This document shows positions 1 through 34,051 of a stretch of 34,051 nt of DNA, piece by piece. The notes beneath the pieces were generated by a model, which saw only the letters and a program-made list of their open reading frames with translations, made no database searches and was not told the origin of the DNA. Source of the stretch: an uncultured Methanosarcinales archaeon (GTDB lineage: Archaea > Nanobdellota > Nanobdellia > Woesearchaeales > UBA10216); NCBI GenBank assembly GCA_964374085.1, contig CAYJXD010000001.1, positions 15,378 through 49,428 on the forward strand. The letters run 5' to 3'. Position 1 is the stretch's first letter. Each line of letters begins with the position of its first letter. The translations under genes were made by a program, and so were the position numbers.

Positions 1-1
1 A

Positions 2-43
2 CAGCCAGTTCCACCCCCAGGACAGCCAGTTCCACCTCCAGGA
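2..43 (+). repeat. in-frame 21-nt tandem repeat (2 copies) encoding QPVPPPG
   Basis: cagccagttccacccccagga / cagccagttccacctccagga differ at one base. A degenerate CAGCCG run follows. Confidence 0.8.
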
Positions 44-604
44 CAGCCGCCGCAGCCGCAGCCAAACATGCAGGCTTTCAACCAGTTCAGGAGAAATTAC
101 CAGAATTTGATTAATAACGGAAACCAAATCCTGACTAACATGAGGAATGAACTTACAACGGCAAGGCAGGAAATAGAGAATGCAAGGCAAAACAATAACA
201 GGGCAGCAAATGCGCTGAACGCCCAGAACAGGCTTACAACTTTATACAATGCGCAGGCGCCGCAGGCAAACAGCCCGTACATGGTTGTCGCGGCTTTAAT
301 TGCCAATATGCAGCAGCAGCTGAACAATAATGCTTTTGTTACGCCGCAAAGAAGGACAGCTGTTCAGCAGGCATTAACGCAAATAAGGACCAGGGTTTTG
401 GTTGGCAACGATTGCTTGGGGCAAAGCATTACAAGGGCAAGAGGCTACATTCCAATGGCTGTTGCAGGCCAAAATATTCGGTGGACCCATACAAGGCAGA
501 ACCTTGATGGCGCAATAAGTTACATCAACCAGATTCTTAACCAGGCTCCTAATGGAGGGCCGTGGCTGCAGGTGATTGGGCAGGCAATCAACCAAGGCCC
601 TTAA
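2..604 (+). CDS. hypothetical protein, 5'-truncated by the window edge; Pro/Gln repeat followed by a Q/N-rich region
   Basis: The frame of listed ORF 68..604 stays open back to base 2 (QPVPPPG QPVPPPG QPPQPQPN, then MQAFNQ...). Stop TAA is at 602-604. No family recognised. Confidence 0.55.
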   Translation, partial: QPVPPPGQPVPPPGQPPQPQPNMQAFNQFRRNYQNLINNGNQILTNMRNELTTARQEIENARQNNNRAANALNAQNRLTTLYNAQAPQANSPYMVVAALIANMQQQLNNNAFVTPQRRTAVQQALTQIRTRVLVGNDCLGQSITRARGYIPMAVAGQNIRWTHTRQNLDGAISYINQILNQAPNGGPWLQVIGQAINQGP

Positions 605-695
605 GGACAATCAGGTTCTAATCATTGTTTTGAATTATTTTGCCTCAAAATCAGCATTCTGAAAATCCGAGCCATAGTGCAGTAACCGTAATATT

Positions 696-740
696 TTCGG
701 AATTTTTGGAGAATTTCCGAATATCTTGAATTATTCCGAA
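696..740. promoter_or_regulatory. three TTCSGAA heptamers with 19-nt periodicity upstream of the vapB TATA box; candidate operator
   Basis: TTCGGAA at 696-702, TTCCGAA at 715-721 and TTCCGAA at 734-740. The first is the reverse complement of the other two. They sit immediately 5' of TATA-like ttaaatat at 745-752. Confidence 0.3.
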
Positions 741-773
741 AAGCTTAAATATCTGCCCGGCACCATTCATTGG

Positions 774-1010
774 ATGGCATCGGAAATTAAGGAGCTTGGA
801 ATTAAGGGAGACCTTGTTATCCCGAAGAATGTCAGGGCTGCCGCTGGATGGCTGCCAAGGATTAAGCTGAAAATCTTCAACATAGGCAGCGACGTCGTAA
901 TATCGCCGGCCAATAAGAGCTTCTTGGATTTTGCAGGGATTCTGGGCGAAAAAGGGGTTGACCACGATAAGCTTGAGGAATTATACATAGAGACAATGCT
1001 GGAATCCTGA
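774..1010 (+). CDS. vapB: AbrB/SpoVT-like antitoxin (VapB-type)
   Basis: KGDLVIPKNVRAAAGW...KLKIFNIGSDVVISP resembles the AbrB looped-hinge motif. The first ATG (774) lies about 25 nt downstream of the TATA centre; the listed start 726 is a TTG. The stop overlaps the ATG of the downstream PIN gene (cTGATG). Confidence 0.6.
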   Translation: MASEIKELGIKGDLVIPKNVRAAAGWLPRIKLKIFNIGSDVVISPANKSFLDFAGILGEKGVDHDKLEELYIETMLES

Positions 1011-1477
1011 TGCCAAGCCTTATTTTTTTGGACACAAACGCTCTCATCGACCTATTATCGAAAGGTGGGCGATGGAAAGAAGTTGGAGTGTTTCTCAACA
1101 ATAACAGGAATCGCCTTTGCACAAGCATGGTTGTGATAAGCGAATTAAGGCACAAATTCATTCTTCAATATGCAGCTAAAATTGTCGGGGGATACAAGAA
1201 GCACGAGATTGTAAAGAGGATAAAGAATGACCGGAAGTTGAGGGTGGATGCTTACAAAAAGTACACTAAGTTTTTTTCTTACATGGCCAGTTTCGTCCAT
1301 ATTTACGATTTGAGCAAGGATTATGAACCCTTATCCTCTGGCTTGTCTATAAAGTATGGCTTGCTCGGCAATGACGCAACGATACTCGCAACCATGCTCA
1401 AAAATGATGTTTCAGAAATAATGACATATGATGATGATTTTCGCAGGATAACTGGGATAAAGGTTGTCAGGCCCTAG
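1010..1477 (+). CDS. vapC: PIN-domain ribonuclease toxin (VapC-type)
   Basis: N-terminal IFLDTNALIDLL; acidic positions in VVISELRH, GNDATILA and MTYDDDFRRI. Size and coupling to the upstream antitoxin fit. Confidence 0.85.
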   Translation: MPSLIFLDTNALIDLLSKGGRWKEVGVFLNNNRNRLCTSMVVISELRHKFILQYAAKIVGGYKKHEIVKRIKNDRKLRVDAYKKYTKFFSYMASFVHIYDLSKDYEPLSSGLSIKYGLLGNDATILATMLKNDVSEIMTYDDDFRRITGIKVVRP

Positions 1478-1484
1478 CCTAAGC

Positions 1485-1799
1485 CTAAGCCTCAATCATC
1501 TCAATCTCAATGTTCAGGCCTTCAGGAATAGGAACTCTCATCACAAGCCTAAGCGCCCTCTCATCAATTCCAAGGTCAACAAGCCTTTTGTGGATGCGCA
1601 TCTCAAACCTGTCCCATGTTGCTTTTCCGTCGCCGCATGGGCATTTCCTTGTCGTGACCTTTAGCTTCTTTGTCGGCAGCGGGATTGGTCCTCTCATGTC
1701 TACTCCGGTCTTCTCCACAATGTCTTTTATGGAGTCACAGACCTGGATTACTTTTCCAATGTCTGTGGATGCTATTTTTATTCTTGCCCGTTGAACCAT
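1485..1799 (-). CDS. rps10: 30S ribosomal protein S10 (uS10)
   Basis: [13 protein letters not shown]...[38 protein letters not shown] used the internal ATG at 1799, because the listed 150-aa ORF start overlaps tuf. It lies directly downstream of tuf, as in the archaeal str cluster. Confidence 0.95.
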
Positions 1800-1863
1800 T
1801 TTCCACTGCCTTCCGCACAATAAGTGCGCTGATTTATTGTGCTCCTGTCGCCCCGAGTCGTGC

Positions 1864-3159
1864 TTACTTGATGTCTTTCTTGACCAAGTCAATGCACATT
1901 CCAGCAGCAACAGTTGTGCCCGAGTCACGGACAGCAAACCTTGCCATCTGAGGAATGTCTTTCTGCCTCTCTATCACGAGAGGGCTTGTTGGCTTCACTG
2001 TGACAACAGCTATGTCGCCGTTCTTCAGGAAGTCTGGATTCTCCTGCAAAACCTCTCCAGTTGCAGGGTTTATCTTCTTTGTAATTGCCGTTATCTGGCA
2101 AGCAACCTGGGCTGTGTGAATGTGGAACACTGGAGTGTATCCAACTGTTACAACAGTCGGGTGGTTCAGGACTGCAATCTGCGCAGTGAATTCAGTCGCG
2201 ATTGTTGGCGGATTGTCAACATGCCCGATTACATCTCCCCTTGTTATGTCCTGCTTTGAGATGCCCCTCACGTTGAAGCCAATGTTGTCGCCTGGCTCTG
2301 CTTCAGGCATCTGCTCATGGTGCATCTCGATTGTCTTGATTTCGCCATGCACTCCTTTTCCTTCCCTTCCAGGAACTATGATGACCTTGTCACCGACTTT
2401 CATTGTTCCTGTCTCAACTCTTCCAACAGGAACTACTCCGATTCCGGTGATGTTGTAAACATCCTGTATTGGCAGCCTCAATGGAAGCTGTGTTGGCTTG
2501 TCTGGCACTTTCAGGCTGTTGATTGCTTCGAGCAGTGTAGGCCCTTTATACCAAGGCATGTGCTCTGACTTGTTCTTTACATTTTCGCCAAGGTATGATG
2601 CCATCGCTACAAATTGCATCTCATCCGGATTAAATCTTACTGATTTCAGCACAGCGCTGACTTCAGCCTTGACCTCTTCAAACCTTTTCTGGTCATACTG
2701 GGCCATGTCCATCTTGTTGACAGCGATTATCAGCTGGTTGACTCCAAGAGTCCTTGCAAGGAAAATGTGCTCCTTTGTTTGGGCCTGAACCCCGTCTCCC
2801 TTGTTTGCAGAGACAACCAGAACTCCAGCGTCAGCCTGTGACGCGCCTGTTATCATGTTCTTGATAAAGTCACGGTGGCCAGGAGCGTCAATTATTGTGA
2901 AGTAATACTTTTCAGTCTCCAGCCTCTTGTGGGCCAAGTCAATTGTAAGCCCTCTTTCCTGCTCTTCCTTGAGGTTGTCCATGACGAATGCAAACTCAAA
3001 TCCGCCTTTTCCCAATTCCTGGGCCCTGTCCTTGAGCTTCCTCATAGCCTGCTCGTCTACTGCGCCTGTATCATAAAGCAGCCTTCCGACTGTAGTAGAC
3101 TTGCCGTGGTCTACGTGACCTATGAATACGACATTCAAGTGTGGTTTTTCCCTAGCCAT
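1864..3159 (-). CDS. tuf: translation elongation factor EF-1alpha
   Basis: [17 protein letters not shown] and NKMD GTPase motifs; full-length archaeal EF-1alpha pattern. GGAGG (complement of 3171-3175) lies upstream of the ATG, so this is one of the few genes here with an SD and a leader. Confidence 0.98.
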
Positions 3160-3382
3160 TTTTGCATTAACCTCCGTGAAAATATGAAGAAAGGGATTTC
3201 CGAGGGGTATTTAAATGTTTTGGTATATTCCCTGGGCTGCTTTTCCCGTCGATAGATTTTTAAATGAATATCTGTTCTCAATTTGAAAATTGCAGCAAAG
3301 AAGAAGGAATAGAAAATAACTATTTGCAAGGCACAAAAAAAAGAAAAGCTTATATATTACTTTGTATATACTAAGTAATACC

Positions 3383-3643
3383 ATGGAAGCTATAACCGTT
3401 AAGATGGAAGGCAAGATGCTGGAAGAGATAGACCAAAAGCTGGGAGGCTACAGGTACAGCACCCGGACAGAATTCATAAGGGACGCAATCCGGGAAAAGC
3501 TTTCTGAACTGGAAAAAGAGGAAGTTTTGAGAAATTTAACTCAGCTAAAAGGCTCTTCAAAAAGAAAAACAAGTGACGCTAAATTGCACGATGCACGCGA
3601 CAAGGCTTTTGAAATGCTTGAAAAGAAATTCGGCATCAAATAA
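3383..3643 (+). CDS. ribbon-helix-helix (CopG/NikR-like) DNA-binding protein
   Basis: The pattern ITVKMEGKMLEEIDQKL...YSTRTEFIRDAIREKL fits beta-strand, helix, helix. ATG 3383 is about 29 nt from TATA ttatatat (3350-3357). Confidence 0.75.
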   Translation: MEAITVKMEGKMLEEIDQKLGGYRYSTRTEFIRDAIREKLSELEKEEVLRNLTQLKGSSKRKTSDAKLHDARDKAFEMLEKKFGIK

Positions 3644-3845
3644 TGTCTTGCGGCCTTTTTGGCTTAATAATTTCTGGCAAGCTCTTAAAATGATTGTCCA
3701 GCGTCACTAGAATTGCCTTGTCATTATTTTTCGTGATCTTTTCCAGTAATTTATGAGCCCAGTCTCCTTTTGGAAGATTGGGCATGTTTCTTTTTTCAAA
3801 GAAATCCAGCCAGATTGATGTGTCCAAATAGTATTTTTCTGCCAT
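3636..3845 (-). CDS. truncated PIN-like protein (mini-PIN, possibly a decayed toxin)
   Basis: It has the N-terminal KYYLDTSIWLDFF and the C-terminal AILVTLDNHF PIN signatures, but only about 69 aa, so the central helices are missing. ATG 3845 is 27 nt from a TATA element; alternative starts are ATG 3878 and TTG 3899. Confidence 0.45.
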   Translation of the reverse strand: MAEKYYLDTSIWLDFFEKRNMPNLPKGDWAHKLLEKITKNNDKAILVTLDNHFKSLPEIIKPKRPQDII

Positions 3846-3966
3846 ATTATGATTGCAGCATTCATTCTTAATAAACATGTTGGAGAAGGGTGAGGACAAG
3901 GCAAAGCCCAGATTCTAGAAAACTTTAAATACCCCTGTTCCCGAATCCAGTGGAAAAAGAGGTGAA

Positions 3967-4449
3967 TTGGTGGCTGTGGAGAAGAAGGCTGCATTGGACG
4001 TTTCTATCAATTCTATCGTTGTAATAGTGTTCGCCATTACAATGCTTGGTCTCGGACTCGCGTTCATAAGGGGCAAGTTTGGGGATATAGAGAATGTGGT
4101 TACTTTTTCGCCGCCAAGCGTGCCGGCAACCGCAAACCTTCCAATAGTCCTTCCATCTGACTCGCTTTCGCTGAACAAGGGCACTTCAAACAAGATTACG
4201 GTTAACTTTTATAATGATGAGACTGCTGATATTTCAGCGGCAAGGCCAGTAATTGGATCGTGCATTGATGAGAACGGAGCTTCTGTCAGCCATTTCAATA
4301 TTGTAGCCAGCCCGCTAAGGGTGAAAGTGGGTGAAGATGTCTCGTTCGAAACCACAATGAAGGTTGCCAGCAGCGCAAGCACCCAGAAGTATATTTGCAC
4401 CTTGCAGATTGGGCAAACAGAGAAGCAATTCATAATAAACGTGAAATAA
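3967..4449 (+). CDS. putative archaeal type IV pilin-like (class III signal peptide) secreted protein
   Basis: A short basic N-terminus (EKKAALDVSIN) is followed by a hydrophobic helix (SIVVIVFAITMLGLGLAF) and a beta-rich C-terminal domain. GAGGTG at 3959-3964; the start is uncertain (TTG 3967, GTG 3970 or GTG 3976). The N-terminal motif is shared with ORF 4711. Confidence 0.5.
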   Translation: MVAVEKKAALDVSINSIVVIVFAITMLGLGLAFIRGKFGDIENVVTFSPPSVPATANLPIVLPSDSLSLNKGTSNKITVNFYNDETADISAARPVIGSCIDENGASVSHFNIVASPLRVKVGEDVSFETTMKVASSASTQKYICTLQIGQTEKQFIINVK

Positions 4450-4450
4450 A

Positions 4451-4708
4451 ATGGCAAAATCAAACCCGGCAAAGGAATTGTTCACTGCAAAGAAAAAAAG
4501 GAAGCTTTCGTCCCAGCAGGAATTTGAGATAATGAAGCTCGTTTTGGACAAGTTCCTGTGGCTTGGATTCGGCATAATGGCCTTTGGCCTGTTCCAGCTC
4601 TACACAACCACAGAGCTTGGGGGATTTTACGTGATGGTTGGCGGAGCAGCAATACTGCTCATATTCGTCTGGATCCTAATCAGGGAATATGAGATAGCCA
4701 ACTTCTGA
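4451..4708 (+). CDS. small two-TM membrane protein
   Basis: A lysine-rich N-terminus is followed by two hydrophobic segments. There is a 1-nt gap after the upstream gene and a 2-nt gap before the next. Confidence 0.5.
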   Translation: MAKSNPAKELFTAKKKRKLSSQQEFEIMKLVLDKFLWLGFGIMAFGLFQLYTTTELGGFYVMVGGAAILLIFVWILIREYEIANF

Positions 4709-4710
4709 TC

Positions 4711-5244
4711 ATGAAGCAGGCAGTCGAGCTTAGCATGAACTTTTTCATAATTACTTTCCTTTCCCTTGTCATTCTTGTCCTGGGCATCAGGATGGTTTAC
4801 AACATGATTGATGCTGCTGAATCTGTCCTTCCTGAGGACTGCACTGAAACAGACGTGACAAGGATGCTTGCAGAAGCAGACACCCGCGTCGTTGCATGCC
4901 CTTCTGACATGGCCATTCCAAGGTCCCAGTCAAAGAACATAAGGCTAGGCGTTGTTAACACTGAAAGCGCTGAGCAATTCAGGATTGATGCAAGCGTTGT
5001 GAGTGCAGAAGACGCCCAGGGAAATCAGATTCCAAGCAGCGGATTGTCTTTCGCTGGCACAATGAATGAAAAAATCTCCCAAAACAAGCAGAAGCAATTC
5101 CTAATCCTTGCAAAGGCCCTCCCGAATGCAGCGAAGGGAACCTATCTTGTTGAAGTTGCATTGTGCAGCGGAAATTCGGCTCCGGCCAGCTGCGACTCAT
5201 CCAATTTCTACGGCTCACAGAAAGTCTACGTGAACATACCTTAA
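4711..5244 (+). CDS. putative archaeal type IV pilin-like (class III signal peptide) secreted protein, paralogue of 3967..4449
   Basis: MKQAVELSMNFFIITFLSLVILVLGI aligns with KKAALDVSINSIVVIVFAI (K-x-A-[LV]-[DE]-[VL]-S-[IM]-N plus a TM helix). The C-terminus is beta-rich. Confidence 0.5.
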   Translation: MKQAVELSMNFFIITFLSLVILVLGIRMVYNMIDAAESVLPEDCTETDVTRMLAEADTRVVACPSDMAIPRSQSKNIRLGVVNTESAEQFRIDASVVSAEDAQGNQIPSSGLSFAGTMNEKISQNKQKQFLILAKALPNAAKGTYLVEVALCSGNSAPASCDSSNFYGSQKVYVNIP

Positions 5245-5909
5245 TCCAATCCTTCCAGCAGCTCCTTCAATGCAGCTTTCTGGTCCTTTGCAGACATGAC
5301 AAAATTTGCGACAAGAACCCCAGCTGTCCCCAATTCAATTGCCTTGCTCACGTCTTGGCTGCTGCTCACCCCTGCTCCGCAAATGATTGGGATTTTTTTT
5401 ATCCTGTTAACTGCATTGATCGTCTTTGTAATTATTTCCGGGTTTGCAGTTGAAACCCCAACAATCCCTGCAATCAGCTCAGGCGGCTCAATCGCAATGT
5501 AGTCAGGGCTGCAGTTCTTTGCTATTTCGACTGCTTCTTCTGTTGAAGCGGCGCATACGATTGCTGCCAGTTTATTTTGCCTTGCCCTCTCAACGCATTT
5601 TGATATTTTATCCATTGGAATTTTATGTTCAGCATGATTAATCAAAGTGCCAAAAGCCCCTGCTTCCTTAACTGATTCAGCCGTGATAAAGCCTGTATTC
5701 TTCCCCTGTTCTACTGGATCAATGTGCTGTGCAAACACACTGATTCCTGTTTTTGCAGCCCTGTGAATGTCAGCTGCCTGGGCTGCCACAATGATTTTGC
5801 CTGAAAGCGACTTGCAAAGCCTTGCAAGCGCCTCTGCCTTGCTGCCAGTGCCAGAAGGGTATGTCTTGAAATTGACGATAATCACAGGTGTTTTTGTTTT
5901 TACGGGCAT
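5241..5909 (-). CDS. tpiA: triosephosphate isomerase, archaeal short type
   Basis: VIIVNFKTY, LINHAEH, IAIEPPELI and CGAGV motifs. ATG 5909 is 27 nt from the TATA (complement of 5932-5940); the listed start 5951 was rejected. Confidence 0.92.
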   Translation of the reverse strand: MPVKTKTPVIIVNFKTYPSGTGSKAEALARLCKSLSGKIIVAAQAADIHRAAKTGISVFAQHIDPVEQGKNTGFITAESVKEAGAFGTLINHAEHKIPMDKISKCVERARQNKLAAIVCAASTEEAVEIAKNCSPDYIAIEPPELIAGIVGVSTANPEIITKTINAVNRIKKIPIICGAGVSSSQDVSKAIELGTAGVLVANFVMSAKDQKAALKELLEGLD

Positions 5910-6011
5910 TAGATATACTGGTATAGAAAACTTTATATATTTGTTGGTCAAAGGTAGAACTAAGGCCTTAATTAAAGGGGCGATTCTGATAGCGAGTGGA
6001 GGGGCTTTGAA

Positions 6012-6452
6012 ATGGCAGGTTTTTTGAGCAATATGAAGGACAGGTTTTCTGAGATGTTCAGCTCTGACGCTGACAGCATGGATGCATTGAGCGAAGGCGG
6101 CCAGGATTATGTTGAATTGGACACTTCAGGCAGCGCTGACAAGTCAAAAGTGACTGTCAGGCCGTTCACGATTGGCGATTTCCAGGACATCAAGGCCATC
6201 CTTGACGTCCTAAGGGAAGGAACAACGATTGCATTGGTCAACATAAGGCCATTGAAGGACAAGGACTTGATAGAGCTTAAGAGGGCGATAAACAAGCTCA
6301 AGAAGACGTCTGATGCCATTGGCGGGGACATAGCAGGGTTTGGGGATGACTATGTGGTCATAACTCCAAGCTTCGCAAAGGTCTTCAGGGCAAAGCCACA
6401 GTCTTCTGCCCAGCAAATGCAGGAAATGAAGGTTGAAGAAGAGGCTATGTAG
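6012..6452 (+). CDS. sepF: cell division protein SepF (archaeal DUF552 type)
   Basis: YVELD...VTVRPFTIGDFQDIKAILDVLREGTTIALVNIRPLKDKDLIELKRAINKLKKTSDAIGGDIAGFGDDYVVITP matches the conserved SepF core. GGAGGGG lies 7 nt upstream. Confidence 0.85.
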   Translation: MAGFLSNMKDRFSEMFSSDADSMDALSEGGQDYVELDTSGSADKSKVTVRPFTIGDFQDIKAILDVLREGTTIALVNIRPLKDKDLIELKRAINKLKKTSDAIGGDIAGFGDDYVVITPSFAKVFRAKPQSSAQQMQEMKVEEEAM

Positions 6453-6456
6453 GAAA

Positions 6457-6849
6457 TCAAATTACAATTACCTCTATCTCCCCTATTTTCCCAAAGGTTT
6501 TGTCCATTGTTACAAGAAGTAGATTGTTTTCCCTGGCTTGGCTTGCTATAATTAGGTTTGCCAAAGAAATGCTGACTCCCTTCTTGTCATACTTCAATTT
6601 CAAATCAGACAGAATTGATGCTGTCCCCTGTGTCGCAGGAAGGCAAAGAAAATTGTTCAGAAAAAGAACCCCTTCCGCCTGGTTTTTTGGAGATCTTTTT
6701 TTAATTCCAAGAAGAACCTCAAAATGCGTGATAAAAGAGACCGATGCCTTTCCTTCATGAAGCTGATATAAGTCAGCTATTTTTTTGATGATTTCTTCAT
6801 TTTTTCTTTCTAATTCAACCACAATAGAAGTGTCTAAAAGAAGGGGCAT
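6457..6849 (-). CDS. vapC: PIN-domain ribonuclease toxin (VapC-type)
   Basis: LLLDTSIVVELE, FITHFEVLLG, LANLIIASQA and LLVTMDKTF. There is a 1-nt gap after the upstream antitoxin gene. Confidence 0.85.
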   Translation of the reverse strand: MPLLLDTSIVVELERKNEEIIKKIADLYQLHEGKASVSFITHFEVLLGIKKRSPKNQAEGVLFLNNFLCLPATQGTASILSDLKLKYDKKGVSISLANLIIASQARENNLLLVTMDKTFGKIGEIEVIVI

Positions 6850-6850
6850 T

Positions 6851-7093
6851 TTATTCTCTGAAGCCTTTTTCCTTCCTTAGTTCTCTGACAATCTTTTGGA
6901 TGTCGTCTGCCTCTTCGTCGCTTAATATTTTTTTGCTTCCAAGGATTTTTCCCCATGCCTCTTCTTCGTCTGCCTTATAGGAATCAACTAGTTTATTGAA
7001 AAAATCTCCGCTCCTCATTCTGTTTTTGGCGGCAAGGCTCCTGAACTCTGCCCATGCTGTTTCATCCACTCCTTTAATGGTTTTTACGCCCAT
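6851..7093 (-). CDS. vapB: ribbon-helix-helix antitoxin (VapB/Arc-type)
   Basis: The pattern KTIKGVDETAWAEFRSLAAKNRMRSGDFFNKLV fits strand-helix-helix. It has an acidic C-terminal tail. The TATA is 27 nt upstream. Confidence 0.7.
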   Translation of the reverse strand: MGVKTIKGVDETAWAEFRSLAAKNRMRSGDFFNKLVDSYKADEEEAWGKILGSKKILSDEEADDIQKIVRELRKEKGFRE

Positions 7094-7224
7094 TATGGTA
7101 ATAAAGTAATACTTGTATTTAAAGATTACTATTCTGTTGATGCTAAAAATAAAAGTGAAAGAAGAGACTGCATGGATGGGCTTTTGTCAAAAAGCTTTTA
7201 TTGCAAAGCCATTTTTAGGCTGTT

Positions 7225-7611
7225 ATGGTTAAGGCATCAGCGCTTCTTGGACTGGCAGCAATGAGCTATTCTTCACTTTTCGTTCCTAACGACACAGGAC
7301 CCATGCAGCGCCAATTCTCTTCATATGTTGTTTCGCTTAACGCCAAAGTAGACCCTGACTGCCTTGACAGGAAAATAAGCGAGTTCAACCTTGCAAGCTC
7401 CGGAAGCATCAAGGAGCTGATTCCTGTTTATAATGGAAATGTGAGAGGCACAAGCCTTGATGGGATGGTTGTTGTAGGGAAAAGGATTATGGCAGTTGTT
7501 ATCCCCCAACCTTCAGATATCAGTAGAGGCTTTGCAACAGAAAATTATGGCCAGGTTCCCATAACACCCGACAAAAGGATTGAAGACCTTGCAGCATCCT
7601 GCAGGCCTTAG
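7225..7611 (+). CDS. hypothetical protein with a hydrophobic N-terminus
   Basis: ORF with an ATG 26-27 nt from a TATA-like cttttatt. No family recognised. Confidence 0.4.
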   Translation: MVKASALLGLAAMSYSSLFVPNDTGPMQRQFSSYVVSLNAKVDPDCLDRKISEFNLASSGSIKELIPVYNGNVRGTSLDGMVVVGKRIMAVVIPQPSDISRGFATENYGQVPITPDKRIEDLAASCRP

Positions 7612-7650
7612 TGCATAACATTTTTAACCTATTTTTGATTCGCCTTAATC

Positions 7651-8670
7651 ATGACAGCTTCGAGGAGAGCTTTACTTGCCACAGGGCTTGCTGGGCTTGT
7701 TGCAGCTACTACTCCTCTATCAACGTTTGCCGATGACTGGTATAATGAACGGCAAAAAGTTGAATGGGATTTGGGAATTTCTCCAATGCCTCCTGTTGAA
7801 AGGGCACTGCCAAACGAGAAGAAATACGCAAAGCTACAGCCCCATGCCCCTGTTGATCTCGACAAGGATGATTCTGGCCTTGTCTCAAGGCTCGGGGCGC
7901 ATTTTGTTGAGAAAGGGGCAATCCAGAAAGGGTTTGAGGTTCAGGATAAGATGGGATTGGAAGTGACAAAGTTCACATATGGCGCAGCCCTTGTAGATCC
8001 TGCCGCACTTGAGCTCCACTGCAGGGAATCAGTTGGCTTCCTTTATTCCAGGATTAGAAATCTTCCCAAGCACAATCTTAAATGGACTCCTGTTGTTCCG
8101 GGAACAGATTATTCCGGAAAGTATAATGAAAGGGCTTTTATCGGGCATGGAAGGCCTGTAGTTCATACCATTGATGCAATTGCAAAGGACGGCAGGAAAT
8201 TCTCGCACTTGGATGCAATTTATGACCCAAAGAGTGCTTTTGTTCCTGTTGAGATTAGCGAGAAAAAGGTTGACTCATGGTATGTCTTCTTTTCGCCTGA
8301 ATCATTTGAAGCTGCAATCAGGGAAACCATCCAGATTACAACTGCGGCAAGGGCTCTTGAGCATTCCAAAGGAATCTGGTGGACAGTGATAGCCCAGCCG
8401 GCTGATTCAACAGCAACTGCGCTGGCTTATCTCGTTGCATATGACCTTGCTGACCAGAAAGGATTCTATACATATAGGCAAGCAGCAAAATGGAAAATCA
8501 ATCAAAGGGCTTCCGAGTTTAGCACAGACTCAATGGCGCCCTGGATAATCCTCTGGGCGAAGAGGCAAGGGCCAAATGGCGCAGAGAAAGTCTTGGAAGC
8601 CTATTTTGATAACCCTGAAGAATTCCTGCAGAAAGTCGCTGACGAAACATATGGAAAAAAGGCGCCTTAA
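7651..8670 (+). CDS. hypothetical exported protein with a twin-arginine (Tat)-like signal peptide
   Basis: MTASRRALLATGLAGLVAATTPLSTFA/DD has S-R-R-x-L-L, an h-region and an AxA-like site. The TATA is 26-27 nt upstream. The mature domain is not recognised. Confidence 0.65.
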   Translation: MTASRRALLATGLAGLVAATTPLSTFADDWYNERQKVEWDLGISPMPPVERALPNEKKYAKLQPHAPVDLDKDDSGLVSRLGAHFVEKGAIQKGFEVQDKMGLEVTKFTYGAALVDPAALELHCRESVGFLYSRIRNLPKHNLKWTPVVPGTDYSGKYNERAFIGHGRPVVHTIDAIAKDGRKFSHLDAIYDPKSAFVPVEISEKKVDSWYVFFSPESFEAAIRETIQITTAARALEHSKGIWWTVIAQPADSTATALAYLVAYDLADQKGFYTYRQAAKWKINQRASEFSTDSMAPWIILWAKRQGPNGAEKVLEAYFDNPEEFLQKVADETYGKKAP

Positions 8671-8677
8671 AGCCTGC

Positions 8678-9073
8678 CTAAATCCCAAGCCCGTCATCAA
8701 TCTTCCTTGCCATCTCTTTCATTTCCCTCATTGCCTTGTCAATGTCCCTTTCCAAGTCATCCATAAGTATTTCCAGGTTGCTTTCCCTTAGCCTGTAGCG
8801 CCTTCTTTCGGTTATGACTATTCCTGATTCCATCAGCCTGTTGACATGGTGCATTACAGTTCCCCTGCTGAGCTTTGTGTTGTGGGCTATGTCGTCTGAG
8901 GACAGCGGCCTGTGCACTTTTGTGCTTTTCAGCAGCTCTATGAAAATCCTGTAGCATGAGCTGTCCTTGTCTCGCAGGCTGAAAAGCCCAAGGGAGCTGC
9001 CAAGCCATCTTATCTCGTCATTGATGCTCCCTTCCCTAACCCGCCCTGTCCTTACAATGACTATCCTTGCCAT
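8678..9073 (-). CDS. winged helix-turn-helix transcriptional regulator, divergent from grpE
   Basis: LSSDDIAHNTKLSRGTVMHHVNRLMESGIVI is an HTH with a wing, followed by a coiled C-terminus. The TATA is about 28 nt upstream. Confidence 0.75.
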   Translation of the reverse strand: MARIVIVRTGRVREGSINDEIRWLGSSLGLFSLRDKDSSCYRIFIELLKSTKVHRPLSSDDIAHNTKLSRGTVMHHVNRLMESGIVITERRRYRLRESNLEILMDDLERDIDKAMREMKEMARKIDDGLGI

Positions 9074-9153
9074 TTTATGCTGTGTGGCTTTCCTGCATTT
9101 AAAAAACTTTTCAGAAACCTTTAAATAGTTGCGGTAGATTCCAAACCTACTTG

Positions 9154-9170
9154 GTCGAGCTTAGCTCGAC
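9154..9170. promoter_or_regulatory. perfect 17-bp palindrome GTCGAGC-TTA-GCTCGAC between the grpE TATA box and the grpE ATG
   Basis: Read directly from the sequence. TATA tttaaata is at 9120-9127 and the ATG at 9179. The palindrome therefore overlaps the expected transcription start and 5' leader. Confidence 0.5.
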
Positions 9171-9178
9171 AATCATAT

Positions 9179-9724
9179 ATGGTGAGGCAGGCTGTTATGA
9201 AAAACCCAGAAAACCCCCAGGAGTTGGAGAACGGTTTTGAGGAACTTAAGCAGCAGGCTGAAACCTACAAAGACCTCCTTCAAAGGCTGCAGGCTGACTT
9301 TGAGAACTACAAGAAGCGCTCTGAGAAGGAAAATGAGGAGCTCAGGCAGTATGCAATTGCCAAGTTCATTTCAAGGATGCTTCCTGTGATTGACAGCTTT
9401 GAAATGGCACTGAAAAGCGCCAATAAAAGTGAAGGCAATGTGCAGTTTGTTGAGGGAGTAAAGATGATATACGCGCAAATGCATTCACTCCTGGAATCAG
9501 AAGGGCTCAGGAAAATCAACAGTGCTGGCGAAAAATTCAATCCGCACTTGCACGAAGTGCTGATGGCAGAGGATGTTGAAAGTGGCAAAGACAATACGGA
9601 CGATATCGTGCTTGAGGAATTCCAGAAGGGATACATGCTAAAGGATGCGGTGCTGAGGCACAGCAAGGTAAAGGTTGGATCAAGGCCAAAAGCAGAAAAG
9701 CCTGTTGAGGGTAAAAATGATTAA
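9179..9724 (+). CDS. grpE: nucleotide exchange factor GrpE
   Basis: LQRLQADFENYKKRSEKE, the coiled N-terminus and the C-terminal GYMLKDAVLRHSKV are typical of GrpE. Confidence 0.93.
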   Translation: MVRQAVMKNPENPQELENGFEELKQQAETYKDLLQRLQADFENYKKRSEKENEELRQYAIAKFISRMLPVIDSFEMALKSANKSEGNVQFVEGVKMIYAQMHSLLESEGLRKINSAGEKFNPHLHEVLMAEDVESGKDNTDDIVLEEFQKGYMLKDAVLRHSKVKVGSRPKAEKPVEGKND

Positions 9725-10031
9725 TGCTCATGAAAAAAGGCTGGAAGAACTGGCATCTCTGCCATGGAAATATTATGAAGCGATGAATGGCACTTTTCCA
9801 TCAATTACATTAAGGCAGGCATTGGCAGACTATATAGGCGCAAGAATGACAGAAAGCGATTTTCCACGGGTGTGCTTTTCGTGCACGGATATTACGCCGG
9901 GAACTTTTTTGGAAATAGTGGTGGAAGACGCAACAATTAAAGGAAGCCCAAAAGCAGTTTATGGGTTCCACAGGGAATGCTATGAAAAGCTTGCAATTGG
10001 AAAAAAAATGAACAATCAAGGTGATGAATAA
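9717..10031 (+). CDS. small hypothetical protein with CxxC...HxxC (possible zinc-binding), inserted between grpE and dnaK
   Basis: ATG 9717 overlaps the grpE stop. It ends 1 nt before the dnaK ATG. CFSC and HREC are about 35 aa apart. No family recognised. Confidence 0.55.
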
Positions 10032-10032
10032 A

Positions 10033-11874
10033 ATGGCAAAGATAATTGGGATTGACTTAGGAACCAGTAACTCTGCAGCTTCTTTTCTCGAGGCAGGGAA
10101 GCCGAAAATAATACCTTCAGCAGAAGGAGCAACGCTTCATGGGAAGGCATTCCCTTCTGTTGTTGCGTTCACAAAGGACGGGCAGATTCTTGTTGGAGAG
10201 CCGGCAAGAAGGCAGGCTGTGAGCAATCCAGAAGGGACTGTCATGGCTGCCAAGAGGAGGATGGGCTCGAGTCATAAATACAAGGTGCTTGGGAAAGAAT
10301 ACACCCCCCAGCAGATTTCTGCTTTTATCCTCCAGAAAATCAAGAAGGACGCAGAAGAGTTTCTTGGGGAAAAAATCAGCAAGGCAGTAATAACAGTGCC
10401 TGCATATTTTGACGACAACCAGAGGCAGGCAACAAAGGATGCAGGGGCGATTGCAGGCCTTGAAGTTGTACGCCTTGTAAATGAGCCGACAGCAGCTGCT
10501 TTTGCATACGGCATTGAAAAGGTTGGGAAGGTCCAGACAGTTATGGTTTTCGACCTTGGCGGCGGAACGCTTGATGTAACAATAATGGAGATGGGAGAGG
10601 AAGGCGTGTTTGAAGTCAAGTCAACAAGCGGAGACACGCAACTGGGCGGAACAGACATGGACCGCGCGCTGACTGATTTCCTGCTCAAGGAATTCAAATT
10701 GAATGAGGGCATTGACTTGGGCAAGGACAAGGTTGCGATGCAGCGCCTTTCAGAGGCTGCTGAGAAGGCAAAGATTGAGCTCTCAACAACATTGGAGACA
10801 GACATAAACCTGCCTTTCATAACCGCAAACAACGAGGGGCCAAAGCATTTCACTTACAGGCTGACAAGGGCAAAGTTTGAAAGCCTTATTTCGCCGATAG
10901 TGGACAGGTGCTCGAGCCCGATTCAGCAGGCAATTGCTGACGCAAAGCTCAAGCCCGCTGACATTGCAAAAGTGATTCTGGTCGGAGGCCCAACAAGGAT
11001 TCCCCTTGTCCAGAGGTTTGTGGAAAGCCATACAGGCAAGAAGCTTGAGAGGGGAATTGACCCGATGGAATGTGTTGCAATGGGTGCAGCCATACAGGGC
11101 GGGATACTTGCAGGAGACGTGAAGGACGTCCTCCTTTTGGATGTAACCCCTCTTTCATTGGGAATTGAAACCCTTGGGGGAATATTCACAAAGCTTATTG
11201 ACAGGAACACAACAATCCCGACAAAGAAAAGCCAGGTGTTCTCAACAGCGGCTGACAACCAGCCTGCTGTGAGCATCAAGGTGTTACAGGGCGAAAGGCC
11301 AATGGCTGCAGATAATAAGATGCTTGGCCAGTTTGATTTAGTGGGAATCCCTCCAGCACAGAGAGGCATACCCCAGATTGAAGTGTCCTTTGACATAGAT
11401 GCAAATGGGATTGTGCATGTAACTGCAAAAGACCTTGGCACGCAAAAGCAGCAGTCCATCAGGATAACTGCAGACCACAAGCTTTCAGAGGCTGAGATTG
11501 GGAAGATGAGAAAGGATGCTGAAGAATATGCCGAGGCAGACCAGAAAAGGAAGGAAGAGGCAGAGCTTGTGAATGAAGCTGATACAATGGTTTACTCCAC
11601 AGAAAAGCTTTCAGAGGAAATGAAAGGCAAGGTTTCCGAGGAAAAGCTTTCCAGCATAAGCGCAAAGGCAGATGAGCTGAGGCAAATGCTGAATAATCCG
11701 GACAAGGACCTCTCATCTGTCCGCTCATTGAAAGACGAGCTGGGCAGGCTGGTTCAGGAGGCAAGCGCAGAGCTCTACCAGAAAGGCTCCCAAGCCCAGC
11801 AATCTGAGGAAAAAACCGAAACAGATAAAAAAGAAAAGGTAGTTGATGCTGAATACAGTGAAAAAGAGAATTAA
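10033..11874 (+). CDS. dnaK: molecular chaperone DnaK (Hsp70)
   Basis: [31 protein letters not shown] and the substrate-binding and lid regions. I preferred ATG 10033 (AAGGTGA upstream, no overlap) over the listed GTG 10021. Confidence 0.98.
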
Positions 11875-12288
11875 ATGGTAAGCAGGCTCAAAGTTGCGGT
11901 AACCACGCTGCTTTTGCTGCTGGTTTTCGGGACAGTCATTTACCACATGGCAGAGGGGTGGACTTGGATTGACTCGTTTTATTTCACAAGCGTCACATTA
12001 AGCACGATTGGGTATGGCGACATCCATTCGACAACTCCAGGAACAAGGCTGTTCACAGCGTTTTTTGCACTGAGCGGGGTCGGGATAGCCCTTTACACCC
12101 TGTCGCTTATCGGCGGCGACTATGTTGAGCGAAGGGAAAAAGCGCTGATGGAAAGGATGAACCAGGAGTCAGACAGAAAGTCAGAGTCAATTGCATCAAA
12201 AATATTGAAAGCTGACCAGCACTTTATGGCTGCTGACAAGCACGTGATGACACTCCTGGAAAAAATTGACGCGCGCATAAAGAAGTAG
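11875..12288 (+). CDS. two-TM potassium channel (pore-loop TIGYGD), short cytoplasmic tail
   Basis: TM1, then pore helix WIDSFYFTSVTLSTIGYGD, then TM2. The ATG directly abuts the dnaK TAA (TAAATG). Confidence 0.85.
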   Translation: MVSRLKVAVTTLLLLLVFGTVIYHMAEGWTWIDSFYFTSVTLSTIGYGDIHSTTPGTRLFTAFFALSGVGIALYTLSLIGGDYVERREKALMERMNQESDRKSESIASKILKADQHFMAADKHVMTLLEKIDARIKK

Positions 12289-12321
12289 GCTTATAAATTA
12301 AGCCAGAGTCACTTTCTCAAG

Positions 12322-13395
12322 ATGGCAAAGGACTACTACAAGATACTGGGCGTTGAAAAGAGCTCCTCAAAGGAGGAGATAAAGGCTGCTTACAGGAAGC
12401 TGGCCAAGAAATACCATCCAGACCTGAACAAGAGCCCAGACGCATCAGATAAGTTCAAGGAGATAAACGAGGCTGCCGCAATCCTCGGAGATGAAAAAAA
12501 GCGCGAGTCGTATGACCATTATGGAACCACTGCCGAGGGCTTCAGCGCTGGTGAAGGAGGCTTTGGGTTTACAGACTTTGGAAATGCAGGTGATTTTGGT
12601 TTTGACTTTGGCGAGATTTTTGACAGGTTCTTCGGGGGCGGATTCACTAACGAAACTAAAGGCGCTGACTTGAGGCATGACATCGAGATAACGCTGGAAG
12701 AAGTCAATGATGGGGCAAAGAAAACCATTGTCATTCCGAGGACTGAAAGCTGCGAAAAGTGCAATGGCACAGGAGCTGAATCATCCGGCGATGTCAAAAA
12801 ATGCCCTGACTGCAACGGCACAGGAGCCTTGAGGCGAATCCAGAGAATTGCGTTTGGAACATTTACAACTACAACAGTCTGCCCAAAATGCAGCGGCAAG
12901 GGAAGTGTAATATCAAATCCCTGCAGGGAATGCAGGGGCTGTGGAAATAATGTGAGGAACAGGCACATTGAAGTTTCGATTCCAGCTGGAGTTGATGACA
13001 GCTCAAGGCTGAGGCTGAGAGGACAGGGCAATTCAGGCCGGGTTCATGGAGACCTTTATGTTTTCATTCACGTTCTTGCCCACAAGCTGTTTGAAAGGGA
13101 TGGGAATGACCTGAACATTGAGATTCCAATTTCCTTCACACAGGCAGCCCTTGGCGCAGAGATTGATGTTCCGACACTAAAGGGAAAAGCAGCATTGAAG
13201 ATTCCACACGGCACCCAGCCAGGAACTGTCTTTGCAATGCGCGGAAAAGGATTGCCTGATGTCAGGACAGGGCATAGAGGAGACCAGAATGTTGCGGTCA
13301 AGGTCATCATTCCCGAGAGGCTTTCCAAAAAGCAAAAGCAATTGCTTGAGCAGCTTGCAAAGGAAGAGGGAAAGGGCTTTTTGAATTTGTTCTGA
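12322..13395 (+). CDS. dnaJ: co-chaperone DnaJ (type I Hsp40)
   Basis: J-domain with KKYHPD, a G/F-rich linker, four CxxCxGxG repeats and the C-terminal domains. It has its own TATA ttataaat (12291-12298) about 27 nt upstream. Confidence 0.97.
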
Positions 13396-13437
13396 GCAGC
13401 AAAATCTTTTTAATACACTGCTTCTAGCTTCACTCCA

Positions 13438-14373
13438 ATGGTTGACTTTTTCGCCATCGGTCTCACTGTTTCAGGCCTTGTCCTTTTCGAGATAATCAGC
13501 AGCATAGACAACGCCATAATAAATGCTGAAGTCCTGACAACAATGCAGGAGCGAGCGCGCAGATGGTTCCTGCTTTGGGGCCTGCTTTTTGCCGTGTTCA
13601 TAATAAGGGGATTGCTTCCGTGGCTCATTGTGTATGCAACTGTGCCCTCGCTTGGTCCAATCGGCGCCTTCACAGCCACATTCAGCTCAGACCCAAAAGT
13701 CCACGAGGCAGTTGAACTCGCCGCACCGATACTTTTGGTTGGGGGCGGAACATTCCTTGTTTTCCTTTTCTTCCACTGGCTCTTCCTTGAGCACAAGAAC
13801 TATGGGCTTGTTGGAGAGAAGTTCTTCAGGAAGCAAAGCGTGTGGTTTTTCGCTATTGTTTCTGTCCTTCTTGCGGCAATTGTTTGGTTTGCATTGAAAA
13901 AGAATCCTTACATGGCGTTCGCTGCGGTCATAGGCTCAACAGTATTCTTCATAACCCATGGCTTCAAGTCCAACGCTGAGCAGGAGGAAACAAAGCTGAT
14001 GGAATCAGGAAGGTCTGACCTGAGCAAGGTGTTTTACCTTGAAGTCATTGACGCGACTTTTTCAATTGATGGCGTCCTTGGGGCGTTTGCATTCACGCTC
14101 TCTGTCCCGCTTATTCTCATAGGCAATGGCATCGGCGCAGTTGTTCTCAGGCAGATGACTGTCAGCAACATCGGCAGGATAAAGAAATACCGCTACCTGA
14201 AGAATGGGGCAATGTATTCAATATTGTTCCTTGGAATGATAATGCTCCTTGACGCTTTCGGCTTCAATATCCCCAGCTGGCTTTCCCCAATAATCACTTT
14301 CGGCGTTGTTGGGTATTTCTTCCTCAAGTCAAAGAAAGACATGTACAAGCCAGTCTACAGGGGGCACTATTAG
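13438..14373 (+). CDS. TerC-related / DUF475-family integral membrane protein
   Basis: Polytopic, with duplicated motifs EIISSIDNAIINA and LEVIDATFSIDGVLGAFAFT. Confidence 0.7.
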   Translation: MVDFFAIGLTVSGLVLFEIISSIDNAIINAEVLTTMQERARRWFLLWGLLFAVFIIRGLLPWLIVYATVPSLGPIGAFTATFSSDPKVHEAVELAAPILLVGGGTFLVFLFFHWLFLEHKNYGLVGEKFFRKQSVWFFAIVSVLLAAIVWFALKKNPYMAFAAVIGSTVFFITHGFKSNAEQEETKLMESGRSDLSKVFYLEVIDATFSIDGVLGAFAFTLSVPLILIGNGIGAVVLRQMTVSNIGRIKKYRYLKNGAMYSILFLGMIMLLDAFGFNIPSWLSPIITFGVVGYFFLKSKKDMYKPVYRGHY

Positions 14374-14433
14374 TTATTGGTTTTTAGTTTATAGTAATTA
14401 GTTTTTTATACATCCTCATTTAATTCTCCAATT

Positions 14434-15243
14434 ATGGGGGAATTAAGGGTGAAGGATTTCAGCCTGAAAAACACTCTGGAGTGCGGCCAGGTGTTCAGGT
14501 TTGATGAAATCAGGGGCTGGCATTATCTTGTTGCCGGCGACAATGTGCTCAAGCTCAGGCAGTCAGGAAACAGGCTGCTCTATAATTCAAGCAGAAAGCT
14601 TCCAAAAAGCTACATTCTTAACCTCTTCAGGCTTAATGACCAGTATCCGTTGATTCTAAAAGAAATATCAAAAGACAGCAGCATGAGGAAGGCAATAAGC
14701 TCAAGCCCCGGCATAAGGATAATGAAACAGGACCCTTGGGAATGCACTATCAGCTACATCTGCTCTGCACACACTTCTGTCAAGGGTGTAAAGAAAAGAG
14801 TCAACAACCTGGCTGAAAAGTTTGGAGACAGGATTGAATTTGATGGAATGGACTTTTATTCATTCCCAAAATCGCTTGGGACTGTTGAGCAGCTCAGGGA
14901 ATGCGGGCTTGGCTTCAGGGCAAAGAACTTGTTCAGGACCCTGCAGATAATCAACAGCAAAAAACTGGATGGGCTGAAGGGCAGGAGCTACAGTTCTGCA
15001 AAATCAGAGCTTGTAAAGCTGCATGGAGTTGGCGACAAGATTGCAGACTGCATAATGCTTTACTCGCTTGGCTTTCTCCAGGCATTCCCTGTTGACAGGT
15101 GGATAAAAAGAGCTGTGCAGGAGGCTTACTTTGAAAGCAGGAATGTGCCAAACAGCGTCATAGCGGGCTTTGGCCAGGCTTACTTTGGGAAATACGCAGG
15201 CTATGCCCAGCAGTTCTTATATAATTACAGGAGAAACATTTAA
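14434..15243 (+). CDS. ogg: 8-oxoguanine DNA glycosylase/AP lyase (OGG1 family)
   Basis: N-terminal LECGQVFRF; HhH-GPD with HGVGDKIADCIML (catalytic Lys) and PVDRW (Asp). Confidence 0.88.
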   Translation: MGELRVKDFSLKNTLECGQVFRFDEIRGWHYLVAGDNVLKLRQSGNRLLYNSSRKLPKSYILNLFRLNDQYPLILKEISKDSSMRKAISSSPGIRIMKQDPWECTISYICSAHTSVKGVKKRVNNLAEKFGDRIEFDGMDFYSFPKSLGTVEQLRECGLGFRAKNLFRTLQIINSKKLDGLKGRSYSSAKSELVKLHGVGDKIADCIMLYSLGFLQAFPVDRWIKRAVQEAYFESRNVPNSVIAGFGQAYFGKYAGYAQQFLYNYRRNI

Positions 15244-15268
15244 AAGCAGGCAGCTGCATTGTTGTTCT

Positions 15269-15775
15269 ATGAAGAAAAAAAAGCCATCCCCGGCAAAGGC
15301 TGCTGGAGTCCAAGGCAGGGCTGCCAAAGGCACCCAATCAAAGTATGCTGGCTTCTGGATAAGGCTTGCTGCATCACTTATTGATGGCCTAATACTTATG
15401 GCCGCAATATTTATTTATGCAATGCTTGCCATCATTCCTGTGATAATGTTCGGTGACCCCTTTAAGTCAGGCAGTTTATTGCTTGCCCTCTTTTTTATCC
15501 TTGTTATATTTCTTGGTTTCTTCCTCTTAATAATGTATGAAATCTGGTTCACCAAGAAGAAAGGAGCAACGCCAGGTAAGATGGCTGTCGGCATAAAGGT
15601 CGTGAAGTTAGACAGCTCAAGGATTGGATGGGGAGATTCAATAGTCAGGTATCTTGTCAAGTCCATCGGAAGCAGCTGGATTGTTCTTTACCTTGGCGTC
15701 CTGTGGATTATCTGGGACAAGAGGAAGCAGGGCTGGCATGACAAGGCAGCTGGGACTGTTGTAGTCTACAAGTAG
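15269..15775 (+). CDS. RDD-family membrane protein
   Basis: YAGFWIRLAASLIDGLIL...PGKMAVGIKVV...WHDKAAGTVVV. I used ATG 15269, because the listed upstream start overlaps ogg. Confidence 0.8.
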   Translation: MKKKKPSPAKAAGVQGRAAKGTQSKYAGFWIRLAASLIDGLILMAAIFIYAMLAIIPVIMFGDPFKSGSLLLALFFILVIFLGFFLLIMYEIWFTKKKGATPGKMAVGIKVVKLDSSRIGWGDSIVRYLVKSIGSSWIVLYLGVLWIIWDKRKQGWHDKAAGTVVVYK

Positions 15776-15826
15776 CTGACCGCAATGTTTTTAAGGCTTC
15801 TTTAGGAAAGCAGTGCTGGGTGCTAG

Positions 15827-18496
15827 ATGGACTTTTATGCTGTTGAGCCAAAAGAGGCGTTCAGGGAGCTTGCAAGCTCTGAGAAAGGGCTTTCAGGCCA
15901 GGAAGCTTCTGATAGATTGAAGAAGCATGGCTTCAACGAGCTGGTGAAAAAGAGAAAAATAACCCCGATAAAGATTTTTCTCAGGCAGTTCAAAAGCTTC
16001 CTGATAATTTTGCTTCTTTTTGCCTCGTTAATCTCAATTTACCCCTTGCAGGATTATCCGGAGGCAGCTGGAATGATTGCAATCCTTCTCCTGACTGCTT
16101 GCCTTGGCTTTGTGCAGGAATACAGGGCAGAGAAGGCTATTGAGGCTTTGGAAAAGATTTCTGCGCCAACTGGAAAAGTTCTCAGGGACGGAAATGTGGT
16201 GAAAATCCCGGCAAAGGAAATAGTTCCCGGCGATGTCATTCTTCTTGAGGCAGGCGACATTTGCCCTGCTGACTCCAGGATTTTCTCTGTTTCAAGCCTG
16301 CAGATTGACGAGGCAGTGCTCACAGGGGAGTCAGTGCCTTCGCCAAAAATAACCGCGAGGTATATCCAGCTCACAACTGTCCCTGACCAGGAGAACATGG
16401 CTTTCGCAGGCACTGTTGTCACTTATGGCAAGGGGCTTGCTGTTGTCACGGCAACTGGAATGAGGACTGAGTTTGGGAAAATAGCCGAATCACTGGCAGA
16501 GCAGGAAGATGGCAAGACGCCTTTGCAAGTAAAATTTGAGGACATGGCAAGGAAGATTGGGATAGGCGTGGTGGTTCTTGTCATTATAGTTTTCCTTTTC
16601 AGGTTTTTCGTCGAGAAGCAGGCTGTTCTTGCAGACCTTCTTATTTTCTCTGTGAGCCTTGCTGTTGCAGCAGTCCCAAGCGCTCTGCCGGCAATAGTAA
16701 CAATCAGCTTTGCACTCGGCGCATCAGCGATGGCAAAGAAAAACATGATTATCAAGAAGCTGCCTGCAACCGAGAGCATTGGAGCTGTTACGTTCATCTG
16801 CAGCGACAAGACTGGAACGCTGACAAAAAACCAGATGACTGCAACCCGTGTTTTTGCGAACAATGAAGTGATTGAGGTCACTGGCTCAGGTTACGTTCCA
16901 AGGGGGCAATTCCTTTCTGACGGCAAGCCTGCAAACATAAGGCAGCTTTCCCAGCTTTTGAAAATCGCGACTTTGTGCAGCAACGCAAAGCTTTCCAGGA
17001 AGGGCAAGTCCTATGAAGTCATCGGAGACCCGACAGAGGGCTCGCTGCTTGTTCTGGCTGAAAAGGCTGGCTTCAGTGCTGGAAAAAACACCCAGGTTGC
17101 AGAGCTGCCTTTTGACTCTGAAAGGAAGCTGATGACAGTCATATCAAAATCCTCAAGGACAGAGGCTTATGTGAAAGGCGCCCCTGACATCATCCTGAAG
17201 CTATGCAAAAGCGTTCTGGTGAATGGGAAAGTCAAGCCGCTAACTCCAAAGGAAAGGCAGCGGATTTCAAAGGCAAATGATGCCTTTGCAAGCAGCGCTT
17301 TGAGGGTTCTTGGGTTTGCATACAAGCAAGTTCCTCAAATGAAAAAATATGAGAAAGGCACTGTCGAGAAAGGGCTCATATTTGTCGGGCTGGTTGGAAT
17401 GATTGACCCTCCAAGGGAGGAAGTGAAAGAAGCAGTGATTAAATGCCAGGAAGCAGGGATAAAAATCATGGTCATTACTGGAGACCATCCCCTGACGACA
17501 AGGGCAATTGCAAGGCAGCTGAACTTGATGGGTGAGACAGATGTCATTCTCACAGGGGATGAGATTGAGAAGATGAATGATTCCGAGCTGTATGAAAGGA
17601 TTGAGGAAGTCAGGATAATTGCAAGGGCAATGCCCTCCCACAAGTCAAGGATTGTGGACATGCTGAAAAGGAAGAAGCATGTTGTGGCAATGACAGGAGA
17701 CGGGGTCAATGACGCGCCTGCATTGAAGAAGGCTGATGTCGGCATTGCAATGGGAATAACAGGAAGCGATGTCGCAAAGGAAGCTGCTGAATCAACCCTT
17801 GTTGATGACAACTTTGCAAGCATTGTGAATGCTGTCAGCGAGGGAAGGAATATTTTTGACAAGATAATAAAGTCCGCAAGGTATCTTCTGTCGTGCAACC
17901 TTGGCGAAATATTTGCCGTTTTCTTTGCAGTCCTGCTGAGGCTGCCAATGCCCCTTCTCCCGCTTCAGATATTGATGATGAACATTCTCACTGATGGCTT
18001 GCCTGCGCTTGGCCTGAGCGCTGAATCCTCAGAGGATGATGTGATGAAACGCGCTCCAAGAGACCCCAAGAAAGGCATCTTCACAAAAGGCATGCTGATG
18101 CTGACTGTAGGTTTCGGAATAATAATGGGAATCGGGACATTGCACATTTTCAGGCATTATTACCTTGAAACCAATAACCTTGCATATGCCCAGACAGTTG
18201 CATTCACCACGCTTGTGATGTTCGAGATGTTCGCAGTCATCGGAAACCGCTCGCTGCATCCTTTCAGGAAGCTGAACATATTCAGCAACAAGTGGCTTTT
18301 GCTGGGGATAATCAGCTCGGTGCTGTTGCAAGTTGCGGTTATTTATTTTTCACCATTGCAAACAGTCTTTGGAACAGTGCCCATTACTCTCGAGGACTGG
18401 ATGAAAATCCTCATGGTCTCGAGCGCAGGCTTCTTTGTGATGGAGATTGGGAAGTTTATTATTCCGGAAAAGAGCCATCATCCTTCCCCTGCCTAA
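15827..18496 (+). CDS. P-type cation-transporting ATPase, P2 (Ca2+-ATPase-like)
   Basis: Cation_ATPase_N-like start, TGES, CSDKTGTLT, TGDHPLTT, MTGDGVNDAPALKKADVGIAMG and about 10 TM segments. Confidence 0.95.
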   Translation: MDFYAVEPKEAFRELASSEKGLSGQEASDRLKKHGFNELVKKRKITPIKIFLRQFKSFLIILLLFASLISIYPLQDYPEAAGMIAILLLTACLGFVQEYRAEKAIEALEKISAPTGKVLRDGNVVKIPAKEIVPGDVILLEAGDICPADSRIFSVSSLQIDEAVLTGESVPSPKITARYIQLTTVPDQENMAFAGTVVTYGKGLAVVTATGMRTEFGKIAESLAEQEDGKTPLQVKFEDMARKIGIGVVVLVIIVFLFRFFVEKQAVLADLLIFSVSLAVAAVPSALPAIVTISFALGASAMAKKNMIIKKLPATESIGAVTFICSDKTGTLTKNQMTATRVFANNEVIEVTGSGYVPRGQFLSDGKPANIRQLSQLLKIATLCSNAKLSRKGKSYEVIGDPTEGSLLVLAEKAGFSAGKNTQVAELPFDSERKLMTVISKSSRTEAYVKGAPDIILKLCKSVLVNGKVKPLTPKERQRISKANDAFASSALRVLGFAYKQVPQMKKYEKGTVEKGLIFVGLVGMIDPPREEVKEAVIKCQEAGIKIMVITGDHPLTTRAIARQLNLMGETDVILTGDEIEKMNDSELYERIEEVRIIARAMPSHKSRIVDMLKRKKHVVAMTGDGVNDAPALKKADVGIAMGITGSDVAKEAAESTLVDDNFASIVNAVSEGRNIFDKIIKSARYLLSCNLGEIFAVFFAVLLRLPMPLLPLQILMMNILTDGLPALGLSAESSEDDVMKRAPRDPKKGIFTKGMLMLTVGFGIIMGIGTLHIFRHYYLETNNLAYAQTVAFTTLVMFEMFAVIGNRSLHPFRKLNIFSNKWLLLGIISSVLLQVAVIYFSPLQTVFGTVPITLEDWMKILMVSSAGFFVMEIGKFIIPEKSHHPSPA

Positions 18497-18529
18497 GTTT
18501 TTTATACTTCTTGTTGTTACCGCATTTTC

Positions 18530-20227
18530 ATGGAACAGCAGCTCACTGGCAGCTTCTTCCCGGAAATCATATCTGCAATAAAGGCAGGAATGAGCGGCGA
18601 AGAGCTTTCGAGGCTTAAAATAAAGCTGTGCAGCAAGCACGGTGTCAAAAAGATACCTACTGACATAGAAATCCTTCTCCATGCTTCAGAGGAAGAGCTC
18701 AAGGAGATTAAGCTGGTGACAAAGCCCACAAGGACCATAAGCGGAGTTGCTCCTGTCGCATTGATGACTGCGCCGATGAGCTGCCCGCATGGGAAATGCA
18801 CTTTCTGCCCTGGAGGGCCGAATTCTGTTTTCGGCGATGTGCCGCAAAGCTACACCGGAAAAGAGCCTTCGACAATGAGGGGAATAAGGGCTTCCTTTGA
18901 CCCTTACCTCATGGTGTTCAGCAGGCTGGAGCAATACACTGTTACAAACCACAACTTTGACAAGGTTGAAGTCATAGTCCAGGGCGGGACATTCCCCTCG
19001 GCACACGAGTCTTACCAGGAAAATTTCATGATGCATTCGTTCAAGGCGATGAATGACTTCTCAGAAATGTTTTTCCCTAATGGAAGCCTTGACTTTGTGA
19101 AATTCAAGGATTTCTTTGAGCTTCCAGGCGACATAAGGAACAATGAAAGGGCAGAAAGGCTAAGAAAAAAGATTTTGCAGCTGAAAGACAAGGGCGCAAC
19201 AACACTCGAGCGTGAGCAGCAGCGGAATGAAACAGCAAAATCCAGGTGTGTTGCCCTCTGCATTGAGACAAAGCCTGACTTCAGCAAGGAGGAGCACATT
19301 GATGAAATGCTGAAGCTTGGCACTACAAGGGTTGAGCTTGGAGTCCAGACTCTTCATGATGAGATACTCACTAAGGTAAACAGGGGGCATCTGATGGCAG
19401 ACACTTATGAGGCTGTGCAGCTCCTCAAGGATTCTTTCCTTAAAGTCGGATTCCACCTGATGCCAGGGCTTCCCGGCTCAAGCAGGGAAATGGACATTGA
19501 TGTTTTCAAACAGACTTTTGAAAACCCAGACCTTAAGCCAGATAACCTTAAGATTTACCCGTGCCTTGTAATGCCTGGCACAGAGCTTTACGACGACTGG
19601 AAGAAAGGGCTGTTCACGCCGATAACAACAGCGCAGGCTGCAGACATAATTGTTGAGGGCAAGAGGTTCATTCCAGAGTATTGCCGCGTCATGCGAGTTC
19701 AGAGGGACATTCCAACTTATGTCACTTCAGCAGGGGTTGACCGCACCAATTTAAGGCAGTATGTTGAGCAGCTGAAATCAGAGAAAAACGTCATATGCAG
19801 ATGCATCAGGTGCAGGGAGCCGATGAAAAAGGAAGTTGACATTGGAAACGTGAAAATAAAAAGAACGAGCTATGATTCAAGCGGCGGAACAGAAATTTTC
19901 ATTTCAGCAGAGGACCTGAAGAATGACCTTCTGCTCGGCTTTTGCAGGCTCAGGATTCCATTCAGGCCGTTCAGGAAGGAAATAACTTTGGATTCAGCCG
20001 GAGTCAGGGAATTGCACGTGTTCGGTCCAGCCGCAGGGCTTAAGATGCCTGGCACTGTCCAGCACAGGGGCTTTGGAAAAGCGCTTTTAGCCGAGGCTGA
20101 ATCAATTGCAAAAAATGAATTCAAAAAAAAGAAGCTGATTGTCATCTCAGGGATTGGAGCAAGGGAATATTACCTTAAGCTTGGCTATGAGAGGAATGGG
20201 GCTTATATGTCCAAGCTATTGCAGTAG
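18530..20227 (+). CDS. elp3: Elp3-type radical SAM / GNAT tRNA U34 modification enzyme
   Basis: CPHGKCTFCPGG cluster, a radical-SAM core, and a C-terminal acetyltransferase region (HRGFGKALLAEAE). Confidence 0.93.
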   Translation: MEQQLTGSFFPEIISAIKAGMSGEELSRLKIKLCSKHGVKKIPTDIEILLHASEEELKEIKLVTKPTRTISGVAPVALMTAPMSCPHGKCTFCPGGPNSVFGDVPQSYTGKEPSTMRGIRASFDPYLMVFSRLEQYTVTNHNFDKVEVIVQGGTFPSAHESYQENFMMHSFKAMNDFSEMFFPNGSLDFVKFKDFFELPGDIRNNERAERLRKKILQLKDKGATTLEREQQRNETAKSRCVALCIETKPDFSKEEHIDEMLKLGTTRVELGVQTLHDEILTKVNRGHLMADTYEAVQLLKDSFLKVGFHLMPGLPGSSREMDIDVFKQTFENPDLKPDNLKIYPCLVMPGTELYDDWKKGLFTPITTAQAADIIVEGKRFIPEYCRVMRVQRDIPTYVTSAGVDRTNLRQYVEQLKSEKNVICRCIRCREPMKKEVDIGNVKIKRTSYDSSGGTEIFISAEDLKNDLLLGFCRLRIPFRPFRKEITLDSAGVRELHVFGPAAGLKMPGTVQHRGFGKALLAEAESIAKNEFKKKKLIVISGIGAREYYLKLGYERNGAYMSKLLQ

Positions 20228-20557
20228 CTTATCAGGGCTCCTGTTCCTGACTATGGCATCAGGCAGCCTGTTGAGCCAATACATCAGCCTGCCGCCGCCA
20301 TAAATCGGGATTGACCTTCCTAGCTTTGTTGGATAGTCATACAGAATGAATTCTGCCAGCTCCCTTGTCTTTGCAACTCCTGTAATGGCTGCCTCAATCG
20401 GGTATGCGGCGTTTCCAAAGGTTGGAATTGGAGATACAATCAGGGCAATCAGCTGCTCTGTCTTGAGGAACTCAACTCCTCCATTCCATGCGCCTTTCAA
20501 TCCATGCTCACTGATTTCATTTCCAGCATAGCTCACTTTTTGTGCAAGCCCATCCAT
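20216..20557 (-). CDS. hypothetical protein
   Basis: ORF whose ATG is 28 nt from a TATA element. It overlaps the elp3 3' end by 12 nt. No family recognised. Confidence 0.35.
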   Translation of the reverse strand: MDGLAQKVSYAGNEISEHGLKGAWNGGVEFLKTEQLIALIVSPIPTFGNAAYPIEAAITGVAKTRELAEFILYDYPTKLGRSIPIYGGGRLMYWLNRLPDAIVRNRSPDKLLQ

Positions 20558-20598
20558 ATGGAGATTAGAAAAAAGGGGCGATATAAAAATATTTAGAA

Positions 20599-20973
20599 TT
20601 ATTCCTTCTTCTGCTTGAAGCTCCTTATCAGGTCTATGAAGTATTTGCCTTCGTCTATCTTGTAGATTAATGGCTCGTTCTTGAACAATTGCACAATGTC
20701 AAGCTCGTATTTGCCTGGCTTTTCAACTCTTATTGTCTCCAAGTCAAGGACAACCGGCTCGTCAAGCTGCTCCTCATCGCCCACTATTTCACGCACATCT
20801 TCTTCTATCTGCTCTTTTTCTGTCTGGGAAAGGTTCAATGCCATGGATTTCATCTTCTCAAGCTTCTCCTTCTTGATGTAGAAGAACAGCTTTCCGCCGC
20901 AGGCGCAGCCCTTGATTATTGCGTCTGCATTCTCCTCATAGAAAGTGTTGCACCTTACGCATTGGTGTGGCAT
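20599..20973 (-). CDS. Zn-ribbon protein (archaeal DUF2072-like)
   Basis: MPHQCVRCNTFYE...GCACGGKLFFY, followed by an acidic C-terminal region. It is the last gene of the GTPase operon. Confidence 0.75.
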   Translation of the reverse strand: MPHQCVRCNTFYEENADAIIKGCACGGKLFFYIKKEKLEKMKSMALNLSQTEKEQIEEDVREIVGDEEQLDEPVVLDLETIRVEKPGKYELDIVQLFKNEPLIYKIDEGKYFIDLIRSFKQKKE

Positions 20974-20975
20974 TC

Positions 20976-21374
20976 TTACCTTTTCCTTTTCCTTCCGTTT
21001 AGCCTCTTTGCTTCCACTGTCAATAACTGTATCTTGTCAGGGTCTTTCTTTATTTCCTTTATGACAGTTGCAGGCCCTATTATTGTTATGCCGTGCCTTC
21101 CCCCGGAAAGCAGGTTTAGCAGGCTTCTCTGCACTTTCTTTACAAGCCCCTGCTCTTTCTTGTCTGAAGTGACAACAGACAGCTCGATTCCCTTGAACTT
21201 GCCGTTGATTGCTGCCATTGTTGTCTTTATCAGGTCTGCTTCCTCTTCCTTTGTGAGCCTTCCTTCAAGAAGTATTATTTTCTCGTCCTTCACCGCATCA
21301 ACAAGCTTCTTTATCCTCCTTTCAGGGCTGAGATGCGATATTTCATTGAACGGTATGAACTGGAGCGTAAGCAT
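20976..21374 (-). CDS. conserved archaeal protein (DUF2073-like)
   Basis: LQFIPFNEISHLSPERRIKKLVDAVKDEKIILLEGRLTKEEEADLIKTTM pattern. There are 2-nt gaps to both neighbours. Confidence 0.7.
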   Translation of the reverse strand: MLTLQFIPFNEISHLSPERRIKKLVDAVKDEKIILLEGRLTKEEEADLIKTTMAAINGKFKGIELSVVTSDKKEQGLVKKVQRSLLNLLSGGRHGITIIGPATVIKEIKKDPDKIQLLTVEAKRLNGRKRKR

Positions 21375-21376
21375 TT

Positions 21377-22009
21377 TTACCTTGCAATTTTGAAAAGCGA
21401 CTCGTAAAACTTGTCCATGTTTGTTCCAAACTTGGCTGAAATGCCCACAACTCCGTATTGCGGGAATGCAGACTGTACTTTTTTTAAGCTTGACCTCTTC
21501 AGGTCTGTCTTGTTTGCAACTATCAGCACAGGTATCTTCCTTGCCTCAAGGTTGCCGATTATGGTTATGTTGACCTGGCTGTAAGGGTCCTTTGTCGAGT
21601 CTAAAGTCACGATGACTGCATCCATGTCATCCAGCCATTTTATCGCCTCTATCACTCCCCTTGTCGCTTCCTTTGCCCTTTTCTTTGACTCCCTTGTGCT
21701 CAATCCTGCCCTGACAAAGTCCTCATAGTCTATCTTCGTGGCAATTCCGGGCGTGTCCACAAGGTTGAACAGCAGCTCTTTTCTTCCATGCTTTATCTTT
21801 ATCTGCTCCTTGATGTTTATTTCCCTTGTCTCGTGCGGGATATGGGATACAGTTCCCATTTTCTCGCCAAGCCAGTCCTCGCATATTTTGTTTGCGATGG
21901 TCGTTTTTCCGCCATTCGGCGGCCCATAGAGGCCCAGTTTAATGTTGCCTTTTTTCCTGAACATCCGGCTGAAAAGTTTCTGGACAAAATTGTGCAATAT
22001 AGTTATCAT
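21377..22009 (-). CDS. small Era/MMR_HSR1-like GTPase
   Basis: G1 GPPNGGKT, G3 DTPG, G4 NKTD and G5 SAK. I preferred ATG 22009 over the listed TTG 22030. Confidence 0.85.
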   Translation of the reverse strand: MITILHNFVQKLFSRMFRKKGNIKLGLYGPPNGGKTTIANKICEDWLGEKMGTVSHIPHETREINIKEQIKIKHGRKELLFNLVDTPGIATKIDYEDFVRAGLSTRESKKRAKEATRGVIEAIKWLDDMDAVIVTLDSTKDPYSQVNITIIGNLEARKIPVLIVANKTDLKRSSLKKVQSAFPQYGVVGISAKFGTNMDKFYESLFKIAR

Positions 22010-22097
22010 TTTCCCTCTTTCTGCCAGCAAAAACTCCTTCCCTCAATATAAAAATATTGTGGTAAAGTTTAAATACGCCGTTTCCCAGTTTTGCCTC

Positions 22098-22640
22098 ATG
22101 ATAGAAGAGGTGAAGAGGGATATTCTTTCTGTTCTCCGCGATGCAGAAGCCGCTGCAATAAAGAGGGATTCCCTGCACCTGAAGGAGATTAGCAGCCACA
22201 CTGTCCACAATTCCTCAATATTCCAGGATGAGGACTCTATATCGATTGCAGTCGTGATTTACTCCCTTTCAAAGATTTGCGAGAGAAATGACTCGAGCCT
22301 TGATGCCGCCTCAAGGATGCTGAAGCACGCAAGGGTTCACCTTCAGAAGGATGAGATTCACAGGTATAAGCATGTCATAAGGAAGCTGGCACAGTTCATA
22401 TCAAGGCTGGACAGCAAGTTCAGCATCTATGTGCAGGATGTGTTTGACCAGGCTGAGATAAAGAAGGGCTCGCGGCTCTATTACCATGGCATCTCGCTTG
22501 GCCAGTCCGCCAGCTTATTGGGCGTTTCCCAGTGGGAGCTGATGAGCTATGTCGGAAAAACGCAGATGATTGACAACTCAGAGCGCATCGGCAATGTAAG
22601 GCAGAGGATTGGCTTCGCAAGGAAGCTTTTTTCAAAATGA
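22098..22640 (+). CDS. hypothetical helical protein with a C-terminal UPF0175-like HTH
   Basis: ISLGQSASLLGVSQWELMSYVG resembles the HTH of UPF0175-type antitoxins. ATG 22098 is 27 nt from TATA gtttaaata. The stop overlaps the next ATG (ATGA). Confidence 0.55.
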   Translation: MIEEVKRDILSVLRDAEAAAIKRDSLHLKEISSHTVHNSSIFQDEDSISIAVVIYSLSKICERNDSSLDAASRMLKHARVHLQKDEIHRYKHVIRKLAQFISRLDSKFSIYVQDVFDQAEIKKGSRLYYHGISLGQSASLLGVSQWELMSYVGKTQMIDNSERIGNVRQRIGFARKLFSK

Positions 22641-23335
22641 AATCTATTGTTTTCGACGCAGGCCCTGTAATCAGCTTGTCAATGAACAGCCTTCTGTGGC
22701 TGCTTGCTCCCTTGAGGAAAAAATTCAATGGCGACTTCTACATTTCAGAGGATGTGAGGAAGGAGCTGGTTGAGAGGCCGATGGAGATAAAGAGGTTTGA
22801 GTTTGAGGCGCTGCAGATTCAGGGCGAGATTGACACGAATGTGCTTAGGGTTGTTTCAGGAGAGAAAATAGACGCGGTTTCCAGGGAGCTTGGAAGGTTT
22901 GCCAACAGCTCTTTCATTGCAAAGGGAACTCAGCTGAAGATAGTGCATCCCGGCGAAATTTCAACTCTTGCCTCTGTTATTGCCCTCGAGTCAGAATCAG
23001 CCGTGATAGATGAGCGCACAACAAGGCTTCTTGTCGAGAGCCCTGAGCGCATTGCAAAGCACATGCAGGACAAGCTGCACACAAAAGTCACTATCAATTA
23101 TCCAGCCCTGAAGGAGCTTCAGAAAAGGATTGGCAGGATAAAAGTCATAAGGTCAGTGGAATTGGTTGCTGTAGCATACGAAATGGGGCTTCTTGATGTT
23201 TACATAAACAAGATCAATAATCCTTCAAAAGAAGTGAGAAAGCAGCTTCTTGGCGCTGTGCTTTGGGGAGTTAAGCTTGACGGCTGCGCAGTCAGCGAGA
23301 AGGAGATAAGGCAGATAGTGAAGATGCTGGGCTAG
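22637..23335 (+). CDS. PIN-like (PIN_3/DUF3368-like) domain protein, extended
   Basis: IVFDAGPVISL, HPGEISTLASVIALESESAVIDERTTR and SVELVAVAYEMGLLD follow the D...GE..I.LA...DE..R pattern of that PIN clade. Confidence 0.6.
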   Translation: MKSIVFDAGPVISLSMNSLLWLLAPLRKKFNGDFYISEDVRKELVERPMEIKRFEFEALQIQGEIDTNVLRVVSGEKIDAVSRELGRFANSSFIAKGTQLKIVHPGEISTLASVIALESESAVIDERTTRLLVESPERIAKHMQDKLHTKVTINYPALKELQKRIGRIKVIRSVELVAVAYEMGLLDVYINKINNPSKEVRKQLLGAVLWGVKLDGCAVSEKEIRQIVKMLG

Positions 23336-24279
23336 CCTTTCCTTATTTTCGCGACAAAAAACCCTTCTGTGTCATTGTCCTGCGGCCATATCCTGAGGCA
23401 TTTTGAGATTTCCTCATCGTATTTCTTGCCCTCGAATTCCAGTATCAGCTTCGCCCTGTTTATTTTCATCCTGATGCCCATTATTTCTGCGCCCTCCTCT
23501 TTCTTCAGCAAATGGTCAATGACTGCCTCATTCTCCTCTGGCTCCATTGAGCACGTTGAGTAAGCCATTGTTCCCCCTTCTTTCAGCAGCGAATATGCCT
23601 TGCCAATGAGCCCTTTCTGCATTGCAGCAAGCCTTGTCACGGCAGTGTAATTGTAATGTATGAGCGACTTGAAATTCCTCCTTATCGTTCCTGTGGCTGA
23701 GCAAGGGGCATCAACCAAAATCCTGTCAAACTTCAGTTTTTCAAGCGCCCTTCCCTCTGAGTGGGTTATTATCGTGTTTGACACGCCTGACCTGTTCAAA
23801 TTCAGTCCCAATGCCTTTATCCTGTCCCCATCAACATCATTTGCTATTATTATGCCCTTGTTCTCCATCATCGCAGCCATCTGTGTTGTCTTGCTTCCAG
23901 GCGCTGCGCACATGTCAAGCACTAGCTCTCCGGGTTTCGGTTCAAGTGCTTCAGGCGGTATCATTGATGCTGCGTCCTGCACATAGAAATACCCGAGTAT
24001 GTGCTCCGGAAGGTTGCCTATGTCAAGCCTCTCTCCCTTTATCCAGAAGCCTTCCTTGCACCACGGAACCTGGGTCAGCTTCCAGCTTCCCTCAAGCCTT
24101 TTCTTCAGCTCAGGGATTCTTATCTTGAGCGTATTCACCCTGATGCTCCGCCTGATGAATGACATCGAGTATTTCATGAACTCTGCATATTCATCCCCGA
24201 GCAGAGCCTTGTACCTGTTTGAGAATTCTTCCTTTACCGGGATTTTTTCAGTCTCTGGTATGTGCCTTAGAACCTGCAT
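23332..24279 (-). CDS. NOL1/NOP2/Sun-family RNA cytosine-C5 methyltransferase
   Basis: VLDMCAAPGSKT, ILVDAPCSATG and YSTCSMEPEENE. ATG 24279 lies 1 nt after the upstream stop; the listed longer start was rejected. Confidence 0.9.
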   Translation of the reverse strand: MQVLRHIPETEKIPVKEEFSNRYKALLGDEYAEFMKYSMSFIRRSIRVNTLKIRIPELKKRLEGSWKLTQVPWCKEGFWIKGERLDIGNLPEHILGYFYVQDAASMIPPEALEPKPGELVLDMCAAPGSKTTQMAAMMENKGIIIANDVDGDRIKALGLNLNRSGVSNTIITHSEGRALEKLKFDRILVDAPCSATGTIRRNFKSLIHYNYTAVTRLAAMQKGLIGKAYSLLKEGGTMAYSTCSMEPEENEAVIDHLLKKEEGAEIMGIRMKINRAKLILEFEGKKYDEEISKCLRIWPQDNDTEGFFVAKIRKG

Positions 24280-24280
24280 G

Positions 24281-24886
24281 TCATATCGGGTGTGTGCCAA
24301 GCAGCAGCGAGCTAAGCCCTGCTGAAACCACGCCTGCAAGTATCATGATCAGCCCTGTCCTTATAATGTTTTCCCTGGTAAGCCTTCCAAGAAAGACTCC
24401 GAGAAGGAAAAGCGAGATGAAAGCAAGCGATATTGAGGCAACATACAGGCTTTGAATTGGAAGCGCCCCTCTTAGAAAGAGGAATGGGGAAAGGACAATC
24501 AATGATGCAAGGAACGGCGCCAAGCCGTCAATGAACGCGATGACAAAAACAGCTGCATTGGCTGCTCGTCCTATCTTTGTGCCTTTTAATTTTGACAAGG
24601 TTGCCCTTTCAAGCTCCCTTAGCTCCAGCTGCCTTTCAGCCCTTTCAGTCAGGTAAGCTCCCCAAATTCCGGAAACTCCCATGGCTATGCCTGCGCCTAT
24701 TCCTGTGCTTATCACAACCGTTGGAGTTGCTGAGACAGCCATGCTTCCCATCAGGATTCCCAGTATTGCAAGAACCCCGTCAAAAGCATTCATCACAAAA
24801 TAGCGCCTTGCAATCTTCTCTATCTTGGCAATCCTGTTGTAATCTTTTAGAACCTTAAGTAACTCTGATAATGAAATTATCCTCAT
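24281..24886 (-). CDS. VIT1/CCC1-like membrane protein
   Basis: ARRYFVMNAFDGVLAILGILMG, followed by TM segments and a central helical ERAERQLELRELE. ATG is at 24886; the alternative GTG 24892 overlaps the DUF211 stop. Confidence 0.75.
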   Translation of the reverse strand: MRIISLSELLKVLKDYNRIAKIEKIARRYFVMNAFDGVLAILGILMGSMAVSATPTVVISTGIGAGIAMGVSGIWGAYLTERAERQLELRELERATLSKLKGTKIGRAANAAVFVIAFIDGLAPFLASLIVLSPFLFLRGALPIQSLYVASISLAFISLFLLGVFLGRLTRENIIRTGLIMILAGVVSAGLSSLLLGTHPI

Positions 24887-24888
24887 CT

Positions 24889-25152
24889 TCACTCTTTCCT
24901 TTTTCCTGTCAAAACCCTGTCTATGCTCTTGACTGTCGCGCCATAGTCATTGATTATCTTGAGAAGGCTCTCATAGCTGAAATTGTTGCCTTCAATCGTT
25001 ATCTTCGCAGTCTCAACTCTCCTGTCAACCGAGACAATAGTTATGTCAACTGCTGAAACGCCCTTCACCTGCCCAAGCTTTTTCGACAATTCAAGTATTG
25101 ATGGCTCATGCGGCTTCAAAACATCCAGGACCATTGCCCTCACTGTTCCCAT
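24889..25152 (-). CDS. DUF211-family protein
   Basis: VRAMVLDVLKPHEPSILELSKKL...GVSAVDITIVSVDRRVETAKITIEG matches the family signature. Confidence 0.85.
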   Translation of the reverse strand: MGTVRAMVLDVLKPHEPSILELSKKLGQVKGVSAVDITIVSVDRRVETAKITIEGNNFSYESLLKIINDYGATVKSIDRVLTGKRKE

Positions 25153-25191
25153 TCCTATTTCAAAGTAGGGGGATATTTAAATACTTATTGA

Positions 25192-26409
25192 TTATTTTGC
25201 ACTCACTATCTCAACAACATCCCCGCTCTTCAGGGCATGCTCTTTCCCGACTGTCAGTTTCTTCTTCACGTCTATTGCCCTGATGAAGCTGTTGCCTATG
25301 TCTGAATGTATCTTGAAGGCAAAGTCAAGCGCTGTCGACCTTGGCGGCATCAGATAGCAGTCTGGAAGGACTCGGCCATACTGGTCCTTTAAGTTGTTCA
25401 ATCCGCCTGGGAAGACAGGGATGCACTGCAGGATTTCGAGCACTGCTGAATTGACGCATTTCTGGACTCCTGTTGCGCCATATCGCTGGAGTATGTTTTC
25501 TTTTATGAAATCCAGGGCGTTTTTCTGCTGTGAAGTGAGCTTTGACTCATCCTTTATTGCAAAGTCGCCATCTCCGGGAATGTAATGAATAAGCTCTTTC
25601 TTTGCAGCCTCTTTCAGGGCAAGTTCAGCTTCTGCGCTGCACGGAATTATTTGGTATTCCGGGAACATCTTTGCAAGCCTCTCGTAATTGGCTTGTCCAG
25701 TCCCGATATCCATCTTGTTCGCTGCTATTATCATGGGCTTTGTCCTTCTCCTCAGCTCGGTTGCAAACTCAACTAGCTGCTGCTCTGTCCATTTTGCAGC
25801 GTTTCCGTCATCAAGCTTGAGTTTTTTGACTATATCCTCAACCATTGGCTCTGTTGCGTTTAGTCCCGAGAACTGCCTGGCAACCGCCCGAGCTGCCTTT
25901 GCTTTCTCTGCTGCAGCAGGCGGAAGGTTTGCAACAGCCTTGGTGAATTTTTCCCACGACTTTTTCAGTATGCCTAAGTACCACAGGTCAAGCTCTGTCT
26001 CAAGGAATTTTATGTCGTTTGCAGGGTCATGGCTTCCTGCTGGGACTGATTCTCCTGTTGCGTTGGTTGAGCCTGAGATGTCTATTATATGGATTAAAAC
26101 ATGAGCTTGCCTCAAGTCATCCAGGAACTGGTTTCCCAGTCCTTTTCCTTCATGCGCCCCTGGCACAAGGCCTGCAACGTCAAGCACTTCTACCGGAACA
26201 AACCTGTTGCCTTCAATGCAGTACCCTTCCCTTGGGTTGCATTTCGCCTTGAACTCGGTCTCTGCGCATCTAATCCTTACATGCCCTGCCCCCCTGTTTG
26301 GCTTTATCGTTGTGAACGGGTATGATGCTATGGCTACTTCAGCCAGTGTCAATGCCTTGAAGAAAGTGCTCTTCCCGCAGCTTGGCTTGCCCACTATTCC
26401 AACTAGCAT
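25192..26409 (-). CDS. Obg-family YchF/OLA1-like GTPase/ATPase with a C-terminal TGS-like domain
   Basis: GIVGKPSCGKSTFFKALT, YPFTTI, DVAGLV and NKMD. The C-terminal LKSGDVVEI is TGS-like. Confidence 0.88.
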   Translation of the reverse strand: MLVGIVGKPSCGKSTFFKALTLAEVAIASYPFTTIKPNRGAGHVRIRCAETEFKAKCNPREGYCIEGNRFVPVEVLDVAGLVPGAHEGKGLGNQFLDDLRQAHVLIHIIDISGSTNATGESVPAGSHDPANDIKFLETELDLWYLGILKKSWEKFTKAVANLPPAAAEKAKAARAVARQFSGLNATEPMVEDIVKKLKLDDGNAAKWTEQQLVEFATELRRRTKPMIIAANKMDIGTGQANYERLAKMFPEYQIIPCSAEAELALKEAAKKELIHYIPGDGDFAIKDESKLTSQQKNALDFIKENILQRYGATGVQKCVNSAVLEILQCIPVFPGGLNNLKDQYGRVLPDCYLMPPRSTALDFAFKIHSDIGNSFIRAIDVKKKLTVGKEHALKSGDVVEIVSAK

Positions 26410-26431
26410 TCCCTCTGGTGTATTAGAAAGC

Positions 26432-26439
26432 TTTATAAA
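26432..26439. promoter_or_regulatory. shared palindromic TATA box (TTTATAAA) midway between divergent start codons 26409 and 26463
   Basis: It is the only AT-rich element in the 53-nt spacer. Its centre is about 27 nt from each ATG. Confidence 0.5.
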
Positions 26440-26462
26440 TTTATTACAGCAAAATCAGGGTG

Positions 26463-27074
26463 ATGGGCAACAAGATAGTTCTTCCAGACCTTGAGATCAT
26501 ATTCAGGGATGTATACGTGATGCAGTACCTTTACAGGGTCATGCACTACTGGCTCATTGAGAACGGATGGAAGGACTCGAAAGGCGACCTTGACCATCAA
26601 AGCATGGAAATCCTCTATTTTGAAAGGAGGGGAACTACATTCTCGCCGCAGCACCGTGAATTGAGGATTTGGTGGAGGCTGAACAAGCAGCCCCTATTTG
26701 CGAGCAGCAGCTATTACAGGTACAGGATGGATGTTGACTTTAACGTGATTCAGATGACAGATGTTGAGATAATGAAGGAAGGCCAGAAGCTCAAGGCACA
26801 GCACGGCGAGTTGAGGCTGATGATAAAGCCTTCGCTTGAGCTTGAGACCAGCACAGGCTCCCCATATGAAGGCAAGGGCTGGGGCGCGCATCCCATACTC
26901 AGGTATGTCGAAAGCTATTTCAAGGCCAGAATCCTGAAAAGGGCCTTGGAAGACCACAAGAAGGAGCTATACCGCGAGGCTTACAGGTTCCAGGGCATGA
27001 TAAAGAAATACCTTGAATTGAAGACCTTCCTGCCAGACATGGAAGTCTTCCACGAGAAGTTCGAGTACATATGA
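26463..27074 (+). CDS. hypothetical protein
   Basis: Well-formed ORF (ATG 26463, GTG 26460) with a promoter and a T-rich terminator. No family recognised. Confidence 0.5.
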   Translation: MGNKIVLPDLEIIFRDVYVMQYLYRVMHYWLIENGWKDSKGDLDHQSMEILYFERRGTTFSPQHRELRIWWRLNKQPLFASSSYYRYRMDVDFNVIQMTDVEIMKEGQKLKAQHGELRLMIKPSLELETSTGSPYEGKGWGAHPILRYVESYFKARILKRALEDHKKELYREAYRFQGMIKKYLELKTFLPDMEVFHEKFEYI

Positions 27075-27094
27075 TTAATTAGTGGTTGCTGAAG

Positions 27095-27108
27095 TTTTTC
27101 TTTTTTTT
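27095..27108 (+). terminator. oligo-T archaeal terminator for 26463..27074
   Basis: TTTTTCTTTTTTTT begins 21 nt after the stop codon. Confidence 0.45.
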
Positions 27109-27118
27109 ATCTTTAGAA

Positions 27119-28117
27119 TTATTTCCCAGCCAGCACTTTCCTTTTCACATACCTGAAGAAATTTATGCCTTCATGGGAAAGGAACATCAGCCCAAACAGC
27201 ATGAGAAGCAGGTCCTTGAATCTTATCAGCAGAGACAACGCTATGCCCATTCCGCCTCCGATTCCAAGCAGCTCAAAGAGGGAGAACTGGCTTGCCTCAA
27301 GCACTCCAAGTCCCGCTGGGACTGGTATCAATGTTGATAGGCCGGTTGCAAGTATCATCAGCAGTATTTCAGTCATTGACGCGTCGTAGCCGATTATCAT
27401 GGTTGCCAGCTTGAACTCTGTAAATATCACTGCCCACTGGAAAATTGATACTATTATTATCTTGCCAAGGCACTCCTTCTTGTTGTCAAAGAAATGCTGG
27501 GTTGCCTTGTCTATGTCAACAAGCTTCAGCTTCACCTTCCTGAAAACCTTTTTTTTGGGAATCAAGTGCATGAGCGTTGTCAATATTCCCTGCTTTGATG
27601 ACACGTAGTAGAAAACAAAAAGCAAAGCCGCTATCAGCAGCATCCCTATCATCAGTATTTCCCTTGTTGCAGATGGTATGGTGAATGTGGCCAGCAGCAG
27701 CACAATGATGAATACAATCAGGATTGCGTCTATTACTGTCTCAACTGTTTTGTCTATGAAAACAGATGAAAATGCGTGCGTTGAATTGACCTTGTGCTTC
27801 TTCAGCATGTATGCCCTTATCGGCTCCCCTCCAAGCCTTGCAAACGGCGTCAGGTATCCAATCGAAAATGATGCCAGCCTGTATGTCATCAGCCTTGGCA
27901 GCCTCACCTTGTGGCCCTGCGCCTCAAGTATCAGCCTCCATTTGTACGATGAGAGCACATAAACCATGAAGGCTGCTGCCAGGTATGCCCCCAGATATAA
28001 TAATGAGAATTGCCTGAAAGTGCTTGCTATGTTCTGCAGGCCTGCAAATCCCAGGATGCCAATAAAAAGGGATATCCCAATTGCCAGCGGGAAAAGGACT
28101 ACAAGAACTTTTCTCAA
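27119..28117 (-). CDS. flippase-like / lysyl-PG synthase TM-region (UPF0104) family membrane protein
   Basis: Polytopic. YKWRLIL...RLMTYRLASFSIGYLTPFARLGGEPIRAYML is typical of the family. The TTG start directly abuts the upstream TGA. Confidence 0.75.
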   Translation of the reverse strand: MRKVLVVLFPLAIGISLFIGILGFAGLQNIASTFRQFSLLYLGAYLAAAFMVYVLSSYKWRLILEAQGHKVRLPRLMTYRLASFSIGYLTPFARLGGEPIRAYMLKKHKVNSTHAFSSVFIDKTVETVIDAILIVFIIVLLLATFTIPSATREILMIGMLLIAALLFVFYYVSSKQGILTTLMHLIPKKKVFRKVKLKLVDIDKATQHFFDNKKECLGKIIIVSIFQWAVIFTEFKLATMIIGYDASMTEILLMILATGLSTLIPVPAGLGVLEASQFSLFELLGIGGGMGIALSLLIRFKDLLLMLFGLMFLSHEGINFFRYVKRKVLAGK

Positions 28118-29203
28118 TCAAATCACCAAATAAAGCGCTGCCCAGAGCATTCCTGCATCTGAATGATAGAAGGGAGTGCTGAATGGCTTCCCATTTGCAG
28201 AGTAAACTTCCATGTAAGCCATATTCCGCCCTATCAGGTTTTTATATGTTTCCATGTGCTTTTCAGCAGCTTTCCTGTCAACCCTGGACAGCAGCTTGAT
28301 GTATAATGGCCCCATCTGCGCCCATATCGCGTCTTTCTGCCATCCTTTCACAAGCAGCTCATAGGAAATCATCCTCTGATTCGCTGTCTTATTAGTATAT
28401 TTGAGAGGAAACGGCTTGTCCAGCCCTGCGTCCATTATTGCCGAGAATGACTTTTTCATCATTTCTTTTGATTTAATCGCGCCAGTCCAGTATGGGAAAA
28501 TGTTTGCGTCGCCGGCAACATGCTTCGAGTTAAAGTCATCCAGAAAGTAACTGCCATTCCAGAAAAAGTCTTTCAGCAGCTTTGGATAGTTGTAGCCGGA
28601 AAACGGGTTCTTCAGCTTGAGTTCCTTGAGGCACTTGCTCAGCATTGCAACCATTGAATTGTCATAGCAGGAGCTGCTTCTAATGGCATAGTCTTTCATT
28701 GACGAGAAAGATGCATTCCTCTTGACCAGGCCTGTATCCTTGTCTATTCCAAGATGGAAAAGCCTTCCGATTTCCCTCTCTATCAGCTGCCTGTGCCTGG
28801 AAACAAGCCCTGATGCTTTGGCAACCTTCAGGCTGTGGATGAGAAAAGGCAGCGTGTCTATTGCATAGCCTGGAAAGTCAAACGGCTGGCCTTTTGGAGT
28901 CAATGCCACAGCCATTCTTCCATGCTTCTCATACTTTCCCAATGCATAGGCAAGAGTCTTCTTTATTTCATCTGCATATCCCAGTTTCAGGAGGGCATCA
29001 GCGCACAATCCAAAATCCCTTGCATAGAATTGCGAGAAATGGCCAGAGCTGGTCTGGAAGAATTTGCCGTTCCAGCAGTCTGTCACAGTCTGGCGGCATA
29101 TCTGCTCAGCATTTCCCCTGTACTTCTTATGCCCCCTTATTTTCCTGTCAAGGGAATGCCTGAAAATCCTCATTCCCTCTGACAAGTGTATTCGCACGCT
29201 CAT
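28118..29203 (-). CDS. hypothetical protein, possibly (alpha/alpha)6 glycosidase-like
   Basis: Solid ORF. FYARDFGLCADALLKLGY and the repeated helical pattern hint at a six-hairpin glycosidase fold, but no family is firmly recognised. Confidence 0.5.
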   Translation of the reverse strand: MSVRIHLSEGMRIFRHSLDRKIRGHKKYRGNAEQICRQTVTDCWNGKFFQTSSGHFSQFYARDFGLCADALLKLGYADEIKKTLAYALGKYEKHGRMAVALTPKGQPFDFPGYAIDTLPFLIHSLKVAKASGLVSRHRQLIEREIGRLFHLGIDKDTGLVKRNASFSSMKDYAIRSSSCYDNSMVAMLSKCLKELKLKNPFSGYNYPKLLKDFFWNGSYFLDDFNSKHVAGDANIFPYWTGAIKSKEMMKKSFSAIMDAGLDKPFPLKYTNKTANQRMISYELLVKGWQKDAIWAQMGPLYIKLLSRVDRKAAEKHMETYKNLIGRNMAYMEVYSANGKPFSTPFYHSDAGMLWAALYLVI

Positions 29204-29216
29204 TTTGATTTGATAT

Positions 29217-29310
29217 GTGCCTGCGGGGACTTTCGAGCACTCTGTGCAATTCGAACCCCGAACCTACAGCTTAGGAGGCTGTCGCCCTATCCGGATTAGG
29301 CTACAGGCAC
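29217..29310 (-). tRNA. tRNA-Arg (anticodon CCU) with a 20-nt intron in the T-loop
   Basis: Minus-strand folding by hand. Acceptor GTGCCTG/CAGGCAC. D-arm GCCT/GGGC with GG in the loop. Anticodon arm ACAGC-CTCCTAA-GCTGT. T-stem CGGGG/CCCCG enclosing 27 nt instead of 7. No encoded CCA. The TATA is about 31 nt upstream. Confidence 0.85.
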
Positions 29311-29357
29311 GTGAATTGATAGATTTTCATTCTGCCTTATAAAATTATCCTCGGCGA

Positions 29358-29888
29358 TCACATTATTGACTTCAAAAAAGGAGCCAGCCTTGAGAATAAA
29401 GCTATGTTGAACAGCAAGTTTGTCCCTACATAGACTGCCCCATAAGCCAATGTTCCTCCCATTGCCATTTGCATTGGCGCGGTAATTATGTGATAAACAA
29501 CTGTCAGCCCAATCCCCAGCGTAACTATGTCAATGTTGCTGAACATTGCTGCCAGCACTGCAACAACAGCTATTCCGATGATGCTGCTGAATGAGGTGTG
29601 GTCAAGCCTCTCGGATATGATTTTGCTTGCGATTGTGGATATTATCCCAACAGCAAGCCCAGCAATCAACCCATAGCTCACCGAAACCAGGATTGTTGCC
29701 AGCTTTATCAGCTCGAAGTTCACTGGGCTTTTGAAGAAGTTCTGGTAAAAGGTTGAGATGGAGGCTGCTGCTGTCAGTGCAACAACTGCAGCCAGAAACC
29801 TTAAGTCCTTCCGGAATAGCATTGCCAAAAGGGCAAGAACCCCTGCTATCAATGCATACATGTATTGCTTTCTGGTTATCTTCATCAA
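29358..29888 (-). CDS. polytopic membrane protein, paralogue of 31423..31977
   Basis: It shares STFY.N.F..PVNFELIKLAT and RLDH blocks with the other copy. No family recognised. Confidence 0.6.
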   Translation of the reverse strand: MMKITRKQYMYALIAGVLALLAMLFRKDLRFLAAVVALTAAASISTFYQNFFKSPVNFELIKLATILVSVSYGLIAGLAVGIISTIASKIISERLDHTSFSSIIGIAVVAVLAAMFSNIDIVTLGIGLTVVYHIITAPMQMAMGGTLAYGAVYVGTNLLFNIALFSRLAPFLKSIM

Positions 29889-29905
29889 GGCAGGGTTCAG
29901 ATACG

Positions 29906-29916
29906 CTTAAATAAAG
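29906..29916. promoter_or_regulatory. shared central TATA element (CTTAAATAAAG) between divergent starts 29888 and 29936
   Basis: It is the only AT-rich element in the 47-nt spacer, centred about 24 nt from each ATG. Confidence 0.45.
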
Positions 29917-29935
29917 TTTTTGATTCCTCTCCTTC

Positions 29936-30949
29936 ATGGCCATAGTCAAGTCAATTCCAGATGATTTCCAGGTTGATGAAGTTTTTTCCCAGCCTGAACT
30001 TTCAGCTAACGGAAAGTATTCATATGCTGTGATGAGGAAGAAAGGGTTCAATTCCATCTCGGCAGCAAGGCTTCTTGCGGGAATCTTCAACCTTATCCCT
30101 AAGGACATTGGCTTTGCCGGGCTGAAGGACAAGAATGCTGTCACATCCCAGCTAATGTCGCTTAAGGGGATTTCAGAGGAGAGGATAAGGAATTTTAGCC
30201 ATCCTGTGATTTCTCTCGATTATATCGGGAGGGGAAGCGAGCCTGTTACGGTTGGGATGCTCCTTGGCAACAGGTTCAGGATTGTGCTGAGGGATTGCTC
30301 AGGCAGTGAGAAAAAAACAATCAGTGAAAATCTTGGTCTCCTTGGGCAGGGCGTGTTGATTCCCAATTATTTCGGCAGCCAGAGGTTCAGCAAGTCAAAC
30401 CATCATGTTGGAAGGGCAATCGTGCTGGGCAATTTCAGGGAGGCGGCAATGATTTTGGATGGTGCCGAGTCCCCTAACCCTGTATCAAGGTTGCGGCTCC
30501 TTCCCAGCAGGCTTCTAAGGCTGCTTGTCCACAGCTACCAGTCCTACATATTCAACAGCTGCCTTTCAGAATACCTGTATGCAAAATCATCAGTTTCAAA
30601 AACAGCCTTGAATTCCGGGGGCAAGATGGTCTTCCCCTTGGAGCCCATGGAATCCGAGTCATTGCCAGTCCTTGGCTTCTCGACAGAGCTGGAAAAATCC
30701 AGCCCCGGATTCTCATCAATAATGTCCTCGTTCATGAAAAGAGAGGGCATAACCGGAAGAAGCTTTGTGATAAGGAGCATCCCGTACATAAGCAGCGAGG
30801 GCTCTGAAAGGGAGTCGATGATGAGCATCAAGAATGCTTCTGTTGAGGAAGAGAATGGGAACTGCATAATTTCGTTTGAGCTTGGAAAGGGCTCTTACGC
30901 AACTGTTGCGCTTGCTTTCCTTCTATCCGAAGTAAGGAAGGCTGACTGA
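29936..30949 (+). CDS. truD: tRNA pseudouridine synthase TruD/Pus7 family
   Basis: DDFQVDEV, GLKDKNAVTSQ (catalytic Asp), GNRFRIVLR, PNYFGSQRF and QSYIFN. Confidence 0.88.
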   Translation: MAIVKSIPDDFQVDEVFSQPELSANGKYSYAVMRKKGFNSISAARLLAGIFNLIPKDIGFAGLKDKNAVTSQLMSLKGISEERIRNFSHPVISLDYIGRGSEPVTVGMLLGNRFRIVLRDCSGSEKKTISENLGLLGQGVLIPNYFGSQRFSKSNHHVGRAIVLGNFREAAMILDGAESPNPVSRLRLLPSRLLRLLVHSYQSYIFNSCLSEYLYAKSSVSKTALNSGGKMVFPLEPMESESLPVLGFSTELEKSSPGFSSIMSSFMKREGITGRSFVIRSIPYISSEGSERESMMSIKNASVEEENGNCIISFELGKGSYATVALAFLLSEVRKAD

Positions 30950-31384
30950 AGGCTCTGCCTCTTTTTTCCATGAGGCTTCCAGCCTGGAAAGGATATCCAC
31001 AAGCATTGGCTTGACTTTCTTCCATTCAGCAAGCGAGCCAGAAATGAATTTCCTGTCATCCTCGTCACTGTTCATTATCTGGAGAGCATCGCATTTTCTC
31101 TTAAGGCTCATCAGCGCCCTGTAAAGGTTAAAAATCTCCTTTTTGTCTTCCTCTGTGAATATCCTGCTCTCGTAAAGGCTTGAAAGGTTTACGTCTGGCT
31201 GGAGCGTGTGGTCCAATAAGTCAGCCGATGCTGCCAGCTTGTCAGAGATTTTTTCCCTCACAGACCTAAGCACATTTCCATTTGGCTCGATTGAGGAAAG
31301 GTCAAACTCTCGGTCAAGCTCGCCGTATTCTGGAAGCTTCATCTTTTCCCTGAGCTCGGCATAGTCTTTTTCTATCGTCGCCAT
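30923..31384 (-). CDS. hypothetical acidic helical protein
   Basis: ORF whose ATG is 27 nt from TATA gtttaaatag. It overlaps the truD 3' end by 27 nt. No family recognised. Confidence 0.5.
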   Translation of the reverse strand: MATIEKDYAELREKMKLPEYGELDREFDLSSIEPNGNVLRSVREKISDKLAASADLLDHTLQPDVNLSSLYESRIFTEEDKKEIFNLYRALMSLKRKCDALQIMNSDEDDRKFISGSLAEWKKVKPMLVDILSRLEASWKKEAEPSVSLPYFG

Positions 31385-31422
31385 GGTTCTTCCGGATTCT
31401 GCCTGTGTTTAAATAGTTTTGC

Positions 31423-31977
31423 TCAAAGCGAATTCAGCAGCATGATCCCATCCAAGAGGAATGGAGCCACTGTGAAGAAAATCACTGTGTTGAATCCTAT
31501 GTTTGTCAGCGCGTATGTGGCTGCAAATCCTGGATTGTCGCCTGAATGGATGCTGATGGGCAGGGTGACTAAGTGATATAGCGATGAAAGCATAATCCCC
31601 AAAATCCTGATGTCCTTCCCTGAGTAGATAGAGGCTGCTGCCGCAACAAGGGTGATGCCCGCAAGCGATATCAGGAGCCGATGGTCAAGCCTTCCGCTCC
31701 ACAGCCTGCTGAGGAAAGTCGATGATACCCCTGTTATGATTCCAGTAACAGGGCCGAAGGCAATTGATGTAAGCACGGTTGCCAGTTTTATCAGTTCAAA
31801 ATTCACAGGCCCATGGAAATAGTTGTAGTAGAATGTTGACATTCCTGCAATCGCAATCAGCGCGCCTACAATCAGCATTAGCTTGAATTTCTGGCCGAGC
31901 AGGAGGTAAAGTGTCAAAAGAAGCAATACCCAGAACACTGCCTTTGCATAGCTTTTTCCCTGTTCTTTTTTTTTCAT
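31423..31977 (-). CDS. polytopic membrane protein, paralogue of 29358..29888
   Basis: It has the same conserved blocks as the other copy. It starts 1 nt after the rhomboid stop codon. Confidence 0.6.
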   Translation of the reverse strand: MKKKEQGKSYAKAVFWVLLLLTLYLLLGQKFKLMLIVGALIAIAGMSTFYYNYFHGPVNFELIKLATVLTSIAFGPVTGIITGVSSTFLSRLWSGRLDHRLLISLAGITLVAAAASIYSGKDIRILGIMLSSLYHLVTLPISIHSGDNPGFAATYALTNIGFNTVIFFTVAPFLLDGIMLLNSL

Positions 31978-31978
31978 T

Positions 31979-32590
31979 TTACATGTATTTCCTTTCCCAG
32001 TCTCTTAACTCATTGTTGCTGACTGCTGGCTTTTCACTTTTCCTTTTCTCAAACAGCGGCTTTTTCTCCCTCAGTGCAAAGCCTGCAATGATGCCCACAG
32101 CCAGCCCTGAAAGGTGGGCTGCGTTGGCGACATCGCTCGGAATGACAAGGCCAAGCAGGTCTCCTATTGCCCAGGCTCCTGCTGCGATAAACATCGGCAT
32201 GGGCAGGTAGTAAGCCCACACTGTCATCAGCGGCCTCAACACTGCCACTGCGCCTATTATTCCGAATATTGCCCCGGACGCCCCTATTGCAGAGTCGTAG
32301 AAGAGCGCAGAGGCGATGCTTGAAACCAGTCCTGCAGAAAAAAACACTGCCAGAAGCCTGGCTGTGCCAATCATTTTCTCAATGATCAGGCCGAACAGGG
32401 CCAGCCCTACAATGTTATACAGCAAGTGGACCACGCCTGAGTGAAGGAATATTGTAGTCAGCAGTGTCCATGGCTTTTCCTTTGCTTCAGAGCTTACAAG
32501 CCTGAAGCTGTACATCTCTTCAGGGAGCATCTGCTGCATGATGAACACAACTATCAGCGCAGACACAATGTAAAGCGTTATTCCTTTCAT
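31979..32590 (-). CDS. rhomboid-family intramembrane serine protease
   Basis: FLHSGVVHLLYN, GASGAIFG (catalytic Ser) and AHLSG (catalytic His). I preferred ATG 32590 over the listed TTG 32596. Confidence 0.88.
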   Translation of the reverse strand: MKGITLYIVSALIVVFIMQQMLPEEMYSFRLVSSEAKEKPWTLLTTIFLHSGVVHLLYNIVGLALFGLIIEKMIGTARLLAVFFSAGLVSSIASALFYDSAIGASGAIFGIIGAVAVLRPLMTVWAYYLPMPMFIAAGAWAIGDLLGLVIPSDVANAAHLSGLAVGIIAGFALREKKPLFEKRKSEKPAVSNNELRDWERKYM

Positions 32591-32612
32591 ATCCAATCAT
32601 ATCAGGCGGAAA

Positions 32613-32628
32613 TATAAAAGCTTTTATA
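32613..32628. promoter_or_regulatory. perfect 16-bp palindrome TATAAAAG|CTTTTATA: back-to-back TATA boxes for divergent genes
   Basis: The palindrome centre (32620/32621) equals the midpoint of ATG 32590 (minus strand) and ATG 32651 (plus strand). Confidence 0.55.
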
Positions 32629-32650
32629 ATTGCAGTTCCTCCGATTCCTC

Positions 32651-32899
32651 ATGAATATCATTGTTGCAATCGGGAGGCTTATTTTCAGGAGAGGGACTGG
32701 ATTGTTCAAGCTCCTCTTTGCGATTGACGACCTAATCAGGCTTTTTGCCATTACCCTGATAATGTTCCTTTCCCTCACTATCCTTGAGGTTTCAGGCCTT
32801 TTTTTCACTGCGGCAATGATTCTTGCGATTGTCATTGATGTTCACGACGTCTTTGATGACATCAAGGAAGGCAAGCCCCTTGACCTGGGCTTCAACTAG
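32651..32899 (+). CDS. small membrane protein
   Basis: Two hydrophobic segments. The ATG is about 26 nt from the TATA. It ends 4 nt before the next ATG. Confidence 0.45.
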   Translation: MNIIVAIGRLIFRRGTGLFKLLFAIDDLIRLFAITLIMFLSLTILEVSGLFFTAAMILAIVIDVHDVFDDIKEGKPLDLGFN

Positions 32900-32903
32900 G
32901 AAA

Positions 32904-33497
32904 ATGTTCAGGAAATTTTCTCTCTACGAAATCAGGATTCTGAAATCTGCCTTCCTCAATGCAAGGCCTTTCAGGCATGTCCTGGTCACAAATTTCCTTG
33001 CATCTCCTGATTCAGCGCTGAAAGCGCTGGCAAGGCAAAAGTTCTTCAGGAAAGACTCTGACCTTTTCAGCTTCAGCCAGACCCAGAATTTGCTGCACAG
33101 CACTCCAAAAGAGCTAAGGCAGCTCGTTGCAATGTTCAGCAGCCCTGAATTCTCTGGATTTGTTTCGGCAATTACCGGAAAAAAATTAAGGTCTGGCTCA
33201 TTGGACTTGTCAGGCGCGGTTTACAATGATTCAGATTACCTGCTATGCCACGATGATGACCTTGAAGGAAGGAAAATTGCATTCATACTTTACCTTTCCC
33301 CTTCCTTCAAGCCCGGAGATGGGGGAGAGCTTGTCTTTTACTCTTCAAGGAAAAACCATCCCCATCAGAAAGCAGCCTCATATCCTCCTGTAAAGAACTC
33401 GCTCATGGTTTTCGAGGTTTCAAAAAAATCATGGCACGAGATAGAGGAAGTCAAGGCAAAAAAGAAGAGGTATACTATTGGGGGCTGGCTCCATTGA
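32904..33497 (+). CDS. 2OG-Fe(II) oxygenase, N-terminal catalytic domain of an OGFOD1/Tpa1/Ofd1-like prolyl hydroxylase
   Basis: PFRHVLVTNFL, DLFSFSQTQNL, LLCHDDDLEGRKIAFILYLSP (HxD), GGELVFY, NSLMVFEVSKKSWHEIEEV (distal His) and RYTIGGWLH. Confidence 0.85.
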   Translation: MFRKFSLYEIRILKSAFLNARPFRHVLVTNFLASPDSALKALARQKFFRKDSDLFSFSQTQNLLHSTPKELRQLVAMFSSPEFSGFVSAITGKKLRSGSLDLSGAVYNDSDYLLCHDDDLEGRKIAFILYLSPSFKPGDGGELVFYSSRKNHPHQKAASYPPVKNSLMVFEVSKKSWHEIEEVKAKKKRYTIGGWLH

Positions 33498-34051
33498 TTA
33501 ATCCATTTGTTAACCCTGTTTACCTGAAGCCAAAGATACTGAAAAAGGTCAGCGAGGCTTACCTTTCAAGCATTCCTGTCGGAGTCCAGCTGAAGGATTT
33601 TTTCCTTCCCCAAGAGTACAGGGAAATGCTTTCTCTATGCAATAATCCACGCTTCAAAAAATCAGAGGTCAGGGATTTGTACTCCTTCTTCGAGGACCCA
33701 AAATCAAACGCTTCGCCTTTCTTCAAGTCAGCTGAATTCATCAGGTTTGCTTCCAAAGTATCTGGAATCAAGCTGTCGAAAAGCGTTTGCAGCCTCAAGG
33801 TTTTCACTCCAGGATGCTATACCCTTGCAAGCTTCCGGCCTAAAGGAAAGGTGGAGTTTTTGCTTGACTTAACTCCTTCATGGAGGCATGAATGGGGAGG
33901 GAGCAGCAATTACATCGCTTCCGATGGTGACAGGCTTGTCCTTCCTCCTGTTCCTAATAGCCTTATCCTTGCAAGCATGGAAAACATAGAAGGCTACATC
34001 AAGTATGTCAACCACAGGGCAAAAGGGAATGGCAGGATAATGGTGCAGGGC
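33494..34051 (+). CDS. OGFOD1/Tpa1 C-terminal (Ofd1_CTDD-like) domain protein, 3'-truncated by the window edge
   Basis: A frame not in the ORF track is open from upstream of 33431 to the window end. It encodes INPFVNPVYLKP...LKDFFLP...SGIKL...FTPGCYTLAS...EFLLDLTPSWRHEWGGSSNYIASDGDRLVLPPVPNSLILA...KYVNHRA. Candidate starts are TTG 33494, which overlaps the upstream TGA, or ATG 33431. Confidence 0.7.
   Translation, partial: MINPFVNPVYLKPKILKKVSEAYLSSIPVGVQLKDFFLPQEYREMLSLCNNPRFKKSEVRDLYSFFEDPKSNASPFFKSAEFIRFASKVSGIKLSKSVCSLKVFTPGCYTLASFRPKGKVEFLLDLTPSWRHEWGGSSNYIASDGDRLVLPPVPNSLILASMENIEGYIKYVNHRAKGNGRIMVQG

Follow-up and report, generated by a model that had tools for sequence, protein, structure and literature searches.

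A conserved archaeal gene pair predicted to encode a split ribosomal prolyl hydroxylase of the OGFOD1/Tpa1/Ofd1 group

Two overlapping genes at the end of a 34,051-nucleotide stretch of archaeal DNA (the whole of which is called the window here) appear to form a conserved two-gene operon for a ribosomal prolyl hydroxylase of the OGFOD1/Tpa1/Ofd1 type that is split into a heteromer, with ribosomal protein uS12 as the predicted substrate. We assign this reading a probability of about 0.6. Gene 1 would supply the catalytic 2-oxoglutarate (2OG)/Fe(II) domain, its metal triad, 2OG-binding residues and prolyl 3-hydroxylase leucine all being intact, and gene 2 the second, metal-free beta-helix domain. 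The features under discussion are the following.

32630..32899, + strand: upstream 89-aa hydrophobic ORF from the ORF list, ending 4 nt before the gene 1 ATG
32904..33497, + strand: gene 1, putative catalytic subunit, 197 aa from ATG, stop TGA at 33495-33497
33480..33500, + strand: gene junction GGGGGCTGGCTCCATTGATTA, in which TTG 33494-33496 overlaps TGA 33495-33497 by 4 nt (caTTGAtt)
33494..34051, + strand: gene 2, putative non-catalytic subunit (Ofd1_CTDD), of whose 189 codons the window contains the first 186

The host of the window is archaeal, as its genes for aEF1A, Elp3, OapB/OapC, TruD, a YGR210-type GTPase and SepF indicate. Scans of the window for tRNAs and Rfam families found nothing, and hence yielded no taxonomic marker; origin-type repeats adjoining oapB/oapC were looked for and not found. 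The Logan assembly L001, made from run ERR3478686, contains 1370 nt identical to the window sequence and may derive from the same reads. It carries gene 2 (L001 813..1382) to its end, three codons past that of the window, giving a protein of 189 aa that terminates in ...IMVQGFMS. The hydrophobic ORF upstream of the pair has no Pfam match and shares no neighbour cluster with other loci; it may be co-transcribed with the pair but, not being kept beside it in other genomes, probably does not belong to the system.

The two genes and their predicted products

The ORF at 32904..33497 is present as the earlier note on this DNA described it. Gene callers begin it upstream at 32856 (213 aa, the form that figures as P0001 in the protein search), but ATG 32904 is the preferred start because the N-termini of relatives agree with it. 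The OGFOD1/Tpa1 motif blocks that had been recognized by eye are real and stand far above chance: Pfam 2OG-FeII_Oxy_4 matches gene 1 with an E-value of 6e-27. Residues 18-213 of the joined query, a span that reaches 16 residues into ORF2, match human OGFOD1 (4nhx) with an E-value of 5e-28, and the identity is 32% over the fold; for the joined ORF1+ORF2 sequence as a whole the E-values are 4.9e-35 (OGFOD1, 4nhx) and 1.3e-15 (Tpa1). The AlphaFold2 model of gene 1 (pLDDT 94) finds OGFOD1 (4nhy) as its best Foldseek match, with TMq 0.90 and an rmsd of 1.8 Å. By sequence and predicted fold, then, gene 1 encodes the counterpart of the N-terminal domain of OGFOD1/Tpa1, a 2OG/Fe(II) oxygenase built as a double-stranded beta-helix.

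The HxD...H Fe(II) triad is found in gene 1 together with the tyrosine and the RxS-motif arginine that serve as 2OG ligands. In a 15-sequence ORF1 alignment H116, D118, H178, R189 and L113 do not vary, and Y130 shows at least 90% conservation. Their counterparts in OGFOD1 are, in that order, H155, D157, H218, R230, L152 and Y169. L113, which lies in DYLLCHDD, thus corresponds to the leucine of the 3-hydroxylases (Leu152 in OGFOD1, Leu156 in Tpa1). In the gene 1 family Thr or Ala takes the place of Ser at the third position of the RxS motif. Gene 1 closes with ...GGWLH-TGA, where the last core strand finishes.

The earlier note had also pointed to a second frame, -1 relative to ORF1, that opens at TTG 33494 and stays open to base 34051, and had likened its product to the non-catalytic C-terminal domain of the eukaryotic proteins. 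The frame is there, and the likeness is borne out by a profile match to Pfam Ofd1_CTDD (PF10637; E-value 2.6e-11; score 43.9 bits, the cutoff being 27). The AlphaFold2 model of gene 2 (pLDDT 92.6) has the Ofd1 C-terminal domain (6e0t) as its best Foldseek match, with an E-value of 6.5e-13, and matches the fold of OGFOD1 with TMq 0.83. Metal and 2OG ligands are missing: tyrosine (KYVN) stands in place of the distal histidine, the RxS arginine is absent, and the window copy has a deletion where most gene 2 relatives retain a vestigial HD. These matches and the modelled fold identify gene 2 as the equivalent of the C-terminal, metal-free beta-helix domain of OGFOD1/Ofd1. ATG 33431, which had been offered as an alternative start, does lie in the gene 2 frame, but it is the less good candidate, because TTG 33494 read as Met yields MINP..., with which the consensus for the ORF2 family begins (most ORF2 relatives begin at an ATG of their own that gives M-I-N).

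The known enzymes that the pair most resembles, OGFOD1, Tpa1, Ofd1 and Drosophila Sudestada1 (4nhx, 3kt4, 6e0t), are uS12/RPS23 prolyl 3-hydroxylases and 3,4-dihydroxylases. The archaeal pair has both of their domain types in the same order, identical metal triad, Tyr/Arg and Leu residues in gene 1, and the same folds (TM 0.90 for gene 1, 0.79-0.83 for gene 2). It differs in consisting of two polypeptides instead of one chain, in lacking the linker of ~30 residues (OGFOD1 239-269) and the acidic or low-complexity insert in the C-terminal domain, in its combined size (~386 aa, against 542-644 aa in the OGFOD1/Tpa1/Ofd1 group), in the R-x-T/A form of the RxS motif and in its archaeal host; activity and substrate are, in its case, predictions. 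Since the two domains do not share a polypeptide (gene 1 stops after GGWLH, and ORF2 is read in a different frame), the pair is filed as a split variant of the family and not as a standard member.

Occurrence and descent

The split was surveyed in 60 distinct archaeal loci: the window, L002 and L011-L068, the last being 58 archaeal genome loci. In all 60, a separate CTDD-like ORF follows gene 1 and the division falls at the domain boundary. Relatives of ORF2 are readily missed: word-indexed searches found 2 proteins with ORF2 alone and 11 with an ORF2 alignment, and an exhaustive HMMER search was needed to bring out 397 clusters. Among the best 150 of these 397, 144 are separate proteins, 116-217 aa long; the remaining six are fused and look eukaryotic, a point for which the gene neighbours of one of them were checked. 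A fused archaeal form was found neither among the 60 loci, nor among the ORF1 homologues from a search of 5.8 billion proteins, nor among those best 150 of 397 ORF2 clusters.

Horita et al. 2015 (PMC4396695) place the OGFOD1/Tpa1/Ofd1 subfamily in eukaryotes only and derive it from a single-domain enzyme by duplication. The archaeal window and the 58 archaeal genome loci extend the distribution beyond eukaryotes. The literature searched held no published work on archaeal members of the subfamily, in agreement with the earlier note, whose author knew of none that had been characterized; the survey of peptide-modifying dioxygenases by Iyer et al. 2010 does not mention Ofd1. The carriers of the pair are mostly DPANN lineages, Woesearchaeales and Pacearchaeales among the carriers, with four sequences in an Asgard-labelled clade, and their distribution is patchy. 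Contigs L045, L058 and L062 bear Heimdall or Kari labels. No functional neighbour is conserved across the loci; the synteny that they share (a RadA-like gene and others) is confined to the level of lineages.

Two accounts of this distribution can be given, each of them tentative. One takes the two-gene archaeal form as ancestral: the duplication would have occurred in archaea, the eukaryotic chain would be a fusion made around the time of eukaryogenesis, and uS12 hydroxylation would be pre-eukaryotic, persisting today in DPANN and some Heimdall-type Asgard archaea. The other, that the archaeal genes descend from a eukaryotic single-chain gene that was horizontally transferred and then split, is likewise possible at best. 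It draws on the patchy distribution, mostly in DPANN archaea, which are known for gene transfer, and in the four Asgard-labelled sequences. The eukaryote-type fused sequences, moreover, form a clade of their own in neighbour-joining trees and are not nested within the archaeal ones, and the Asgard-labelled copies, by mean BLAST score against 12 fused eukaryote-type proteins, are no closer to eukaryotes than the DPANN copies are. Transfer followed by splitting requires, however, one fission, its spread and the survival of no fused form, a less economical course than one fusion event on the eukaryotic stem; gene fusion is generally commoner than fission. The archaeal copies are also divergent, with gene 1 identity falling as low as 34%, and they are without the linker and the acidic/low-complexity inserts of the eukaryotic chains. 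The trees, with bootstrap values of 57-63, are weak either way and do not settle the direction of transfer. The label "eukaryote-type" should accordingly not be taken to mean "acquired from eukaryotes".

uS12 as the predicted substrate

OGFOD1 acts on Pro62 of human uS12, in the sequence QPNSAIRK. Four loci related to the window have a uS12 gene ~1 kb from the pair, and the loop encoded there, EAKQPNSAMRK, is the hydroxylated mammalian one except for Met in place of Ile. In the uS12 proteins of these four loci, alignment to the eukaryotic protein begins at residue 3-4. In fission yeast Ofd1 binds the N-terminal segment of uS12; that docking segment and the target loop are both found in carrier genomes. 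The window itself was found to contain no uS12 gene. Proximity of uS12 to the pair is seen in one sub-clade only and may be plain synteny.

The two gene products would associate non-covalently in the manner in which the domains of the eukaryotic enzymes pack, with their minor sheets together and a cleft between them. The domains of Tpa1 bury ~1170 Å2 between them (PMC2847220), a size that would be compatible with a non-covalent dimer. The complex is predicted to use O2 and 2OG to hydroxylate the proline in the KQPNSA loop of uS12, at the decoding centre; the candidate substrate peptide for the gene 1-gene 2 pair is VLEKRQIEAKQPNSAMRKAC. In eukaryotes uS12 hydroxylation is promoted by a helper, Nro1/Ett1. 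Many DPANN archaea are described as anaerobes, whereas a 2OG oxygenase needs O2; that objection is countered by genes for superoxide dismutase or peroxiredoxin, which adjoin the pair in several loci.

Three other sets of oxygenases invite comparison. Pseudomonas putida PPHD (4iw3, 4j25) is a prokaryotic member of the beta-helix prolyl-hydroxylase superfamily with a translation-related substrate, EF-Tu, but it matches gene 1 weakly (E 0.24, TM ~0.69), lacks a partner second domain and is a 4-hydroxylase with Tyr where the OGFOD1 family has Leu (PMC4396695); gene 1, for its part, has the Leu and is always accompanied by the gene for the second domain. PolD and PasI (9blq, 9ei6) are the next-best matches to gene 1 in sequence and structure (E 4.7e-9, TM 0.74-0.78), but they are single-domain enzymes that act on small molecules and belong to bacterial nucleoside antibiotic clusters; no biosynthetic cluster of that kind surrounds the gene pair in the window. 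YcfD/RoxA and MINA53/NO66 show that oxygenases hydroxylate ribosomal proteins in prokaryotes as well as eukaryotes (PMC4396695). They are, however, JmjC homodimers with a winged helix, not homologous at the family level, and their targets are an Arg of uL16 and His residues of uL2 and uL15.

That the two subunits do make up a 2OG oxygenase, but one with some other substrate (for example aEF1A, a different protein of the ribosome or of translation, or a small molecule), is unlikely, though it deserves to be taken seriously. The next-best solved relatives do act elsewhere (PolD and PasI modify intermediates of nucleoside antibiotics, the Pseudomonas prolyl 4-hydroxylase EF-Tu), and the want of a gene neighbour conserved across the family leaves room for such a substrate. 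OGFOD1 is nevertheless far closer to gene 1 (E 5e-28, TM 0.90) than are PolD (5e-9, 0.74) and the Pseudomonas enzyme (0.24, 0.69); the 3-hydroxylase Leu is invariant; the second domain is confined, among 2OG oxygenases, to the uS12 hydroxylases (PMC4396695); and carrier genomes encode a uS12 with both target loop and docking segment. As far as these comparisons reach, the pair probably hydroxylates the decoding-loop proline of uS12.

The junction and what a split enzyme would mean

Gene 2 would be translated from the TTG that overlaps the gene 1 stop, probably by coupled reinitiation. A G-run in the Gly-Gly codons, 9 nt upstream of TTG 33494, might serve as a Shine-Dalgarno-like element. The CAT-TGA/TTG junction of the window recurs in six loci (L013, L018, L024, L031, L043 and L047), and other relatives have ATGA, TAATG, overlaps of -8, -11 or -13, or short gaps (1-43 nt in some). 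Two loci (L020 and L022) have spacers of ~400 nt between the genes, and in L059 the gap is 772 nt and holds a candidate opposite-strand ORF of 247 aa. Relative to gene 1, ORF2 is in the +1 frame in 30 of the 60 loci, in the -1 frame in 27 and in the same frame in 3; the gene 1 stop is TAA in 33, TGA in 22 and TAG in 5. In nearly all of them that stop lies no more than a few residues from the GW motif. The 14 ORF1 homologues from the 5.8-billion-protein search (210-247 aa) behave similarly: 13 end within three residues of the motif, the other (P0010) having a tail of 26 residues beyond it. Both ORFs retain family-conserved residues over their full length.

Production of one fused protein by programmed -1 frameshifting or stop-codon read-through is very improbable. 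In the window the two ORFs do overlap, and slippage by -1 at the stop codon would fuse the domains, but the junction sequence contains no slippery heptamer, and the relatives would need a +1 shift, a -1 shift or none, so that no single mechanism could be conserved. The gaps of 1-43 nt, the spacers of ~400 nt in two loci and the candidate opposite-strand ORF in another also speak against recoding, as does the ATG with which most ORF2 relatives are separately provided. Slighter still is the chance that the split reflects an assembly error of 1 nt or the decay of a single-chain gene into a frameshifted pseudogene: an ORF2 in the -1 frame directly after the ORF1 stop is what a 1-nt indel would give, and the confirming Logan assembly may share reads with the window, but the division falls at one and the same boundary in 60 of 60 loci, which represent many independent samples and assemblers and differ in junction, frame and stop codon, conserved residues are kept along both ORFs, and no fused archaeal form turned up among the relatives searched. 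Of the three explanations that the earlier note had left standing, the true two-subunit version is therefore favoured over the frameshifted gene and the 1-nt assembly error, and its proposal that orthologous loci be compared has been answered by the constancy of the split. On this comparison of sequences, the split is a real two-gene version and not an assembly error, a pseudogene or a programmed frameshift.

The archaeal pair would then represent duplication with loss of catalysis in the second copy, but without fusion, and its separately expressible subunits offer a natural system in which to examine the role of the non-catalytic domain. It predicts that archaea whose genomes are very small have an O2-dependent modification of the decoding centre, and adds one more candidate to the eukaryote-type features of translation that have an archaeal counterpart. 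Should the substrate prediction fail, there would still be an uncharacterized heteromeric family of 2OG oxygenases with hundreds of sequence clusters. If the two-gene archaeal form is indeed ancestral, hydroxylation of uS12 at the decoding centre would be an O2-linked tuning of translation.

Two overlapping ORFs and their junction

The pair of genes lies at the right end of the window:

32904..33497, + strand: ORF1 (gene 1, catalytic-type), ATG 32904 to TGA 33495-33497, 197 aa
33494..34051, + strand: ORF2 (gene 2, Ofd1_CTDD-like), TTG 33494 to the window's last base with no stop, in frame -1 relative to ORF1

The layout is as the earlier note described it: an ORF, and then a frame that stays open to the window end from a TTG overlapping the stop. 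The junction reads caTTGAtt, and ATG 33431 is in the same frame as ORF2. A Logan assembly contig of the locus (L001, run ERR3478686) is identical to the window across 1370 nt; it may share reads with the source genome and is not fully independent. It places the ORF2 stop 3 codons past the window end, for a full length of 189 aa. Taking TTG 33494 as initiator yields MINP..., the consensus N-terminus among ORF2 relatives. Since ORF1 relatives begin with M-[RM]-x-F-S-x-x-E-I, ATG 32904 is favoured over the upstream start that gene callers picked (213 aa). These automatic calls push gene 1 upstream (adding 32856-32903) into an 89-aa hydrophobic ORF (32630-32899) that ends 4 nt ahead of the gene 1 ATG, an extension that homology does not support.

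Family, fold and catalytic residues

The assignment of both ORFs to the OGFOD1/Tpa1/Ofd1 family is borne out by profiles, PDB sequence matches and predicted folds. ORF1 matches Pfam 2OG-FeII_Oxy_4 (E 6e-27), and the second frame, for which the profile was a specific check, matches Ofd1_CTDD significantly, over the curated cutoff (E 2.6e-11). Against PDB sequences, the joined protein finds human OGFOD1 (E 4.9e-35, each domain matched separately) and Tpa1 (E 1.3e-15), the next matches being much weaker (PolD, 4.7e-9; a prolyl 4-hydroxylase, 0.005). Predicted structures are confident (pLDDT 94.0 for ORF1, 92.6 for ORF2). The ORF1 model lies nearest OGFOD1 (TM 0.90, rmsd 1.8 Å, 32% identity) and then Tpa1, with PolD (TM 0.74) and bacterial P4H (about 0.69) further down; the ORF2 model lies nearest 6e0t, the C-terminal domain of fission-yeast Ofd1 on its own (E 6.5e-13), followed by Tpa1 and OGFOD1 (TM 0.79-0.83) and by single-domain hydroxylases (0.57-0.72).

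Alignment with OGFOD1 equates the metal triad H116/D118/H178 with H155/D157/H218, the 2-oxoglutarate ligands Y130 and R189 with Y169 and R230, and L113 with Leu152, the residue separating 3-hydroxylases from 4-hydroxylases (PMC4396695). Across 15 family members (38-58% identity to ORF1), no variation occurs at H116, D118, H178, R189 or L113, and conservation of Y130 is at least 90%. Where the metal motif was lost, most ORF2 relatives retain a vestigial YTL[LI]HD (alignment A2), as does human OGFOD1; the relatives' distal His has become Tyr (KYVN), and the RxS arginine is absent from the ORF2 alignment. In the window's own ORF2 (33494-34051), a 6-residue deletion relative to A2 takes out the vestige, HD included. 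With the metal and 2-oxoglutarate residues kept in ORF1 and the ligand residues replaced or absent in ORF2, catalytic competence appears to rest with gene 1 and not with gene 2, the arrangement known from the eukaryotic enzymes.

The end of ORF1 coincides with that of the OGFOD1 N-domain (about residue 238), and ORF2 begins at the start of the C-domain (WINPTYL, about residue 269), so that the gene boundary stands in for the eukaryotic linker. Because the locus agrees with the subfamily in sequence and fold, but is neither a single chain nor within its stated limit to eukaryotes (Horita et al., PMC4396695), we class it as a split, archaeal form of that subfamily. Searches combining the family, uS12 and Pfam names with archaea found no paper on archaeal members in the searchable literature, in agreement with the earlier note; the similarity had already been caught by automatic annotation, one relative being labelled 'prolyl 3-hydroxylase /prolyl 3,4-dihydroxylase' in IMG.

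Conservation, carriers and origin of the split

The split is real and conserved. Of the 14 homologues closest to ORF1 in a 5.8-billion-protein search, after its own 213-aa gene-called form (35-58% identity, 210-247 aa), 13 end no more than 3 residues from the GW motif, and the other (P0010) has a 26-residue tail; two-domain single chains (548-626 aa) appear only among distant matches (31-38% identity). A separate Ofd1_CTDD gene lies directly downstream in each of three relatives whose gene neighbourhoods were inspected. Scanning one genome per prokaryotic species gave 58 loci, every one archaeal, by two peptide patterns drawn from the archaeal family that could miss divergent bacterial or fused prokaryotic members. 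In an exhaustive HMMER search, ORF2 relatives form 397 clusters at 50% identity, and 144 of the best 150 stand alone, at 116-217 aa; the other six are fusions with eukaryote-like features, one of them next to SUMO-like and nucleoplasmin-FKBP genes.

All 60 distinct loci, the window included, carry the two domains as separate ORFs, and in nearly all the GW motif lies no more than a few residues from the end of gene 1. The split is thus in the same place with variable geometry: relative to gene 1, ORF2 is shifted to frame +1 at 30 loci and to -1 at 27, and shares its frame at 3; the gene 1 stop is TAA in 33, TGA in 22 and TAG in 5; and junctions run from overlaps of 1-17 nt to gaps of 1-43 nt, apart from three wide spacers of 393-772 nt (about 400 nt at L020:3567-3964 and L022:3567-3966; L059:3555-4327). 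Within the L059 spacer, the opposite strand contains a candidate ORF of 247 aa that has no Pfam match. A split found at all these loci but so varied at its junction excludes an assembly error (the 1-nt kind that the earlier note had weighed, with a frameshifted gene, against a true split), a recently formed pseudogene, and recoding by any one conserved mechanism.

The window is archaeal by its aEF1A, Elp3, OapB/OapC, TruD, YGR210-type GTPase, SepF and short TIM; the pair's nearest relatives, in Woesearchaeota-labelled genomes, suggest a DPANN host. The 58 loci are labelled mostly Woesearchaeota, Pacearchaeota and Nanoarchaeota, the rest being Heimdallarchaeota (2), Kariarchaeota (1), Parvarchaeum (1) and several Methanosarcinales (doubtful). 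Five copies from genomes labelled 'uncultured Methanosarcinales' (L056, OZ246410.1; L011, L040, L048, L054) nest among DPANN sequences, and the labels look wrong; one of these genomes is a complete 0.77-Mb chromosome. Elsewhere in the window, aEF1A (1864-3159, - strand) lies near the left end without uS12 or uS7 alongside, and a bacterial-type chaperone cluster (9179-13395) runs GrpE, DnaK, a K+ channel-like ORF, DnaJ. A replication origin nearby is suggested by the side-by-side genes for the origin-associated proteins OapC and OapB (20599-21374, - strand); 20100-20700 holds no ORB-like repeats, and the local skew change tracks gene orientation.

Neighbour-joining trees of each domain separate fused eukaryote-type from archaeal sequences, weakly (bootstrap 63 and 57). 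In both, Heimdall- and Kari-labelled copies form with L052 their own clade among DPANN copies, not beside eukaryotes, and mean similarity to 12 fused proteins gives no Asgard affinity to eukaryotes. We lean slightly toward an ancestral split form that was fused in the eukaryotic stem: the split is uniform in very divergent archaeal copies, and the eukaryotic linker and inserts are absent from the archaeal genes. Transfer from eukaryotes followed by fission is slightly less favoured.

Proposed partnership, predicted substrate and neighbours

On the most economical reading, the two products would form a non-covalent heterodimer, mimicking the eukaryotic two-domain enzyme; the domains of Tpa1 bury about 1170 Å2 between them and frame a cleft leading from the active site (PMC2847220). 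The predicted substrate is uS12, whose gene is absent from the window. In four loci of a Woesearchaeota/Nanoarchaeia sub-clade (L061, 2357-5547; L065, L067, L068), the order is Fe/Mn superoxide dismutase, gene 1, gene 2, and a uS12-uS7 operon on the other strand converges with the pair from about 1 kb away. Their uS12 has EAKQPNSAMRK, the same as the hydroxylated mammalian peptide QPNSAIRK save for Met in place of Ile. It can be aligned to eukaryotic uS12 from residue 3-4 on, and the alignment therefore takes in the Ofd1-binding segment known from fission yeast, the N-terminal 23 residues. Being limited to one sub-clade, the linkage is weak functional evidence, though it establishes that carrier genomes have the context expected for the predicted substrate. 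Action of the pair on some other substrate is less likely. L059 has a similar arrangement, with a peroxiredoxin also upstream. At L008 (2764-3529; Woesearchaeota, GCA_023269295.1), the pair is followed directly by genes for a nickel superoxide dismutase and for an S24/S26-family peptidase that may be its maturation protease. Oxygen-defence genes adjoin the pair as peroxiredoxin (L059), Fe/Mn superoxide dismutase (about five loci) or the nickel enzyme, neighbours that agree with an oxygen-exposed lifestyle.
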